Shown: positions 1-64,000 of the stretch, piece by piece
How the letters are laid out: each line of letters opens with the position of its first letter
Numbering within the stretch: the first letter of the stretch is position 1
Assembly: GCA_026416195.1 (NCBI GenBank)
Contig: JAOAFQ010000012.1
Location: forward strand, 13,955-77,954
DNA: 64,000 bases
Direction of reading: 5' to 3'
From: Candidatus Aminicenantes bacterium
Lineage (GTDB): Bacteria > Acidobacteriota > Aminicenantia > Aminicenantales > CALLJL01
Notes under the pieces: model-generated
Databases searched by the model: none
What the model was told of the DNA's origin: nothing
Seen by the model: only the letters and a program-made list of their open reading frames with translations
Made by a program: the position numbers and the translations under genes

Positions 1-1
1 T

Positions 2-850
2 CAAGCCCTCCGCGAAGAAATAAACCGACTCTGGGAACAAATTGTTCCTCAGATCGCAGCGAAGCATATTGTTCAAATGGCCCGACATCCCCAAAGGCCC
101 TATACTTTAGATTATATTCAAGCCCTCGTCGAAGATTTCGTTGAGCTTCATGGTGATCGTCGTTTCGGTGATGACCCAGCTATAATCGCTGGCCTCGGAT
201 TTTATAAAGGGAGAACAGTGGCTTTTATTGGCCATCAAAAGGGCAGATCAACTAGGGAAAGAATCGCCCGCAATTTTGGTCAGCCCAATCCCGAGGGCTA
301 TCGCAAGGCCTTAAGAATAATGAAACTCGCTGAAAAATTTCATTTTCCTATTGTTACTTTTATCGATACTCCTGGAGCCTATCCTGGGATTGGCGCTGAA
401 GAAAGAGGTCAGGCTGAAGCCATTGCCACAAATCTCCGGGAAATTGCTCGCCTTAGGGTGCCTGTAATTAATATTGTTATTGGTGAAGGCGGCAGTGGAG
501 GGGCTTTGGCTATCGGAGTAGGTGATTTAATGTTTATGCTTGAATATTCCTTTTATTCCGTTATTTCTCCCGAAGGTTGCGCCGCCATTCTCTGGAAGGA
601 TCAAAGTGCCGTCGATAAAGCAGCTCAGAATCTAAAGCTTACGGCCCGAGACCTTCTTGAACTCGGGATCATCGATAAAATTATTCCAGAACCGCCTGGT
701 GGCGCCCATATCGACCCTGAACAAACCTTTCGAAATGTAGATCGTTATCTTGCTCCTGCTTTGAGAAAACTGGAAGAAACCCCTATTGAAGAACTCCTTC
801 AAGCTCGTTATCAAAAATTCAGAAAAATCGGGGTTTTTACTGAAAAATGA
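2..850 (+). CDS. accA: Acetyl-CoA carboxylase carboxyltransferase alpha subunit (5' end outside window)
   Basis: Motifs ARHPQRPYTLDYI, ELHGDRRFGDD, FIDTPGAYPGIGAEERGQ, GEGGSGGALA; frame is open from nt 2 to the ATG at 77, so the gene starts upstream of the window. Confidence 0.96.
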   Translation, partial: QALREEINRLWEQIVPQIAAKHIVQMARHPQRPYTLDYIQALVEDFVELHGDRRFGDDPAIIAGLGFYKGRTVAFIGHQKGRSTRERIARNFGQPNPEGYRKALRIMKLAEKFHFPIVTFIDTPGAYPGIGAEERGQAEAIATNLREIARLRVPVINIVIGEGGSGGALAIGVGDLMFMLEYSFYSVISPEGCAAILWKDQSAVDKAAQNLKLTARDLLELGIIDKIIPEPPGGAHIDPEQTFRNVDRYLAPALRKLEETPIEELLQARYQKFRKIGVFTEK

Positions 851-2115
851 AGCCTTCCTTGACCGCCATTAAAGGCACGAAAGATATTCTTCCCCCTGAA
901 ACCAAATTATGGCAAAAAGCCGAGTGGCTATGCCGCGAGGTCTTTGAAGCTTATGGTTATCAGGAAATTAGAACACCAATTATTGAACCGACTGAGCTCT
1001 TTGTTAAGGGAACTGGAGAAACAACTGACATCGTCACTAAGGAAATGTATACTTTTGTGGATAAGGGTGGTCGGTCCATTACCTTAAGACCAGAATATAC
1101 CCCCTCAGTCGTCAGGGCAATTATTGAGCACCGTTTATATTTACAAGCTTCGCCTCTTCGCTTTTATTACTTTGGCCCTATGTTTCGTCATGATCGTCCT
1201 CAAAAGGGTCGCTATCGTCAATTTCATCAGGTGGATATTGAAGTCTTTGGAGAAACTGATCCGGCCATAGATGCCGAAATTATTGAAATGGCCGATTATC
1301 TACTTGATCGCCTTGGGGTTAAAAATAAAAAAATACTTGTCAATTCCGTCGGTTGCTCAAACTGCCGCCCTAACTATGTAACTCTTCTTCGAGCCAAAGC
1401 TGAAGAAATCAAGGAGAGATTATGTAAGGATTGTCAGCGGCGGCTTGAGCTTAATCCTCTTCGCCTTTTTGATTGTAAAGAACCAGGCTGTCAGGCGATA
1501 ACCCAAAGTCTACCTAAAATAATTGATTATCTTTGTCGAGATTGTTTGACTCATTTTGAAAACGTCCGCCAATGGCTTGATTTTTATGGATTGAGCTACC
1601 AAATTGAACCTCGGTTAGTCCGAGGTCTCGATTATTACACTCGAACCACCTTTGAAATTATTAGCCTTGAGCTTGGAGCTCAAAATGCTCTTCTAGGCGG
1701 CGGCCGTTATGATCATCTGATGAAAATTTACGGAGGCCCAGACATATGCGGCCTAGGCTTCGCGTTAGGCTTAGAAAGGGTTCTTTCGGTAGCTCAAATT
1801 AAACCTGACAAAGAAAAATTGATTTATTTTGTTTATCTCGGCGAAAAAGCCAAGAAGAAAAGTCTTCAACTCTGTCGAGAGCTCCGCCGACAAGGTTTTA
1901 CTACCCTTTTAGAATATAAAGACAGAAGCCTCAAAGCTCAATTAAGCCGAGCCAATAAGCTGGCAGCTACCTGGACGATTATCCTAGGAGAAGATGAACT
2001 CAATCAAGGAATTTGTCAGCTCAAAGAAATGACGAGTGGCCAACAGAAAACGGTTCCCTTTGACCAAGTTGGAACTATTTTAAGAACTTTAGAGAAGGAC
2101 GAAAAAAATAAATGA
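847..2115 (+). CDS. hisS: Histidine-tRNA ligase
   Basis: KGTKDILP, LRPEYT, PQKGRYRQFHQ, LVRGLDYYTRTTFE, GGGRYD; ATGA overlap with accA. Confidence 0.97.
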   Translation: MKPSLTAIKGTKDILPPETKLWQKAEWLCREVFEAYGYQEIRTPIIEPTELFVKGTGETTDIVTKEMYTFVDKGGRSITLRPEYTPSVVRAIIEHRLYLQASPLRFYYFGPMFRHDRPQKGRYRQFHQVDIEVFGETDPAIDAEIIEMADYLLDRLGVKNKKILVNSVGCSNCRPNYVTLLRAKAEEIKERLCKDCQRRLELNPLRLFDCKEPGCQAITQSLPKIIDYLCRDCLTHFENVRQWLDFYGLSYQIEPRLVRGLDYYTRTTFEIISLELGAQNALLGGGRYDHLMKIYGGPDICGLGFALGLERVLSVAQIKPDKEKLIYFVYLGEKAKKKSLQLCRELRRQGFTTLLEYKDRSLKAQLSRANKLAATWTIILGEDELNQGICQLKEMTSGQQKTVPFDQVGTILRTLEKDEKNK

Positions 2116-3896
2116 ATATAAAAAATAATCTCTTCACCTGGAAAAGAACCCACTATGCCGGTACCCTTCGCCGCGAAAATATTGGCCAAAGAGTAACTGT
2201 CTGTGGCTGGGTCCAGCGGCTCCGCGACCTAGGTCAACTTGTTTTTCTTGATCTAAGAGACCGAGAAGGCCTCATTCAGATAGTCTTTTCGCATGAATCA
2301 CCCGATTTATTGAGCCTGGCGAAACAACTCCGAGTCGAATCGGTCATCGGGGTGAAGGGAATTGTCCGTCCAAGAGGCGAAGGCGCAACAAATCCTCAGT
2401 TGCCAACAGGAGAAATTGAAATTGCGGCCGAAGAGCTTGTGGTTTTTAATGAAGCTCGAATTCCTCCATTTCAAGTAATCGATCCGGTGGTTGCCTCTGA
2501 GGAGCTCCGTTTCCGCTACCGCTATCTTGATTTACGTCGACCTTCGATGCAACGAAATCTCCGCCTTCGTCATGAAGCGGCTCTTAAAACTCGCTTTTAT
2601 TTTCATCGACACGGCTTTTTAGAAATCGAGACTCCATTCCTAACTAAATCTACCCCTGAAGGCGCTCGTGATTATCTTGTTCCCAGCCGCCTCCATAAAG
2701 GCAAATTTTATGCTCTACCCCAGTCGCCCCAATTGTTTAAACAAACCCTAATGATCGCCGGTTTGGATCGCTATTTCCAAATTGTGCGTTGTTTTCGAGA
2801 TGAAGACCTCCGAGCTGATCGCCAGCCTGAATTTACCCAAATAGATGTTGAAATGAGCTTTGCTGACGAGGAAGATATCTTCACCTTAATTGAAGGCTTG
2901 ATGGTTGAGCTTTTCGACTTAATTGGAGAAAAAATTACCCCTCCCTTTCCTCGCCTTAGTTACCAGGAATGCTTAGAAAAATATGGAACGGATAAGCCTG
3001 ATTTAAGAAATAAAATTACTCTCCTTGATTTCACTAGTTTTCTCGAGCGAGCCTCGACTGAATTTTTAAAACTGGCCCAGCAAGCTAATTATGTCCTTAA
3101 AGGAATAGTTATCCCGGGGGGCGCTTCTCTTTCTCGCTCTCAGCTGGAAAAAATTCAACAGCAAGTAAAGTCAAAAGGGAGTAAAGGCCTTATTTGGATT
3201 AAAGGTGAGGGAGAATTAAAATCATCACCCCGACTTGAGCCTGGCGATGCCTTAGCGCTTTGGGAAAAGGCTGGCGCCACTGCCAAGGACCTCCTGCTTC
3301 TTTGTCTTGACCAACGGGACCTTGTCCTTAAAATTTTAGGTGATCTAAGAGGGGAATTGGCCCCTTCATCCTCTTCGCCTTCTTTTGCTTTTGCTTGGAT
3401 AAAAGATTTTCCTCTGTTCGAATGGAGGGAAGAGGAAAAAAAGATTGTCTCGGTTCATCATCCCTTTACCTCACCTCATCCCGATGACCTTGACCTTTTA
3501 GAAAGAGAACCTCTTAAAGTCAGAGCCAGAGCCTATGATTTAGTTCTTAATGGTTATGAAATTGGTGGTGGCTCAGTCCGGATTCATGATATGAATCTCC
3601 AACGGAAAATCTTTCAACTACTCAATCTCAAGGAAAAGGAAATAGAGGAAAAATTTGGTTTTTTCCTTGAAGCCCTCACTTATGGAACTCCCCCTCATGC
3701 TGGCATTGCTTTAGGTTTTGACCGCCTCATTATGCTGTTAGCTGGCCAGAACTCCATCCGAGAAGTTATTCCTTTTCCCAAAACGACCAGCGCTCTCTGT
3801 CTTTTGACTGGATCGCCTTCATCAGTCTCTCCAGCTCAACTAGATGAGTTAGGAATTGAGATAAAAAAGACTGATAAGAAAAATCATAATTTTTAA
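2112..3896 (+). CDS. aspS: Aspartate-tRNA ligase
   Basis: RYRYLDLRR, STPEGARDYLVPSR, ALPQSPQLFKQ, CFRDEDLRADRQPEFTQID, GTPPHAGIALGFDR; ATGA overlap with hisS. Confidence 0.97.
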   Translation: MNIKNNLFTWKRTHYAGTLRRENIGQRVTVCGWVQRLRDLGQLVFLDLRDREGLIQIVFSHESPDLLSLAKQLRVESVIGVKGIVRPRGEGATNPQLPTGEIEIAAEELVVFNEARIPPFQVIDPVVASEELRFRYRYLDLRRPSMQRNLRLRHEAALKTRFYFHRHGFLEIETPFLTKSTPEGARDYLVPSRLHKGKFYALPQSPQLFKQTLMIAGLDRYFQIVRCFRDEDLRADRQPEFTQIDVEMSFADEEDIFTLIEGLMVELFDLIGEKITPPFPRLSYQECLEKYGTDKPDLRNKITLLDFTSFLERASTEFLKLAQQANYVLKGIVIPGGASLSRSQLEKIQQQVKSKGSKGLIWIKGEGELKSSPRLEPGDALALWEKAGATAKDLLLLCLDQRDLVLKILGDLRGELAPSSSSPSFAFAWIKDFPLFEWREEEKKIVSVHHPFTSPHPDDLDLLEREPLKVRARAYDLVLNGYEIGGGSVRIHDMNLQRKIFQLLNLKEKEIEEKFGFFLEALTYGTPPHAGIALGFDRLIMLLAGQNSIREVIPFPKTTSALCLLTGSPSSVSPAQLDELGIEIKKTDKKNHNF

Positions 3897-3977
3897 AATT
3901 GTTTACCTCAACGGTCATCCTTTTTTTCACCGATTAGTTTTTTCTTTTGTCGCTTTCTTAAAAGCCTTTTGCAATCT

Positions 3978-4451
3978 TTAATCCACAATGGCCCAGCATT
4001 CAATTTCTATTTTAGCCCCACCAGCCAGGCCACTTACCCCAAAAGTACTTCTCGCCGGTCGATTTTTCGGAAAAAAAGAAAGATAAATTTTATTCATTTT
4101 TTCCCAGTCAGCCATATCAGTCAGCATTACCGTGCATTTGACGACTTTATCTAAAGACGAGCCATATTTTTCCAAAGTCCTTTTGATATTTTCGAGAACC
4201 TGCCTGGTTTCAGCTTCAATCCCACCCTCAACCAGCTGGCCGGTTCTTGGATCGCGACCAAGCTGGCCAGAAAGAATTAACCAATGGCCGACCCGAACAG
4301 CCTCTGAAAAAGGAGCCTGACTTTTTTCAGGAGGATTGAGAAAGGCAATTTGAACTTTTTCCTGGGCTAAAAACCTCGCTCCAACTAAGAACCAAGCTAA
4401 TATAAAAATTAGAAGAAGGTAAAAAGAAAAAAACCGATGATTTTGCCTCAT
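3978..4451 (-). CDS. RidA/YjgF/UK114 family protein with N-terminal signal peptide
   Basis: PFSEAVRVG, LSGQLG, RPARSTFGVSGL, KIEIECWA; start moved to ATG 4451, which has GGGAGG 7 nt upstream. Confidence 0.9.
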   Translation of the reverse strand: MRQNHRFFSFYLLLIFILAWFLVGARFLAQEKVQIAFLNPPEKSQAPFSEAVRVGHWLILSGQLGRDPRTGQLVEGGIEAETRQVLENIKRTLEKYGSSLDKVVKCTVMLTDMADWEKMNKIYLSFFPKNRPARSTFGVSGLAGGAKIEIECWAIVD

Positions 4452-4594
4452 TTTTTTCCTCCCTTTCAATTAAGGAACTTAAAGTTATAATTATTTGATT
4501 GTTTCTTCTAAAGTTTAAGTCATGATTTTAAAAGAAGAAAAAATCCCTTTTTTCTTTTTTAAATTTTTTAACTTCTTATTGATAATTTTTTATA

Positions 4595-6058
4595 TTATTT
4601 TAAGGGCTCACCAGTAAGAGGATCGCGTAAAGTAAGCTGATTGACCTTTCCTAGTTTGGATAGTGGGCCAGGAAATTTAGGATCACCCTGGTTGCAAGGT
4701 TCCCAATCCCCCACAATCATAATGACCATTTTATCGGGTCTGATATATTTCTTGGCCACTTCGAGAACTTTTTCCTTAGTCACCCGACGAATATTATCTC
4801 GATAGGTTTTATAATAATCCAGCGGCTTACCTTGGAGCTCAAGCAGGGCAAAATTGCGCATGGTGGTTATTGGGCTCGAGAAGAACTCACTAAAGCTCTC
4901 AAGATAATAATTAATCGCAGTTTCTAATTCTTCATCTGTGACTAACTCCTGTCTGATTCTTTCAAATTCCTTAAGAATAAGGGAAATAGCGTAACCCACG
5001 GTCGAGGATTTAGTTTGAACATACCCTGAAAAAGTTCCAGGGAAACCCCAACGGTAGGTAAAACGACTGCCCGTATTGTAGGCCAACCCTTCATCCGAAC
5101 GAACCTTGGAGGTAATTCTGGAGGTAAAGCTACCTCCACCAAGAATAAAATTCATTACCTGAACAGCAAAATAATCAGGATTGGTGTCCTCTAAGCCTAA
5201 ATGACCAATAGAAACATAACCTTGGTTGATTTTTTTCTGAATAAAATAAACGCCTGGTTCAACTTCAGGAAAATTCTTCGGAATCGCCGGAAAAGAGGCA
5301 GTCTGATTTCGCCATTTAGAAACATATTGGTTTATTCGCGCAATAAGAGTCTTTTTATTGAAATCGCCGGCGGCCGCCAAGATAATATTGCGAGGGAAAA
5401 AGTATTTTCGATGATAGGCCTTAAGATCCTCGCGACTAATTCCTTCGATCGAAGCTTTTGTGGGCTGATACGTAAGAGGATGCTCTCCATAAAGAAGACG
5501 CTCATATTCCCTAGAAAGAACCGCACTGGGCGCATCATTTGCCGTCTTCAACTGTTCAATCATTCGCCCTTTAGCAATCTTCAAGCTGTCTTCTCTAAAT
5601 TCTGGGTTCATGAGGACATCAAAGAAAAGATCTAGACCTTCCTCAAGATCTTTACTAAGAATCGAAAGCGATAGAGTAGCTGTTCTTTCGGCTACTGAGA
5701 AATTTAGGCTGGCTCCTAAGAAATCAAGCCGATCTTCAATTTGACTGCCTTCTCTAGTCTTGGTCCCTCCTTTAATCAAGGTCTGAGCCATAAGATTACC
5801 CAACCCAGCTTTGTCTTTCGAGACATAAATGTCCCCAAAATGAATGATCGCCTGAAGATTTACTAAGGGGAGGGTTCGATCCTCCTGAATATAAGCTCTC
5901 ATTCCTTGAGCTAAGTTGTGGCGAAAAGAACGGGGCTCAGGCGGTTCAAATTTAAGGGGCGGGAAAGTCAATTCCTCTGGCCTCTTAACCTGACTAAAAA
6001 CTGTTGAGGCCAGGATAAAGGCCAAGATAAATCCTAACCCAAACGATCTTTTTCTCAT
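4595..6058 (-). CDS. M16 (pitrilysin) family peptidase, non-catalytic subunit, signal peptide
   Basis: M16 fold motifs (LGGGSFTSRI, VRSDEGLAY); HxxEH site replaced by GLGNLMAQTL. Confidence 0.88.
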   Translation of the reverse strand: MRKRSFGLGFILAFILASTVFSQVKRPEELTFPPLKFEPPEPRSFRHNLAQGMRAYIQEDRTLPLVNLQAIIHFGDIYVSKDKAGLGNLMAQTLIKGGTKTREGSQIEDRLDFLGASLNFSVAERTATLSLSILSKDLEEGLDLFFDVLMNPEFREDSLKIAKGRMIEQLKTANDAPSAVLSREYERLLYGEHPLTYQPTKASIEGISREDLKAYHRKYFFPRNIILAAAGDFNKKTLIARINQYVSKWRNQTASFPAIPKNFPEVEPGVYFIQKKINQGYVSIGHLGLEDTNPDYFAVQVMNFILGGGSFTSRITSKVRSDEGLAYNTGSRFTYRWGFPGTFSGYVQTKSSTVGYAISLILKEFERIRQELVTDEELETAINYYLESFSEFFSSPITTMRNFALLELQGKPLDYYKTYRDNIRRVTKEKVLEVAKKYIRPDKMVIMIVGDWEPCNQGDPKFPGPLSKLGKVNQLTLRDPLTGEPLK

Positions 6059-6070
6059 TTTTTCCCTCCT

Positions 6071-7549
6071 TTATCGACCAAAGCTTCGTCGATAAATGGC
6101 CGTCAGGGAATTAAGTCGAACAAAATACTTCGAAGCCACGGCCTTAATATCATCATTGCTTACCTTTTTAATAGCTTCGAGATCCGTTTGGAGTGATCGC
6201 CAGCCTCGATTAAGTTCAGCTCGCCCGAGGCGACTAGCTAAAGCGGTCGGGCTTTGAAGACTCATAATGAAGCTGGCTTCATAGCGGTTTTTGGCTTTCT
6301 GAAGCTCTTCTGGAGTCACTCCTTCCTTTTTCACTTTTTCGAGTTCAGCCCAAAGATCCTTTTCTAAGTCATCGGGCTTAATTCCCTTTTCAGTTTTGGG
6401 CCGAGCATTAACGACAAAGCTACCAACATACCATTGAGGTCGACAAAAAGCGCTAACCATGGAAGCAATATCTTTTTCTTTAATCAAGGATTTATAAAGG
6501 CGGCCAGTATCGCCAGTCAAAATACTGGCCAGAACAGTAAGGGGGTAGGTATCGGGATGACCATCAGGGGGAATATGAAACCAGATAGCTATCTGGGAAG
6601 GAGCCAAACCTTCACCATAAATTCTTTTTTCACAGTCCTGAGAAGGAACAGGAGTCCGAATCGGCTCTATATCCTGTCCACGGGGAATTGGTCCAAAATA
6701 TTTTTCGGCTAATTCAATTACCCTTTTGGGGTCAAAATCACCTACATAGACAGCAACGGCATTATTAGGCACATAATACTTATTATAAAATTCAATGAGG
6801 TCTTGCTTAGTCATCCTCTTGAGGTCCTCCATCCAGCCAATGACATTCCAATGATAGGGTGAGCCGACAAAGAAAGTGGCCCTGACCTGCTCATTGAAGA
6901 GATAACCAGGGCTGTTCTCTGACAGACGCCGCTCCTCCATAACTACGTCTTTTTCCGAATAGAACTCGCGAAAATAGGCATTAACCATTCGATCTGCTTC
7001 TAGAAACATTTGGAGCTCAATTTTGTTTGCAGGCAAGGTAACATAATATCCAGTGACTTCGTCGGAAGTCGAAGCATTTAGACCCGTTCCCCCGTGTTTC
7101 ATATAAGTTTCCCAAAGATGATCTTTGATAATGTACTTTTTTTCTTCTTTAATTAGCCTTTCGACTTCTTTTTCCCATTCGGCTACTTTAGCCTTATCGC
7201 CATCCTTTTTCCAATATTTCTCTCGATAAATCTTCTCCATAAGCTCATCAATTTTCCGATTAAGGGCATGGTCGGCCTCAAAATCAGTGATGCCCATGAC
7301 CTTTGTTCCTTTAAACATCATGTGTTCAAGAACATGAGCTAAGCCAGTAATTCCAGGACGTTCATTAATTGATCCAACTCGGTAATAAATATGACAGACA
7401 ACTCTGGGCACGCCTGAACGAGGTAACATTAAAATCTTCAAACCATTAGGCAACTTATGCTCAATGACTTCTAGCTTTAGATCACTAGCGAAAAGAGGCC
7501 AAATAAGAAAATTAAAAACTAAAAGGCCAACTAAAAAACCTTTCCTCAA
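6071..7549 (-). CDS. M16 (pitrilysin) family zinc peptidase, catalytic subunit, signal peptide
   Basis: GLAHVLEHMMFKGT (HxxEH), LNASTSDEVT, EKDVVMEERR. Confidence 0.92.
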   Translation of the reverse strand: MRKGFLVGLLVFNFLIWPLFASDLKLEVIEHKLPNGLKILMLPRSGVPRVVCHIYYRVGSINERPGITGLAHVLEHMMFKGTKVMGITDFEADHALNRKIDELMEKIYREKYWKKDGDKAKVAEWEKEVERLIKEEKKYIIKDHLWETYMKHGGTGLNASTSDEVTGYYVTLPANKIELQMFLEADRMVNAYFREFYSEKDVVMEERRLSENSPGYLFNEQVRATFFVGSPYHWNVIGWMEDLKRMTKQDLIEFYNKYYVPNNAVAVYVGDFDPKRVIELAEKYFGPIPRGQDIEPIRTPVPSQDCEKRIYGEGLAPSQIAIWFHIPPDGHPDTYPLTVLASILTGDTGRLYKSLIKEKDIASMVSAFCRPQWYVGSFVVNARPKTEKGIKPDDLEKDLWAELEKVKKEGVTPEELQKAKNRYEASFIMSLQSPTALASRLGRAELNRGWRSLQTDLEAIKKVSNDDIKAVASKYFVRLNSLTAIYRRSFGR

Positions 7550-7677
7550 GCTAACACCTCCCTTTTAAAATGAATGGGATGACTTCTTCCATGGAAAAAT
7601 TCTTTCCTATTATAAGCGAAAAAAACAAGTATTATCAATTATTCCTGCGATTTATTAATAAGATTTTTCAGGCTAAC

Positions 7678-7695
7678 TTGACGATTAAAAGTCAA
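7678..7695. promoter_or_regulatory. Inverted repeat TTGAC-N8-GTCAA in divergent intergenic region
   Basis: ttgac gattaaaa gtcaa at 7678-7695; the left arm could double as a -35 (TTGACG) for the YfiR-family gene. Confidence 0.3.
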
Positions 7696-7814
7696 AAATG
7701 TTAGTCTTTATAAAAAAACAAAAATAAGCTTTAAGGAAGAGCTAAAAGTAACTTAATTTCCGAAAAAGGAAAAAAGTAATTTAAAAAAAGGACAAAGGCC
7801 GACAAAAGCGAAAA

Positions 7815-8462
7815 TTGAGAAGAGCAATCTTAGGGGGGAAATTTAGCCAGAAAGGAATGCGAGTCAGCCTCTTTTTCATATCCCTTTTAGGCCTTCTTGT
7901 CGCTGGCCCAATCGGCTTTTCAATGACGACGAAGACCAAAAACCAGGTGGAACGGTATGGTCTTTCGTCCACCCGACAATATGAGCTTTTTCGGAAAATT
8001 TTAACTTTTGAAAGAACGTGGAAGAAAAAACAGCTTGCTCATTTAACTGTCGCCCTTCTTTATGAGAAAAGTTATGAACTTTCTGTTTGGATAAAGGAAG
8101 ACTTCGTCCAGGCAATTGAAGCTCAATCGACAATTGAAGGACTTCCGGTTCGCCTATTGGAAATTCCAGTGGAAGAAATAAAAAATTTGTCAAACCTTTT
8201 TTCCCAAGAAAACATTGCCTTTCTCTATATTACGCCTTTAAAACCTGCAACCATAAAAAATCAACTCAAAAAAATCCTGGCTCTTTGTCGTCAATTTAAA
8301 ATCGCCACTTTCACCGGTGAAATTACTTATGTTGATCTAGGTGTGGCCATTGGGCTGGGCGTCGTTGATCAAAAACCCCAGGTCTTTATAAACCTTCAGG
8401 CTGCCAAGGAGCAAGGCCTTGAGTTTAGCTCCCAGCTTTTAAGAATGAGCTTAATAAAATGA
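7815..8462 (+). CDS. YfiR/HmsC (DUF4154) family periplasmic regulator
   Basis: Signal peptide; C-terminal VFINLQAAKEQGLEFSSQLLRMS typical of the family; coupled to a diguanylate cyclase; true start could be 7857. Confidence 0.82.
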   Translation: MRRAILGGKFSQKGMRVSLFFISLLGLLVAGPIGFSMTTKTKNQVERYGLSSTRQYELFRKILTFERTWKKKQLAHLTVALLYEKSYELSVWIKEDFVQAIEAQSTIEGLPVRLLEIPVEEIKNLSNLFSQENIAFLYITPLKPATIKNQLKKILALCRQFKIATFTGEITYVDLGVAIGLGVVDQKPQVFINLQAAKEQGLEFSSQLLRMSLIK

Positions 8463-10747
8463 ATCCTACGGTTAAATCCGTTGACCAAAAGCCAAAAGTG
8501 GCCCTGCGCTCTCGTCTGGCTTGGAAATTTCTCCTGGCCTTTGTGCCTCTTTTAGCCGTTTTTTGTCTCGGCACTTTCTTCATTACACCCTATTTTTATC
8601 GACAGCATGGTCTTAATGATTTAAGGAGCAAAGCCAAAAATGTCGCTAGAATCGCTGCTTATAGTGCTGCGCCCGCGGTTTTTTTTGAAGATAAACCAAC
8701 AATCAATGAAGTTTTGCAAAGCCTATCCCGCGATGAACATTTGTTCTTGGCCATCGTAATTGACGAAAAAGGTCAAGAGATAGCTTCCCTTAAAAAAGAT
8801 CTGGAGTTTGATTTAACTCCCCTTCGACCCTGGCGCCAGGGAATGTCTTATAATCAACGCTTTTGGATAGAAATTATCAATTTGGATTACCAAGGGAAAA
8901 ATGTGGGTCGCCTCGTTCTCGGCTTCTCTTTAGAATCGCTCAACCGGGGAACGCGGCTTGTTCAACGAATAACTGGCTTGGCTACTTTAGTTCTTTTCAT
9001 TCTGAGTGTTGTTATTGCCTATTATTTAAGCTTTCTAGTGACCGGTTCTTTGAGGCGAATAACTCAAGCGGTGGCGGCTATTACTGAGGGCAACTATTCC
9101 CACCGGGTTAATATTAATTCCCATGACGAAGTTGGACTACTAGCGACTTCCTTCAATCTAATGCTTGACCGGTTGGCTGCAACGATGAATCATCTCGAAG
9201 AAGCCCGTCAAACTTTAGAAAAAAGGGTCGAGGAAAGAACAGCTGAATTGCAAAGGGAAATTGCTGAAAGAATCCAGATAGAAAAGAAACTTCGGGAAAG
9301 AGAAGATCTCTTTCGGAGCATGGTCGAAAGTCTCGGTGAAGGCGTGGTTATCGTCGATGACCAAGAAAATTTCCTTTTTGCCAATGCCGCTGCCGTTCGG
9401 ATTTTTGAATCTGAGGATCGACCTTTGATTAATCGTAACCTGAAAGAATTTACCACGCCTGATCAATTTGCTCTTATTCAAGAGCAAACCAAATTAAGAA
9501 AGATTGGCCAACGAAGCACCTATGAATTAAGGCTAACCATGCCTGATGGTCGAGAGAAAGTAGTTCTCGTAACCGCTACGCCTCAATTTGACGACCACAA
9601 AAGATTTATTTCTGCTTTAGCGGTGATAACTGATATAACCGAAATGAAAAAAACGGAGGATGTTTTAAGGGCGATGAAGATTAAGCTGGAGGAAAGTATC
9701 CGCCAACTGGAAAAAAGGAATGAAGAAGCCAATCTTCTTATTCAAATGGGCGATGCCTTTCAGATGGCTCAGAATGAAAAAGAAGTCATTGCAATTGCCC
9801 TTAATTATGCCAAAAAGTTCTTTCCTGAAGAAAGTGGAGCTCTTTATTTAAAAAGTAAAGATGGGCAACTTTTACAAAAAAATGAATCGTGGGGAGCCTT
9901 CCAATTTAAGGCTGATTATTTTTTCCCTGAAGAATGCTGGGCCGTAAGAAAGGGACAGCCTCATGAAATCAATGATCCTGAAAAAGACATCCTTTGCCCC
10001 CATCTGGCGTTAGAAGAAAAATCACCCCAACCTTTTCTCTGTCTTCCTTTAGTCGCTTTTAGTGAGTCTTTAGGGGTTTTAGTTATGACCTGCTGTCATC
10101 CAAGGGGCGATGAAGATAAATTATCTCAAGAAGAGTTTCGGGCAAATAGACAATGGCTAGCCAGGAGTTTCGCCCAGCGTTTGGCCATAGCCATTTTTAC
10201 TATTAGATTGCGGGAATCATTGAAAGAACAATCAATTCGCGACCCTTTAACTCGTCTGTATAATCGCCGTTTTCTCGAGGAATCTTTAGACCGAGAAATT
10301 CTCCGCGCTCACCGCTCTGGCCAGTTAATTGCCGTAATGATGCTTGATATCGACCATTTCAAACAGGTCAATGACCTTTATGGCCACGATACAGGCGACG
10401 TTGTCCTGCAAGAAATCGCTCGAGTTCTTGAAAAATCGGTAAGGCGAGAAGATGTTATTTGTCGGTATGGAGGGGAGGAATTTGCCATTATCATGCCCGT
10501 CAATTCCCTTGAAGTGGCTATAAGCCGAGCTGAACTTATCCTTGACCGGGTTCGCCTCCTCAAAATTTATTATAAAAATAATATTTTCCAAAACCTTACA
10601 ATTTCCATTGGCTTAGCTTTTTTCCCTGACGATGGAACTTCCTCTGGAGATTTGCTTAAAGCAGCTGATGAAGCTCTTTTTGAAGCTAAAAGGCAAGGCC
10701 GAAATCGGCTGGTTCTATTCCGGAGTTTGAAGCTTGGAGACTCTTAA
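8459..10747 (+). CDS. Membrane diguanylate cyclase (2 TM, periplasmic sensor, HAMP, PAS, GAF, GGDEF)
   Basis: HAMP (SHDEVGLLATSFNLM), PAS, GAF, DPLTRLYNRR, LDIDHFKQVNDLYGH, intact I-site RRED five residues before GGEEF. Confidence 0.93.
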   Translation: MNPTVKSVDQKPKVALRSRLAWKFLLAFVPLLAVFCLGTFFITPYFYRQHGLNDLRSKAKNVARIAAYSAAPAVFFEDKPTINEVLQSLSRDEHLFLAIVIDEKGQEIASLKKDLEFDLTPLRPWRQGMSYNQRFWIEIINLDYQGKNVGRLVLGFSLESLNRGTRLVQRITGLATLVLFILSVVIAYYLSFLVTGSLRRITQAVAAITEGNYSHRVNINSHDEVGLLATSFNLMLDRLAATMNHLEEARQTLEKRVEERTAELQREIAERIQIEKKLREREDLFRSMVESLGEGVVIVDDQENFLFANAAAVRIFESEDRPLINRNLKEFTTPDQFALIQEQTKLRKIGQRSTYELRLTMPDGREKVVLVTATPQFDDHKRFISALAVITDITEMKKTEDVLRAMKIKLEESIRQLEKRNEEANLLIQMGDAFQMAQNEKEVIAIALNYAKKFFPEESGALYLKSKDGQLLQKNESWGAFQFKADYFFPEECWAVRKGQPHEINDPEKDILCPHLALEEKSPQPFLCLPLVAFSESLGVLVMTCCHPRGDEDKLSQEEFRANRQWLARSFAQRLAIAIFTIRLRESLKEQSIRDPLTRLYNRRFLEESLDREILRAHRSGQLIAVMMLDIDHFKQVNDLYGHDTGDVVLQEIARVLEKSVRREDVICRYGGEEFAIIMPVNSLEVAISRAELILDRVRLLKIYYKNNIFQNLTISIGLAFFPDDGTSSGDLLKAADEALFEAKRQGRNRLVLFRSLKLGDS

Positions 10748-10804
10748 GCCAATTGGTCTCTGGATTAATTGCTTTCACCACCTTTTGATCATCATTTAGT
10801 TCCC

Positions 10805-11893
10805 TTAAAGATATTCTTTTTTTTCTTTTCCCTTAAGCCAGTCAATCAATTCCCTAATTCTCTGATCAGCTTGGCGATGACAAATCAAGAGAACATCATC
10901 CGTGTTAACCACGATCAAATCATTGACCTCAATTAAAGCTGTAAGCTTTTTTGGATTATAAACTAGATTGCCGCTGGCTTGTAAAGAAATAACTTCGCCA
11001 CGACAAGTATTGTTTCTCTCATCTTTAGGCCACAGATCCAACAACGATGACCATAGCCCAACATCTGACCAATCAAAATCGCCAGGGCAAACAACCACTT
11101 CTTTAGCCTTTTCCATAAGGGCATAATCGATTGAAAGAACTGGCATTTGCTTGAAGAGCCCAATCAGCTCATCGTCCTTTTTTTGCGCCAAAGCTTCTAT
11201 TATTTTTTCCCAGAAGGGAAACCAATCAGGTGCGTAAGCCTTTAATTTTTCAGGAAAAAAGTCGGCCCGCCAAAGAAACATCCCTGAATTCCAATAATAA
11301 TTTCCTGCTTTTAAAAATTTTTCAGCCTGTTCTCGTGTTGGCTTTTCTTTAAAAGACAAAACAGAGTAAAAGGATTCTCCTTTAAATTCGAGCGGGGAAC
11401 TTGAATCAAAATTAATATAGCCATAGCCAGTGGCCGGATAAGTTGGGCGAATCCCAAAAGTCACTAAATAGCCTTCATTAGCGGCCGAAGCGGCCGCCTC
11501 TAATTTGCGTCGAAAAACCTCGGGTTGGAGAATAACATGATCCGAGGGCAAAGCAGCAACTACCGTCTGCGGTTCCTCCAAAAAAAGCTTAGCTGTGGCC
11601 AAAAGCAAGGAAGGAGCCGTATTTCGGGCTAAAGGTTCAACTAAACAGTTCTGAGCCGGGAGAAAAGGTACCAATTTTCTAATAATTCGAACGTAGGCCT
11701 CACTGGAAATGGTGTAGATATCTTCAGGAGGAATTAGAGGAAGAAGCCGATCAATTGTTTCTTCAAGCATGGTTTTCTCCCCGGCGATTGGAAGAAATTG
11801 TTTTGGTCTCGCCTCTCGGCTTAATGGCCAGAAACGAGTCCCACTGCCTCCGGCCATAATTACCGCCACCAACCGTTCGTATTTTTTCGCCAT
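10805..11893 (-). CDS. manC: Mannose-1-phosphate guanylyltransferase
   Basis: IMAGGSGTRFWPLSREARPKQF, EPLARNTAP, PSDH, WNSGMF, SIDYALMEK, WSDVG; start taken at ATG 11893. Confidence 0.93.
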   Translation of the reverse strand: MAKKYERLVAVIMAGGSGTRFWPLSREARPKQFLPIAGEKTMLEETIDRLLPLIPPEDIYTISSEAYVRIIRKLVPFLPAQNCLVEPLARNTAPSLLLATAKLFLEEPQTVVAALPSDHVILQPEVFRRKLEAAASAANEGYLVTFGIRPTYPATGYGYINFDSSSPLEFKGESFYSVLSFKEKPTREQAEKFLKAGNYYWNSGMFLWRADFFPEKLKAYAPDWFPFWEKIIEALAQKKDDELIGLFKQMPVLSIDYALMEKAKEVVVCPGDFDWSDVGLWSSLLDLWPKDERNNTCRGEVISLQASGNLVYNPKKLTALIEVNDLIVVNTDDVLLICHRQADQRIRELIDWLKGKEKKEYL

Positions 11894-11994
11894 CCTTCTT
11901 TTCTCCTGAAATCCCAATAACTAAAATTAGAATTTGTCGTCCTTTTCGGCTCTAACTTCCCTCATTCTTTTTGTTATATTTTTTGGCTTTAAGC

Positions 11995-13371
11995 TTATTT
12001 CTCCTTATCTCCTAGCCTTCTGATAACTGCCTCAAGCTTTGATTTGATTTCTTGCTGAATTTTTTCCAAGGCTTCAGGAGTATCAGCCTCAAAACGCAAA
12101 ACGAGCACCGCTTGAGTGTTTGAAGCTCTAACCAAAGCCCAGCCTTGGGGAAAAATCACCCGCACGCCATCAAGGTCAATTAAAGGATATAAAGGAGAAA
12201 GTTCTTTTTTTAGCTCGTCAACAATTTTAAATTTTACTTCATCGGAAGCGTAAAGGCGAATTTCGGGAGTGTAATAAGTTGGAGGTAGATAAGCAAGAAG
12301 GGACGAAAGTTTCTGGTCCGATTGGGCCACGATTTCAGCCAGTCGACAAGAGGCATAAATGGCATCATCAAATCCAAAATAGCGGTCAGCAAAGAAAATA
12401 TGACCACTCATCTCTCCCGCAAGCAAAGCTCCCTCCTCTCTAAGTTTTTTCTTGATGAGGGAATGACCTGTTTTCCACATGATCGGCCGACCGCCCAGCC
12501 GTTCAATTTCACTGTAAAGAACCTTAGACGCCTTAACTTCAGAGATAATGGCTGCCCCCGGGTTTTTGGGAAGGAGGTCCTTAGCGTAAAGAATTAAAAG
12601 CTGATCCCCCCAGATAATCTTTCCCTTATCATCGACCACTCCAAGGCGATCGCCATCGCCATCATAACCAACCCCAAAATCGGCGCCGGTCATCAACACT
12701 TTATCAATCAATTCTTTCAGCGCTTCGGGCAAAGTCGGGTCAGGATGATGATGAGGAAAGCGACCATCCATTTCACAGTAAAGCTCAATGACCTCACAGC
12801 CAAGTTTTTTAAAAATCGGCCCGGCTACGACGCCGGCGGTGCCATTGCCGGCATCTAACACTATTTTTAAAGGTTTTTTGAGCTTAATATTGTTGATAAT
12901 AAAATCAATGTATTCAGGAATAACATCATACTGGATAACTTCCCCTGGCTTGTTTTGGACAAAGCGTTCCTCTTTAACTAGTCTATAAAGCTCCTGAATT
13001 CTTGGGCCATAAAGGGTTTCCTCGCCGAGCATGATTTTGAAGCCGTTCTGGTCAGGCGGATTATGCGAGCCGGTGATCATAATGGCCGCTTCTTTTTTCC
13101 TCTTGAAGACATTGAAATAAAGAACTGGAGTGGGGACAACTCCGATATCTTCAACGTTACAGCCAGTAGAAAGCAGCCCTCTAATCAGCCAAGCCGCTAA
13201 CTCTGGCGAGCTTAGTCGACAATCACGGCCGACGGCTACCTCTCGACAGCCATGCTCCTGAAAATAAGTTCCGCAGGCCCGGCCAAGAATTTCTGCAAAA
13301 TTAGCCGTTAAATCCTGAGCTACCTTGCCCCGAATATCATATTCTCGAAAAATCTGGGGGTTAACCTCCAT
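11995..13371 (-). CDS. Phosphomannomutase/phosphoglucomutase
   Basis: IFREYDIRG, ITGSHNP (phospho-Ser), YDGDGDR, GEMSGH, RASNT. Confidence 0.94.
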   Translation of the reverse strand: MEVNPQIFREYDIRGKVAQDLTANFAEILGRACGTYFQEHGCREVAVGRDCRLSSPELAAWLIRGLLSTGCNVEDIGVVPTPVLYFNVFKRKKEAAIMITGSHNPPDQNGFKIMLGEETLYGPRIQELYRLVKEERFVQNKPGEVIQYDVIPEYIDFIINNIKLKKPLKIVLDAGNGTAGVVAGPIFKKLGCEVIELYCEMDGRFPHHHPDPTLPEALKELIDKVLMTGADFGVGYDGDGDRLGVVDDKGKIIWGDQLLILYAKDLLPKNPGAAIISEVKASKVLYSEIERLGGRPIMWKTGHSLIKKKLREEGALLAGEMSGHIFFADRYFGFDDAIYASCRLAEIVAQSDQKLSSLLAYLPPTYYTPEIRLYASDEVKFKIVDELKKELSPLYPLIDLDGVRVIFPQGWALVRASNTQAVLVLRFEADTPEALEKIQQEIKSKLEAVIRRLGDKEK

Positions 13372-13397
13372 CTCACCACCTCTTGGTTTAACTTATT

Positions 13398-13952
13398 TTA
13401 TTGATTGATGTTCTCCCCAGGTGGATCAAGAAGATGTTTGACTTTAGCCTCAATATCCTCCATTTTCCCCTGGGAAGTGAGAATAAATTCAATGAATTCT
13501 CGCACTGCTCCTCGCCCGCCTTCGCTTTTACAAAGATAATGACAATTCTGCTTAACCAACGGATGAGCGTCAGCCACCGCGGCGGCTAGTCCCACCATCC
13601 TCATTACCTCTAAATCGCCCAAATCATCGCCGATGTAGGCCACTTCATGGGGTTTCAACTGATGGCGCCTAAGAATTTCTTCGAGAACAGCTTTTTTATC
13701 TTGAATTCCTTCATGAACTTCGTCCATACGAAGACGACGGGCTCGATGAAGAAGGGTTCGGGAAGTTTTGCCGCTAATAACCCCGGTGATTAACCCTGCC
13801 TGTTTAGCCATTAAAATACCCATCCCATCGCGAACGTTGAAAGCCTTAGTTTCCTCACCATTAGGCAGGATGAAAATTGTCCCATTAGTCAGGGTGCCAT
13901 CGACATCCATTAAAATAAGTTTAATCTTTCTCGCTCTTTCTTCAAGGGTCAT
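13398..13952 (-). CDS. kdsC: KDO 8-phosphate phosphatase (HAD)
   Basis: MDVDGTLT, FNVRDGMGI, YIGDDLGD, GGRGAVRE; start 13952 is coupled to the kdsD stop (TGATG). Confidence 0.92.
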   Translation of the reverse strand: MTLEERARKIKLILMDVDGTLTNGTIFILPNGEETKAFNVRDGMGILMAKQAGLITGVISGKTSRTLLHRARRLRMDEVHEGIQDKKAVLEEILRRHQLKPHEVAYIGDDLGDLEVMRMVGLAAAVADAHPLVKQNCHYLCKSEGGRGAVREFIEFILTSQGKMEDIEAKVKHLLDPPGENINQ

Positions 13953-14923
13953 CAGAACATCTCCGTTCGCCATAAATCGTGGAGATGAATAATTCCCTCC
14001 ACTTTACCTTCTTTATCTTTAATGATCAGAGACGTTATTTTCCTTTCTTCCATTAAATTAAGAGCTTCCGTGGCCAAACTTTCTTTACTGATGGTTACTG
14101 GATTGGGCGTCATACAATCTCGAGCCAGCCGAGAGGAAAATTTTTCCCGATAGCGACGAACCATACGGCGCAGATCACCATCAGTAATTATCCCCTTGAG
14201 TCGACCTTCATGGTCAATCACGCAAGTCATGCCAAATCCTTTCTGAGTCATCTCTTCCACTACCTCTAACATAGGGGTCTCTTCATAAACCAAAGGAACT
14301 TCCTCTCCAGTATGCATTAGATTTTCCACTTTCAAAAGCCGTCGACCAATATGGCCCTTGGGATGAAAAAAGGCAAACTCCTTTTCCCCAAAACCTTTTT
14401 TCTTCATTAAAGCGATGGCTAAGGCATCGCCAAGGGCTAAAGCGGCCGTCGTCGAAGCGGTTGGAACTAGGTTTTTTGGCCCAGCTTCTTTTTCGACGCG
14501 GGCATCCAAGACAATATCACTATAGCGAGCGATCCGAGAGCGTGGATTTCCTGTTATCGTAATGAGCTTAACGCCAATTCTTTTAATAAATGCTAATAAA
14601 TCGACAATCTCTTTGGTTTCACCGCTGTAAGAGATAGCCAGAATTGTATCTTCTTTCTGAATCATTCCCAAATCGCCATGGCCGGCCTCAGCCGGATGGA
14701 CAAAAATCGCTGGGGTACCACAACTGGCTAAAGTGGCGGCAATTTTCCGCCCAATCAGTCCAGATTTGCCCATCCCGGTAACAATCACTCGTGATTTGGT
14801 TTGACTAAGGAGATCAACTGCTTTAATAAAATTATCATCCAACCTCTGAGCTAAATCAGCCACAGCTTTAGCTTCGGTTTCTAAGACATCTTTAGCAATC
14901 GCTAGGAGATCATTTTTCTTCAT
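13952..14923 (-). CDS. kdsD: Arabinose-5-phosphate isomerase (SIS + 2 CBS)
   Basis: TGMGKSGLIGRK, HPAEAGHGDLG, PTASTTAALALGDALA, HPKGHIG, CBS pair. Confidence 0.94.
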   Translation of the reverse strand: MKKNDLLAIAKDVLETEAKAVADLAQRLDDNFIKAVDLLSQTKSRVIVTGMGKSGLIGRKIAATLASCGTPAIFVHPAEAGHGDLGMIQKEDTILAISYSGETKEIVDLLAFIKRIGVKLITITGNPRSRIARYSDIVLDARVEKEAGPKNLVPTASTTAALALGDALAIALMKKKGFGEKEFAFFHPKGHIGRRLLKVENLMHTGEEVPLVYEETPMLEVVEEMTQKGFGMTCVIDHEGRLKGIITDGDLRRMVRRYREKFSSRLARDCMTPNPVTISKESLATEALNLMEERKITSLIIKDKEGKVEGIIHLHDLWRTEMF

Positions 14924-15761
14924 GGTTTATCTCTCTCGTCGAAGACCAAATAGCTAAGACTGATTTTAAAACTTCCTTTAATTGATCCAATTTTAAAGAA
15001 TTATCTTTATCAGAGAGAGCTCGAGAGGGCTCTTCGTGAACTTCAAGGAAAAGGCCATCAGCCCCAGCTGCGATGGCGGCCTTAGCAATAACAGGAATAA
15101 ATTCAGGTCGTCCAGAAGATCTTATTCCTGCTCCTCCAGGTTTCTGAACCGAATGAGAAGCATCGATAATCACAGGATAACCCCACTGCTTCATAATGGC
15201 AATGGATCGAGGATCAACGATAAGATCATGATAGCCAAAGGAAGTGCCTCTTTCAGTCAGCATGATTTGTTCATTACCTTGACTGGTCACTTTTTCAATG
15301 ACCAAGGCCATATCCTCAGGCGCCATAAACTGACCTTTTTTAAGATTAATGGGCTTAAAGGTCCGGGCCGCCGCTAGAAGCAAATCAGTTTGACGGCAGA
15401 GAAAAGCGGGAATCTGCAGGACATCAAGAACTTCAGCGGCCGGTTCAGCTTGCCAGGGTTCATGAATATCACTTAAAACTGGAAGATTTACTTCCTCTTT
15501 GACAGTTTTTAGAATGGCTAATCCCTTTTCGATTCCAGGGCCACGATATGATTTTAGAGAGGATCGATTAGCTTTATCAAAAGAAGCCTTAAAAATAAAG
15601 GGGAGGTTAAATTGTCGACAGATTTGCTTAATCTGGCGAGCCAGAAAAAGAGCATGCTCTTCTGACTCCAGAACACAAGGTCCGGCGATAAGAAACAGGC
15701 TTTTGCCCCCTCCAATTGTTGTTCCCTCAGATAATTTTATTTCTCTGCTGACGGTAAGCAT
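14910..15761 (-). CDS. kdsA: KDO 8-phosphate synthase
   Basis: [53 protein letters not shown]; start 15761 has GGAG upstream and overlaps the pyrG 3' end by 35 nt. Confidence 0.95.
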
Positions 15762-17346
15762 AACTAGCTCCAATGAAAGCTTTAAAAAGAGGATGAGGCT
15801 CAAGCGGACGAGATTTGAATTCAGGATGAAATTGGCATCCTAAAAACCAAGGATGACCCGGCAATTCTATTATTTCAACTAGATTATATTTTGGGTTGCG
15901 GCCAGTAATTTCAAGGCCCGCTTGGACCAGAGTCTCTTCATAGGCCGGATTGAATTCATAGCGATGACGATGTCGTTCATATACTATAGTTTTCCTATAG
16001 GATTTATAAGCTAATGAGGATTTCTTGATTTCACAAGGATAAGCTCCAAGGCGCATTGTCCCCCCTAGATCATGCTCAGGTTTAAGCTCTCGCCATAGGG
16101 AAAAGATTTTATGCGGAGTCGTCGGGTCGAATTCAGTGCTATGGGCTTTTCTTAAATGGGCCACATGTCGAGCAAATTCGATAGTAGCCAATTGCATACC
16201 TAAACAAATTCCAAAATAGGGGACTCCATTTTCTCGGGCATATGTAATCGCATTAATCTTGCCTTCAATCCCTCTACTTCCAAAACCTCCAGGAACTAAA
16301 ATCCCATCATGCGGCGAAAGAATTTTTTCAACTTCACCTCGCTCAAGATCCTCTGCTTCAACCCAAGCAATATTTACTTTAAGTCCATTGGCTACCGCTC
16401 CGTGAATTAAAGCCTCCTTGAGGCTTAGATAGGAATCCCGAAGAGCTGCATATTTGCCCACAAGAGCAATCTTCACTTCATCTTTTGGATTATTCATTTT
16501 TCGAACAAAAGCTTCCCATCGACTTAATTCTCTTTTCCCTGGAGGCAAGCCAAGTTTTTTTAGAACAATTTTATCCAATCCTTCCCGAGCATAAATTAAA
16601 GGAATTTCATAAATGTTGTCGACATCTTTAGCCGTAATGACGGCTTCGACTGGCACATTGGTAAAAAGAGAAATCTTGGCTTTCAACTCAGGAGTAAGAA
16701 ATCGATCGGTGCGGCAGAGAAGAATATCAGGTTGAATACCAATGGCCCGAAGCTCTTTAACACTGTGTTGAGTAGGTTTTGTCTTTAACTCCCCAGAAGT
16801 CTTAATGAAGGGGATGAGGGTCAGATGGACAAAAAGAGTATTTTCAGGTCCTAATTCTAGCCTCATTTGACGAATAGCTTCTAAAAATGGTTGCCCTTCA
16901 ATGTCACCTACTGTGCCTCCAATCTCGACAATGACAATATCATTATCATTATCTACTCCATGGATAGCCGCTTTAATTTCATCGGTCACGTGAGGAATTA
17001 CTTGAACTGTCTTTCCCAGAAATTCTCCCTTCCTTTCCTTTTTGATTATGGCTTCATAAATTCGGCCAGCCGTCCAATTATGGGCTTTCGAAGTTTGAGT
17101 CGAAGTAAAACGTTCATAGTGCCCCAAATCAAGATCTGTCTCGGCCCCATCTTCGGTAACATAAACTTCCCCATGCTGAAAAGGATTCATTGTTCCTGGA
17201 TCAACATTAAGATAAGGATCAAATTTTTGAATCGTAATTTTATAGCCATGACTTTCAAGAAGACAACCAATCGAAGCGGCCGCGATTCCTTTGCCTAAGG
17301 AAGAGAGAACACCGCCTGTAATAAAAACATATTTTGGTCGCTTCAT
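15727..17346 (-). CDS. pyrG: CTP synthase
   Basis: [43 protein letters not shown]. Confidence 0.97.
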
Positions 17347-18065
17347 TAATTTCTCTCTTTCAAAAATTGCTCAACCTTTATTAAATCTTCAGGCGTATCA
17401 ACTCCAAGAGTAGGTTCGGGTATCGCCAACATCCTAATTCTGTAGCCATTTTCAAGCGCCCGAAGCTGTTCTAAGCGTTCACTTTTTTCCAGTCGAGACG
17501 GTTCTAACCGGCAAAGAGTCATCAGAACTTCTCTTCGATAAGCATAAATTCCAATATGTTGATAAAAAAAATCTATAGCCCCATTGGGCAAAGGAGAACG
17601 GGAAAAATAGAGGGCATATCCTCTTCTATCCACTACCACTTTGACTCGATTGAGGTCCTGAATAGCTTTAAGATCATAAACTGGCGCCATAAGGGAGCTT
17701 ATATCCGCTTCCTTGGAAATTAAAGGAGGAATAAGCAAGTCAATCATCCAGCCTTGGATCAAGGGTTCATCCGCTTGAATATTAACGATAATTGAGGCTT
17801 CCCTCGACTCAGCCACCTCAGCAACCCGGTCAGTTCCTGAAGGGTGATCAGCTCGGGTCATAATGACAGGGGCCCCAAAAGAATGCGAAACGGCAGCAAT
17901 TCTCCCATCATCAGTCGCGATCAGAACTTCAGCTAAATTTTGGGCTGAAATTGCTGCTTCGTAGACCCACTGTAAAAGGGGCTTACCTAGTAAAAGAGCT
18001 AAAGGCTTGCCAGGAAAACGAGACGAAGCATATCGAGCTGGGATTATTCCAATAGCTTTAACCAT
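17346..18065 (-). CDS. kdsB: CMP-KDO synthetase
   Basis: [47 protein letters not shown]. Confidence 0.95.
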
Positions 18066-18071
18066 TCCTCT

Positions 18072-18458
18072 TTATTCCCCCCTCTCAGTGAATGCTTGAT
18101 TAAAGTCAGCGGCTTCTCCAGTTAGGCAACGAGCCTGTAATAAAGCTCCTTCTTCGACCATCAAGCGGGGAGTAATTATTGTGCCCGTAACTTTACCCTT
18201 ATCATGAATTTCTATTTTTTCCCTTGCTTTTAACGTTCCCTGCAATTCTCCTCGAACAATGCAAGTCCCGACCTCAATTTCGGCTTTAACTTTGCCTTCG
18301 TCCCCAATTATTAAAACAGCTTCAGAGGAAATTTTTCCTTCAAAATAACCATCAATCCGGAAGGAGCCGCGGAAAGAAAGTTCTCCTTTCATGATGGTGT
18401 TACTATCGAAAAAACCAGTTATTTTATCATCATCTGGCAATTTCTTTTTTTCTTTCAT
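18072..18458 (-). CDS. Bactofilin (polymer-forming cytoskeletal protein)
   Basis: Beta-helix repeats IMKGELSFRGSFRIDGYFEGKI ... GKVTGTIITPRLMVEEGA; overlaps the parB stop. Confidence 0.9.
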   Translation of the reverse strand: MKEKKKLPDDDKITGFFDSNTIMKGELSFRGSFRIDGYFEGKISSEAVLIIGDEGKVKAEIEVGTCIVRGELQGTLKAREKIEIHDKGKVTGTIITPRLMVEEGALLQARCLTGEAADFNQAFTERGE

Positions 18459-19306
18459 CTTTCACCTCTTGGACAGAGCTGTTGGCTTAAACGTGTCAAA
18501 TCCTCAGAGGAATAATAAAAAATCTTGATTATCCCTTTCTTCGGACTGCCCTCAATTTTAACTTTTGTTCCAAAAAATCTAATTAAAGCCTCTTCCATTG
18601 CCAGAAGTTCAGGATTTACTTTTTTAACTTTCGCTGTCCCTCGTCCTTGAGTCCATTTTTTCACCAATTTTTCGGTTTCTCGAACTGAAAGTCCCCTTTT
18701 AACAATCATCTCAGCCAAAGAAATCTGGAGAGCTGAATCTGTTAAAGCAGCCAGAGCTCGGGCATGCCCCATAGAAATTTTCTCCTCAGCTAAAAAATTT
18801 TGAACCTTTTGAGGAAGAGAAAGTAACCTTAAATAATTGGTTATGGATGAGCGATCTTGACCAACCCGGGCAGCAATCTCTTCATGAGTCAAACCCAGTT
18901 CTTCAACCATCCGCTTATAAACATTAGCCACCTCAAGGGGATTTAAATCTTCCCGCTGCAAATTTTCAATCAGGGAAATCTCCAGCTGCTTCTCTCTCGA
19001 TAATTGCCGAATCAAAGCCGGGATTTTTCTCAATCCAGCAAGCTGAGCCGCTCGCCACCGTCTTTCCCCGACAATAATGCGATAATAGTCGCCTTCGGGA
19101 ACCACGACAATGGGTTGAATAACCCCTGTTTCTTTGATGGAAGCTGCTAATTCCTCTAAACTTTTCTGACTCAATTTCATTCGGGGCTGATCTGGACTAG
19201 GCCGAAGTTGATCAATATCGAGTTCAGCCCACCTTTCCCCTTTGATTAGACCTATCTCTTCGGGAAGAAAAACCTCTAGACCTCTCCCCAGGGCTTTTTT
19301 GGTCAT
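18455..19306 (-). CDS. parB: Chromosome partitioning protein ParB/Spo0J
   Basis: [52 protein letters not shown]. Confidence 0.96.
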
Positions 19307-20058
19307 TTTTTCATTATCTCCTGAGCCAAGTTAAGATAAGCCTCAGCTCCTTTTGATTTTATATCATAAAGAATGATTGGTTTACCAAAACTTGGGGCCT
19401 CAGCCAAGCGAATACTCCTAGGTATAACCACCTCAAAGACAACTTGCTTCAGGGACTTTCTTATCTCTTCTGCTACCTGACGAGAAAGATTAGTCCTTTC
19501 GTCATACATAGTCAAGAGGATACCTTCAAGAGAAAGCTGAGGATTAAAATAACTTCTGACTTTATCAAAAGTGTTCAGAAGAGCAGGTATTCCCTCCATA
19601 CAAAAAAATTCACATTGAACTGGGATAAGGATGGTATCAGCGGCAGTTAAGGCGTTAATCGTCAAAAAGCCGAGGGAAGGAGGACAATCGATTAAAACGA
19701 AATGAAACTGGTTCTTAATCGGAGCAATTGCTTCTTTTAACTTTCTTTCTCTATTGTCAGCGGTAACGAGTTCAACTTCTGCTCCAGCGAGCTCAGGCGA
19801 ACAGGGACATAAATAAAAATTATCCAATTCAGTTCCCTGGATATGGTCAAGAAGTCTTTGACCATCCATCATGGCTGAATAGATTCCTTTTCTCGGAACA
19901 GGAGAACGACCAAGGCCCGCTGTCGCCATTCCCTGAGGATCTAAATCAATAAGAAGCACCCGATTATTCTTTAGGGCTAAGCAAGCTCCTAAATTGATAG
20001 CGGGCGTTGTTTTGCCTACCCCTCCTTTTTGATTAGCAATGGCAATAACTCGACCCAT
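19303..20058 (-). CDS. parA: Chromosome partitioning ATPase ParA/Soj
   Basis: [40 protein letters not shown]. Confidence 0.95.
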
Positions 20059-20064
20059 TTTTAA

Positions 20065-21936
20065 TTATGTTTCACGTGAAACCTTAGGTTCAGAAGGCTT
20101 TTTTGTCTTTGCTTGTTTTATCTTCTTAAAATAAACATATAAATTAATTATCGTGGCGGGCGTAATTCCAGGAATCTTTTTGGCTTCCCCAAGGGTTCGT
20201 GGTTTGAATTTTCCCAATTTTTCGACTGCTTCCCTAGTCAGGCCAGGCACTTCTTGGAAATTAAAATCCTCAGGTATCTTAATTTCATTCACTTGGTTTA
20301 ACTCTTCTATTTCCCTTTGTTGTTTTTTAAGATAGCCTTCATATTTTATTTCAGCCTCGATGAATCGTTTCTCTTCAGCCGTAAGCTCTTCTAGGATCGG
20401 GGCATATTTTATCACATCACTTAAAGAAACTTGAGGCATTTTCAGATAATTTTTTAAAGTAAAACTCCCCCCTGCAGAGAAGGAAATTTTTTCCCTTTCG
20501 AGAAAAATCATTATTTTCTTCAATTTTTCTCTTTTTTTTAGATATTTTTGAAATTGCTCTTCCTTTATTAACCCAAATTGATAACCATACGGCGTCAATC
20601 GTTCATCAGCGTTATCAATTCTTAAATTCAATCTATACTCAGCCCTAGAAGTGAAAAGCCGATAAGGCTCTTCGACGCCTCGGGTGATTAGATCATCAAT
20701 TAAAACCCCAATATAGGCTTGATCTCGCCTTAATATAAAAGGCGGTTTTCCTTTTAATTTTAGCGCCGCATTAATGCCAGCAATCAAACCCTGGGCCGCT
20801 GCTTCTTCATAACCTGAGGTTCCATTTATTTGACCGGCCAAGAAAAGATTTTCTATTTCGATTAACTCAAGGTTGGGTTTTAATTGAGTGGGCAAAACCG
20901 CATCATATTCAATTCCATAAGCGGGGCGAAGGATTTTGGCTTGGTCAAGTCCTGGGATACTTTTTAGAATTTCTCTTTGAACTTCAAGAGGCAGGCTCGA
21001 AGAAAGGCCATTGACATAAATTTCAGTCGTGTCTAAACCCTCAGGCTCAAGGAAAAACTGATGCCGATTATGATGAGGAAATTTGACCACTTTATCCTCA
21101 ATGGAGGGACAATAGCGAGGTCCGATGCCTTTTATTTTGCCACTATAAAGAGGAGATTTATCAAGATTTCGCCGAATAATTTCATGGGTTTTTTCATTAG
21201 TATAACCGAGATAACAGAGAATCTTATTTTCAAGTTTTTTCTGAGTCCAAAAAGAGAATGGGACGGGCTCATCATCTCCAGGTTGGGGTGTAAAATAAGA
21301 CCAATCTATTGACTGACGATCGAGCCGCATAGGCGTTCCTGTTTTAAGTCGGATAATTTTTAAGCCAAGCCGCCGTAAACATTGACTTAATTCAATCGAT
21401 GGTGGCTCATTCGCTCGGCCTGCTGGATAGCTTTGAAGGCCAATATGGATTAAGCCATTAAGGAAAGTGCCAGGCGTTAAAATAACGGCTCGACTAATAA
21501 ATTCGCTGCCATCAAGAGTTCGCACCCCCCTGACTTGTCCATTAGCCACCAAAAGATCAATCACGATGGCCTGAAATAAAGTTAGACGGGGCACGCCCTC
21601 AAGCCAATGCTTCATTGTCAGGCGATACTTAGCCTTGTCACACTGAGCCCGAGGAGCCTGAACCGCTGGGCCCCGACTTCGATTGAGCAATCGAAACTGA
21701 ATCCCTGTTTCGTCGGTTAATCGGCCCATTAATCCGCCTAGAGCGTCAATTTCTCGAACAAGGTGACCTTTGGCCAAGCCACCCACAGCTGGATTACAGG
21801 ACATTTGGGCAATGGTTTCAAGGTGAATTGTTAAAAGAAGGGTCTCAAAGCCCATTTGGCTGGCGGCCCAAGCTGCTTCGCAGCCGGCATGACCAGCCCC
21901 AACGACAATGATATCATATTCTCCAATTATGGCCAT
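20065..21936 (-). CDS. mnmG: tRNA uridine 5-carboxymethylaminomethyl modification enzyme
   Basis: VVGAGHAGCEAA, MSCNPAVGG, RLKTGTP, GPRYCPSIEDK, AGQINGTSGYEEAAAQG, FTSRAEYRL. Confidence 0.97.
   Translation of the reverse strand: MAIIGEYDIIVVGAGHAGCEAAWAASQMGFETLLLTIHLETIAQMSCNPAVGGLAKGHLVREIDALGGLMGRLTDETGIQFRLLNRSRGPAVQAPRAQCDKAKYRLTMKHWLEGVPRLTLFQAIVIDLLVANGQVRGVRTLDGSEFISRAVILTPGTFLNGLIHIGLQSYPAGRANEPPSIELSQCLRRLGLKIIRLKTGTPMRLDRQSIDWSYFTPQPGDDEPVPFSFWTQKKLENKILCYLGYTNEKTHEIIRRNLDKSPLYSGKIKGIGPRYCPSIEDKVVKFPHHNRHQFFLEPEGLDTTEIYVNGLSSSLPLEVQREILKSIPGLDQAKILRPAYGIEYDAVLPTQLKPNLELIEIENLFLAGQINGTSGYEEAAAQGLIAGINAALKLKGKPPFILRRDQAYIGVLIDDLITRGVEEPYRLFTSRAEYRLNLRIDNADERLTPYGYQFGLIKEEQFQKYLKKREKLKKIMIFLEREKISFSAGGSFTLKNYLKMPQVSLSDVIKYAPILEELTAEEKRFIEAEIKYEGYLKKQQREIEELNQVNEIKIPEDFNFQEVPGLTREAVEKLGKFKPRTLGEAKKIPGITPATIINLYVYFKKIKQAKTKKPSEPKVSRET
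20068..20083. promoter_or_regulatory. parS: parS centromere-like site
   Basis: TGTTTCACGTGAAACC, 15/16 match to consensus TGTTTCACGTGAAACA with a perfect 14-bp palindrome core (20069-20082), 10 nt upstream of parA. Confidence 0.92.
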
Positions 21937-21937
21937 T

Positions 21938-23317
21938 TTATTTGCCCAGGCAAAATTCCTGGAAAATAGCGTTGATTATTTCCTCAGATTTAATTTCGCC
22001 AGTCAATTGACCAAGAACTTCTGTGGCCGGCCGGAGTTCTTCGGCTACAATTTCCTCAGAATATCCCGCCTCGAGCTTCTCGCAAGCTTGGGTCAGAGCT
22101 TCTTTTATTCTTTCTAAAGCTACTTTTTCTCGCCAGTGAAAGATAACCTCTTCATGGTCTTGCCTCATGGCAGGCGGGAAAACTTCTAACATAGCTTTTC
22201 GAAGTTTATCCAGATTAGTTTTGTGCAAAGCTGAGACTTCAATGATGGGCTTCCCAGAAGCGAAGTTTTCAAGTTGTCGCCTCTCAAGCCTTGAGGGGAG
22301 ATCAATTTTATTGATTACCAAAATGGCTTTTTTATCCTGAGCCAGACCAAGAATCTCATAGTCATCTTGGGATATAGGTTGAGAATTATCTAGAATAACC
22401 AGTAAACCTTGAGCTTGAGAGGCTAAAGCTTGACCTCGCCTTATGCCCTCCTCTTCGACAGGATGACCTGGCTGACCAAGACCGGCCATGTCAATTAGCT
22501 TGAAAAGGAACTCGCCAATTTTGATCCTTTCTTCAAGATAATCGCGCGTTGTTCCTGGATAGGGGCTAACTATCGCCCTTTCTTTTTCGAGAAGAGCGTT
22601 AAAAAGAGTAGATTTACCGACATTGGCCCGACCAACTAGGGCCAAGGTAAGTCCTTGCATCATTGCTTGACCAAGGTCATGGGATTGAATGAGTTTGTCG
22701 ACCTCCCTGACAATTTCTTTTATTTTTCGGCTAATTTCTTCCAGGTTAATTTGAAGACCCTCATCGGGAAATTCAATGGCTGCCTCCACCTGACTTAAAA
22801 GGTCAATTAAAGCTTTTCGCAAACTATCAATTTTCTTAGATAACCGACCGCTGAGCTGGCCATAAGAAAGTCTGGCTTGAGTCAGGGATGTCGCTCGGAT
22901 TAAATCATTAACCGCCTCGGCTTGAAGCAAATCAATCCGTCCATGGAGATAAGCTCTCAGGGTAAATTCCCCGGGATGGGCCAAACGGGCGCCAGCTTTA
23001 AGACCAAGACGAACCACTTCTTCTAAAATGATTGGACTGCCATGGCAAATAATTTCCACCATATCCTCCCGAGTATAGGAGCGAGGGGCAGGGAAATAGA
23101 CAGCTGTGGCTTCATCAAAAGCTTCGTCTTTTTCAAAATCAATTAAGGTTCCCTGGACAAGAGACCAGGCTTTTAATTCTGTTTTAGCCCGGAATATTTT
23201 CATGGCAATCTCTAAAGCCTTAGGACCACTCAAGCGAATTATTCCTAAGGCCGATTGACCAGGAGGCGTAGCGATCGCAATTATCGTCTTGGTTAAATCA
23301 ATTTCTTGGATAATCAT
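21938..23317 (-). CDS. mnmE: tRNA modification GTPase
   Basis: AIATPPG, CHGSP, GRANVGKSTLFN, GTTRD, DMAG, NKID, C-terminal FCLGK. Confidence 0.96.
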   Translation of the reverse strand: MIIQEIDLTKTIIAIATPPGQSALGIIRLSGPKALEIAMKIFRAKTELKAWSLVQGTLIDFEKDEAFDEATAVYFPAPRSYTREDMVEIICHGSPIILEEVVRLGLKAGARLAHPGEFTLRAYLHGRIDLLQAEAVNDLIRATSLTQARLSYGQLSGRLSKKIDSLRKALIDLLSQVEAAIEFPDEGLQINLEEISRKIKEIVREVDKLIQSHDLGQAMMQGLTLALVGRANVGKSTLFNALLEKERAIVSPYPGTTRDYLEERIKIGEFLFKLIDMAGLGQPGHPVEEEGIRRGQALASQAQGLLVILDNSQPISQDDYEILGLAQDKKAILVINKIDLPSRLERRQLENFASGKPIIEVSALHKTNLDKLRKAMLEVFPPAMRQDHEEVIFHWREKVALERIKEALTQACEKLEAGYSEEIVAEELRPATEVLGQLTGEIKSEEIINAIFQEFCLGK

Positions 23318-23462
23318 GACCTAAAAATTTAGAATAAACTGGTTAAAGGCTACATCTTCCTTAGCTCTTCTTCTAATAATGATTATTATGAATTTATTTT
23401 AAATTTCAAAGGAGCTAAATTTTAAGTTAAAAAAATTAAAGAGCTAAAATTTTGAATTGACC

Positions 23463-24086
23463 TTAAGTTTTAAGAGGATAAATTCTCACCTTTTTGTAAA
23501 ATCCTTCCCCCAGACTTTCAGTGCTTAAACCAGGAATTTCATTAACGACGAGATGAATTATTCGTCGCTCATAAGGATTCATTGGTTCCAAAATCTCTTC
23601 GTGGCCAGTGGCTAAGACCTTCTGAGCTGTCCTTTCCGCTATATCTCTAAGTTTTCTTTCCTTTTTTCTTCGGAAAAAGTCACAATCTACTTGAATTTTT
23701 CGGTCTGAAATCTTATTGAGAATATGCTGGATAGCTAAAAGGAGAGCTCCTTCCTGACGTAACAGAAGACCACGGTCAGGGCCATCAAAAACCAGATAGA
23801 GGAAATTATTCTTTTTTTTAACTTCAAAACTCAATTCAAGGGGAAAAAGAGTTAAAAATTTTTGCAAGAAGGTGCTTATCCCCTCAGCTTCATTAGATTC
23901 TTTTGGCCAAGCCCGAATTACAATTTCCTTCCCCTTAAAACCAAAAAGCTTCGTCTTCTCCGTAACGACTTCAAAAGAAATTTTATCCCGGGGAAGCTTT
24001 AGATTATGCTCAGCATTACTCAAAGCTTCATCTAGATTTCTTCCCCTGAATTCAAAAACTTCATTATTTCTTTGATTTTTTCCCAT
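23463..24086 (-). CDS. jag: Jag/EloR/KhpB RNA-binding protein (Jag_N, KH, R3H)
   Basis: GRNLDEAL, MNPYERRIIH, TESLGEG; canonical position after yidC. Confidence 0.9.
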   Translation of the reverse strand: MGKNQRNNEVFEFRGRNLDEALSNAEHNLKLPRDKISFEVVTEKTKLFGFKGKEIVIRAWPKESNEAEGISTFLQKFLTLFPLELSFEVKKKNNFLYLVFDGPDRGLLLRQEGALLLAIQHILNKISDRKIQVDCDFFRRKKERKLRDIAERTAQKVLATGHEEILEPMNPYERRIIHLVVNEIPGLSTESLGEGFYKKVRIYPLKT

Positions 24087-25707
24087 GAACTTGACTCTTT
24101 TTTCGCCTCATCAGGCGATTCATGAGATATTGTTGGATAATCTGTAGGACATTGTTGGTTAGCCAATAGAGAACTAGACCACTTTGAAAATTAATAAAAA
24201 TAATTGTCATAAAAATGGGCATGATTAAAGTTAATCTTCTTTGAGTTGGGTCCGCTGAGGTGGGCACCATTTTTTGACTTATGTATTGGGTTATCCCCAT
24301 CAATATAGGCAAGATATAATAGGGATCGCGACTAGAAAGATCCTTTATCCAGAGGATAAAAGGGCTCCGCCTTAATTCAATGGCAATCACTAATAGTCGA
24401 TAAAAAGCAATAAAAACCGGCAATTGAATCAAGATTGGCAAACAGCCAGCAGCTGGATTAATTCCGTGCTCTTTATAGAGCCTCATCATTTCTTCATTCA
24501 ATTTCCGACGTTCCTCAAGATCTCGACGAGCTTTCTTGTATTTGGCCTGAAGAGCTTTGATTTTGGGCTGAAGCTCCTGCATTTTGGCCATTGATTTTGT
24601 GCTGCTGTAAGTCAGGGGAAAAAAGATAATTTTGACAACTAGAGTCATTAGGATGATGGCCACTCCCCAATTAGGAATAAATCGATAAAAGGCCTTCAAG
24701 CCAAGAAGAAGAACTTCAACGATGGCTCCAAAGAAACCAAAATTAATAAGTTTTTTAGTTTCGTAACCAAAGCTCTTTAAGCTATCAATTTCTTTGGGCC
24801 CAATTCGAATAATCTTAGGGGGGTTAGTCCCCAAAAAATAACCTGAAATTGTCTGACCGGTCTCAGGAAGCGCTATAGACTCCTTAAAGAAATGGGCCCG
24901 ACCTTGATTTTCAGGGAAAAGAAAAAGAGCAGCCGTGTAATTATCCTCATAGGCCGCCCACAAAAGCGAAGTATATTCAACCTTTTGCTCTTTAAGTTTC
25001 TTTTCAGCCAACCGTAAAACCTTAGGCGGCCAATAAAAAGCAACTCCTCCAGATTCCAGAGAACCAATTTTCCCTCCAGGAAGTTGATGGTAACCAATCC
25101 CTGGTCCCCAGATCACCAAAAAGTCAACTTGACGGCCGTCCTTGTATAAAGAAATCTCAACTTCAAAATCATATGAACCACCACGGAAGATAAATGTTTT
25201 GATTATATATACACTTTTCCCATCGGAATAATAGAATTTTAATTCCCCTTTTTCTCCATCGGCCAAAGATAAAGAATCCTTTGATTCTCGATAAATAGCC
25301 TGATTGGCTACATTTTCAAGGCTTTTATCTTCCAGTCTTAGGGAAAGAGGATAAACCTTCAGGAGCTCGGCAAGAGAGGAAACCACTTCAAGAGGCTGAT
25401 TGGTTTCATCCAAATAGCGGTTTAAGCGCCAGCTGGTCAGGACAGCCCCTCGGTTCTTCCATTTGGCTGTATAAAGAGAAGTGGTCACAGTTATTTCTTT
25501 TTCTTCTTCCCCGACCAAAGCTTCGGGAATTATGATTGAGGGAATTGCTTCAAAAGATTTCATCTCGCCTGGCTTTTCTTCAGGGATTGGCTCTTCCTTA
25601 GACATTTGGCTGCCAACCTGTGGCCTCGGCGGTTTAATAAAAAGAAACTGAAATAGAAGGAGCACCAGAATCGATAGAACCATCGCTAGAAGTAATCTTT
25701 TTTCCAT
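24064..25707 (-). CDS. yidC: Membrane protein insertase
   Basis: NWGVAIILMT, PLTYSS, INPAAGCLPILIQLP, WIKDLS, GLVLYWLTNN. Confidence 0.96.
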   Translation of the reverse strand: MEKRLLLAMVLSILVLLLFQFLFIKPPRPQVGSQMSKEEPIPEEKPGEMKSFEAIPSIIIPEALVGEEEKEITVTTSLYTAKWKNRGAVLTSWRLNRYLDETNQPLEVVSSLAELLKVYPLSLRLEDKSLENVANQAIYRESKDSLSLADGEKGELKFYYSDGKSVYIIKTFIFRGGSYDFEVEISLYKDGRQVDFLVIWGPGIGYHQLPGGKIGSLESGGVAFYWPPKVLRLAEKKLKEQKVEYTSLLWAAYEDNYTAALFLFPENQGRAHFFKESIALPETGQTISGYFLGTNPPKIIRIGPKEIDSLKSFGYETKKLINFGFFGAIVEVLLLGLKAFYRFIPNWGVAIILMTLVVKIIFFPLTYSSTKSMAKMQELQPKIKALQAKYKKARRDLEERRKLNEEMMRLYKEHGINPAAGCLPILIQLPVFIAFYRLLVIAIELRRSPFILWIKDLSSRDPYYILPILMGITQYISQKMVPTSADPTQRRLTLIMPIFMTIIFINFQSGLVLYWLTNNVLQIIQQYLMNRLMRRKKSQVHGKKSKK

Positions 25708-25718
25708 AACCTCGCCTC

Positions 25719-25928
25719 TTAAGGCACAGGATCAAAACCGCCAGGATGCAGGGGATGACAACGAAGAAGCCTGATTAAAGCCAACCCTGTCCCTTTGAAA
25801 AAGCCGTATTTTCTTAAGGCTTCATAAGCATAATCAGAACAGGAAGGAGCAAAACGACATCGAATCCCTAGAAGAGGAGAAATAAACTGTTGATAAAATC
25901 TGATCAAAATTAAACTAAGATTGATCAA
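25719..25928 (-). CDS. yidD: Membrane protein insertion efficiency factor
   Basis: [32 protein letters not shown]. Confidence 0.93.
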
Positions 25929-26281
25929 TTCTTTTTCTCTCTATGGGCAATTCGATTAAGGGTGCGAAAGTATTCTTCCCGATATACCTGCCAGCTAATA
26001 CCCTCAATTCCTTGAGTTGCCACCACCAATATATCCATGGGAAAGGGAATTCGACTTTTATTACGACGAAAAAGCTCACGCACCCACCGTTTAATTTTAT
26101 TTCTAAGCACGGCTTTACCTATTTTCCGGCTGACTACCACCCCCAGGCGGGAGTAGCCAAGATTGTTTTCATGATAAATCAAGTTGAAGTATTTTCCTTT
26201 AACCCGATGACCTTTTTGATATAAAAATAAAAAGTCTTTCTTCTTTCTAATTCTTTCGTGAGCCCTTAGCCCCTCATCCAT
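25925..26281 (-). CDS. rnpA: Ribonuclease P protein component
   Basis: [25 protein letters not shown]; real start is ATG 26281, coupled to the rpmH stop (TAATG); the 165-aa track ORF is over-extended. Confidence 0.93.
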
Positions 26282-26415
26282 TAAACCGCCAGACGTTTGC
26301 GACCTTTCTGGCGACGCCTTTTGAGGACTTTTATTCCGCCTCGGGTTTTCATTCTGACTCGAAAGCCGTGGGTCTTTTTGCGATGTCGAAGATTGGGCTG
26401 ATAAGTTCTTTTCAT
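26281..26415 (-). CDS. rpmH: 50S ribosomal protein L34 (not in ORF track)
   Basis: Hand translation: [44 protein letters not shown], 44 aa. Confidence 0.97.
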
Positions 26416-26433
26416 CGCTCACCTTAAATGCTT

Positions 26434-26462
26434 ATGTTATTAAACCTTAACTTCTCTGTCAA
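26434..26462 (-). promoter_or_regulatory. Sigma70-type promoter of rpmH operon
   Basis: Minus strand TTGACA-N17-TAACAT, 19 nt upstream of the rpmH ATG. Confidence 0.7.
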
Positions 26463-26485
26463 GTTGTCTCTATTTGTTTTTGGAT

Positions 26486-29400
26486 CTATCTTTCCAACTG
26501 ATCATAGAGGGGGAAGGCTGGAATGAAACGGCCACTTTCATTAGAAACAGTGATGGCTAAAATCCGCAAAGTTTCATTATAGGGCAAGGTCAATCTTCTG
26601 GGATTTTCTGGAGTTTCTATGATATAAGCAAAAAGATAACAATAGCTATAAGGCTCATTCGAACCATCAATTCCGTGGAGATGAGAACTAAACCAAGCGA
26701 CTGGCGCTGGTTTGATATAACCAGGTACTAAGCCGGCAAATTCCATAACTTCCCTAATTGGCGGCGGCGAGAAAAGCAAAGGGGGTGAACTGGCTGAGGA
26801 AGACCGAGGAGAAAGAAGCTCTTCTTTTATTGTCCAAAGCCTCCGATCCCACTGGCCTATGTATCCATCCCAGCTTTGAATGATGAGTTCAACGGGTCTT
26901 TCTTCGACCCAAAAAGTAGCTCTCTGATCGCTCGAAGCAGAGGCGGCCAAAAGATAAAGTCTCTTATTGTCGCCTTCAGGTAAGGCGACGGTCTGACCTT
27001 TAGGGATAAGAGCGTTTGGTCCAACCGCTGGCCCTAAGGCAAAGCGAATCGCGCCAAATTCTATTTCAGGGGGAAGCATCTCGGAAGGAAGGCACCGACC
27101 AGAAGCATCGAACCCTCGTTGATTCATTGAACCATCAGGGCAAGCGGCGGCCAGATCATAGTTAAGAGGGACGGGTTTAAATTTGGGAGGTTCAGTCTTA
27201 AAGGGAGCAGGAGCCAAATCCAGAGCAAGACTTTTGATCTCGTATGGTTTAAGAGTAAACATTAAACTTTTAGTTTGGGCGGCTGAACCTTTAATCATCA
27301 AATCTCTCAAAGGATCTTCAACTCCATTGACCTCCCTGGCTTTCAAAATGGGTGCCTCGACATCCAAATTAACTGGCCTTGTTGCACCATCCATTTCTAC
27401 AACCCGAAGAATAATGGCCTCGCTATCTTCAGCCTTTTTTAAGGCCATTAGCCTAACTCGACTTGTATTGAAGCGAAGGAAAGAGAAGCTTTTGCCCAGA
27501 GGACCAGGATGGGCTGGACCAGTAAAAACGAGAAGAGGTTGATTGAGTCGATAGCCCTGCCAGTCTGTCTCATCCAGACGATAATTGCCCCTGTGAGCCG
27601 TCAAGCCAAAAAGAATCTCATGTCGGCCCCAATCCTGACTTGATTGATCCCCATAAGCTTCCCAACCTTGACTTATTCCAGGAGTTCTGAGCAAAGTCAA
27701 GCGAATGGTATGGTCATTAGGTTTATCACTCCCAATTTTACAATCCGTTAAGATAGTCACCCCAAAAGATTGACTACTATCAGTCAAATCTATCCATTGA
27801 TGGGAGGGAACTTCGAATTGTTTTTCCGTGTTAGTCGGCCTTTGGACTGTCCCAACACCCCAATTATAAGTAGCCATTTTATTTTTTGCGGTTAATGGGA
27901 AGACAACCTTTAAATGAGCTTCAGGGGTATGCCAGTCTATCAGGTTATAAAATTCAACTCTTTGACCAGCCTCACCGGCGGCGAGTCGAATAATTTGGCG
28001 AAATTTTGAGCCCTCAGCTTCTCGGGTTACCTCTAGAGCGACCCGAGCTGGGCCCCTTTCGATAATTCTCGTTTTGGCCGGGCCAGCCACGTAAGCTCGG
28101 GGCGGTCGGATTTGATCTTCCCAATCCATATTCCATGCTGGCCATTGAGCTGGTTTATCCGTTTTAATTTCTAATCTAATCGGGCTAGAAAGAAGTTCTC
28201 GCCGCAGTTTTTTGTCATAAATACTTTTGACATCACCCTTTTCATCTAAGCTTACTCGATAGCGTTCATTTTCTAGGCTATTTTCGGTAACTTTTAAAGT
28301 TGAAGGTAAGCTCACCTCAGCCGGCCGGACATCATACACTGCCAAACCGACAGATGAAACTTTGGCTACAAAAATAACCCGATCCTCTTCTAGCTGAGCT
28401 GGAACTTCCCGGCCATCAGGGCCAAAAACTCGGACTGCTTTCGGGCGCCCCCCAGGAAAATTAAGCTTCGCTTCCACAACTTCTTCGCGAGCAATATTAA
28501 GGGGATTAAAAACTACCACCGGAACACCCTTAGCCCGAGTATCTAGCTGGGTGGCCAAAGCTTCAATTGAACTCTCAATAACCCCGGAAAAAAGATTCAT
28601 CGCTAAAACTTCATCATTCCAGGAATACTCATAGGCTTTAGGAATACTGGTCCCTGGAAGAATATCATGAAATTGAGCGGCCAGAACCAAACCCCAGGCC
28701 TCATTAATCTTTTTTTGAGGATAAGACCTTAGACCTAACCAGGAGGCCATAACGGCAGCTTTTTCCGCCGCTTCAGCCAAAGTTTCATTGAGACGATTCC
28801 AACGCTTCATATAAGCTTGAGAGGTAATAGAGCCGGCTGAATGATTGGTCAACTCCAAATCTCCCTGATATCGAGGCAAACCCTTGATCATTTCAGGCGT
28901 CAAATCAAGGAAAAGCTGCTCGGCCGTGGCTGAAACTACAGTTACTGGACCATCTCCAACCTGAACTTCAGGTCTGGGTTCAGGTTTTTTCAGAGGCTCA
29001 ATTATTTGAGGCCGCCTAAGCTCTAAGGATGGAAGAACAGTTTTGGCTTTAGTCACAATAGCTTCGAGCAATCGGACAGAAGACTCAGAGGGAGAGCCAC
29101 CTGTATCACCTGTTCCATAATACATATAATCAGCATAAACACCGCTGACCTGGCCATTAAGCATTATTCGAGCTGGCCAATCAACCAAGGGCCGCCTAGC
29201 TTGTTCACCGGCTGGCCGCTCGGGTGGGGTCTTGCTCAAGTCATAGGTGATGTTTTGGGCATAACTTCCTGGATTAAAGGCAGCAACCACCGCTTGACCA
29301 TCGGGACCGACCCAAAGACCAAGATTGAAGGGGATACCTTCTGGTGTCTTTTGAGGAGAATTCGGACCACCTACGGGCGCATTGGACCCCCAAGTCAACT

Positions 29401-29953
29401 TTTGGGTCGAAAAGCCTTTCAACCCACAATGAGCTAAAAGGCTAGGAAGAGAGGCCGGGAAGCCAAAACAATCAGGGAGCATAAATTCAGCACTCCTTCG
29501 GCCAAGTTCTTTTTCAAAAAATTTCGTGCCATAAAGAATCTGTCGGATAATTGATTCAGCCGAAGGAGCATTAACGTCCGATTCTTCCCACGAAGAACCA
29601 CAGGGAAACCACCGCCCAGCCTTAACCAACTCTTTAACTCGATTAAAATCGGCCGGATAATACTCTTTCATCATCCGATAGCGGTTGGCGCCACTAAAAT
29701 TGAAGATGTAATGGGGATACTTATCAATCAGGTAAAAATTTAGCCGCATAGTCTTTGGGATATATTCTTTTATTGTGGTTACATAATCCCATCGCCACTG
29801 GGTATCTAGATGGGCATAGCCAACAACATAGAGAGTCGGGGTTTTGGTTAAATCGCGATGGCTGGACGGAGAGGAAAAGCCTTTAGGATTAAAACCAAGG
29901 GAAAAAAGGATTAATATGGATAAAAAGCTCAATATTTTCTTAATCAGTTTCAT
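26486..29953 (-). CDS. Secreted alpha-mannosidase, glycoside hydrolase family 38
   Basis: GYAHLDTQWRW, EESDVNAPSAES, MLPDCFGF (nucleophile), QFHDILPGT; AGGAGG SD before ATG 29953; signal peptide. Confidence 0.93.
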   Translation of the reverse strand: MKLIKKILSFLSILILFSLGFNPKGFSSPSSHRDLTKTPTLYVVGYAHLDTQWRWDYVTTIKEYIPKTMRLNFYLIDKYPHYIFNFSGANRYRMMKEYYPADFNRVKELVKAGRWFPCGSSWEESDVNAPSAESIIRQILYGTKFFEKELGRRSAEFMLPDCFGFPASLPSLLAHCGLKGFSTQKLTWGSNAPVGGPNSPQKTPEGIPFNLGLWVGPDGQAVVAAFNPGSYAQNITYDLSKTPPERPAGEQARRPLVDWPARIMLNGQVSGVYADYMYYGTGDTGGSPSESSVRLLEAIVTKAKTVLPSLELRRPQIIEPLKKPEPRPEVQVGDGPVTVVSATAEQLFLDLTPEMIKGLPRYQGDLELTNHSAGSITSQAYMKRWNRLNETLAEAAEKAAVMASWLGLRSYPQKKINEAWGLVLAAQFHDILPGTSIPKAYEYSWNDEVLAMNLFSGVIESSIEALATQLDTRAKGVPVVVFNPLNIAREEVVEAKLNFPGGRPKAVRVFGPDGREVPAQLEEDRVIFVAKVSSVGLAVYDVRPAEVSLPSTLKVTENSLENERYRVSLDEKGDVKSIYDKKLRRELLSSPIRLEIKTDKPAQWPAWNMDWEDQIRPPRAYVAGPAKTRIIERGPARVALEVTREAEGSKFRQIIRLAAGEAGQRVEFYNLIDWHTPEAHLKVVFPLTAKNKMATYNWGVGTVQRPTNTEKQFEVPSHQWIDLTDSSQSFGVTILTDCKIGSDKPNDHTIRLTLLRTPGISQGWEAYGDQSSQDWGRHEILFGLTAHRGNYRLDETDWQGYRLNQPLLVFTGPAHPGPLGKSFSFLRFNTSRVRLMALKKAEDSEAIILRVVEMDGATRPVNLDVEAPILKAREVNGVEDPLRDLMIKGSAAQTKSLMFTLKPYEIKSLALDLAPAPFKTEPPKFKPVPLNYDLAAACPDGSMNQRGFDASGRCLPSEMLPPEIEFGAIRFALGPAVGPNALIPKGQTVALPEGDNKRLYLLAASASSDQRATFWVEERPVELIIQSWDGYIGQWDRRLWTIKEELLSPRSSSASSPPLLFSPPPIREVMEFAGLVPGYIKPAPVAWFSSHLHGIDGSNEPYSYCYLFAYIIETPENPRRLTLPYNETLRILAITVSNESGRFIPAFPLYDQLER

Positions 29954-30142
29954 TTCAACCTCCTCTGGTTTTTTCAATATTAAAATAATCTCATTTTGTA
30001 AAGCAAATTTTTGGAGGTCATTAATAAAAAAATATTTATATTAAAGCGAGTTATCTTATATTTAAAACTAAAATTTAGGGTAATAAGAGACTAATTCAAT
30101 CAAAATTTGAATTTCCACTAAATTTCAACTAAAATTAAACCA

Positions 30143-30661
30143 ATGGATTCATTTAAGATAGGTGATAAAGTAATCTATCCTAACCAAGGTATCGGGATCA
30201 TTGAAGATATTAAAGAGGCCAATTTATTCGGCGAGACTTTTCGCATTTATCATGTTAGAATTTTAGCTAATAATTCCCTCGTTCTGGTACCTGTAACCAA
30301 TACGGGAGAGGTGGGGTTGAGAAGACCGATTTCAAGCGAAGTGGTAGAGGACATTTTTGAATTTATTCGCAGTAGCCCTATCGATATCCACCGTGATTGG
30401 AAAGAAAGGTACAAAGAAAATCAAAATCTGATGAAATCAGGCAAAATATTTGATGTGATTCTGGTTCTCAAAGGTCTCTATTATCTGAATCTACAAAGAA
30501 GTCTTTCCTTTCGCGAGAAGGCGATGATGGAAAAAGCCAAGGAACTTATCATCAGTGAGCTCGCCGAGGCCACTTCGCTTTCAGCCTTAGAAATCGAAAA
30601 AAAATTAGAGGAATGTTTAGCCCAGTGTTTTCTACCCTTTAAATCCGAACCTCAAATCTAA
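30143..30661 (+). CDS. carD: CarD family RNA polymerase-binding regulator
   Basis: FKIGDKVIYPNQGIGII, GLRRPI, WKERYK, LSFREKAMMEKAKELIISEL. Confidence 0.92.
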   Translation: MDSFKIGDKVIYPNQGIGIIEDIKEANLFGETFRIYHVRILANNSLVLVPVTNTGEVGLRRPISSEVVEDIFEFIRSSPIDIHRDWKERYKENQNLMKSGKIFDVILVLKGLYYLNLQRSLSFREKAMMEKAKELIISELAEATSLSALEIEKKLEECLAQCFLPFKSEPQI

Positions 30662-30672
30662 GGCTGAAAGCC

Positions 30673-31950
30673 ATGGTCCTGACAGCCGCTCTTCTTTTTA
30701 TTTTATGTCTTTTCCTAAGCGCTTTTTTTGCTGCTTCTGAAACTGCTTTTATTTCTGTCAATCCCTTTAAACTGCGTTCTTTGGAAGCGAAAGGAGTAAA
30801 ACGGGCTGGACTCATTCAAAAAGTCAGAGCTAGGCTTGACCGTTTTTTAACCTCCATTCTAGTGGGCAATACATTAGTCAACATAGCCGCAGCCTCCTTA
30901 GCTACTTTTCTCGCCGTCTCCCTCTTGCCTGAAAAAAAAAATCAGGCTGTTCTCCTCGCCACCGTCATTACTACTGGCCTAATTCTTCTCTTTGGAGAAA
31001 TTGGTCCTAAAACATTAGCCGCTTATCATCCCCTCAAACTCGCGCTCAATCTTGTCCAGCCGTTGCGTTTTTTCCTCCTAATTCTTGCCCCCATCTCTCG
31101 AGCTTTGGCTGGCTTTATTAACTTTTTTGTGCCAACTTCGAGCCGAAGTTCGCGGCCTGATTTGCTGAGTGAAGAGGAAATGAAATTAATGATTATGGCC
31201 GGGAGCGATACTCTGCCCAAGGAAAAACGTCAAATGCTGGCGGCTGTTTTGGCCATAACGACTCGACCAATAAAGGAAATCATGGTCCCTAGACCTCAGG
31301 TGAAGGCCATTGAAATCAACTGTCCACCTGAAAAGATTTTAGAAATTATTTTGAGCTCTGAATTTTCCCGGTATCCTGTTTATCGCGGCCGAATGGATAA
31401 TATCGAAGGAATTCTTTATGTCAAAGACGTTCTTTCCTATCTGATCGAAAGACGACCTTTTGAGCTCAAAAAACTCCTCCATCCTCCCCTTTTTTTGCCT
31501 GAGTCAGCTTCCTTGGAAACAGCACTTCGAGAAATGAGAATAAGAGCTGTCCATCTGGCCCTAGTGGTCGATGAATTTGGATCAGTCGAAGGAATAATAA
31601 CTCTCGAGGATATTCTGGAAGAAATTGTGGGTGAAATAAGAGACGAAACTGACGACTTAGCTGAAGAAAAATGGTTGGAAAAAAAAGAAGGAGAGATTTA
31701 TTATCTGCGAGGTCGAGCTCCGATTAAAGAAATTCGCGAAGCTTTGGGCCTAGAAATCCCAGAAAGTCGGGAATATACAACCTTGGCTGGTTTTCTCCTC
31801 TTCCATTTTGGCCATTTTCCTCAGGAAAAAGAAACTCTTGACTACGGCCCTTATCAATTTACAGTGGAGAAAATAAGCCGTCGTCATCTAAGTTTGATTA
31901 AAATTGAGCCTAAACCAAAGAAAGCTAACTCTCATGAGAATAGTCGCTGA
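30673..31950 (+). CDS. CNNM/HlyC-CorC family membrane protein (CNNM, CBS pair, CorC)
   Basis: SAFFAASETAF, LFGEIGPK, SRYPVY, VVDEFG, TLEDILEEIVGEI, TTLAGF. Confidence 0.92.
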   Translation: MVLTAALLFILCLFLSAFFAASETAFISVNPFKLRSLEAKGVKRAGLIQKVRARLDRFLTSILVGNTLVNIAAASLATFLAVSLLPEKKNQAVLLATVITTGLILLFGEIGPKTLAAYHPLKLALNLVQPLRFFLLILAPISRALAGFINFFVPTSSRSSRPDLLSEEEMKLMIMAGSDTLPKEKRQMLAAVLAITTRPIKEIMVPRPQVKAIEINCPPEKILEIILSSEFSRYPVYRGRMDNIEGILYVKDVLSYLIERRPFELKKLLHPPLFLPESASLETALREMRIRAVHLALVVDEFGSVEGIITLEDILEEIVGEIRDETDDLAEEKWLEKKEGEIYYLRGRAPIKEIREALGLEIPESREYTTLAGFLLFHFGHFPQEKETLDYGPYQFTVEKISRRHLSLIKIEPKPKKANSHENSR

Positions 31951-32386
31951 AAATAAAAAGGCTATCTTTAACTATGAAATAATTGAACGACTCGAAGCTG
32001 GCCTAGTTTTACTTGGCAGTGAAGTGAAATCGATTCGGGAAGGGCGGGTTAGCCTCAAAGAAAGTTTTGCTGAAATTAAAGATGGCGAAGCCTATCTTAT
32101 TAACTGCCACATTAGCCCTTATGAAGCCGCCAATCGGTTCAATCACGATCCCCTGAGGCCTAGAAAATTGCTCCTGCATCGCCAAGAAATTAAAAGGCTC
32201 ACTGGAAAAATCAAAGAAAAGGGACTGACTTTAATTCCAACGAAAATGTATTTTAATAACAAGGGCAAAATCAAAGTTGAAATTGCTTTGGCTCGGGGCA
32301 AACGGGCTTATGAAAAGAAAGAGGCTATTAAAACCAGAGACATAGAACGCGAACTAAGAGCCGAAATGAAGCGTTGGCGACGGTAA
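31934..32386 (+). CDS. smpB: SsrA-binding protein
   Basis: ENKKAIFNYEI, EAGLVLLGSEVKS, RKLLLHRQEI, GKRAYEKKE; start taken at ATG 31934. Confidence 0.96.
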   Translation: MRIVAENKKAIFNYEIIERLEAGLVLLGSEVKSIREGRVSLKESFAEIKDGEAYLINCHISPYEAANRFNHDPLRPRKLLLHRQEIKRLTGKIKEKGLTLIPTKMYFNNKGKIKVEIALARGKRAYEKKEAIKTRDIERELRAEMKRWRR

Positions 32387-33406
32387 AGAGGCAACCATTC
32401 TATAAGCCAGATTGATCGCGGCTAACATACTTTTCTCTGAAGCTTTCCTTTGAGGAGCTATATCGAAAGCTGTTCCATGATCAGGAGAAGTCCGAACAAA
32501 AGGCAAACCCAAAGTCACGTTAACTCCTTCCTCAAAACTAAGCAATTTAAAAGCAATTAAACCTTGATCATGATAAAGAGCAATGACTAAGCAATCTTTT
32601 AAGTTAAGGGCCTGCCTAAAAACCACATCCGGAGGATAAGGACCAGAAATACTCATTCCTCTTTGGCGAGCCGCCGCAATGGCCGGAATAATTTCCTTTT
32701 TTTCTTCATCACCGAGAAGACCATCTTCGCCTGCATGTGGATTTAGACCAGCCACAAGAAATTCTATTTTCGAATCAAAAAGGCACTTGGTCGAAGCTTC
32801 GAGACGTCTAAAGAACTCTAGGAGATAATCAAATTTAATTTTTTCTAGAGCATGTCTCAAGGAAATATGATGAGAAACTAGAGCTACTTTTAGTTTTCGA
32901 CTCCAAAAAGCCATGATAGCCTCTGGATAAAACTGTTCAAGATACTCCGTGTGACCTCGCCAGGGTAACCCAGCTAAAGACCAAGAAAGCTTAGAAATAG
33001 GCGCGGTAACCACTGCTTCCAATTGCCCATTCTGGGCCATTTCGATTGCTTTGACATAAGCCAAAAAAGATATCTGACCTGCTTCTGAAGAGGGTTTTCC
33101 CTTTTCAATCAAGGGTATCTTTTCGTCGATAGGAAAAAGATAAAAGCCTGGCTGGGAGCATGTTTCCCAATCAGAAAAAGGTAAAAAATAAATTTTAAGT
33201 CCTAAAGCTCTAATTTCTTCTTTTATGATTTTTTCTGGTCCAAAAATAAGATATCTCGCTCGAGGAATCTTTGTCTGATGGGCTAAGGCCTTAACGAGAA
33301 TTTCAGGACCAATGCCAGCTGGATCCCCAATGGTCAGCCCTAGGCGGAGGAGAGAAAGTTTATTTTTTTCGGGTTTCCTGGGCTGAAGCTTCCTTTTTTT
33401 TATCAT
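32354..33406 (-). CDS. pdxA: 4-hydroxythreonine-4-phosphate dehydrogenase family
   Basis: [51 protein letters not shown]. Confidence 0.92.
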
Positions 33407-33692
33407 TGAGCTTGTATAAATATTTTATATTATTTTTAAAAATAAGCAGATTAGGGGCATCTTCTCGGTTCAGTTTGATACAATATCGATCATACCATTC
33501 AATATAGCCCTGAACAACCTCTCCATCAATTAAAACTATAGCCATCGGGGTCTTTTTATTCATCTGTTTTAAATAATAATAATTTTCGGCATAGGTTTCA
33601 TAAGGAGGGGGGACCTTTTTTTTGCTGGCTGCTTCTTTAGCCATTTTCTCCTTAACTTCGCTCAAGGTAGGGCGCAGCAATTTTCGATTCAT
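33360..33692 (-). CDS. Hfq-like Sm-fold protein (divergent, N-terminally extended)
   Basis: [40 protein letters not shown]...[11 protein letters not shown] resembles the Sm1/Sm2 pattern; GGAGG SD before ATG 33692. Confidence 0.75.
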
Positions 33693-33894
33693 TATTGGCC
33701 CTCCAGCCATAAATTTTTCTGCTTATGACAGAGATTAATGAGGCAATAACCTGCCTTGCCTAATATACGCCATCATTTATTGGCTTTAGGTTTGAATCTA
33801 AAAATTTCCTAATAAAACCTATATCATAGAAAAAGAGAAAATATCAACTCAAATTATCCTTAAAGTGGCCTTTTCTTGGCTTAATCTCCCCAAG

Positions 33895-34629
33895 TCAATT
33901 TTTAGGTTTGAGGAGGTGAGGAAGAAGGAGAGTCATCCAAGCTTTGGCCATTTCCCTGTAGCCATCTTGGCTGGGGTGAACATTAGGAAGAAGTTCGGGC
34001 CGACTTCTGAATAAATTCCAATGGTCAACAAGGGGAAGATTATTTTCTCTGGCTAGTTTTAAAAGGGCTGGATTGATTTCTACCTCCACTCGACGGGCAG
34101 ATTCTAAGCCGAAGGGATACTCCACCCCCGAAGGGATCGGAGGAATGAGCGCCAGGAAGATTCGGGAACGTTCACCTTGTCTTGTCGTAAACTCTGAAAA
34201 GATCCGGATGATTTCAGCCATATTTTTTTCAAAAGACTCTAATGGGGTTTGATCACCATCCAAACGAACATCATTGGTCCCTAATTCGACCAGAATAAAG
34301 TCAGGCTTAAGGGATTTCAAAAAAGACTCATTTCTTTTTAAATATGCTAAGTACTCAGCTGAATTATGCCCACTTCGACCATAATTATAAATTTTCACCA
34401 GATAACCTTGTTGCCTTAGAAAACGCCGCAAATAGTTAGGATAACCTTTTTCGGTTAGACTATCCCCAGCGCAAAGAATGATATAGGACAGAAAGGCAGA
34501 TCGACATCCTGATGAAATATAAGAAAGGATTCCAACCCCCATCATCAAAACAATAAGAAAAAAGCCTTTTTTTCTATTCTTCAAAGAACTAATTTTTGAA
34601 AAAAATCTGTTCTCACCCTCTGTTGACAT
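33895..34629 (-). CDS. SGNH/GDSL hydrolase with N-terminal membrane anchor
   Basis: AGDSLT (block I), GRSG (II), ELGTND (III), NVHP (V). Confidence 0.88.
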   Translation of the reverse strand: MSTEGENRFFSKISSLKNRKKGFFLIVLMMGVGILSYISSGCRSAFLSYIILCAGDSLTEKGYPNYLRRFLRQQGYLVKIYNYGRSGHNSAEYLAYLKRNESFLKSLKPDFILVELGTNDVRLDGDQTPLESFEKNMAEIIRIFSEFTTRQGERSRIFLALIPPIPSGVEYPFGLESARRVEVEINPALLKLARENNLPLVDHWNLFRSRPELLPNVHPSQDGYREMAKAWMTLLLPHLLKPKN

Positions 34630-34649
34630 TTTTTAAAAAAGAATTGAAG

Positions 34650-36854
34650 TTAGAGCCGCCACCAGTAGGAAAATTTGACAAAAACTGAAGGTCCTGGTCT
34701 CTGAAAGATCCCCCTTTCATCTCTTCCTTGCTGTTTATCCACTCCAAAATAAAAAACTGTTCCTGGTCGATATTCGTAACTAAAAAGAAAGCTCACAAAG
34801 AACCGATCGTAATAGTCATTATATTCAGTAATAAGACGAAGGGAAACAGATTTTGAAAGCTGATAGTTAATCCTTTGGGAAATAATATTGATTTTATAAA
34901 CTCGTTCGCCTCCCCTTTCCCGATAAAATTCATTATTCTGAAGATTATAGAAAAAGCTTAAATTGCTTTTAGGTCTTATGCTAGTTCGCAAGGACCAGGA
35001 AGTTCTAAAACCTAGATAAGGTTTGCTAGAATAATAAATAGCTTCGCCTATTCCATAAGAAATATTCGCGCTTAGCCAGGAAAAAGGCTCGGTATTAAAA
35101 TGACAATCAAATTCACTTTTATAAAAATCAATATTTCTGTATCTTTCTAGCCCTGTAGAGAAAGAAAACCAAAGAGAAGATTGACGCCATCCAGATAAGA
35201 AAAGGGAAATATCAACTTCATTATCAGTCAGAGTATTATTAAAATCATAAATTCGCCTATATTCAATGGAAGGACGGATAGAAATTATATATTCTTTTTC
35301 GGGCAAAAAGACATAACCAAAACGAGTATTAAAGGATTTGATGTCTAACCGGCGAAAGAACCCAGAAGCAGCTTCAAAATCAGGCGGTAAGGAATTATAG
35401 TCTAGAGAAAAATTTACATGGCGCGTTTGTCGATTAAAATTTAAGGCCAAGGCCGGAACAATTCGAGTTACTTGCCCCTCCACTTTGGTTTTAGCTCCAA
35501 GGAGCTGAAAGGAAAGGCGATTATTGCCCATAATCTTGAAATGGCCATCAAGGCCAGCTACTCGATTATAATCAGAAAAAATTTGACTAAAGGAAGGACC
35601 GATTTCTTTATCACAAAAGAGAAAACCAAGATAGGACTCACTATATATGTCCTGCCGAAGCCGGAAAACATTGATCCAAGCTCGAGCCGAAGTCCCTTCT
35701 ATGCTTTCAATTTTTTTATTAGGAATCTTAATGGCTACAGGATTGGAATCAAGCACACTTAGGATTCCTAAGGCTGTACCCTTGGTTTTGCCAGAAAGTT
35801 TCAAGCCCCAAATTGGATCGATGATCCTGCGGGGATAAAGTACCTCTAAAAAAGTGTCAAAATAGTCTCGGCCTTCGATGAAAAAAGGTCTTTTTTCAGG
35901 ATAATAAAGAGCATAGCGCTGATTGACATCGATTTGGGGCATATCTGCTTCGATTTGGCTGTAATCTGGATTAAGAGTAAAATCAGCCGTTAAATCAGAA
36001 GACAGTCCCCATTTAAAATTGACTCCAGGCTGTGGCGAAAATTTCTGAACATCGGTTCTCAGAGCAGTTATAACGGGCATAACTTCAATATTTTTTCCAG
36101 TACTAATGGATGAGGGAAACTCAAGTTGGCCGGCCTGAATCAAGAAACCGTTAATATTCCGAGATTGGGGGGGCCAGTATAATTCTTCATTTTTTCTCCT
36201 TATAGACCGCTGAATAATTAAACCCCATTTTTGATTGCCGGTATTAGGAAACCGAAGAGTCTTAAATGGAATGGCCATCTCGACCGTATAGCCTTGATCA
36301 TCAATTTTGGCTTCGGAAAGAAAATAGCCATCCCAGCTTCGATCAAATCTTTCAAAGCCCATCATTCCACCACCACCGCCCCCACCTCGGCCTCGGCCTC
36401 GGCGGCCGCCTTCGACAAAAATGCCATCATTCTGAATTCCACATGGATTCACTTGAAAAACAAAAGCTCTCTTTTTATCGTTAAAAGTATCTAAATAAAC
36501 CGTGATCCCATCATCTCTCATCACTCTATCCCGCTGAGTTAAACTGGCCCTTATAGCTTGCGGATCAGAATCAAAACAGCGAAAGGCAATATAAAGATAA
36601 TTCTGATCATAACCGATAAAGACTCGAGTCAATTCTGAAGGTTTAGCTCCCTCCTGGGGTTCATATTGGGTAAATTGCTCGATAACGGTCGCTTTTTCCC
36701 ACAGAGGATTTTCCAGAATCCCATCAATTTTAGGTGGGTTGGAAAACTCAACAGGCTGGATAATATAATTTTCCCGACCAGCCGCTTCAAAAGTAACTGG
36801 AAAAATTAGAAAAATTAAACCGCCCAACCAACCAACCAATTTTAATCGCTTCAT
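34650..36854 (-). CDS. CBM9-like/DUF5916-type outer-membrane protein
   Basis: Signal peptide; PKIDGILENPLW, YLYIAFRCFD, GYTVEMAIPFKTLRF, TLNPDYSQIEAD, LYYPEKRPFFIEG; beta-barrel-like C-terminus. Confidence 0.8.
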   Translation of the reverse strand: MKRLKLVGWLGGLIFLIFPVTFEAAGRENYIIQPVEFSNPPKIDGILENPLWEKATVIEQFTQYEPQEGAKPSELTRVFIGYDQNYLYIAFRCFDSDPQAIRASLTQRDRVMRDDGITVYLDTFNDKKRAFVFQVNPCGIQNDGIFVEGGRRGRGRGGGGGGGMMGFERFDRSWDGYFLSEAKIDDQGYTVEMAIPFKTLRFPNTGNQKWGLIIQRSIRRKNEELYWPPQSRNINGFLIQAGQLEFPSSISTGKNIEVMPVITALRTDVQKFSPQPGVNFKWGLSSDLTADFTLNPDYSQIEADMPQIDVNQRYALYYPEKRPFFIEGRDYFDTFLEVLYPRRIIDPIWGLKLSGKTKGTALGILSVLDSNPVAIKIPNKKIESIEGTSARAWINVFRLRQDIYSESYLGFLFCDKEIGPSFSQIFSDYNRVAGLDGHFKIMGNNRLSFQLLGAKTKVEGQVTRIVPALALNFNRQTRHVNFSLDYNSLPPDFEAASGFFRRLDIKSFNTRFGYVFLPEKEYIISIRPSIEYRRIYDFNNTLTDNEVDISLFLSGWRQSSLWFSFSTGLERYRNIDFYKSEFDCHFNTEPFSWLSANISYGIGEAIYYSSKPYLGFRTSWSLRTSIRPKSNLSFFYNLQNNEFYRERGGERVYKINIISQRINYQLSKSVSLRLITEYNDYYDRFFVSFLFSYEYRPGTVFYFGVDKQQGRDERGIFQRPGPSVFVKFSYWWRL

Positions 36855-36987
36855 TCCTTCAGCCTTATCTTAATCTAAGATTAATTTATTTTTTAAAAGA
36901 TTAAATTTTAGCCCATTCTCTTCTTTGAGGCAATTTTATTTCAATATTAGATAAATCATTGTCTTTAACCGACAATCAATTAAAAAA

Positions 36988-38559
36988 TTATTTCCGCTCT
37001 AGTAGATTAGCCAATTCAATATTCCTAGTCTTCAGGGTTGTGCCCAGGACCCGGTCTAGATTAGCTAAAGAAAGGCTATAATCAATGATCGCTTTAAGTT
37101 CAGCTGTCCGCTGATTAGCTAGATCTCGCTGATAGGTTAAAACCATAAAGTTAGTGCTTAGACCAAGACGCAGCTTCTCCTGTTCTGCCTCAAGTTTTTT
37201 CTCGGCCAACTCTCGAGCTAAACGATAGGCCTGCACTCGTTGGAAGTTAGATTGGACAGCTCGAACCGCATTTTTTACTTCCAAATAAACTTGCTCCTCC
37301 TGATTTTTTAGTCTCAATAAGGTCTGTTGTAAATTTAGCTTGGCCTGGGCATAATTGGCTCTGGAAAAGGCATTACTCAAAGGAATATCAAGAGTAAGAC
37401 TTAAAGACCAGTTTCGGTATTTAAAGTTAAAGGAATCCTTTAAAGCTCCTGAAGCTCCGCCAGGAATAGTGCCTAAGATAACCCCGGTAAAAGGATTGTC
37501 ATTTAAATATAAGATTCTGTCTCCTGAAAGACCTGGACTCCAGTAAGAAGCCGAAAAAGAGAGATTAGGCAGAAGCTGATTGCGGGCTACACTTAAGTTA
37601 AATTCCTGATTCTCTACTTGAAGTCGAGTTGAAAACAAGTCTGGTCGATTTTGTAGAGCTATTTGGAGACATTCCTCAAGATCAACTTTCTGTTCAACAA
37701 ATCGAGGCTTATCAACCGGCTTTATTTCTGAGATGCTTTCATCCCGGGTCAAATTAAGGACCCGGCGAAGCTGATCTTCGGCGTTTTTTACCTGGACCTC
37801 AGCGGCAATAATATCAGCTTCACGGCTGGCGACTTCAGCTTCGGCGCTGAGAACTTCCAGGGAAGCCATCGTGCCAATCTCAACCGCTTTTTTATTTTTT
37901 TCTAAAAGCTCCCGAGCTAATTGAAGAGCCTGACGCCTTACTTCCAAATTTTCTATAGCATAAACAAGATTCCAGTAAGCCTCCTCAACCGAGTAAATTG
38001 TATCCATGATTGCTTTTTTCAAATCGTATTCAGAGATTTCGAGATTAGTCTGAGCAATAATTATTTCTCTTCGGCTCATCTTAAAGCCAAAGTCTCGAAG
38101 TAAAGGCTGGCTGAAGGTGAAACGTAAAGTGCTTGAATAACGAGGATTAATTGTTTGAAAGCGAGCCGTGGTATCAGTCCGATCCCAGTTTAAAGAAATG
38201 CCTAAGCTACCTCCAGTTGGAATCTGCTGACTTAATTGAGTTTGATATCCTTCCGAATCAGTCATCGTTTTGTCGGTAGCTTCTAGCCACGAATAAGATG
38301 CTTGGACTGTGCTTCGCCGGTTAAAATTAAAACTTAAAGTCGGGAAAAATTTTTCTTTGGCTCTGGCCACCGCTAAATCAGAAATTTCAGGATTGAGAAT
38401 CTGAATTTGAAGTTGTAGATTATTTTTTAGAGCCCGGGTGATCGCCTCTTCCAAGGTTAAATTTAATATTTTTGAGCTGTCAGTTTGAGCCCCCATTGTT
38501 AAAGGAAAAAGCAAGAAAATAAGAACTCCTGACATTAGGCCAATCCATGCTTTTTTCAT
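36988..38559 (-). CDS. TolC family outer-membrane efflux protein
   Basis: LTLEEAITRALKNN, VEEAYWNL, NQLLPNLSFSA, AEQEKLRLG; AGGAGG SD. Confidence 0.93.
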   Translation of the reverse strand: MKKAWIGLMSGVLIFLLFPLTMGAQTDSSKILNLTLEEAITRALKNNLQLQIQILNPEISDLAVARAKEKFFPTLSFNFNRRSTVQASYSWLEATDKTMTDSEGYQTQLSQQIPTGGSLGISLNWDRTDTTARFQTINPRYSSTLRFTFSQPLLRDFGFKMSRREIIIAQTNLEISEYDLKKAIMDTIYSVEEAYWNLVYAIENLEVRRQALQLARELLEKNKKAVEIGTMASLEVLSAEAEVASREADIIAAEVQVKNAEDQLRRVLNLTRDESISEIKPVDKPRFVEQKVDLEECLQIALQNRPDLFSTRLQVENQEFNLSVARNQLLPNLSFSASYWSPGLSGDRILYLNDNPFTGVILGTIPGGASGALKDSFNFKYRNWSLSLTLDIPLSNAFSRANYAQAKLNLQQTLLRLKNQEEQVYLEVKNAVRAVQSNFQRVQAYRLARELAEKKLEAEQEKLRLGLSTNFMVLTYQRDLANQRTAELKAIIDYSLSLANLDRVLGTTLKTRNIELANLLERK

Positions 38560-38613
38560 GGCACCTCCTCAGGTTTGTCTCTTAAATTAAAACGTGAGGT
38601 CATGAACTACTTA

Positions 38614-39831
38614 TTATTCATAGCGAAGAGCCTCAATAGGATCGAGTTTTGAGGCTTTTCGAGCTGGATAAAAGCCGAAAAAGATACCTACAGCGGCAGC
38701 AAAAAAGAAAGCTAAGAAAATAGCATCCGGCGAAACGACCGTTCGCCAGCCGGCGAATCGGCTGATTAACCTTGAGGCAATAAAGCCGACTATAATTCCA
38801 ATTAAACCGCCCATCAGGCACAGGGTTACGGCCTCAGCTAAAAACTGAAGCAAAATATCCCTTTCTCGGGCACCGACTGACATCCTTATTCCTATTTCCC
38901 TAATTCTCTCTGTAACCGAAACCAGCATGATGTTCATAATGCCAATCCCGCCAACTAGAAGGGAGATGCCGGCGATACTCCCTAGAAGAATCGTTAAAAT
39001 TTTCATCGTTTCGGTGGCTGACTCCAGCATTTCTGTCATATTGCGGACAGTAAAGTCATCTTCAGCGCCTGGGGCAATTTTATGGCGGATCCGAAGAAGC
39101 TCCTCAATCTGAGCCTTAGCTTCAGGAGTGCGATTAGCCGAAACAGCTTTAACATCAATCGAATTAATATAATCTTGCCTAACTAGTCTCATTAAAGCTG
39201 TAGTATAAGGCACAATAATCATATCATCTCGGCTCATCCAGCCACCAGTTTCGCCTTTGGAGCGCATGACTCCTAGGACAGTAAAGGGAATCTTTTTAAT
39301 TCGGATTACCTTGCCAATAGGATCTTCATCTTCAAAAAGATTCTTTTTGACCTCTGAACCAAGAATACAAACTTTAGCGCCAGAACGGACATGGCTATCA
39401 TCAAAAAAGGTTCCTAATTCGACATCCCAGTTTCTGATTAAAGGAAATTTTTCATTGGCCCCGGTAATACTCGTATTCCAATTTTTATTGGCATAAACAA
39501 CCTGGGCTCTGGTGTTGACAATTGGCGAAGCATAAAGAACAGCATCACAATTTTGTTCGATGGCTAAAGCATCCTCTACCTTTAAGGATTGCCAACCACC
39601 AAAACCTGTATGTCGCCCTCCAACTGATCGGCTTCCAGGGCTAACAAAAAGAAGATTGGTCCCCATAGCTTGAAACCTTTCTTCGACGGCCGTTTTTGCC
39701 CCTTCGCCAATACTTACCATCGCGATGACTGCCCCAACGCCGATGATGATGCCAAGCGTAGTTAAAAAAGAGCGTAATTTATTTCGAGCAAGAGCTCTAA
39801 CCGAAACTCTTAAAATTCGGAGATAATTCAT
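38614..39831 (-). CDS. MacB-like ABC permease
   Basis: RSFLTTLGIIIGV, GGIGIMNIMLVSVTERIREIGIR, YPARKASKLDPIEALRYE. Confidence 0.95.
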   Translation of the reverse strand: MNYLRILRVSVRALARNKLRSFLTTLGIIIGVGAVIAMVSIGEGAKTAVEERFQAMGTNLLFVSPGSRSVGGRHTGFGGWQSLKVEDALAIEQNCDAVLYASPIVNTRAQVVYANKNWNTSITGANEKFPLIRNWDVELGTFFDDSHVRSGAKVCILGSEVKKNLFEDEDPIGKVIRIKKIPFTVLGVMRSKGETGGWMSRDDMIIVPYTTALMRLVRQDYINSIDVKAVSANRTPEAKAQIEELLRIRHKIAPGAEDDFTVRNMTEMLESATETMKILTILLGSIAGISLLVGGIGIMNIMLVSVTERIREIGIRMSVGARERDILLQFLAEAVTLCLMGGLIGIIVGFIASRLISRFAGWRTVVSPDAIFLAFFFAAAVGIFFGFYPARKASKLDPIEALRYE

Positions 39832-39843
39832 AGCCCCTCCTCA

Positions 39844-40554
39844 TCAAATTTCTTCTCGAATGATTCGGCCGTCTCGGACAAAGATTCGCCTTTTAGTTAT
39901 CGCAGCCACATCAGGGTCATGGGTAACAATGCAGATTGTAATGCCTTGTTCCTCATTCAATCTTTTAAAAATAGCCATGATCTCTTCGCCCGTCTTAGTG
40001 TCGAGATTACCAGTTGGCTCATCTGCTAAAATAATAGATGGGTCATTAACCAAAGCCCGAGCAATAGCCACTCGCTGCATTTCCCCACCTGAAAGTTGGT
40101 TTGTCTGATGATGCTCTCTGCCTTTTAGCCCAACCGAAGCCAAAGCTTTCAAAGCCTTTTCTCTCGCTATTTTATGAGGGACATTAGCATAAAGAAGTGG
40201 TAATTCCACATTTTCTAGAGCCGTGGTGCGAGGCAAAAGATTAAAATTTTGGAAGACAAAGCCAATTTTTTTGTTCCTGATTCGGGCCAATTTATTTCGA
40301 TCGAGCCTCGAAACTTCCTCTCCATCAAGAAAATATTGGCCCGAAGTAGGCTTATCGAGACAGCCGATAATATTCATCAAGGTGGATTTACCTGAGCCTG
40401 AGGGCCCCATAATTGAAATAAACTCCCCTGGTCTGACCACTAAAGAGACGCCCCGAAGGGCATGAACTTCGGTTTCTCCGACTTTATAAATTTTAACCAC
40501 CTTCTCTAAATGAATCAGATTCTCATTTTGACTCTTCATTTTTTCATCTCTCAA
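39844..40554 (-). CDS. MacB/LolD-like ABC ATP-binding protein
   Basis: [42 protein letters not shown]. Confidence 0.95.
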
Positions 40555-40567
40555 CCATTATTTAAAG

Positions 40568-41962
40568 TTAACGCCGAATAAACATCATTGGCCCAGGCCC
40601 TGGTCCAGGCCCAAAAGATTGGCTTCTGGATTGAGAAGTCGATGTTGGATAAGCATAGCCGACGATAATTTTTTGGCCTTCCTTCAAATCGCCCCATCTA
40701 ATCTCAGTAAAAGAGTTATCGGAAATTCCTGGACGAACAAAAATGGGCCAAAGCTTACCCTTTTCATCCAGAGTCCAAACTCGGCTCATTTGTTGGCGGC
40801 CACCTGCAGGCCTTCGTTCCCCTGAAGGGAATTGACCTTCTTGAGCCATCGGGCCACCCTGGCTAAATCCTCTTTTTTCTCCAGGAGCAAAAGGAAATCG
40901 AGGCTGTTCCTGCCCTTCACCTGCTTTTTGACGCAAAGCCTGGAATTGAGCCATCATCTTCTCTCTGGCTTCCTTCAAGATTCTCTCCATCTCTTCTTGA
41001 CTAATTTCAGGCGAAAAGCGCAGGGCCGCATTGGGCACTCGAAGGACTCCTTTGGCTTCTCCGACGGTAATGGTAACATTAGCCGTCATCCCGGGGAGAA
41101 GCTTTAAATCGGGATTATCGACATCAACGATTGTGGTATAGGTAACTACATTTTGGACAGTTTCGGGTGAATATCGGACCTGGCGAACAACCCCATAAAA
41201 GGTTTCTCCAGGATAAGAATCAACCGTAAACCGAACTCGTTGGCCCTCTTTGACTTTGCCAATATCAGCCTCATCCACACTACATTGGACCTGCATTTTA
41301 CTCAAATCAGTGGCTATTTTGAACAGAACCGGTGCCTGTAAGCTGGCAGCCACAGTTTGACCAACATTTACGTTTCTGGTGATAACCACGCCATCCACCG
41401 GCGAACGAATTATGGTGTAAGCCAGATTAACTCTGCTCGCTTCCAGCTGGCTTTTAGCTTGTTCTAAACGAGCTTCAGCGGCTAGAACCTCGCTTTTTGC
41501 ATTTAAATAGTTAGCTTCTGCGGCTTCTTTTTCTTCATAAGAAATGAGATTCTTTTCAAAAAGACTAAGGGCTCGCTTATACTTCTTCTCAGCAATTTCC
41601 AATGAAACCTTCGCCCTATCTAAAGAAGCCACCGCACTTCGATAATTGGCTTCATCCTGCTGCAAGCGGGCAATGAAGGAATCTTGTTCTAGCTCGGCTA
41701 CAATCTGGCCAGCTTTGACCGGGGAATTAAAATCAACATAAATTTTGGCCACCCGACCTGAAACTTGACTACCCACATCAACCACCGTTACTGGATTAAC
41801 CGTTCCTGAGGTTACAACCGTGGCCTCAATGTCTCCCCGGCTTACCGTTTCGAAGCGATATTTGGGCGTATTATTCTTGCCCTTCTTAATCATTCCATAG
41901 CCAACAATGGCTCCAACAATTACAACTAAGACGATCCCTAAAATAAGCCATTTTTTCTTCAT
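40568..41962 (-). CDS. MacA-like periplasmic adaptor subunit
   Basis: VDVGSQVSGRV, IRSPVDGVV, GQTVAASLQAP, VDEADIGKV, LLPGMTA. Confidence 0.94.
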   Translation of the reverse strand: MKKKWLILGIVLVVIVGAIVGYGMIKKGKNNTPKYRFETVSRGDIEATVVTSGTVNPVTVVDVGSQVSGRVAKIYVDFNSPVKAGQIVAELEQDSFIARLQQDEANYRSAVASLDRAKVSLEIAEKKYKRALSLFEKNLISYEEKEAAEANYLNAKSEVLAAEARLEQAKSQLEASRVNLAYTIIRSPVDGVVITRNVNVGQTVAASLQAPVLFKIATDLSKMQVQCSVDEADIGKVKEGQRVRFTVDSYPGETFYGVVRQVRYSPETVQNVVTYTTIVDVDNPDLKLLPGMTANVTITVGEAKGVLRVPNAALRFSPEISQEEMERILKEAREKMMAQFQALRQKAGEGQEQPRFPFAPGEKRGFSQGGPMAQEGQFPSGERRPAGGRQQMSRVWTLDEKGKLWPIFVRPGISDNSFTEIRWGDLKEGQKIIVGYAYPTSTSQSRSQSFGPGPGPGPMMFIRR

Positions 41963-41987
41963 AGATCATTGCCTCCCTTCTTCATTT

Positions 41988-42410
41988 TTATCTGGGGTAA
42001 TCCCTTTTTCTTTCAGGATATTTTTCCCTTTCCGGTGCCCCCTCTCTTTCTCTTTTCTTTCGGTGCTCTTGAATCATAGCTTGAAGCTTTTCTCTTTGGG
42101 TTGGAGTCAAAAGGTTATCTATTTCTTTCTTAATTTCCTCCCGAATTGCCCCAAGATCATTGTGATAACGAACTCTCAATTCCCTCATTTTTTCATCGGT
42201 ACGGCGAAAAATTTCTTTAATGGCCTTTTGTTGGTCGGCCGAAAGATCAAGTTCTTTGGCCCATTTTTCAAAAGAAGGAGGGGGCCCTTCTCTTCGAGGT
42301 TGAATGCCTCGATGAACAAAAAGCCTCTCACTTAAAAACCCGATCAACCCACCAGCAACAAAGACTAAAATAAAAGAAAGGATCAACCAGAATCTGAAGC
42401 GGCCACTCAT
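41988..42410 (-). CDS. Spy/CpxP-like (LTxxQ) periplasmic helical protein
   Basis: N-terminal TM; ELDLSADQQKAI and LLTPTQREKL repeats. Confidence 0.78.
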   Translation of the reverse strand: MSGRFRFWLILSFILVFVAGGLIGFLSERLFVHRGIQPRREGPPPSFEKWAKELDLSADQQKAIKEIFRRTDEKMRELRVRYHNDLGAIREEIKKEIDNLLTPTQREKLQAMIQEHRKKREREGAPEREKYPERKRDYPR

Positions 42411-42892
42411 GGTAGGTACCTCCTGGATGTCGCCTCCAGAGATGAAAACATCAATCTCAAATTCCTTTGCTCGGGCTGAGGTTCATTCAATATCTGTTGA
42501 ACCTCAGGGAAGGGAGCTTCTTGAAAAATTAAGGCTTCAGTCTGGCTAAAATTAACCGATTTTCCTGGCGGCCAAAAAATCAATAGACCAGTTAAAACAA
42601 TAAGACCAATCAAAGCTATGGTGACTGCTCTGACCAGAATGGGTTGCCAGATTACTTCAGGTTCTGGTCGACCCAAAGCAGCAATTTTTTTATCTAACCT
42701 TTCCCAGAAATAGGGAAGAGGCTCGGCCGTCTGGTCAAGTTTGATCCAAGAAAGAAGTCTTTGATAATCAACCTCTAAACGAGCACATCGGGAGCAATGG
42801 CGAAGGTGCGCCTCTAGCTCACTCCTTTCTTCAGCTGTAATTCGGCCGTCGAAAGACCGAAGTAGCCGTCTTTCAGCCTGACGGCAGTTCAT
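42407..42892 (-). CDS. ZAS (zf-HC2) anti-sigma factor
   Basis: MNCRQ...EAHLRHCSRC (HxxxCxxC), single TM, overlaps the sigma stop. Confidence 0.88.
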   Translation of the reverse strand: MNCRQAERRLLRSFDGRITAEERSELEAHLRHCSRCARLEVDYQRLLSWIKLDQTAEPLPYFWERLDKKIAALGRPEPEVIWQPILVRAVTIALIGLIVLTGLLIFWPPGKSVNFSQTEALIFQEAPFPEVQQILNEPQPEQRNLRLMFSSLEATSRRYLP

Positions 42893-43461
42893 AATACCCT
42901 CCCTTCTTGCCTTAAAAAAGGCTCCATTTTCTCCCGTAAAAGCTTCCGGGCTCGGTGGAGGCGGGAATCCACCGTGCCGATGGAAGTCCCCAAAATGGAA
43001 GCAATTTCCTCATAAGGTAAACCCTCAACGTCTCTTAAAGTTAGAACAATTCTATATTTTTCAGGCAAGGTGGCCATCACCTTGGCCAAAAGTTGTCTCC
43101 TTTTATCCATTATTTCCTCTTCTTCTTGAGTCATTTCCCTTTCATCGGGCATTTGACTTATCTTAGTTTCTTCAAGTCTCTCTTCTCGCTGGATTCTCCG
43201 TTTCATTTTCCTCAAATAATCCTTAATGTGATTGATGGCCAGCCGGTAAAGCCAAGTAGAAAACTCAGCTTTTCCTCGAAAGCCGGGCAGAGCCAAGTAG
43301 GCTTTAAGAAAAACCTCCTGGGCCAAATCATCAGCCGCAGCCCGGTCTCGAGTAAAACCAAATGCCAAATGAAAAACCCGATTTTGATAACGGCTAACCA
43401 ATTCACTAAAAGCTTCAGCTTCGCCAGCGCAGGCCCGGCTAACCAACTCTCTCTCTTCCAT
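42889..43461 (-). CDS. ECF sigma-70 factor
   Basis: DLAQEVFLKAY, FRGKAEFSTWLYRLAIN, EGLPYEEIASIL, GTVDSRLHRAR. Confidence 0.95.
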   Translation of the reverse strand: MEERELVSRACAGEAEAFSELVSRYQNRVFHLAFGFTRDRAAADDLAQEVFLKAYLALPGFRGKAEFSTWLYRLAINHIKDYLRKMKRRIQREERLEETKISQMPDEREMTQEEEEIMDKRRQLLAKVMATLPEKYRIVLTLRDVEGLPYEEIASILGTSIGTVDSRLHRARKLLREKMEPFLRQEGRVL

Positions 43462-43494
43462 TCAGCACACACCGTTGCTTCCTCCATCTAAAAT

Positions 43495-43522
43495 TTAGAC
43501 GGAGGAAGGGTCAAAATCTTCC
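43495..43522 (-). promoter_or_regulatory. Putative ECF promoter copy 1 (GGAAG-N16-CGTCTAA)
   Basis: Minus strand GGAAG 43522-43518, 16-nt spacer, CGTC 43501-43498; 37 nt upstream of the sigma ATG. Confidence 0.7.
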
Positions 43523-43580
43523 CTCGGTAAAATTTTCTCTTCTATTTTAACATTAATGCAGAAAAAGCGAATTTAGTTAC

Positions 43581-43618
43581 AAAGAAAAGGAGGGGAAGGT
43601 CATCTAACCTTCCCCTCC
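43581..43618 (-). terminator. Intrinsic terminator
   Basis: 12-bp perfect stem GGAGGGGAAGGT/ACCTTCCCCTCC (43589-43618), 6-nt loop, then TTTTCTTT on the minus strand; lies between the 124-aa gene and the sigma promoter. Confidence 0.88.
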
Positions 43619-43661
43619 AAGAAACGGTGGGGAAAGAAAGGAGGACGGAGTCAGGGTAAAT

Positions 43662-44036
43662 TTAGGACTTCCGGGTGGCCGACCATTGAATTGAACCAAA
43701 CTGGCCCATTTCAGCTTCGCCAGCCATGTGATCTTTATCCTTAATTTCTCCCTTATAGGTGGTGGTGAATTCGCCTCGTGGAGTTTGCCGAGTAATGGTC
43801 CATTCCACTTTGTTCCCTTCGACTTTACCCTCTCCAGTTATGTCACCTCTTTGAGTCTTCATTGTGACCGTAATCTTAGTTCCTTCCTGTTTGATTTCAA
43901 GCTCGGATTTCATTTCTCCCCTTGGCGATTGGGTCGTCATTTCCCAAGTTCCACTAAGGTTATACTGCTGAGCCAAAAGCAGAGTTAATGGAACAATCAA
44001 GCAAATGCTCACAACCAGCCCTAAAACTTTTCTCAT
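43662..44036 (-). CDS. Small secreted beta-strand-rich hypothetical protein (124 aa)
   Basis: Signal peptide MRKVLGLVVSICLIVPLTLLLAQ; LSGTWEMTT start of a lipocalin-like fold; AAGGAGGT SD; own terminator. Confidence 0.8.
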   Translation of the reverse strand: MRKVLGLVVSICLIVPLTLLLAQQYNLSGTWEMTTQSPRGEMKSELEIKQEGTKITVTMKTQRGDITGEGKVEGNKVEWTITRQTPRGEFTTTYKGEIKDKDHMAGEAEMGQFGSIQWSATRKS

Positions 44037-44129
44037 TGTAGCACCTCCTTAAGCCAGGTTAAGAAATTTAATTTGGCCCAGATAACTGAGCTTCGGCCCT
44101 TCCTTATCTGGGCGATTTAATCCATTTAT

Positions 44130-44157
44130 TATGACGAAGAATTAATTTTTTTCTTCC
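44130..44157 (-). promoter_or_regulatory. Putative ECF promoter copy 2 (GGAAG-N16-CGTCAT)
   Basis: Minus strand GGAAG 44157-44153, 16-nt spacer, CGTC 44136-44133; ~97 nt upstream of ATG 44036. Confidence 0.68.
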
Positions 44158-44206
44158 TTATTAATTTTTTCAAGTTTTCCTCTTAACCAAATTAAAGTGA
44201 AGTAAC

Positions 44207-44806
44207 TTAACTTTTTTTGATTTTTAAACCTTCCAGGTGACGAAGATAATCTTCAGCTGTATCCACATCCATAACAACAGCAGGTTCGTTTACCGAAATT
44301 TCCAGAATATCTTCAGGATGCAGGTGAATTAAATAACGCAGGCCAAGATCAGGTGGACATGATCTTATCTCTTGACGATATTTCAAATCAATAAGGACTG
44401 GATGGCCTCTCTTTCCTTGAAAAATAGGAAGAACCAATCCCTTGCCTTTAAGGCGGTAACCAACAATGAGTAAATCAATAATTGAAGCTGAAATGCCTGG
44501 CTGATCGCCTAAAACCAGCACTATGGCTTCAGTCTCTTCTGGCATTTTTTCAAGGCCGATGATGACTGAAGAAAGCATCCCCTTTGCTGGTTCTGGGTTA
44601 ATTATCACTTCCAAACCTAAAGTTTGGGCTATGGGAGGAATAAAATTATCTTCAGGCCGAATGACGACATAGCTTCGTTTCAACTTGCTTTTTTTAACTG
44701 TGGCCAACACTGTTTCAATAATGCTTTTCCCCTCATAGGGGAGAAGCAACTTTGGCTGGCCCATCCGACGTGATTCGCCGGCAGCTAAAACCAAACCACA
44801 AATCAT
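44207..44806 (-). CDS. MocA/MobA-like molybdenum cofactor nucleotidyltransferase
   Basis: LVLAAGESRRMGQPKLLL, GMLSS, LGDQP, RGHPV, DVDTAEDY; ATGA overlap with xdhC gives start 44806. Confidence 0.9.
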   Translation of the reverse strand: MICGLVLAAGESRRMGQPKLLLPYEGKSIIETVLATVKKSKLKRSYVVIRPEDNFIPPIAQTLGLEVIINPEPAKGMLSSVIIGLEKMPEETEAIVLVLGDQPGISASIIDLLIVGYRLKGKGLVLPIFQGKRGHPVLIDLKYRQEIRSCPPDLGLRYLIHLHPEDILEISVNEPAVVMDVDTAEDYLRHLEGLKIKKS

Positions 44807-45915
44807 CCGTCTTCTTTTCTTGATTGACGGCGGCAAGCCACGACCTCAGCCATTATACTTAAGGCAATTTCCTCAACTGTCTTAGCTCCAAGATCAAGAC
44901 CAATTGGTGAATGAAGTTTAGCCCAATCTTCTTCTTTGGCCCAGCCTTTTTTGAGGAATTCTTCTCTCATTAAAGCTACTTTCCGCCGGCTTCCAATCAT
45001 CCCAATATAGGCAAATTCTTTTTTTAGACCAACCCGCAAAACTTCGGCATCGTAACGATGACCTCGGGTAACAATAATCAAATAAGAGGTTTTGTCCAGA
45101 GGAAATTTTTCGAGGCTCGAAGCCATATCCGCCGCAATAAAATTTACTTTCGATCTAAGTTCTATTGGCAATTCAAGGTCCGCTCGATCATCAAAAAGAA
45201 AAACCTCAAAGCCTAGAAAAAGACCTAGCCTGGCAACAGCCTGACCAACATGACCGGCCCCGAAAACAAGGAGGCGAGGCAGTGGATAAATAGGTTCGAT
45301 AAACAAAATTTCTTCTCGGCCTTCGGCCGTTCTTCCTTTGATTAATCGCGGTTTTTCATCCTTAAAGAAATCGGCCATTTCTTCCTTGGAAATAAAAGAC
45401 CAAACCTCTTTAGATTGAACTTTATTTTTGATCAAATTTGCTAAAACTTCGCCTTCAGGTAAAAAGAAGTAATCAAGACTAATCTGGTCTGAGGTAGTTT
45501 TTTCAATTAAAATTGATAATAAACCTCGACGCCTCTGTTTTAAACTTCCCCCTACCTCCTTAAAGACCTGATGGTTTTTTTGAGGATTGCCATCAACCAA
45601 AACCAAAGCTTGCCCACCACAAACCGATCCTTCCTCAGCCAAGTCAGCCGCGAAATTCCAGTTAATCAGTTCTGCTCTTTTCAATTTTAGCCACTTTTGG
45701 GCTATCTCAATTATGGCTGCTTCAAAAAAACCACCACCAATAGTTCCAGCAGCTAAACCCTCTAAGGTAATTAAAGCTTTAGCCCCAGCCACTTGGGGCG
45801 TAGAGCCTCTAGTTTCAAGGAGAATGATTAAGGCTACGTTTTTTCCTTGATCAAGAAACTCGGCCAACTGAGTAAAGAGGGAAGGTAATTTCGTTGAAGC
45901 TAAATAAATATCCAT
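44803..45915 (-). CDS. xdhC: XdhC/CoxI family molybdoenzyme maturation factor
   Basis: GSTPQVAGAK, GTIGGG, CGG, FGAGHVG, TRGHRYD, YIGMIGSRRK, PIGLDLGAKTVEEIALSI. Confidence 0.9.
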   Translation of the reverse strand: MDIYLASTKLPSLFTQLAEFLDQGKNVALIILLETRGSTPQVAGAKALITLEGLAAGTIGGGFFEAAIIEIAQKWLKLKRAELINWNFAADLAEEGSVCGGQALVLVDGNPQKNHQVFKEVGGSLKQRRRGLLSILIEKTTSDQISLDYFFLPEGEVLANLIKNKVQSKEVWSFISKEEMADFFKDEKPRLIKGRTAEGREEILFIEPIYPLPRLLVFGAGHVGQAVARLGLFLGFEVFLFDDRADLELPIELRSKVNFIAADMASSLEKFPLDKTSYLIIVTRGHRYDAEVLRVGLKKEFAYIGMIGSRRKVALMREEFLKKGWAKEEDWAKLHSPIGLDLGAKTVEEIALSIMAEVVACRRQSRKEDG

Positions 45916-46110
45916 TTTTATTGCTTTTTATTATACAAAAGGAAGGGGATAAACTAAATGGCAACTTCTTCTCCCGCTTTATCTTGCCTTAAATTTGCCC
46001 TGACAATCAATTCCTTCTAGGGAAAATAAAAAGACCTCAAAATTTAATTGAAAAGGAAAATAAATTTAAGTAAATTGATAAGAAAAATATGAATTAACGA
46101 AGGAGAAAGG

Positions 46111-47337
46111 ATGGAAGAAAGAATTAATCGACGTGATTTCTTTCGATTTGGCCTGAGTGGAACCTTGGCTTTTATTACCACTAAGATCGGATTAAAAGGT
46201 AACAGCCGATCGCCCAGTCTATCTCCTTTAGTTCAGACAAAAGAAAAGCCAAAATTAATTTACCGAACTTTGGGCCAAACAGGTCTTAAAGTAACCGCAG
46301 TGAGTATGGGCGTGATGAATGCTGACAATCCGGACTTAGTCAAAGCGGCTTTGGATGCTGGTATAATTCTCCTTGATACGGCCCATGGGTATCAGCGAGG
46401 CCGGAATGAAGAAATGATTGGCAGCGTGATAAAGGGCAGACCTCGTGACTCTTTTCTTGTGGCCACCAAGATTAACCCACCCACCAGAGACAGGAAGACT
46501 GGAGATTTCCTTCCTGAAACGAGTTCTCAACAGTTTCTGGAGATGCTCGATTTAAGTCTTCAGCGCCTTGGCCTGGATTATGTCGACATTCTCAGCATCC
46601 ATAACACAACTAAGCGAGAGCATGTTTTAAATGAAGTCATTCTTGAAGCTTTGCTTAAGGCAAAAAAAGAAGGAAAAACAAGATTTATTAGTGCTTCCAC
46701 TCATTCCGGCCAAGTTGACGTGATTAAAGGAATGCTCGAAGCCAAGGTTTATGATGTGGTCATTGCTAGTTTTAACTTCCGTCAGCAGAATCGAGAAGAG
46801 GTCCGTCAGGCTTTAAGAGAAGCGGCGGCCGCTGGTCTGGGTGTAATTGCCATGAAAACTCAAGCTGGCGTTTATTGGGATAAAGAAAAAACTCAAAAAA
46901 TCAATATGAAAGCTGCTTTGAAATGGGTGCTTAATGAGCCAGCAGTGCATACTGCCATCCCTGGATTTACCACCTTTGACCAACTGGAAGAAGATCTTTC
47001 GGTTATGGCTGATCTAACCCTGACTGAGGAAGAGCTTAAAGATCTTCGCTTAGGGGAAATTCACAGTGATGGAATGTATTGCCAAGGATGTCTTTCTTGT
47101 CTTGAGACTTGTCCCCAGGAGATACCCATTCCGGACCTTATGCGAGCTTATATGTACGCTTTTGGCTATAATAATTCAAATTTAGCTTTAGATTTATTAA
47201 CTTCTCTTAACTTACCATCCAGACTCTGCCATAATTGCTTAAGTTGCCGCGTTAAATGTCAACTTAATCTTAAGGTTAAGGAGCGCCTCGTCGATTTAGC
47301 TTCGCTTCTACCAGTTTTTACGGTGGCGGCAGGTTAA
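46111..47337 (+). CDS. Tat-exported aldo/keto reductase with C-terminal 2x[4Fe-4S] domain
   Basis: NRRDFFRFG twin-arginine signal; YRTLGQTG, LDTAHGY, VATKI; CQGCLSCLETCP and CHNCLSCRVKC. Confidence 0.88.
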   Translation: MEERINRRDFFRFGLSGTLAFITTKIGLKGNSRSPSLSPLVQTKEKPKLIYRTLGQTGLKVTAVSMGVMNADNPDLVKAALDAGIILLDTAHGYQRGRNEEMIGSVIKGRPRDSFLVATKINPPTRDRKTGDFLPETSSQQFLEMLDLSLQRLGLDYVDILSIHNTTKREHVLNEVILEALLKAKKEGKTRFISASTHSGQVDVIKGMLEAKVYDVVIASFNFRQQNREEVRQALREAAAAGLGVIAMKTQAGVYWDKEKTQKINMKAALKWVLNEPAVHTAIPGFTTFDQLEEDLSVMADLTLTEEELKDLRLGEIHSDGMYCQGCLSCLETCPQEIPIPDLMRAYMYAFGYNNSNLALDLLTSLNLPSRLCHNCLSCRVKCQLNLKVKERLVDLASLLPVFTVAAG

Positions 47338-47352
47338 AATTTAAGCCACTTC

Positions 47353-47380
47353 TTGATTTTTAAATAATTTAGGTTATAAT
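47353..47380 (+). promoter_or_regulatory. Possible sigma70 promoter upstream of small ORF
   Basis: TTGATT-N16-TATAAT. Confidence 0.45.
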
Positions 47381-47433
47381 TAAAGTGTCTTAAATCTTTT
47401 CAAATCATAAAAATCCCTTAAAATTCTTCAAAA

Positions 47434-47460
47434 GGAAGTCTTTCACCTCTTTTTCGTCAA
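47434..47460 (+). promoter_or_regulatory. Putative ECF promoter copy 3 (GGAAG-N16-CGTCAA)
   Basis: GGAAG 47434-47438, 16-nt spacer, CGTC 47455-47458; 51 nt upstream of ATG 47509. Confidence 0.68.
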
Positions 47461-47508
47461 AAGATTAGAGACAGGAATGACATCTTTAATCTAGAGGAGG
47501 TGAGGAAG

Positions 47509-47697
47509 ATGAGATTAAGAACAAAAATAGCCATCATAATGATTGCCTTGGTTCTTTCTTTAGTTGGCTTCAATTTGATAGTTACCCCTTCAGCCTTAGA
47601 ATTGGCTAAAATAGGTAAGCAAGCCGGAGCTGAAATCATCGCCAATTACCTGATGAAAGTAGAAGCGACATCTAAAACCCCAGCGATTAAAGGGTAA
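47509..47697 (+). CDS. Small hypothetical exported or membrane-anchored protein (62 aa)
   Basis: AGGAGGTG SD 6-7 nt before ATG 47509; basic N-terminus plus hydrophobic stretch (MRLRTKIAIIMIALVLSLVGFNLIV); followed by a terminator. Confidence 0.75.
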   Translation: MRLRTKIAIIMIALVLSLVGFNLIVTPSALELAKIGKQAGAEIIANYLMKVEATSKTPAIKG

Positions 47698-47707
47698 GGT
47701 GAATCAG

Positions 47708-47759
47708 AAAAAAAAGTTAGGGCTGCCCAAAAAACCTAGGGGCAGCCCCTTCTTTGTTG
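47708..47759. terminator. Probable bidirectional intrinsic terminator
   Basis: 9-bp GC stem GGGCTGCCC/GGGCAGCCC (47720-47748), 11-nt loop, A-run before and T-rich tract after; between convergent genes. Confidence 0.7.
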
Positions 47760-47938
47760 ATTTCAGGCCAATTTTCCCGATCTTAATAATTTTCTGTTCG
47801 CCTTTTGGCCTCCCCTTAATTTTCTTTTCCCTTCACCCGTATTTTTTGAGCTCCGTTCTTCCGCTTAACTCATTCTTAGTTTTTTCCCTCAATTAAGTTC
47901 AATCACCTCTTTTCACTTCGTTGAAGGACTGGGCAGGA

Positions 47939-49444
47939 TTAAAAGCTGTATTTGAACCGAAGAAAAATTTCATCGCGATTCTTGATACGGCCAAAACTTG
48001 TCCCCTCTCGGCCGCTGATAATTCTCAGCCCCGTAACAATCTCTGCATTGGCCGCTGGATGATATTCAACCGAAGGCACAAGAATTAAAGCCAGGTTATC
48101 TTTAAATTGACGCCACTCGCTGATCTCAATACAACCAGCCAAAGGTACTAATTTTAATTTATCTCGGAGAAAACGCCACTCCAGATTAAAAAGGAAATAA
48201 TCACCCAACTCCGAGGCGCCTCGTTCGTGAAGAAAACCGTGGGCGAACTGACCATTTAAATAAATCCCATTAGGAAAGGTATAATCAGCGCCAAAGACAA
48301 ACTTGGTATAAGCTTCATTGTCTAAGGCGATTCTTGATTGTTTTACCCACCCATAGCCAGGAACAGGGTAAAAAGTTTCTCCAATAACCCGTTCAGGGAA
48401 AAACAAAGCTCCTTCGGCCCAAAGTCCAATCCCGCCAATTGCTCCAGCTAAATCAAAACCTAAGATATTGAGGCGAGGGTAAACCAATCTAGCCAAAACA
48501 TTCAGGCCTAAGCCATTAGACTTCTCCACAATAATATCTCGAAGAAGGGGGAGATCATCCCGGCCGCGGACAAAACTAAAAGAAAAGTCATAACCCTTGA
48601 TCTTGGACCCAATTTTTAAGCCCAAAACAGAGGATGATTGAAGACTATTTTCAGGCAAGATTATCTCATCTCTTACCCCAGTTATGTTTAGGCCATTTAA
48701 CTCTAGCGGCGGCATAAAAGCTTCAGCCCAGTCAGGAAGAGGTGGAGAAGCTGGAGTAAAATTAGGAATAAAAACCCCGGTCAAAGTGAACTGGCCAAAA
48801 TAGCAGGTGGCTCTGACTGCATCAGAACCAAGATGTCGGCCAAAATCCCAAATATCTTCCAAGTCATCAGGATTAAGATTGTCAGTCGGATTAACCTTAT
48901 CAGCAGTTCCCCAAGCGATTCTCTGTCGACCTATTCTCAAATCAAGCCAAGGGAAAAGAAAACTATAGAGATCAACGTAGGCCTCCCTAATTTCCACCTC
49001 CAGCGGTGAAATCTTTTTTCGGACAAATAGGTCTCTTGAGTCTTTGACCACCGAGAAGCCTAAAGAGCGGACCCAAAGGGTACTAGCAAATCTTGTTTTT
49101 TCGGTTTTAGCCTCAGCTTGGAGCTCAAGACGATATTCTTTAAAAGAGTAATTTCTGGGCGAGCGGGTAAAAAGACGATGATCAAGCCAAAGATAGCCAC
49201 CCCATTTAAGTCCCAGCTCTTCTCTTACCTCATTGTTATTTGCCTTTTTTTGAGCCAAATTATTTTCACCCAGAATAACTGTCACCCCTTGGTTAGTTTC
49301 TCTTTTTTTAGTTTGAATCTCTTCCACTGAAAAGGAGTTTTTTGCCACAAGGGTTTCTGAACCAAGTAAAATCAAAGAGCTCAACCAAAGGAAGGAAGTA
49401 AAAAATCGGAAGAGACGGTCAACTTGATCTTTTTTAAGTCTCAT
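47939..49444 (-). CDS. Outer-membrane beta-barrel protein (DUF1302-like)
   Basis: Signal peptide; IREAYVDLY, LRIGRQRIAWGTAD, NPTDNLNP; ends RFKYSF (terminal Phe). Confidence 0.75.
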   Translation of the reverse strand: MRLKKDQVDRLFRFFTSFLWLSSLILLGSETLVAKNSFSVEEIQTKKRETNQGVTVILGENNLAQKKANNNEVREELGLKWGGYLWLDHRLFTRSPRNYSFKEYRLELQAEAKTEKTRFASTLWVRSLGFSVVKDSRDLFVRKKISPLEVEIREAYVDLYSFLFPWLDLRIGRQRIAWGTADKVNPTDNLNPDDLEDIWDFGRHLGSDAVRATCYFGQFTLTGVFIPNFTPASPPLPDWAEAFMPPLELNGLNITGVRDEIILPENSLQSSSVLGLKIGSKIKGYDFSFSFVRGRDDLPLLRDIIVEKSNGLGLNVLARLVYPRLNILGFDLAGAIGGIGLWAEGALFFPERVIGETFYPVPGYGWVKQSRIALDNEAYTKFVFGADYTFPNGIYLNGQFAHGFLHERGASELGDYFLFNLEWRFLRDKLKLVPLAGCIEISEWRQFKDNLALILVPSVEYHPAANAEIVTGLRIISGREGTSFGRIKNRDEIFLRFKYSF

Positions 49445-49469
49445 CCTTTACCTCCTATAGGACCTTGAC

Positions 49470-50282
49470 CTACCTCATAAGAAAACGTTCAGTAAATATC
49501 TCATCAGCTAAACCCACATCGAACTTAATCTCTTCTAGCTCAAGAATGGTTTTTCTTTTTTCCTTCAAATCTTCCATGGTCATCTGCCGGCTCACCCAAT
49601 ATTGACCAATTTTTTCCACCTTATCTAGGGATAGTAATTTCGAGAGACGATTGGCTCGGTCATAAAGCTCGACCTTGGCAGGATAAAAATTTTCCCTTCT
49701 TATCCACATCACCATCTTTGAATATTGAGTTTTCGTTTCCCCTTTGGGTCTAAGCTCAAGAACATAATTACCATCTTCCTCCCTTAACCACTGACCTGAC
49801 CATTTTTCGGAATAACGAAGAGCTTCCATGTCTTCATAGGTAAAATCGGTCCCAGCAAATTTGGTGTTTTTGACATGGGAGGCAATCCGACGGGTTCGGC
49901 CATAAGCAGGTAAATATAGGTACATAACTTCATTAGGAAGAGAAAGAAAGCCAATTCCTCGATGTTCTGCTGGGGAGGTAAACTTAACGAGTCGCCGGTC
50001 ACTCCCTTTTTGATAACTTAGCATTTCCCGGATTTCTTGTTTTCCTCGAGAATCAATAATAATGACCTTAATTCGGGCTTCGCGATCTTTAGGAGCATTA
50101 ACGACTTCGTCGACTCTTTTCAGAATCTCATCAGCCGATAAACCTTGGGCCGGAAAAACCTGAACAGCCCAAAGGGCTAAAAGAAGAAGAAGAAAGAAGA
50201 TAATTATGCCAGCAAAAATCCAGGACCAGGAAAGACCCCAAGGTCCGGGTAAACCTTTTTTCTGTTTTTTATGGGTCTCCAT
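49470..50282 (-). CDS. LolA-like outer-membrane lipoprotein-sorting protein
   Basis: VKFTSPAEHRGIGFL, YLYLPAYGRTRRIAS, FAGTDFTYED, FTERFL. Confidence 0.85.
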   Translation of the reverse strand: METHKKQKKGLPGPWGLSWSWIFAGIIIFFLLLLLALWAVQVFPAQGLSADEILKRVDEVVNAPKDREARIKVIIIDSRGKQEIREMLSYQKGSDRRLVKFTSPAEHRGIGFLSLPNEVMYLYLPAYGRTRRIASHVKNTKFAGTDFTYEDMEALRYSEKWSGQWLREEDGNYVLELRPKGETKTQYSKMVMWIRRENFYPAKVELYDRANRLSKLLSLDKVEKIGQYWVSRQMTMEDLKEKRKTILELEEIKFDVGLADEIFTERFLMR

Positions 50283-50308
50283 GACCGTCTCCTTTAACCA
50301 AAATGGTT

Positions 50309-52660
50309 TTATTTAGATTTATTGGTTTTTTCAAAGTAAGCCTCTATTGTCTTTAACCATTTAGCTTTCGTCCTGACCACGACAGCAGGCAAGAGAGTCA
50401 AGGCCCCCAGACCTGAACTTAACATGGTCAAGGCCACCAGTAATCCAAACCGCCTCAACGGAATAAGATTGCCTAAAACTAGGATTAAAAATCCTAAGGC
50501 CACAGTAACCATGTTAATAGTAATGGCTCGACCAGTACTGCGGAGGGTCTTTTCCGCCGCTTCGATCAAAACGCCGCTATCGGAAATAAATTTTCTTTCA
50601 GTGGCCGAATCTCTAAGGTCAGCCGCTGATGAAAATTGAGGAGTGGATGATAATGATGAAAATAATTCTAAGCGAAATCGGTTGATCCAATGGAGAGCAT
50701 AATCAATGCCAATGCCAATAGAAACACTACCTACAAGAACCGTAGCGATGTCCAGAGGAATCCCCGCATATCCCATAAAGCCAAAAACAAGAATTAACGT
50801 AAAAATGATAGGAATCATGCCTAGCCAAGCACCAAAGGGAGAGCGAACCAAAAAAAGCACACAAAGATAAATTAGCCCAAGGGCGATAGCTAAACTCACT
50901 AACTGACTCTGAATGAGGCTCCGATCAAGGTGAAGATAAACTAGAGGCGAACCAGAAAATTCCATTTGAGCGCCTTTAAAGGAACGTTGTTTGATCCAGC
51001 TTTCAAGGCGATTCACCAATTCTTGCATTTCGCCCATATCTAGACTGGGAATCGTCGCTTGAATGATGGCCTCCTTTTTATCGGGGTGTAAGATTTGATC
51101 AAGGCCTTCTTGTCCCTCCAGCAAGAAAAGCAGATTACTTACCTTTTCTCTGGTATCTGGAATAACCTCCCCTTCACCCATCAAATCATTCATCTCCGCT
51201 AAATAATCGGCAATGGAAAGAGGATTATGAACGAAAGGCTCAGCCTCCAGAAATTCCTCAAGGGCCTTCATTTCTCGAAGAACGGCTGGATCTTGGATAT
51301 CTCCTCTGACAAGAATGCTAATGGGAATGGATCCACCAAATCTTTTTTCTAAGAAATCTTCACTTCGTCTGATTTCGCTCGTCGGCTCAAAATAGTCGAG
51401 CATTTTCGAATGGCGCTTAATTTGGGGAATTCCCCCAATTGCTATCCCAATTATCAAGAGGAAAATTAGAAGAGTAATTTTCTCTTGCCTCAAAAAACTA
51501 AAACTCCACTTTTCGAAACGAAGCAACAGCGAATTAGAAGCTCTTCTGTTTTTAGAAGAAGATCTTTTTTTCTCTGGCCAGCGTGATTGGATGATAAAAA
51601 GAAGAGCTGGGCCAAAAGTTAAGGATAAAAGCAACGAAAAAAGAATCCCGATAGAGGCAAAAAGCCCAAACTCTCTGATAGCTGTAAGATAGGAACCGAA
51701 AATAAAGGAAATGAAACCGGCGATGGTCGTCACCGCCGCCAGAAAAACCGAAGCTGAAACATGGGCCAAAGCTTTTTCTTTTTCGCCTCCAGGCGCCTCA
51801 TCAAACCGATTAAGAATATGAATACTATAAGCACTGCCAATCGCTAACAACAGGACAGGAATGGCATCAGAAATAATAGTTAAAGGCACCTTAGCCAAAC
51901 TCATGACGCCCAAAGTCCAGAGAGTACTGATAGCGACCGTAACGAGGGGGAGGAAAACACCTCGCCAACTTCGAAAGCTCAGGAAAAGGCAGAGAAAAAC
52001 CACAGTAATCATGAGAGGGAGAAGTGTTTTCAAATCATTGATGATAAAGCGACTAATTTCTCGAAGTTGAGCTGGTAATCCAGCCAATCTAACTTCTCCT
52101 GGCAATCGACTTGCCTCGATAATTTTTTCTATTTCCTCCATAACTTTATTCTTATCAACATCCTTGCGCAAAGCGACAATAAGCAAAGCGACCCGCCCAT
52201 CTGCTGAAACAAGGCGACCTCGAAAACGCTTTTTCGCCAGAACATATTCTCGCAATTCTTTGGCCTTGGCCTCATCAATGGGAAAATCCTCATCCCTAAT
52301 GAGCTTACCAATTTCGAGGCCTTCTTCACTTTTCTTTAAATCCAAAACATTGGTTAAACTGGTCACATAGTTGACCCCTTCAAGAAGTTGAAGCTGGGAA
52401 GTCAGCTGACGAAGAGCCTCAAGGGTCGAAGGCTGAAAGACATCTTCACTTTCGAAAGCAATCACCGCCACGAAATTTCCCCCGTAAGTATCAGCGATAT
52501 ATTCAAGCGTTTTTACCGCTGTGTCGGTTCGAGGTAAATAGGAGGTTAGATCAGCATTGATCTTCAGACGGCTTATGGGCCAGGCAAGAATTAAGGTTAA
52601 AAGAACCGTTCCTAAGACAATCGGCCAGCGAAATCGAAAAACAAATTGGAAAAACCTCAT
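50309..52660 (-). CDS. MMPL/RND family transporter
   Basis: Two-repeat RND architecture; AIGSAYSIH and GIGIDYALH, LTLLPA. Confidence 0.92.
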   Translation of the reverse strand: MRFFQFVFRFRWPIVLGTVLLTLILAWPISRLKINADLTSYLPRTDTAVKTLEYIADTYGGNFVAVIAFESEDVFQPSTLEALRQLTSQLQLLEGVNYVTSLTNVLDLKKSEEGLEIGKLIRDEDFPIDEAKAKELREYVLAKKRFRGRLVSADGRVALLIVALRKDVDKNKVMEEIEKIIEASRLPGEVRLAGLPAQLREISRFIINDLKTLLPLMITVVFLCLFLSFRSWRGVFLPLVTVAISTLWTLGVMSLAKVPLTIISDAIPVLLLAIGSAYSIHILNRFDEAPGGEKEKALAHVSASVFLAAVTTIAGFISFIFGSYLTAIREFGLFASIGILFSLLLSLTFGPALLFIIQSRWPEKKRSSSKNRRASNSLLLRFEKWSFSFLRQEKITLLIFLLIIGIAIGGIPQIKRHSKMLDYFEPTSEIRRSEDFLEKRFGGSIPISILVRGDIQDPAVLREMKALEEFLEAEPFVHNPLSIADYLAEMNDLMGEGEVIPDTREKVSNLLFLLEGQEGLDQILHPDKKEAIIQATIPSLDMGEMQELVNRLESWIKQRSFKGAQMEFSGSPLVYLHLDRSLIQSQLVSLAIALGLIYLCVLFLVRSPFGAWLGMIPIIFTLILVFGFMGYAGIPLDIATVLVGSVSIGIGIDYALHWINRFRLELFSSLSSTPQFSSAADLRDSATERKFISDSGVLIEAAEKTLRSTGRAITINMVTVALGFLILVLGNLIPLRRFGLLVALTMLSSGLGALTLLPAVVVRTKAKWLKTIEAYFEKTNKSK

Positions 52661-52669
52661 TTCGCTCCC

Positions 52670-53251
52670 TCAGCGCTTAAGAATGCCATAAAAAAGAACG
52701 TTAAGGAGACGATCAATCTCTCTTTCTATTTTTTCCCCATCGTGAGAGATAGCCCAAGTATATTCATAACCTTTGATGGCTATGATGATCGCCTCAGCGG
52801 TTAAATCTAGATCAGTAACTTCGAAAATTCCTTTTTCCACCCCTTCCTTCAAGATACCTTTTATGGTCTCAATTTCATAACGGTCATAATCTCGTCTAAT
52901 TTTCTGAATAAAACCGTAAGATTCAAGGTATTCTTCGCGAAAGGCATGATATAGATTGGCCAACCGGCGTAAGGCCCTCATTCTTGTCTTAACGTAGGCT
53001 ACCAATTTATCAATCGGCGAAAGAGCGGCCTTCATGGCCCGAGCAATTTCTTCCCGGACAAGACTTGACTCTTTCTCAACAACCGCCCGATAAATTTCCT
53101 CTTTGCTTTTAAAATAATGATAGAGGGAACTCTTGGCCTTAAAGACAGCTCGGGCAATATCTTCCATCGTGGTCTTTTTAAAACCCAGTCGAGAAAATAT
53201 TTCCCGAGCTGTCTCCACTATTCTTTGTTCCGACAAATCAGGCTTTCTCAT
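52670..53251 (-). CDS. TetR/AcrR family regulator
   Basis: GFKKTTMEDIA, SSLYHYFKSKEEIY. Confidence 0.94.
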   Translation of the reverse strand: MRKPDLSEQRIVETAREIFSRLGFKKTTMEDIARAVFKAKSSLYHYFKSKEEIYRAVVEKESSLVREEIARAMKAALSPIDKLVAYVKTRMRALRRLANLYHAFREEYLESYGFIQKIRRDYDRYEIETIKGILKEGVEKGIFEVTDLDLTAEAIIIAIKGYEYTWAISHDGEKIEREIDRLLNVLFYGILKR

Positions 53252-53256
53252 AATTT

Positions 53257-53309
53257 TCGTCCAATTTGTTAGATTGTTCGATTATAAATAGATTTAAGAA
53301 AACTGTCAA
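53257..53309 (-). promoter_or_regulatory. Consensus sigma70 promoter with overlapping probable TetR operator
   Basis: Minus strand TTGACA (53309-53304)-N17-TATAAT (53286-53281); imperfect inverted repeat TCGAACAAT-N7-ATTGGACGA (7/9) spans the expected +1. Confidence 0.8.
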
Positions 53310-53465
53310 GAAATAGCCTTTTTAAATAAAATTCTTATTCACCTTCAATCGATAATGGTAAGATAAAAAAGGAGGTGAAAAAGGCGATTCAATTCTTACT
53401 TCTAGCTCTGGCTTAAGGCCAGGAAATATTTAAGGGGTGAAAACTAAGATCGGGTTGGTCAGTCG

Positions 53466-54983
53466 ATGAGAAGAGCAGCCATTTTCCTTGATCGAGATGG
53501 AACTTTAATTGAGGAAAAAGGATATCTTCGCTCCTCGGAAGAAGTTGAATTTCTTCCTGGGATTTTCAAAGCTTTAAAAAAAATAAAAAACCGTTATCTT
53601 TTTTTCATTGTCACCCATCAGCCAGGTATTGGCCGAGGTGAATTGAAGCGAGATGAAGTCGAGAAGGTTAATTCTTTCATCCAAACCCGATTAGCTCAAG
53701 AGGGAATCATCATCAAAAAAATTTACATGTGTCCTCACCGCCGAGAAGATAATTGTGAATGTATTAAACCTAAACCTTATTTCCTATATCAAGCTGCCCA
53801 AGAATTTAACCTTGATCTTTTAAGCTCCTATGTTATTGGGGACCATCCAGTTGATGTCGAGTTGGCCCGAAGGGCTGGGGCCTCTGGCCTTTATCTCCTC
53901 ACTGGCCATGGGGCCAAACACTTAGCTGAACTTAATCATTATTTCCCAATTTTCCATGACTTAAATCAGGCGATTGACTATATTCTTCAAACTGAAGAGG
54001 CCTTAGACAAAGCCTCTACTATCCTTCGCCAGGGAGGAGTAGTTGCTTTCCCTACTGAAACTGTGTATGGGTTGGGAGCTGATGTTTTTAATTCTCTGGC
54101 TGTCGCCCGCGTTTTCGAAATTAAGGCCAGACCTCATTTCGATCCTCTTATTGTTCATATTGCCTGCATGGATGATCTTCTTCGACTGGCTCAAAAGATC
54201 CCCGACAAGGCTTTAAACCTTGCGAAAAAATTTTGGCCAGGCCCACTTACCCTAGTTTTGCTTAAAAAAGAAATCGTGCCGGATATAGTTACTTCGGGGT
54301 TGCCCAGTGTGGCCATTAGAATGCCCCGTCATAACTTAGCTTTAAGGCTCATTCTTAAAACCGAACGACCAATTGTTGGGCCTAGCGCTAATCCCTTCGG
54401 CTATCTCAGCCCAACCACAGCTCACCACGTCAGGGACCAGTTGGGCTCTAAGATCGACTTCATCTTAGACGGCGGTCCTTGTGAAGTCGGATTAGAATCA
54501 ACTATAATTTCCTTTCTAGAGGACCCGCCTCGCCTTCTGAGACCAGGGGGTATTCCTCTTGAAGACATAGAGTCAACGATTGGTCCGATAAATTCTACTC
54601 CCCTAGTTAAGTTGAAGCCAGAAGCGCCTGGTCTTTTACCCCGTCATTATGCCCCTCGGACGCGAGCTTATCTTGATTGGTCAGAAGCTGATTTCTGGCG
54701 CTGGAAGGAAGAAGGCAAAAAAATTGGCCTTCTCTCTTTTCGGGGAGAAAAGACTAATCTTCCCTTTGATCATCTCGAAATTCTCTCACCCGAGGGCGAT
54801 TTACGTCAGGCCGCTGCGGCTCTTTTCGCCTCGCTTCATCGGCTCGATAAAGCCAAGCTTGATCTCATTTTAATTGAAAAAATCCCGGAAATTGGTTTAG
54901 GCCGGGCCATCATGGACAGATTACGCCGCGCAACCTTTCTCTCTTCGGACAACCCATTCCCTTCCTTTTCAGAATCGCCCTAA
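53466..54983 (+). CDS. Fusion: GmhB-like HAD phosphatase + Sua5/TsaC threonylcarbamoyl-AMP synthase
   Basis: N-terminal FLDRDGTL, VTHQPGIG, CPH..CECIKP, VIGDH; C-terminal VAFPTETVYGLGA, KARPHFDPLIVH, FWPGPLT, PSANPFG, APGLLPRHYAP. Confidence 0.9.
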   Translation: MRRAAIFLDRDGTLIEEKGYLRSSEEVEFLPGIFKALKKIKNRYLFFIVTHQPGIGRGELKRDEVEKVNSFIQTRLAQEGIIIKKIYMCPHRREDNCECIKPKPYFLYQAAQEFNLDLLSSYVIGDHPVDVELARRAGASGLYLLTGHGAKHLAELNHYFPIFHDLNQAIDYILQTEEALDKASTILRQGGVVAFPTETVYGLGADVFNSLAVARVFEIKARPHFDPLIVHIACMDDLLRLAQKIPDKALNLAKKFWPGPLTLVLLKKEIVPDIVTSGLPSVAIRMPRHNLALRLILKTERPIVGPSANPFGYLSPTTAHHVRDQLGSKIDFILDGGPCEVGLESTIISFLEDPPRLLRPGGIPLEDIESTIGPINSTPLVKLKPEAPGLLPRHYAPRTRAYLDWSEADFWRWKEEGKKIGLLSFRGEKTNLPFDHLEILSPEGDLRQAAAALFASLHRLDKAKLDLILIEKIPEIGLGRAIMDRLRRATFLSSDNPFPSFSESP

Positions 54984-55008
54984 CGTCGACCAAATTCTTT
55001 TCAAAATT

Positions 55009-55482
55009 TTATCTTTCCTCGAGAAGACAAACGGCCCAACAGGCAATCGCTTTTAGCCGACCAATTTCTCCCAAACGCTCGTTGGTTTTAGCCTTAATTC
55101 CTATTTTATCTTCCGGAATTTCTAAGAGCGGGGCCAAAGCTTTTTTCATCTTGAGAATATGGGGAGCCATCTTTGGTTTTTCGGCCACAATCACCGAATC
55201 AACATAAATTATTTTCAGTCCTTTTTGCTTAATTATTTCCATAACTTTTTTTAACAAAACCGTACTTCTGACTCCTTTAAGACTTTTATCCGATGGAGGA
55301 AAGTGTTGACCGATATCGCCTTCGGCCGCCGCTCCTAATAAAGCGTCAATTATCGCATGGATTAAACAATCGCCATCGGAATGCCCAACTAGGCCAAATT
55401 CGGAGCCAATTTCAATTCCTCCGAGAAAAAGAGGTCCACCTGATCTGGTTCGATGAATATCATAACCTATACCGACTCTCAT
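55009..55482 (-). CDS. ispF: MEcPP synthase
   Basis: GIGYDIH, GHSDGD, HAIIDALLGA, GDIGQHFP, KAKTNE. Confidence 0.95.
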   Translation of the reverse strand: MRVGIGYDIHRTRSGGPLFLGGIEIGSEFGLVGHSDGDCLIHAIIDALLGAAAEGDIGQHFPPSDKSLKGVRSTVLLKKVMEIIKQKGLKIIYVDSVIVAEKPKMAPHILKMKKALAPLLEIPEDKIGIKAKTNERLGEIGRLKAIACWAVCLLEER

Positions 55483-56137
55483 TCAGCCACACCTCCGCTA
55501 TTTTTAGATCCTCAGGACAGGTAATTTTAAGATTAAACTTATCACCTATGACTATCTTTATTTGACCGCCAATTCTCTCGACTAAACTAGCTTCATCGGA
55601 GCCACAAAAATTATCCTTTTGGGCTTGAAGAAAAGCAGCTTCAAGAAGCTCCCGCTTAAATCCTTGGGGCGTTTGAACCCTAAGCAGTTTTTCACGGTCG
55701 ATCGTTTGAACAATTCTATCGCCTTCAATTTGTTTGACGGTATCCTCAATCGGAATAGCCGGGACGGCGGCTCCTTCTTTCAAGGTTGCTTCAATAATTC
55801 GGGTTATCAAATCAGCTTTGACTAAGGGCCTAACGCCATCATGAATTAATATAATTTCTCCTTCCGGTGAGACAGCCGCTAGGCCTCGAGCGACTGAATC
55901 TTGGCGCTCCTTTCCTCCCTTAACAACGGCTTTAACTTTCGGCCATTTTAATTTAATGGTTTCAGCCTGAGTTTCATCGGGAAAAACGACAATTATCTCA
56001 TTAACTAGAGGATGAAGAGCAAAGGCTTCAATGGCCCAGTGGACCACGGGCCGGCCTGCAAGCAAAGCAAATTGTTTGGGTTGTCCGAACCGACGGCCTT
56101 CCCCGGCCGCGGCAATAATGACCGCCACCATAGGCAT
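55460..56137 (-). CDS. ispD: MEP cytidylyltransferase
   Basis: AAAGEGRRFG, GGKERQDSV, HDGVRP, VQTPQGF, NLKITCPEDL. Confidence 0.95.
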   Translation of the reverse strand: MPMVAVIIAAAGEGRRFGQPKQFALLAGRPVVHWAIEAFALHPLVNEIIVVFPDETQAETIKLKWPKVKAVVKGGKERQDSVARGLAAVSPEGEIILIHDGVRPLVKADLITRIIEATLKEGAAVPAIPIEDTVKQIEGDRIVQTIDREKLLRVQTPQGFKRELLEAAFLQAQKDNFCGSDEASLVERIGGQIKIVIGDKFNLKITCPEDLKIAEVWLNESRYRL

Positions 56138-56140
56138 AAC

Positions 56141-57145
56141 TCATCCTCTTGGCCCATTGTTAACATCTTCATTATAGCGGCCAAATATCATCTTACCAAC
56201 AGTTGTTTGCAAAACAGAGGTTACAGTAATATCAACTGTCTGGCCAATCATTTTTCTGGAATTATCTACGACGACCATGGTCCCATCATCGAGATAACCA
56301 ACTCCTTGGTCTTTCTCCTTCCCCTCCTTGAGAATAAAAACTTTCATCGTTTCCCCTGGCAGAACCACCGGTCTCATTGCGTTAGCTAATTCATTGATGT
56401 TTAAGACCGAAAGGCCGCGCAATTTAGCCACTTTATTGAGATTGATATCATTGGTAATTATTTTGGCATCAAGTTGGCGAGCCAGCTCAATCAATTTCGA
56501 GTCAACATCACTAATTTCAGGAAAGTCCAATTCGGAAATGACTACGGAGACTTGGCTCGAACGCTGAAGGCGATCCAAAATATCTAAACCCCGTCTTCCT
56601 CTTTGCCGCTTCAACTGATCAGGGGAATCAGCGATCTGTTGCAGTTCTTTAAGGACAAATTGAGGGACAACTAAAGTTCCTTCAATAAAACCCGTATCAC
56701 AGATGTCGGCAATTCGCCCATCAATGATGACACTGGTATCTAGTATCTTGTAACTTCGACCAACGCTTTTCTCCTGGAAAAAACGGAAAAGGTAGGCTGG
56801 GTTGAGCCATTCCGATTTGAGCGTCCCCACTAAGAAACCAATATAAGGCATGATAATCAAAAAAAAGATGCGAATAAAGAAGGTAGTTGGAGAATCACTG
56901 GCAATTGTTCGGTAAACCGAGCCGAGAAACCAACCAAGAAAAACACCAGCAAAGGTTCCTAAGGTTGAACCCCAGATTACCTTAAATTGAGCTCGCCTAA
57001 TTCTTGTTTCCAGATACATAATAATTAAGGCCAGGCCGCCCGCCACCAAGGCCGCCACCTCTTTGGGTAAACCAAAAAAGGGGAAAAAATATCCGGCCAA
57101 GGTAAGGAAAATGATGATAATCAATCGAAACAGAAACAGAGCCAT
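56141..57145 (-). CDS. PIN/TRAM domain membrane protein (YacL family)
   Basis: [44 protein letters not shown]. Confidence 0.93.
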
Positions 57146-57158
57146 CCTGCACCAATCC

Positions 57159-58523
57159 CTAAAAAATTATATTAATAGCCTCCCGCAGGGTACTTACCCC
57201 CTGCAGACGAATTAGGCCAATGTCGTCCCTTTCTAAGGCCATCAAGTTTCCTCGGGGAAGTATGACGGTTTCAAACCCAAGCGACTCAGCCTCTCTCACT
57301 CGGCTTAAAGCTTGGGAAACTGATCTCACCTCACCACTTAGACCAATTTCACCAAAAACTACGGCTCCGTTGGGCACAGCCTTATTTTTCAGACAAGAAA
57401 TGATAGCCAATGCTATTGCCAGGTCGGCGGCTGGCTCATCAATATTAAGGCCACCTGCTACGTTAACATAAATATCGTCGCTAGCAAAGCTGCGACCGAG
57501 ACGTTTTTCTAAAATCGCTAAAATCATCGCCGACCGATAATGATCAAGACCAACTGCCATCCTTCGTGGATTGCCGGAAAAAAGGGTTGGCGAGACCAGG
57601 GCTTGAATTTCAGCTAACATTGGCCTTGAGCCCTTGACTGTGGCGACGACCACACTGCCGGGTTCGCCTACCGGTCTTTCTTTAAGGAAAAACTCAGAAG
57701 GATTAGGAATAGCTTGCAATCCCGAAGAGGTCATTTCAAAAACCGCTAATTCAGCCACTGAACCAAAGCGGTTCTTCAGGGCTCTTAGAACCCGATGAGT
57801 GTGGTCTCTTTCTCCTTCAAAAAGGAGAACTACATCAACCATATGCTCAAGAGATTTTGGCCCGGCTAGGCCTCCTTCCTTGGTTATATGGCCAACCAGA
57901 AAAGAGGCAATCTGATTCCTTTTGGCTAAGCGAAAAATTTCATTAGCCACTTCTCTCACTTGGCTAATCGTCCCAGGCCCGGAAGTCAATTTGGCTGAGT
58001 AGATCGTCTGGACAGAATCAATAACTAATACCTTTGGCTCAATTCTTTCAGCCAGATTCACAATTCTCTCGAGATTGGTTTCAGCTAGAAGATAAAGGTC
58101 TCCATCCCTAATTCCCAGCCGATCACCTCTTATTTTAATTTGCTCAAGCGATTCTTCACCCGAAACATAAAGAATTCTTTCCCCTTTCAAAGCTAAATCC
58201 CGGCAGATTTGGAGAAGTAAAGTTGATTTGCCGATTCCTGGCTCACCGCCGATGAGAACCAAGGAGCCAACCACTAGGCCGCCACCTAAAACCTTATTAA
58301 CTTCCTCTAGAGGGAGCTGGATTCTAGGCTTCTTTGTCTCTTTAATGTCTTGAAATAGGATAGGCTCCTGAAGGGGAAAAGAAGGGGCAAAAGGCCGTGT
58401 CTCTTTATCTTCGATTTCTTCGACCAAAGAGTTCCATTCACCGCAATTAGGACAGCGTCCAAGCCATTTGGCCGAATTAAAGCCGCAACTTTGGCAAATA
58501 AAAATGGCTTTTGGCTGGCTCAT
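57159..58523 (-). CDS. radA: DNA repair protein RadA
   Basis: [37 protein letters not shown]. Confidence 0.97.
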
Positions 58524-58525
58524 TA

Positions 58526-59839
58526 TTATCTTCGGACTCCAAGACCAAGAATTAAATTACGATGGTTAGCCACACCGAGATCATCAACTCCTATAGTAAA
58601 ATAAAAGTTCCTTCCAAGATAATAGCGCGAAAGAAAGCGCCATTTAGGTCCCATCTCTCGATTAAAGGCAAAACTTTCTAAACTGAAAAAAAGATGGTTA
58701 GCTAGGGGACTGAAATCAAGACCAACCCCTAATTCCGATTCAAAGAAGCCAGCCCTGGCTTGGACGGTTCCCAACTTTAAACCTCCTTGGAGATTCCAAA
58801 GAAAACCAGCGGTCTTAGGCTCGCGCACTAAGCCAAGGGAGAAAAATTGAGGACGCTCATGGCCTTTGGTCCAAAAAGATAAAGAAAGTTCACCTCGCAA
58901 TTTTTGAGAGGAAAGAAGATAATCAGCCCTAATTTCGGGCGTTAAGTTTGCACTGGCCATCTTTTCGGCCAAGTTTGCCAGTCGGTCAACCGTTCTTTGA
59001 GTTTGTTCATAAAGCTCGGGATTTTGAAGTAATTTACCCAAGGTTCCTTGACCGCTCTCCAATCGATTGATAATTTGATCAAGCTTGGCGACATTACCTT
59101 TCAATCTCTCGCTTATCTCCCGAAAATTAGCTAAGCTTTCTTGAAAATTATCTCGGTTAAGGTCAAGGAATTCTTCAAGAGAAGTAGCCAAATTTTGAAG
59201 TTGTTGAACCAGCTTTCTTACTTCAGAATTAAATTCAGCTATCTCAGCGGAAAAACTCTGGAGTTTCTTTTCAAGGTAAGGTTGAGTGGATTTTAAAAGT
59301 TGGCTCATTTCCTGGCTCACTGAAGCTAAGTTCTTAAGAATCAAAGCAAAATTTTCTTTTTCTTGAGGACCGACGAGACGCTGCCAAGTCGAGCTTAGCT
59401 CTTTTATTTCCTCACCAATAGAAATAAGCATGAGGCCTATTTGATCAAAACTTACCGAGGGTAGGGAAGCTATCTCATCACCGGGTTGACAAGGTATTTT
59501 TTCTTGGCCAGGTAAAATTTCAATGTATCTTTCACCAAGCAAACCAAGACTAGCTAAATAAGCTTTGGAATCCCGAGGAATCTTTATTCCAGGAAAAATA
59601 CTCAGCTTAATTAACGCTCGATTATAAGCTAATTCAATCTCCTTGACATAACCAATTTTTACTCCAGCCATACGCACAGCTGTATGTTTGTCAATCCCTA
59701 AAGCCGAATCAAAAGAAGAGAGAAGAAGATAACCAGAGGGTTTAAATAGCCGACTTAAGTCACCAATAATAAAAATAAAAAGAGCCAGTATAAGGAAGGT
59801 AAGGCCCAAAAAAAACCCTATTTTAGCTTCTCGGCTCAT
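58526..59839 (-). CDS. mlaD: MCE/MlaD family protein with long helical region and C-terminal beta-rich domain
   Basis: N-terminal TM; MCE motifs VRMAGVKIGYV, SLGLLGERYIEI; QGTLGKLL; amphipathic beta strands at the C-terminus. Confidence 0.88.
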   Translation of the reverse strand: MSREAKIGFFLGLTFLILALFIFIIGDLSRLFKPSGYLLLSSFDSALGIDKHTAVRMAGVKIGYVKEIELAYNRALIKLSIFPGIKIPRDSKAYLASLGLLGERYIEILPGQEKIPCQPGDEIASLPSVSFDQIGLMLISIGEEIKELSSTWQRLVGPQEKENFALILKNLASVSQEMSQLLKSTQPYLEKKLQSFSAEIAEFNSEVRKLVQQLQNLATSLEEFLDLNRDNFQESLANFREISERLKGNVAKLDQIINRLESGQGTLGKLLQNPELYEQTQRTVDRLANLAEKMASANLTPEIRADYLLSSQKLRGELSLSFWTKGHERPQFFSLGLVREPKTAGFLWNLQGGLKLGTVQARAGFFESELGVGLDFSPLANHLFFSLESFAFNREMGPKWRFLSRYYLGRNFYFTIGVDDLGVANHRNLILGLGVRR

Positions 59840-60019
59840 CCTTCACCTGCTTTTAGCCCACCTCTTCAGACTTTACCACACTCAATCCCTTTCCACCAAA
59901 TTCTCTTTTTTGACGGTTAAGCCGGAAATTAGATCAGCCGCTTATTCTTCGGACTATCTTTATCCTTTAACTTTATTAACTTCTAGCCAATTTAATCATC
60001 AACCGCTGGCCATCGTTTA

Positions 60020-60766
60020 TTACCAGTTGTCTATTGGCCCATGAGCTTCGCCTCGGATAAATTGTTGGACAATAGGATTCAAACTCTGTCGAATTTCTTC
60101 TGGAGTCCCTACTTCGATTATTCGGCCTCCATAAAGCATGGCTATTCGGTCAGCCACTTTGTAGGCACTAGCCATATCATGCGTAATAACAATCGAGGTC
60201 ATCCCCATTTCTTGTTTGAATTTGTTTATCATTTCATTAATAGCATCTGCTCTTATTGGATCAATGCCTGTCGAAGGTTCATCATAGAGCATGATTTCGG
60301 GACGATAAGCGATCGCCCGCGCTAAGCCCACCCTTTTCTTCATCCCCCCACTCAATTGATGAGGCATTAATTTTTCAACTCCTCTTAAACCGACCATCTC
60401 CAATGAGGCCCTGACAATCTCCCTAATCTCCTTGGAACTAAGACGAAGATGCCTTTCTAGGCCGAAGGCAACATTTTCAGCTACTGTCATCGAATCAAAG
60501 AGGGCCGCGCCCTGAAAAACCATACCAAATTTACGATTTAATCGCAGTCGTTCTTCTTCCTTTAGACCCGTGGTTTCGGTTCCATCTACATAAATTTTAC
60601 CTCGATCTGGTTTTAAAATCCCAATTATCAACTTAAGCAAGACACTTTTGCCTGACCCGCTTTGGCCAATAATAACCATTGTCTCACCTTTCTTAACTTC
60701 AAGATTGACACCGGATAGAACTTGTTTTTCCCCGAAAGATTTATGAAGATCGATAATTTTAATCAT
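60020..60766 (-). CDS. mlaF: Mla ABC transporter ATPase
   Basis: GQSGSGKS, GMVFQGAALFDSMTV, LSGGMKKRVGLARA, YDEPSTGIDP. Confidence 0.92.
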   Translation of the reverse strand: MIKIIDLHKSFGEKQVLSGVNLEVKKGETMVIIGQSGSGKSVLLKLIIGILKPDRGKIYVDGTETTGLKEEERLRLNRKFGMVFQGAALFDSMTVAENVAFGLERHLRLSSKEIREIVRASLEMVGLRGVEKLMPHQLSGGMKKRVGLARAIAYRPEIMLYDEPSTGIDPIRADAINEMINKFKQEMGMTSIVITHDMASAYKVADRIAMLYGGRIIEVGTPEEIRQSLNPIVQQFIRGEAHGPIDNW

Positions 60767-60825
60767 CGTCGCCTCAAGTAATCTTATGACCCTATATATA
60801 TCCTAAAATAAATAGTTAAAGATTT

Positions 60826-61617
60826 TTACCGGCCGCTCAAGCTTGCGGGCATCGCTTTACTCATAAAAAAATTAACAATTAAGATAACAATAGAACTTAT
60901 TACCACAGTCCGAGTGGTGGCCCTTCCTACTCCTTCAGCTCCACCCTCGGCCTTTAATCCTTGCCAGCAACCAACGATGGCAATAATTATCCCGAAAACA
61001 GCTGACTTAATTACTCCGCTGAGGACATCCCAAAGTTCCATAAACATTAAGGTTTGATTAATGTAAATTGTTTTATTAACACCCATAAGAATAACATTAA
61101 AAAAATAGCCAAAAAACATTCCTATTAAATCGCCATAAAGGGTCAAACAGGGAAGAGTAATAAAGGCAGCTAAAGTTCGAGGAACAACCAGGAAGCGGAT
61201 GGGATCAGCTCCCAAGCTCATGAGAGCATCAATCTGCTCGGTTATTTTCATCGTCCCAATTTCCGCTGCCATAGCCGAACCAGCTCGGCCAGCAACCATC
61301 AGACCGACCAAAATCGGAATAATCTCTTTGCAAAGACCTAAACCTAAGGCTGGTCCGCTGTAAGCTTCAGTCCCAGGCCCAATGTAGCGATTAAAACCCA
61401 CATACATTTGCAAAGCAAAGACTAAACCGCTGAAAGCTGCGGTCAAAGAGACGACGGGAAGAGAACGAACTCCAACTTCTTCAAGCTGCTGGAGAAAATA
61501 ACGTCCCTCCCAAGGCCGGCTGAATGAAGCCCGGAGAGTTCGAATAAAAATAAGAGCTACCTCACCCAAATTAATGATAAAAGTTTCAATGGGTAAAAAG
61601 GTTTTTTGTCGATTCAT
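60826..61617 (-). CDS. mlaE: Mla ABC transporter permease
   Basis: AGRAGSAMAAEIGTMKITEQIDAL, VVPR, GGAEGVGRATT; start taken at ATG 61617. Confidence 0.93.
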   Translation of the reverse strand: MNRQKTFLPIETFIINLGEVALIFIRTLRASFSRPWEGRYFLQQLEEVGVRSLPVVSLTAAFSGLVFALQMYVGFNRYIGPGTEAYSGPALGLGLCKEIIPILVGLMVAGRAGSAMAAEIGTMKITEQIDALMSLGADPIRFLVVPRTLAAFITLPCLTLYGDLIGMFFGYFFNVILMGVNKTIYINQTLMFMELWDVLSGVIKSAVFGIIIAIVGCWQGLKAEGGAEGVGRATTRTVVISSIVILIVNFFMSKAMPASLSGR

Positions 61618-61621
61618 TATT

Positions 61622-62986
61622 TTAGACAGGAATATAATCGGGATGACCAAGCTCGGCATCAACGAAGCGGGCAAAGCGATCTAAGAAAACCAATTTAACG
61701 GTATCCGTAGGGCCATTTCGCTGCTTAGCCACATGAATCTCAGCTATGCCTCGAACACTCTCATCATGCCGCCGATACATTTCCGGCCGATAAATAAAAA
61801 TGACGACGTCTGCATCCTGTTCAATCGCGCCTGATTCTCTCAAATCAGAAAGTTGAGGCCTCGGTTCTCTTCGGGCTTTTTCTGGGGCCCGGCTAAGCTG
61901 GGAAATACCGACCACAGGAATTTGAATTTCCTTAGCCAGCTCCTTTAAGGAACGAGAGATGAAAGACATTTCTTGGTTGCGATTCTCGAATTTACCACCT
62001 GTTCTCATCAATTGGATGTAATCAATAAAAAGGAGGTCAAGCTTTTGTTCCATCCGCAGGCGCCGAGCTTTAGCTTTCATTTCCGTAACAGTTAAAGCTG
62101 GGGTTTCATCTAAGTAAATCTTGGCTCGAGAAAGAGTTTCGGCGGCCAAACGAAGCCGTTCAAACTCCCGTTCGCTGATAAAACCTGTTCTTACTCGCTT
62201 AATATCAAGCTGGCTTTCCGCACAGAGCATGCGTAACACAATCTGCTCTTTAGCCATTTCCATAGAAAAAAAGCCCACCGAATATTCTGTTTGGCTGCCA
62301 ACATATTGAGAAATATTTAGGCAAAGAGCTGTTTTTCCCATAGAAGGGCGGGCCGCCACCACGATAAATTCAGAAGGGTGAAAACCTGCAGTGAGACTAT
62401 CTAGGTCGCGAAAACCGGTCGGGATTCCAGTAACTGCGTCCTTTTGCTCCACCCTCCGAGCAATCATTTCTAGAACTGGACGCGTAAGCTGCCCAACAGG
62501 AATAAAACCAGGTTTAACTCTTTGCTCGGCTACTTCAATAATTTCAGCTTGGGCTTCGTTTAGAAGTTCGTCGGCATCCTCCTTTTCTTCAAAGCCGGCG
62601 GCGATGATTTTAGCTGAACTGAAAATCAGTCGACGAAGCAAAGCCTTTTCTTTAATTATCCTGGCATAATATTCCACATTGAGATTTCGATGAACGCCAT
62701 CGAGCAAGGAAGAGACATAAGCAGCTCCGCCAACTTCCTCAATCTCACCTGAACGGCGAAGTTCTTCGGTCAAAGTGATGAGATCAGCCGGCATTCCTTT
62801 ATCTATTAAATTAATGATCTTATTAAAAATTTTTCGGTGGGCCTCTTTATAAAAATCTTCAGGCGAAATAATGGCTAAAACTGGATTTAGAGAGGCATTG
62901 TTGATTAAAATACCACCCAAGACCGCCCTTTCGGCCTCGAGACTATGGGGCGGCGTTTTTTTCAGAAAGAGGAAATCAACATCCAT
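61622..62986 (-). CDS. dnaB: Replicative DNA helicase
   Basis: PPHSLEAERAVLG, AARPSMGKT, DYIQL, SQLSR, DLRESGAIEQDAD, KQRNGP; no intein seen. Confidence 0.97.
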   Translation of the reverse strand: MDVDFLFLKKTPPHSLEAERAVLGGILINNASLNPVLAIISPEDFYKEAHRKIFNKIINLIDKGMPADLITLTEELRRSGEIEEVGGAAYVSSLLDGVHRNLNVEYYARIIKEKALLRRLIFSSAKIIAAGFEEKEDADELLNEAQAEIIEVAEQRVKPGFIPVGQLTRPVLEMIARRVEQKDAVTGIPTGFRDLDSLTAGFHPSEFIVVAARPSMGKTALCLNISQYVGSQTEYSVGFFSMEMAKEQIVLRMLCAESQLDIKRVRTGFISEREFERLRLAAETLSRAKIYLDETPALTVTEMKAKARRLRMEQKLDLLFIDYIQLMRTGGKFENRNQEMSFISRSLKELAKEIQIPVVGISQLSRAPEKARREPRPQLSDLRESGAIEQDADVVIFIYRPEMYRRHDESVRGIAEIHVAKQRNGPTDTVKLVFLDRFARFVDAELGHPDYIPV

Positions 62987-63160
62987 CCCTTTTTTCTTTA
63001 TCCTACCTTTTTTATGCCTATTTTCCCTCTCACTGTTTATTTTATTAAATCTTATTCCACTTCCAAATACAAGCCAAGAGCTTTATTTTCAATTTTTTTC
63101 TTTTTCTCACTTTTTGTTTGGCAGGAAAAGAAAATTTTCTCTTTGACCAATGGAAAAAAT

Positions 63161-63610
63161 TTAAGTTTCTTCCCGAGCTACTTCTATCTGAATTTCAGCC
63201 TTTTCATCTCGATAAACTTTGATGGGAATAGTATAATGACCGAGACGACGAAGAGGTTCCTCCAAAAGAATCTTTTTCTTCTCAATTGTAAAGCCAAGCT
63301 TTTCCAACTCATCTTTGATATCACCAGCGCTGACTGAGCCAAAAATCATATCTTTTTCCCCTGCTTTACGTCGAAAAACTAGCTTGACTTGATTAAGTCG
63401 ATTAATTAGGTCTTTAGCACTTAATTTCTCTTTCTCTATTTTTTTAATTAAAGCCTGTCGCTCGATTTCAATCTGCTTAATATTTTGGGGAGTAACCTCA
63501 ACCGCTAATCGCCGGGGAATAAGATAATTCCGGCCAAAACCAGGAGCCACTTCCACAATATCGCCCTTATGACCTAATTTATCTACATCCTGCTTTAAAA
63601 GAACTTTCAT
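63161..63610 (-). CDS. rplI: 50S ribosomal protein L9
   Basis: MKVLLKQDV, VAPGFGRNYLIP, IFGSV. Confidence 0.96.
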   Translation of the reverse strand: MKVLLKQDVDKLGHKGDIVEVAPGFGRNYLIPRRLAVEVTPQNIKQIEIERQALIKKIEKEKLSAKDLINRLNQVKLVFRRKAGEKDMIFGSVSAGDIKDELEKLGFTIEKKKILLEEPLRRLGHYTIPIKVYRDEKAEIQIEVAREET

Positions 63611-63656
63611 CTTGACCTCCTTCTTTTCTTTATTCTTAAAGCTTTTTCAAGAAGAA

Positions 63657-63914
63657 TTAGTCAGCAATAAAGGGAAGGAGGGCCATAATCCGAGCTCTTT
63701 TAATTGCCTGAGCTAGTCGTCGCTGGTGAAAAGAACAGGTGCCGGTAGTTCGGCGGGGAGATATTTTGCCTCTTTCCGGGATATAACGGCGAAGAATATC
63801 CACATTCTTATAATCAATCTCACGGACGTTCATTTGGCAAAAACGGCAGACTTTCTTTTTTGGCGGGAAAAACCTTTTTATTTGAGCCTTTTCGATTTTT
63901 TCTTCCTTAGCCAT
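63657..63914 (-). CDS. rpsR: 30S ribosomal protein S18
   Basis: [35 protein letters not shown]. Confidence 0.96.
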
Positions 63915-63952
63915 AAATTTAACCTCCCTTGACTTTACCCTAACCTCTTTTT

Positions 63953-64000
63953 CTATTTAGTTGTCTCTTCATTCATCCTAGCTTCTTTTTCTGAGCTAGT
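63953..64000 (-). CDS. 3' end of upstream gene (probably rpsF or ssb, by synteny only)
   Basis: Open frame [15 protein letters not shown] ending 39 nt before rpsR; identity cannot be read from 15 residues. Confidence 0.4.

Follow-up and report, generated by a model that had tools for sequence, protein, structure and literature searches.

Third among the major routes by which bacteria transduce signals, ECF sigma factors also supply synthetic circuits with orthogonal parts, and their promoters are generally recognized by AAC in the -35 element. The locus described here, from Candidatus Aminicenantes bacterium (GCA_026416195.1, JAOAFQ010000012.1, positions 13,955-77,954 of the forward strand), raises the question of whether an ECF sigma factor directs transcription of its own operon, and of other genes, from promoters with AAG at this place, and how far such a regulon extends. 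The whole 64,000-nt stretch is called the window, and coordinates throughout are positions in it. The features needed for the argument are the following.

34650..36854, minus strand: CBM9 and DUF5916 protein of 734 aa, after tolC (Pfam)
36988-38559, minus strand: TolC-like outer-membrane protein (Pfam OEP)
38614-39831, minus strand: MacB-type permease (Pfam MacB_PCD and FtsX)
39844-40554, minus strand: ABC ATPase (Pfam ABC_tran)
40568-41962, minus strand: MacA-like adaptor (Pfam HlyD_D23)
41988..42410, minus strand: LTXXQ/Metal_resist-like (Spy/CpxP/ZraP-like) protein, membrane-anchored or periplasmic (PF13801, PF07813)
42407..42892, minus strand: anti-sigma factor with N-terminal zf-HC2, a single transmembrane helix and a short tail in the periplasm (PF13490)
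42889..43461, minus strand: ECF sigma factor of 190 aa, RpoE-like (Pfam Sigma70_r2 and r4_2, TIGR02937)
43472..43510, minus strand: hairpin (folding energy and arm covariation)
43498..43522, minus strand: P1, predicted autoregulatory ECF promoter of the sigma operon (exact motif match)
43589..43618, minus strand: intrinsic terminator after p124 (13-bp stem and T-run)
43662..44036, minus strand: p124, secreted 124-aa protein (signal-peptide-like N-terminus)
44133..44157, minus strand: P2, predicted ECF promoter of the 124-aa gene (GGAAGA...CGTCATA, exact motif match)
47434..47458, plus strand: P3, ECF-type promoter of the 62-aa gene (exact match; assignment to the sigma factor of the window is doubtful)
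47509..47697, plus strand: p62, 62-aa protein with an N-terminal hydrophobic helix
47738-47750: terminator after p62

The sigma, anti-sigma, Spy-like, MacA, ABC and TolC gene content given in the first-pass annotation agrees with the Pfam results. Only regions 2 and 4 are present in the sigma factor (PF04542 at 72.6 and PF08281 at 76.3 bits), which makes it an ECF (group 4) factor; it scores 127.5 against TIGR02937, above the cut-off of 42.9, and 151.5 bits against the RpoE equivalog TIGR02939, below the cut-off of 236 for assignment to that equivalog. The anti-sigma gene, whose start overlaps the stop codon of the sigma gene and which lies at +1 of sigma in all orthologous loci, encodes a zf-HC2 (ZAS-type) protein (PF13490 at 31 bits, cut-off 22.2) with AHLRHCSRC as its H-x3-C-x2-C motif. 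The LTXXQ/Metal_resist-like protein, conserved at +2, scores just under the cut-offs of both PF13801 (27.2 against 29.2 bits) and PF07813 (22.4 against 24.3 bits) and reaches 18 against the Spy equivalog, where the cut-off is 174. This arrangement resembles the gene context of ECF281, in which a zinc-finger anti-sigma at +1 is followed at +2 by a heavy-metal-resistance protein with PF13801 (Casas-Pastor et al. 2021, PMC7826278), with zf-HC2 matched at +1 and the protein at +2 falling just short of PF13801; the text consulted mentions neither a MacAB-TolC context nor a GGAAG motif. The remaining genes encode a MacAB-TolC-type pump (PF12704 at 185, PF02687 at 79, PF00005 at 123, PF16576 at 88 and PF02321 at 188 bits), with the HlyD-family adaptor, MacB_PCD and FtsX permease, ABC ATPase and OEP channel in one operon as in known pumps of this type, from which it differs in that ATPase and permease are separate genes and direct ECF control is predicted. 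The operon gene order is kept in 42/42 orthologous loci. The CBM9/DUF5916 gene follows tolC in about 12 relatives as well, the 133-nt gap that separates it from tolC holds no motif, and it may be co-transcribed with the operon.

Three GGAAG-N16-CGTC sites had been reported in the first-pass annotation, and a re-scan of the window finds exactly those (P1, P2 and P3), all intergenic and on the sense strand, their ends lying 37 nt from the sigma start (ATG 43461), 97 nt from that of the 124-aa gene (ATG 44036) and 51 nt from that of the 62-aa gene (ATG 47509). Dinucleotide shuffles of the window give a mean of 0.32 matches, and at least three are reached in 1/100, so the clustering, which had been judged unlikely to arise by chance, is real; only 5-6 intergenic matches exist genome-wide, three of them inside one 4-kb stretch. 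Across the 2.88-Mb genome, however, the bare 9-base motif is found 15 times against about 10.5 expected, i.e., without enrichment. The three sites could thus have come together by chance, as matches to a short motif in AT-rich intergenic DNA, given that three matches do occur in one of the hundred window shuffles as well. We give this explanation a negligible probability, since for P1 and P2 it is contradicted by the conservation of position in 40/42 orthologous loci, by counts across the order and by the coherence of the downstream gene families. The case rests on these comparative data and not on the statistic of a single window.

P1 consists of the -35 element GGAAG (43522-43518) and the -10 element CGTC (43501-43498) followed by TAA, with a predicted +1 near 43490. 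The motif, which had been expected to be conserved upstream of orthologous sigma genes, is indeed found there as GGAAG-N16/17-CGTC in those 40 loci, at a distance of 58-64 nt from the sigma start, and the flanks lying outside the search pattern are also kept: GGAAG is followed by A in 95% of sites and CGTC by TAA in 93-97%. A bipartite ECF promoter upstream of the sigma factor's own gene argues in silico for autoregulation. When these flanks are included, the strict motif GGAAGA-N15/16-CGTCTAA gives 122 matches against 5 in the control among 41 genomes of Aminicenantales, every one of them positive, and 16 against about 47 in the control, i.e., no enrichment, in 150 other Acidobacteriota genomes. 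In a matrix search of the single genome P1 scores 36 bits, while P2, P3 and the unlinked sites score 14-18 bits and are not separable from the reversed-sequence null (10 matches of at least 14 bits in the genome, 5 in the null).

The 117 sites retrieved order-wide are nearly all intergenic and lie ahead of signal-peptide ORFs of recurring families: sigma (about 35 sites), p124 (15), OEP (9+4), OMT (7), Sortilin/BNR (7), M28 (7), sulfatase (4), M16 (3) and DUF5916 (3). The other sites in this genome precede the same families, and CBM9/DUF5916 paralogues on contigs C157 and C94 carry the motif. Since envelope genes unlinked to the locus are preceded by the same motif, in this genome as well as in 40 relatives, the regulon is genome-wide, and its earlier description as local does not hold. 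Judging from these sequence patterns, the sigma factor most likely activates the export-pump operon to which it belongs, along with other genes of the cell envelope, via a GGAAG promoter.

The place of p124 in this regulon, also proposed before, is borne out by the conservation of the P2 motif. Of 24 loci that could be assessed, 15 have GGAAG-N16/17-CGTC ahead of the p124 homologue and others have GGAAG...GTCTAA variants; p124 lies directly upstream of sigma in about 26 of 42 loci. According to its AlphaFold model (pLDDT 87), p124 is a predicted periplasmic eight-stranded up-and-down beta-barrel of calycin-like appearance, and Foldseek matches it to beta-barrels, Cap15 and FABP with TM of about 0.6. 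The protein has a signal peptide. The proposal that the small proteins are cargo or effectors of the MacAB-TolC pump finds no support. Sequence comparison thus identifies P1 and P2 as real, conserved ECF promoters, while P3 is doubtful.

The AAC conserved in ECF -35 elements is not present here: AAG is found at the sigma, p124 and other regulon promoters, and it is matched by a change in the sigma factor. Asp165 (codon 42967-42969) aligns, in a gapless alignment to 1OR7, with Arg171 of E. coli sigmaE, which hydrogen-bonds the G opposite the C of GGAAC. Arg171 was shown to contact the -31' G, and R/K at that position correlates with C (PMC1540707). GTVDSR occurs in 42/42 orthologues and R/K is found there in 38/38 outgroup sigmas; the Asp-type helix is found a single time in each of 40/41 Aminicenantales genomes and in 0/150 genomes from elsewhere in the phylum, and only one sigma factor in this genome has Asp at this position. 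A second Asp-type clade, from Zixibacteria, Ignavibacteriales and Calditrichota, has GGAAG(A/T)-N15/16-GTA in 24/26 loci. Altogether GGAAG accompanies Asp-type sigmas in 64/68 loci, and GGAAC accompanies R/K-type sigmas at 25/25 identifiable promoters. The fifth base of the -35 element, G, would thus be read, or at least tolerated, because the Arg171 equivalent is Asp. A precedent is provided by S. coelicolor SigR and M. tuberculosis SigH, where Met at this position goes with GGAAT (PMC1540707), so that in both cases a non-basic residue accompanies the loss of C at the fifth base; unlike Met and T, however, the pair here is an acidic Asp and G, which would imply positive read-out of the template-strand C and not mere loss of a contact. 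The association may rest on only one or two evolutionary events, as the sigma tree is compatible with a single origin of Asp and does not separate one origin from two. A search of the literature for ECF promoters with GGAAG brought up nothing relevant.

Unlike p124, the 62-aa gene does not keep the place in the regulon assigned to it earlier. A whole-genome search found its homologues in 29/41 Aminicenantales genomes, where they usually lie at a distance of 1-9 kb from sigma, and the -35 element upstream of them is GGAAC or GAAAC in 10/11 relatives, including all three same-genus genomes. These orthologous promoters read GGAAC(C/T)TTTT...CGT(C/A/T)TA, with (C/T)TTTT flanks and not AWWW, and P3 itself has GGAAGT and CGTCAAA where the regulon has GGAAGA and CGTCTAA. 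Contig C22 of the genome encodes a K-type ECF sigma factor (GTVKSR) whose start is preceded, at 43 nt, by GGAACTTT-N-CGTTTATAA, and P3 is similar to this apparently autoregulatory promoter. It is therefore rather probable that P3 and the 62-aa gene belong to a different R/K-type ECF sigma factor, for example that of C22, that the GGAAG of P3 arose by a single C-to-G substitution, and that the cluster comprises two promoters of the window's sigma factor and one look-alike. The base found at P3 is, however, G, which an Arg/Lys-type sigma would be expected to disfavor and an Asp-type sigma to favor; many genera have p62 linked to the locus of the Asp-type sigma, and P3 is among only about six intergenic matrix matches in the genome. 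On this evidence, membership of P3 in the regulon of the window's sigma factor is doubtful.

P1 overlaps a hairpin whose 5' arm, CTTCCTCCGTCTAAA (43507-43493), is formed by the P1 spacer and the CGT of the -10 element and whose 3' arm, TTTAGATGGAGGAAG (43492-43478), includes the sigma Shine-Dalgarno sequence GGAGG (43485-43481). Its minimum free energy is -22.7 kcal/mol in the window and -11 to -24 kcal/mol across all orthologues. RNAalifold on a MAFFT alignment of 32 upstream regions returned no structure because the 3' arm was misaligned, nor did a gapless anchored register because of bulges, and covariation was assessed instead by a duplex-energy permutation test, in which own-arm duplexes average -16.6 kcal/mol against -13.2 kcal/mol for cross-pairings (z = -8.9, 0/20000 permutations). 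The CCTC that precedes CGTC is specific to sigma-gene promoters, and no Rfam family matches the hairpin. Sense and antisense energies are equal, so energy does not distinguish the strand that folds. A protein operator was rejected as the arm sequences covary rather than stay conserved, and a terminator was rejected as no T-run follows.

The hairpin can form only in transcripts begun upstream of P1, for example by read-through from p124; in these the sigma Shine-Dalgarno sequence would be paired and sigma translation blocked, while transcripts from P1 would start within the hairpin loop and leave it free. The strong terminator between p124 and P1 calls read-through into question as the source of such transcripts in the window; an equivalent was sought in three orthologous loci (L001, L005 and L019) and none was found. 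Alternatively, the conserved sequence upstream of sigma could be chiefly a leader transcribed from some upstream promoter, a riboregulator or thermosensor that sequesters the SD, with its promoter likeness secondary. The hairpin does covary and mask the Shine-Dalgarno sequence in all orthologues, and a GGAAC-N17-CGTT-like element lies about 45 nt further upstream in some GC-rich relatives; yet GGAAGA is outside the hairpin, invariant and at fixed spacing, more than 80 other genes have this bipartite motif ahead of them without hairpin or CCTC, and the residue-base association links the -35 element to the sigma factor. We consider this leader-only explanation quite unlikely and retain P1 as a promoter.

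Of the systems already described, E. coli sigmaE (RpoE)/RseA and P. aeruginosa AlgU/MucA are close, the best solved-structure matches being 1OR7, 6IN7 and 8Z6G (E of about 1e-34). Shared with them are the sigma2 and sigma4 regions, a membrane anti-sigma encoded next to sigma, autoregulation of the operon, a regulon directed at the envelope, a bipartite promoter whose elements are spaced by about 16 nt, and S172, the F/H175 position and R176; the differences are GGAAG in place of GGAAC, Asp for Arg171, a zf-HC2 anti-sigma that is not RseA-like and CGTCTAA instead of TCTGA at -10. B. subtilis SigW/RsiW shares the zf-HC2 membrane anti-sigma, a CGTA/CGTC-type -10 element, the 16-nt spacing and an envelope or antimicrobial-stress regulon that includes transporters, and SigW is among the PDB matches (5WUQ), but its -35 element is TGAAAC, and the host here is a diderm with TolC in the operon.

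The window thus most probably carries the master locus of an envelope-directed ECF regulon conserved across Aminicenantales, in which an autoregulated operon, as earlier proposed, is controlled through a non-canonical GGAAG -35 element; orthologue conservation, order-wide enrichment and the Arg171-to-Asp change all point to it. From motif conservation, order-specific enrichment, gene content, residue-base association and hairpin covariation, which are seen by sequence comparison, we infer that an RpoE-like sigma factor, held by a membrane zf-HC2 anti-sigma until some inducing signal arrives, would initiate at GGAAGA-N15/16-CGTCTAA promoters from the predicted start positions. P1 would drive the seven-gene operon of sigma, anti-sigma, Spy/ZraP-like protein, MacA, ABC ATPase, MacB and TolC, P2 would drive p124, and similar promoters elsewhere in the genome would drive a TolC paralogue, a secreted O-methyltransferase and CBM9/DUF5916 proteins, with the hairpin acting on sigma synthesis as proposed. 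More tentatively, and with somewhat less than even confidence, we suggest jointly that the Arg171-to-Asp change switches AAC to AAG in two deep clades, a state kept in Aminicenantales and in Zixibacteria/Ignavibacteriales/Calditrichota with two different -10 elements, and that the promoter embeds an anti-Shine-Dalgarno sequence.

If confirmed, the AAG -35 element would be a new, natural re-specification of ECF -35 recognition by a single region 4.2 change, and its promoters would form a class that is orthogonal to the cell's other ECF sigmas. The use of AAG by a whole order of uncultured bacteria and by a second clade (FCB group), together with a matching single-residue change at the one position structurally known to read that base, would amount to an experiment of nature on the recognition code of sigma4, and would supply an orthogonal sigma/promoter pair ready for use. 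The promoter-embedded anti-Shine-Dalgarno sequence, if confirmed, would also be new in making only sigma-started transcripts translatable, and the hairpin, if it works as proposed, would be a compact way to tie sigma synthesis to the mRNA's promoter of origin. No sigma-factor work on Aminicenantes was found in the literature searched, and this would be the first regulon sketch for the group, in which a single envelope response takes in a MacAB-TolC pump, proteins of the outer membrane, secreted peptidases and a small barrel in the periplasm.

The window contains exactly three copies of the motif GGAAG-N16-CGTC, as the first-pass annotation had stated, each of them in intergenic DNA and on the sense strand, and the ends of the sites are separated by 37, 97 and 51 nt from the starts of the genes for the ECF sigma factor, the secreted 124-aa protein p124 and the 62-aa protein p62, respectively. 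Dinucleotide-preserving shuffles of the window gave a mean of 0.32 matches, three being reached in 1 of 100. The operon content proposed earlier (sigma, anti-sigma, Spy-like protein, MacA, ABC and TolC) agrees with Pfam.

Motif copies and Pfam-assigned operon genes in the window
43498-43522 (-), P1, motif before the sigma gene
44133-44157 (-), P2, motif before the p124 gene
47434-47458 (+), P3, motif before the p62 gene
42889-43461, ECF sigma
42407-42892, zf-HC2 anti-sigma
41988-42410, LTXXQ/Metal_resist-like protein (slightly below the Pfam cut-off)
40568-41962, HlyD/MacA
39844-40554, ABC ATPase
38614-39831, MacB_PCD+FtsX permease
36988-38559, OEP/TolC

The bare 9-base motif is not enriched in the window's genome, a 2.88-Mb MAG in 235 contigs in which the window is C92:13955-77954 (15 matches vs ~10.5 expected); only 5-6 of the matches are intergenic, and 3 of these lie at the sigma locus. 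In several genera, synteny with the sigma locus extends to the neighboring xdhC-like, mobA-like and aldo-keto-reductase-like genes (44207-45915 (-) and 46111-47337 (+)), before which no regulon motif was found.

Eighty loci, each encoding a relative of the window's sigma, were fetched, the first 42 being Aminicenantes orthologues, all of which share the gene order sigma, anti-sigma, Spy-like, MacA, ABC, MacB, TolC. The conservation upstream of orthologous sigma genes that a regulon of this kind implies is seen: GGAAG-N16/17-CGTC is located 58-64 nt 5' of the sigma ATG in 40 of 42 loci, the exceptions being L042, which has GGAAT, and L035, where no P1-type motif was found upstream of sigma. A p124 homologue lies immediately 5' of sigma on the same strand in ~26 of the 42 loci. 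The assignment of the p124 promoter to the regulon also stands, since the exact motif recurs 40-117 nt upstream of p124 homologues in 15 of 24 assessable cases; several further homologues have GGAAG...(G/A)GTCTAA variants. In a 50-site profile, positions beyond the search pattern are kept too (A after GGAAG in 95%, TAA after CGTC in 93-97%), and the consensus of 50 distinct sites is (G/T)GGAAGAWWT...CGTCTAA(A/T). We conclude that P1 and P2 genuinely belong to a conserved ECF regulon whose -35 element is re-specified. In two related genomes (L107, G036:C8:87250-87278; L108, G031:C9:36079-36107) a second strict motif is present within the sigma coding region, 154 nt 5' of the anti-sigma start, and may be an internal promoter uncoupling expression of the anti-sigma and the pump from that of sigma.

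The idea of an autoregulated ECF system with a non-canonical GGAAG -35 element is strengthened, at the level of sequence, by the conserved P1, by the order-wide occurrence of the motif and by a matching residue in the sigma itself. The helix of the window's sigma, GTVDSRLHRAR, aligns with E. coli sigmaE (1OR7) without gaps through region 4.2, and its Asp falls at Arg171; S172 and R176 are kept, and position 175, which accepts Phe or His (PMC1540707), is His. It was shown that in the structure of sigmaE region 4 with -35 DNA two hydrogen bonds link Arg171 to the G that faces the C of GGAAC, that among ECF sigmas an R or K here is correlated with C, and that SigR and SigH, with Met at this position, have T instead of C, or C absent (PMC1540707). 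Asp is found in the Aminicenantes orthologues (n = 42) except L042, whose Glu is accompanied by a GGAAT -35, and the outgroup sigmas have Arg or Lys in 38 of 38 cases. A back-translated Asp-helix pattern has a single match in 40 of 41 genomes of the order (the missing genome is 83% complete) and none in 150 other Acidobacteriota genomes, so that its boundary is also the boundary of motif enrichment. Asp is present in 1 of ~8 ECF-like sigmas of the window's genome.

Among R/K-type outgroup sigmas (n = 37), an ECF promoter could be identified upstream of 25, and it reads GGAAC in 25 of 25, the accompanying -10 element being CGTC in Bacteroidota/Ignavibacteriota and GGGTA in Eisenbacteria. Taken with the GGAAG of Asp-type sigmas, this argues that the fifth -35 base tracks residue 171, whatever the -10 type. 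An Asp-helix scan of 185,579 species genomes uncovered a second Asp-type ECF clade in Zixibacteria, Ignavibacteriales, Calditrichota and other FCB bacteria, with GGAAG(A/T)-N15/16-(G/T/A)GTA at a fixed upstream position in 24 of 26 cases and GGAAC in 0 of 26. In this clade G-GAA-GA...GTA is kept regardless of the codon that provides the first G, also in GC-rich sequence, which implies a constraint on DNA and not on protein. In L199-L271 (e.g., L211, L224, L242, L266) GGAAGA-N15-GTA is located ~91 nt 5' of the sigma's conserved AFG motif, inside an apparent open N-terminal extension (xEEx6V); given the invariant codon choice there, this stretch would be a promoter and the annotated starts of second-clade sigmas are probably too far upstream. 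A maximum-likelihood tree places the FCB Asp clade (97/98) apart from a clade (96/95) of Aminicenantes Asp and all R/K sigmas and is compatible with a single Asp origin (55/41); the Asp residue would have arisen in one or two independent events.

The regulon was first described as local, a view that does not hold because the same motif precedes unlinked envelope-type genes both in this genome and across the 41 genomes of the order. With its 14 fixed bases, the strict motif GGAAGA-N15/16-CGTCTAA has 122 matches in these genomes, all 41 being positive, vs 5 for the backward motif used as a control; there is no enrichment in 150 other Acidobacteriota genomes (16 matches vs ~47 control), and 0 matches in 11 genomes of the same class from other orders. 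Almost all of the 117 distinct sites fetched are intergenic and followed within 250 nt by the start of a signal-peptide-like ORF.

Genes downstream of the 117 strict-motif sites, sorted by clustering and Pfam
sigma itself, ~35 sites
p124, 15 sites
TolC-like OEP, 9 sites
NodT-like OEP, 4 sites
secreted O-methyltransferase (PF01596), 7 sites
Sortilin/BNR, 7 sites
M28-like peptidases, 7 sites
sulfatase, 4 sites
M16 peptidase, 3 sites
CBM9+DUF5916, 3 sites
HlyD, 2 sites

Candidate regulon sites on other contigs of the window's genome
C195:40887-40911 (-), before a TolC paralogue (56% identity to the window's TolC)
C198:23537-23561 (+), before an O-methyltransferase
C157:2791-2816 (+), before a CBM9/DUF5916 paralogue
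C94:19168-19192 (-), before a CBM9/DUF5916 paralogue

By PWM score (14-18 bits), unlinked sites within the window's genome are not distinguishable from the null; what supports them is that the same gene families recur from genus to genus, and the extra intergenic sites of this genome do precede the families of the order-wide set. The predicted regulon is thus genome-wide and order-wide. The C157 and C94 genes are paralogous to the 734-aa gene located after tolC in the window. The 2.9-Mb genome contains at least six CBM9+DUF5916 paralogues (window 34650-36854 (-), C94, C157, C18, C234, C97, C204); in the sigma operon one of them comes after tolC, and the regulon motif is present at two.

Of the GGAAG regulon as originally drawn, P1 and P2 stand as conserved promoters; its local character does not stand, and the membership of P3 is doubtful. 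Homologues of p62 are present in 29 of 41 genomes (whole-genome search), mostly 1-9 kb from the sigma locus, with a conserved ECF-type promoter upstream, and P3 is accordingly a genuine promoter of this type. However, 10 of 11 relatives, all three same-genus genomes among them, have GGAAC or GAAAC with (C/T)TTTT after it as the -35 element of their p62 homologue (the G001 promoter is GGAACTTTTTCATTATCATTTTCGTC vs GGAAGTCTTTCACCTCTTTTTCGTC in the window), and P3 itself deviates from the regulon consensus (GGAAGT, CGTCAAA). A K-type ECF sigma of the window's genome (C22:392-904, GTVKSRINRGK) has a similar, canonical promoter, GGAACTTT-N17-CGTTTATAA, ~43 nt 5' of its own start; this sigma is a candidate for control of the p62 gene family. 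Together these observations suggest that P3 probably belongs to another sigma and owes its GGAAG to a single base change, which may have brought p62 under control of the Asp-type sigma in the window's genome. A good sigma70-like promoter (47353-47380 (+), TTGATT-16-TATAAT, 10/12) lies upstream of P3, and p62 may have two promoters.

It was also proposed that the two small proteins are cargo or effectors of the pump, and nothing points to this for either p124 or p62. The p124 N-terminus is signal-peptide-like, and a model from a 22-sequence alignment is an eight-stranded up-and-down beta-barrel (pLDDT 87) with Foldseek matches to designed beta-barrels, the Cap15 barrel and FABP/CRABP-type lipid binders (E ~1e-4, TM ~0.6); modeled in this way, p124 looks like a periplasmic small-ligand-binding barrel. 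One may speculate that p124 and p62 capture ligands for the pump or modulate the periplasmic tail of the anti-sigma. A hairpin (CCCAGATAA...TTATCTGGG, 44072-44107 (-)), with similar ones in L001 and L002, is located in the predicted p124 5' UTR between P2 and the SD; since no T-run follows, it is less likely to be a mobA terminator and is probably a leader or stabilizer element.

The window's sigma resembles RpoE/AlgU in sequence and scores under the RpoE equivalog cut-off. In the ECF re-classification, ECF281 is described with an anti-sigma of the zinc-finger type at +1 and a PF13801 protein at +2; in the window, compared by description, +1 is likewise a zinc-finger anti-sigma, and the +2 protein resembles PF13801 at a score slightly below its cut-off. 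Architecture and logic, as far as the sequence reveals them, are those of classical autoregulated envelope-stress ECF systems, from which the window's system differs by its AAG -35 with Asp171, a MacAB-TolC pump that is predicted to be controlled directly, a conserved partner in p124 and a promoter/anti-SD hairpin. In the literature searched, no work came up on either sigma factors of Aminicenantes or ECF promoters with GGAAG.

This hairpin is formed by the P1 spacer and the CGT of the -10 element, which are complementary to the sigma Shine-Dalgarno region in every orthologue (in the window, CTTCCTCCGTCTAAA with TTTAGATGGAGGAAG), with an MFE of -11 to -24 kcal/mol. Stem extensions vary by lineage yet remain complementary (GGCC/GGCC, GGGACC/GGTTCC, TGTGACC/GGTTGCA, TTCTTCTT/AAGAAGAA, CGTTTCC/GGAGACG), and own-arm duplexes average -16.6 vs -13.2 kcal/mol for cross-pairings (z = -8.9, 0/20,000 permutations, values inflated by relatedness). 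Each base of the CCTC directly before CGTC is kept in 61-81% of sigma-gene promoters, and the 86 other regulon promoters show it at background frequency (exact CCTCC, 13/31 vs 1/86), which indicates that CCTC serves the hairpin and not sigma recognition. An Rfam search gave no family match, and the equal sense and antisense folding energies do not identify the folding strand. A P1 transcript would start ~7 nt after CGTC, inside the loop, and hence would be devoid of the 5' arm, so the hairpin would be possible only in RNAs begun upstream. There is a strong terminator between p124 and P1 in the window; none was seen there in L001, L005 and L019.

Read-through RNAs, for example from P2, would carry a masked sigma SD, and sigma synthesis would then rely on P1 itself, which is the most economical reading. 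In GC-rich Aminicenantes without p124 before sigma (L004, L006, L009, L011-L017, L020, L024) there is a conserved element, GGAACCGG-N-CCGG(C/A)GTT, ~45 nt 5' of the P1 -35. It may be either a small hairpin or another promoter of the ECF type, and in the latter case hairpin-containing sigma transcripts would arise from it.

Follow-up and report, generated by a model that had tools for sequence, protein, structure and literature searches.

A single gene that joins a HAD-IIIA phosphatase to Sua5/TsaC2 lies on the forward strand of the window, the 64,000-nucleotide stretch of DNA analysed here. Its open reading frame starts at the ATG at 53466 and closes with the stop codon at 54981-54983, giving 505 amino acids plus stop, and both the ORF list and the sequence bear out the 505-residue frame of the original prediction. 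The gene stands alone in the window, with a divergent TetR/MMPL pair on one side and a convergent ispF-ispD pair on the other, and a search within the window returned no operon clue to the role of the fusion. The features of the locus are as follows.

53466..54983, + strand: whole fused gene, HAD-IIIA phosphatase plus Sua5/TsaC2 (ORF list, sequence, Pfam and NCBIfam domains, full-length relatives with 51-78% identity)
53466..53960, + strand: HAD-IIIA Zn-loop phosphatase domain, residues 1-165 (TIGR01656, 128 bits against a cut-off of 84; nearest structures GmhB and HisB-N; pLDDT 94-98)
53490..53498, + strand: HAD motif I, D9-R-D11, with the nucleophile and the acid/base Asp (invariant in 117 fused proteins)
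53730..53768, + strand: short Zn cap C89-P-H91-(5 residues)-C97-E-C99, then I100-K101 with the motif III Lys (C89, H91, C97, C99, K101 and P102 invariant)
53838..53846, + strand: HAD motif IV, G125-D126-H127 (invariant; H127 clade-specific)
53901..53921, + strand: subfamily-specific T-G-H-G-x-K-H motif, residues 146-152 (G147, H148, G149 and H152 invariant in fused proteins)
53961..54029, + strand: junction, a single continuous predicted helix linking both enzymes, residues 166-188 (DSSP on the AlphaFold model, pLDDT 93-98)
54021..54548, + strand: Sua5 catalytic (YrdC/TsaC-like) domain, residues 186-361 (PF01300, E-value 3e-58; structural match to 6f87)
54552..54932, + strand: interdomain loop with H394-Y395 and SUA5 C-terminal domain, residues 363-489 (PF03481, 93 bits; H394 and Y395 invariant)

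Sua5 converts L-threonine, CO2/bicarbonate and ATP into threonylcarbamoyl-AMP (TC-AMP) and pyrophosphate for the t6A37 modification of tRNA. The C-terminal part, two thirds of the protein, displays the complete architecture of a long-form Sua5/TsaC2, including both domains, the KxR...SxN, TETVYG and HY-loop motifs and the two-domain fold. PF01300 (Sua5_yciO_yrdC) matched residues 186-361 with 197 bits (cut-off 25), PF03481 (Sua5_C) covered residues 363-489, and TIGR00057 (L-threonylcarbamoyladenylate synthase) scored 199 bits (cut-off 123). The residues T197-ETVYGL (T197-L203), K220, R222, S307-A-N309, H394 and Y395 were invariant in 117 sequences, and the HY motif is a Sua5 signature for PPi/ATP binding (PMC10321239). 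Over residues 186-489, the domains, motifs and fold agreed with those of the Sua5/TsaC2 enzymes from P. abyssi (6f87), S. tokodaii (3aje) and T. maritima (9dsq) at target TM scores of 0.84-0.88 and 34-46% identity, with 0.86 and 46% for 6f87. Judged by family membership, this half is a long-form Sua5/TsaC2 that makes threonylcarbamoyl-AMP. It is also the only Sua5/TsaC2 of the genome; the sole other PF01300 match is an 802-aa open frame, presumably HypF-like.

The N-terminal half was matched by Pfam HAD models at about residues 16-155, by TIGR01656, which describes the GmhB/HisB-N type HAD domain, with 125-128 bits on the fused protein, and by TIGR01662 with 91 bits (cut-off 45), placing it in the HAD-IIIA Zn-loop family. 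Motifs I-IV and the zinc cap are conserved (D9, D11, T50, K101, D126, D130, C89, H91, C97 and C99), which by sequence constitutes the full catalytic residue set of a Mg-dependent Zn-loop HAD-IIIA phosphatase. The closest solved structures were E. coli and B. bronchiseptica GmhB and E. coli HisB-N (TM 0.79-0.88), and the 5-residue spacing of the Zn cap is that of HisB-N and short-cap beta-GmhB (PMC9798254). Every catalytic motif listed in the original prediction was located, namely D9-R-D11 and C89-P-H91...C97-E-C99 in this half and P196-TETVY-201, S307-A-N309 and P388-G...H394-Y395 in the other.

Characterised Sua5 enzymes begin at the helix preceding the first strand; the fused protein instead carries about 165 additional HAD residues at its N-terminus, which run unbroken into that helix. 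The AlphaFold model of the fused protein (mean pLDDT 94.1, pTM 0.91) contains a helix at residues 166-188, and the two halves are predicted to pack as a single rigid body with this helix continuing across the junction. A structure search with the model returned no PDB entry spanning both halves, the best query TM being 0.59. The junction had been predicted near nt 53990 with no internal Shine-Dalgarno (SD) sequence or start; it was located near nt 53961-54029, where no SD-like sequence was found, and no in-frame ATG, GTG or TTG occurs between residues 133 and 200. Since a canonical start is absent from this interval, the Sua5 half is not translatable separately and, as read from the sequence, the two halves can be made only as one chain. 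The assembly's own gene call covers the Sua5 part only (P0008, 336 aa, start codon ATT).

The fused architecture recurs in at least 116 distinct full-length relatives, with identity down to 51%. Across 117 fused proteins (to about 50% identity), D9, D11, T13, C89, H91, C97, C99, K101 and D126 of the HAD half were invariant. In both congeneric genomes, and in several metagenomes, the frame is likewise uninterrupted and occupies one syntenic site; separate genes in close relatives had been among the original prediction's grounds for rejecting the fusion. These relatives and the shared synteny, together with the rigid-body model, support a true selected fusion. Its distribution is patchy, comprising the Aminicenantes-like genus of the source genome, some Planctomycetota and one MAG labelled Myxococcota. 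Within the phylum of the source genome it is limited to one genus among the 401 genomes covered. The expectation of frequent fusions in Planctomycetota was not upheld: a single fused genome (G409) was found among 121 sampled species representatives, a count that is possibly low given that only sufficiently long frames were examined. Examined for a single origin of the fusion, the Sua5 tree did not group the fused rows into one clade, and its supported branches require at least three changes; the Myxococcota-labelled MAG stands far apart in this tree, yet its HAD half has the clade signature described below. A literature search found no publication describing the HAD phosphatase-Sua5 architecture, which is apparently undescribed.

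In the HAD tree, all 51 fused HAD domains fell into one clade of 71 rows (SH-aLRT 96) that leaves out E. coli GmhB, E. coli HisB-N and the standalone copy of the source genome. In E. coli GmhB, the motif III Lys is immediately preceded by Arg110 (CxC-R-KP). The three excluded proteins all keep this Arg, and the fused protein has Ile100 in its place; position 100 was Ile in 53 of the 71 rows of the clade, and all 104 rows beyond it had Arg. According to Nguyen et al. 2010, this Arg reportedly binds substrate in GmhB. R93, H127, H148 and H152 are clade-specific; outside the clade, position 127 is mostly Lys, and H148 and H152 are not conserved. By these sequence features, the HAD half forms a distinct subfamily, mostly fused to Sua5, with Arg93, His127, His148 and His152 as new invariants. 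Standalone members of the clade exist without an adjacent Sua5, so the phosphatase is not strictly dependent on Sua5.

Considered together, the locus most likely holds a true bifunctional gene that became fixed long ago and whose HAD half is not the GmhB of lipopolysaccharide (LPS) synthesis and has a substrate of its own, probably linked to Sua5. The description of this half as GmhB-like in the original prediction holds for fold and family, given the TIGR01656 score above cut-off, and fails for GmhB itself, as the equivalog and subfamily models stayed below their cut-offs (NF006506, 127-130 against 178 bits; TIGR00213, 106-109 against 149.6; NF050049, 112-115 against 250). The GmhB structures of E. 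coli (3l8e/2gmw) and B. bronchiseptica (3l8h) resemble it in fold (TM 0.83-0.88), in the HAD-IIIA core and its motifs I-IV and in the CxH...CxC zinc loop, but the fused protein has CxC-I-KP in place of CxC-R-KP and GD-H in place of GD-K, bears the additional invariant His148 and His152, and belongs to a separate clade. A second GmhB candidate in the genome, at C92:87501-88220, has a 12-residue long cap, scored 155 bits with NF006506 and overlaps the heptosyltransferase II gene (TIGR02195, 212 bits). The genome further encodes the ADP-heptose pathway proteins GmhA-like (183 bits) and rfaE kinase (378 bits) besides heptosyltransferase II. Because the canonical copy adjoins heptosyltransferase II, the HAD half is unlikely to act as GmhB in LPS synthesis, and the assignment of the N-terminal half to the ADP-heptose/LPS pathway is not supported by its separate subfamily and altered pocket residues. 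The proposed coupling of translation to envelope synthesis, which depended on that assignment, thereby loses its basis.

[quoted passage not shown] Although below cut-off, the GmhB models gave this half its best family scores, and its top structural match was B. bronchiseptica GmhB (TM 0.88). In Planctomycetes, a standalone clade member and the fusion share an aminotransferase/chorismate-synthase neighbourhood, which suggests that the fusion arose from adjacent genes, and the HAD module is found elsewhere joined to a wide range of unrelated partners (MFS, hexapeptide transferase, cytidylyltransferase, MGMT domain and DUF3108). In the Planctomycete G409, moreover, TIGR01656 has no match besides the fusion, and a weak rfaE-like kinase match (232 bits, below cut-off) is also present, so that the HAD domain of the fusion could serve as GmhB there. 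Arg93 in the Zn loop might also replace the role of the lost Arg100, which would leave heptose bisphosphate as a possible substrate. Against a merely co-expressed GmhB stand the missed equivalog cut-offs and the replacement of an Arg that all 104 relatives outside the clade keep, as well as the coexistence of the fused copy with a canonical standalone copy in all three genomes of the genus, the source genome and both congeners. The fusion also occurs, as the only TIGR01656 copy, in a MAG (G402) without an rfaE kinase match; MAG incompleteness weakens this argument from absence, as it does every other one made here. In addition, the rigid inter-domain model and the conservation across phyla to about 50% identity favour selection for keeping the two halves joined.

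It is still less probable that the HAD domain is a dedicated pyrophosphatase, which would hydrolyse the PPi formed along with TC-AMP and so pull the adenylation forward. The Sua5 reaction does yield PPi, PPi is bound near the HY loop in Sua5 crystals (PDB 6f87, 9dsq), and pyrophosphatases of the HAD fold exist, such as B. thetaiotaomicron 3qu5, a distant match to the model. The source genome itself has an H+-PPase (817 bits) and gave no match to a family-I soluble PPase. However, a soluble family-I PPase (about 200 bits) occurs in both fusion-bearing congeners, while four fusion-free genomes lack one, so phyletic complementarity between fusion and family-I PPase is missing and this line of argument was rejected. 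Loss of the pocket Arg is likewise not expected of a PPi site, and the known HAD pyrophosphatase has another cap type and matches weakly (TM about 0.5).

HisB-N, a GmhB-derived HAD, offers a close parallel in architecture, as the E. coli protein (2fpr) has the same fold, the 5-residue short zinc cap and an N-terminal fusion to a biosynthetic enzyme; the partner is IGPD in that case and Sua5 here. The HisB-N model TIGR01261 scored only 87-90 bits on the fused protein (cut-off 140). No HisG, HisD or IGPD was detected by tblastn in the source genome, which is 94% complete, and since the histidine pathway is absent, a histidinol phosphatase was ruled out for this genome. A connection through HisC was also discarded: upstream of the Planctomycete fusions lies an uncharacterised aminotransferase of the PRK08637 type and not hisC.

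That an assembly error or a newly lost stop codon merged two genes is scarcely credible: the truncated gene call of the assembly is in its favour, but independent assemblies share the unbroken frame at one syntenic site, the 116 or more fused relatives have invariant catalytic residues in both halves, which excludes the recent loss of a stop codon entertained in the original prediction, an internal canonical start is absent, and the junction is predicted to be a conserved structured helix.

For the preferred reading, a bifunctional gene with a Sua5-linked phosphatase, the HAD half would be an active phosphohydrolase with its own substrate, probably tied to the Sua5 reaction. It may remove a phosphorylated product or inhibitor, a possibility already raised in the original prediction, or it may supply a substrate from a phosphorylated precursor. 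Supply of this kind would resemble HypF (PMC9654439), where an acylphosphatase domain at the N-terminus feeds the YrdC-like domain of the same chain. HypF structures matched the Sua5 half in the structure search, and the likeness is one of layout only, with an N-terminal phosphohydrolase placed before a YrdC/Sua5-type adenylating domain. HypF (acylphosphatase - Zn finger - YrdC-like - Kae1-like) differs in that the acylphosphatase fold is unrelated to HAD and that the fused protein has no Kae1-like domain; neither acylphosphatase nor Kae1-like Pfam domains were found in the fused protein, and TIGR00143 (hypF) reached 15 bits against a cut-off of 466. We know of no use of carbamoyl phosphate, the HypF substrate, by Sua5.

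A bolder version, which we regard as rather improbable and which draws on the analogy above, is that the HAD domain is a working part of the first step of t6A synthesis, in that the TC-AMP synthases of many bacteria would need the hydrolysis of an unrecognised phosphorylated compound. Such a compound might be an acyl phosphate providing the carboxyl/carbamate unit, a phospho-amino acid serving as threonine donor, or an inhibitory phosphorylated by-product, and the rigid helix-linked packing seen in the model would pass it between the active sites.

Annotation pipelines hide the fusion, either under the name of TC-AMP synthase alone or, as in the source assembly, by calling the Sua5 part alone, and fused HAD-Sua5 proteins should not carry the GmhB annotation. 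If the link between the halves is mere co-expression, the finding would amount to an ordinary variant of domain architecture. Few tRNA modifications are universal, t6A being among them, and most bacteria cannot do without Sua5/TsaC, whose chemistry (threonine + CO2 + ATP -> TC-AMP + PPi) is considered settled. A phosphatase that is conserved, obligately co-translated and, in the model, rigidly docked onto Sua5, and that has diagnostic residues of its own, hints at a further step, at proofreading or at regulation.

As the original prediction held, the fused gene is a single uninterrupted reading frame of 505 aa in which every catalytic motif named for its two domains is present. Its parts are as follows.

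53466-54983 (+): fused ORF
residues about 16-155 (+): HAD models (Pfam)
residues 186-361 (+): Sua5_yciO_yrdC (Pfam, E 3e-58)
residues 363-489 (+): Sua5_C (Pfam)

The NCBIfam model TIGR00057 (L-threonylcarbamoyladenylate synthase) scored 199 bits on the fused protein, above its cut-off, and TIGR01656 (the Zn-loop GmhB/HisB-N type HAD domain) scored 125–128 bits against a cut-off of 84. The protein fell below the cut-off of every GmhB equivalog or subfamily model and of the HisB-N model, so that the label "GmhB-like" stands for fold and family rather than for proven orthology. Judged by its residues, the HAD phosphatase is catalytically intact, and it is produced in one chain with a complete Sua5.

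A search of 5.8 billion proteins, in which the best 120 matches were considered, returned 116 full-length proteins (about 500 aa) with the same HAD, Sua5 and Sua5_C layout at 51–78% identity. Those that have a name are called only "L-threonylcarbamoyladenylate synthase" and belong to MAGs of Planctomycetes, Planctomycetaceae or Thermoguttaceae. In the alignment of 117 fused proteins, D9, D11, T13, C89, H91, C97, C99, K101 and D126 of the HAD part and TETVYGL, K220, R222, S307, N309, H394 and Y395 of the Sua5 part are invariant, and purifying selection acts on both halves. No in-frame ATG, GTG or TTG and no SD-like sequence lies between residues 133 and 200, in agreement with the earlier reading of the junction, and a separate start of Sua5 is therefore impossible. 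The gene call of the source assembly, P0008 (53973-54983, +; 336 aa), covers the Sua5 part only, from an ATT start at residue 170 that lacks an SD-like sequence, and looks like an annotation artefact concealing the fusion.

AlphaFold2, run on the family alignment over all 505 residues, gave a model with a mean pLDDT of 94.1 and a pTM of 0.91, in which the two halves are predicted to pack rigidly. The model has a single helix (166–188) that leaves the HAD domain and continues as the first helix of Sua5, so that the junction is predicted to be a structured element rather than a floppy linker. Foldseek matched the C-terminal part to the Sua5/TsaC2 structures of P. abyssi, S. tokodaii and T. maritima (target TM 0.84–0.88) and the N-terminal part to B. 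bronchiseptica GmhB, E. coli GmhB and HisB-N (TM 0.79–0.88), with no PDB entry spanning both. A recent loss of a stop codon, the other origin first proposed, does not fit 116 full-length homologues with invariant catalytic residues in both halves and a structured junction.

When the HAD part (175 residues) was searched against 1.84 billion representative proteins, its nearest relatives (about 45–54% identity) were a mixture of Sua5 fusions, standalone proteins of 180–200 aa and fusions to an MFS transporter, a hexapeptide protein, a cytidylyltransferase, an MGMT DNA-binding domain or DUF3108; this small HAD-IIIA phosphatase module is an unusually promiscuous fusion partner. Examples are P0175 (MFS transporter), P0180 (MGMT DNA-binding domain), P0188 (cytidylyltransferase) and P0199 (DUF3108). 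In a maximum-likelihood tree of 178 HAD domains, all 51 Sua5-fused domains fell in one clade of 71 rows (SH-aLRT 96), together with 11 standalone members and 9 of other architecture; E. coli GmhB, E. coli HisB-N and a second, standalone copy from the source genome lay outside. The residue preceding the catalytic Lys (position 100) is Ile in 53 of the 71 clade members and Arg in all 104 relatives outside, as well as in these three. The corresponding Arg110 of E. coli GmhB reportedly touches the substrate (Nguyen et al. 2010). Arg93 in the zinc loop, which is Pro in 83 of the 104 outside relatives, is a clade feature and might in principle make up for the missing Arg; within the clade, His127, His148 and His152 show little or no variation. 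The zinc cap has the short, 5-residue form, which goes with HisB-N and promiscuous short-cap beta-GmhBs (Kinateder et al., PMC9798254). By sequence, then, the HAD half is a subfamily of its own. One standalone clade member, P0172 (L115:593-1138, ahead of a DUF4914 gene and purE), has FLNREGT in place of FLDRDGT, with both catalytic aspartates gone, and GSH in place of GDH in motif IV, and is probably an inactive pseudo-phosphatase.

The source genome (2.88 Mb, 94% complete) has the fusion as its sole Sua5; the one other PF01300 match falls within a frame of 802 aa that we take to be HypF. The standalone Zn-loop HAD-IIIA gene (C92:87501-88220) lies about 20 kb downstream of the fusion, some 10 kb beyond the end of the window. 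Its cap is the 12-residue "long cap" characteristic of beta-GmhB, its score of 155 bits with the GmhB equivalog model exceeds that of the fused copy, and it overlaps a heptosyltransferase II gene (TIGR02195, 212 bits) at the 3' end of the latter; the pair spans C92:87501-89262. The genome further encodes a GmhA-like protein and a heptose kinase of the rfaE type (378 bits, above cut-off), and both HAD copies recur in both congeneric genomes. The standalone copy is probably the true LPS-core heptose phosphatase. In a MAG labelled Deltaproteobacteria/Myxococcota (G402), the fusion is the only TIGR01656 copy and no rfaE-kinase match was found. We infer that the HAD half does not serve as GmhB in LPS synthesis: a better candidate makes that role redundant, the pocket residues have been altered, and a MAG with the domain apparently lacks the heptose pathway. 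Nor does it appear to be a histidinol phosphatase: tblastn with E. coli queries detected neither HisG nor HisD homologues nor a counterpart of the IGPD domain of HisB, the only HisB matches being the two HAD domains, and histidine auxotrophy is probable.

We favour, as a general claim and with fair confidence, a distinct, Sua5-coupled phosphatase; any specific link is much less certain, the first-ranked being that the HAD half would cleave a phosphate ester linked to the Sua5 reaction, as substrate or as by-product. HypF, with an N-terminal acylphosphatase domain ahead of a YrdC-like domain, offers an architectural precedent (PMC9654439). That the HAD half is a passenger GmhB or sugar phosphatase is unlikely, given the redundancy with the standalone copy and the altered pocket. 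Still less probable is a dedicated pyrophosphatase: the source genome encodes an H+-translocating pyrophosphatase (C191:4821-6887) and gave no match to a family-I soluble PPase, but both congeners have a soluble PPase in addition to the fusion, and in fusion-free genomes it is absent, leaving this role without phyletic support.

In the source lineage the gene is monocistronic and its context is uninformative on function. In Planctomycete contigs, PEPCK and an uncharacterised PRK08637-type aminotransferase lie upstream, and downstream are the following.

L104:7588-9995 and L107:7568-8080: genes 3' of the fusion (gamma-carbonic-anhydrase-like hexapeptide protein and biotin carboxylase, or purE)

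This is a recurrent CO2/bicarbonate theme, fitting the Sua5 substrate. Clade members that stand alone are found at comparable sites or ahead of an MFS transporter, with no adjoining Sua5 in the three contigs examined. In P0155 the same HAD subfamily is joined directly to a hexapeptide domain. In a syntenic relative, a 106-aa DUF6506 gene (L109:5684-6004) overlaps the start of the fused gene; the window has no such gene in its 214-nt intergenic region (53252-53465). That region holds a perfect sigma-70 consensus (53281-53309, -; TTGACA, 17 nt, TATAAT, 12/12 matches) directly upstream of a divergent TetR-family gene (52670-53251, -), which precedes an MMPL/RND-type transporter gene (50309-52660, -).

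The fusion is real and not an accident. Close relatives do not have separate genes: the same open frame occupies the same syntenic site (TetR-MMPL / fusion / ispF-ispD-PIN/TRAM-radA) in two congeneric genomes and in independent metagenome assemblies, which makes an artefact extremely improbable. A MAG labelled Candidatus Aminicenantes is close to the source genome (66% identity, same synteny). In a 401-genome sample of the phylum, full-length fused matches were limited to three genomes of the source genus, the others having unfused Sua5 at loci without TetR or ispF neighbours. Among 121 Planctomycetota species representatives, 94 have the TIGR01656 domain, almost all standalone, and among those with open frames long enough to examine only one (G409) has the Sua5 fusion. 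Fused proteins do not form one clade in the Sua5-domain tree, where supported branches force at least three changes; the signature of the clade is nevertheless present in every one of their HAD halves, that of G402 included. The most economical account would be one ancient fusion event, or a few, with later horizontal transfer and sporadic fission.

Full-text literature searches found no description of a HAD/GmhB-Sua5/TsaC architecture, and two broad Sua5/TsaC surveys and a t6A enzyme review name only fusions with HemK, Kae1-Bud32, HypF, TobZ and TsaN (PMC4615747, PMC10321239, PMC9654439). The architecture is visible in databases without a name, and existing annotation hides it. Both parts are familiar; the join itself is robust, simple assays can answer the question it raises, and the Rosetta-stone reading of the HAD-Sua5 fusion merits a bench test.
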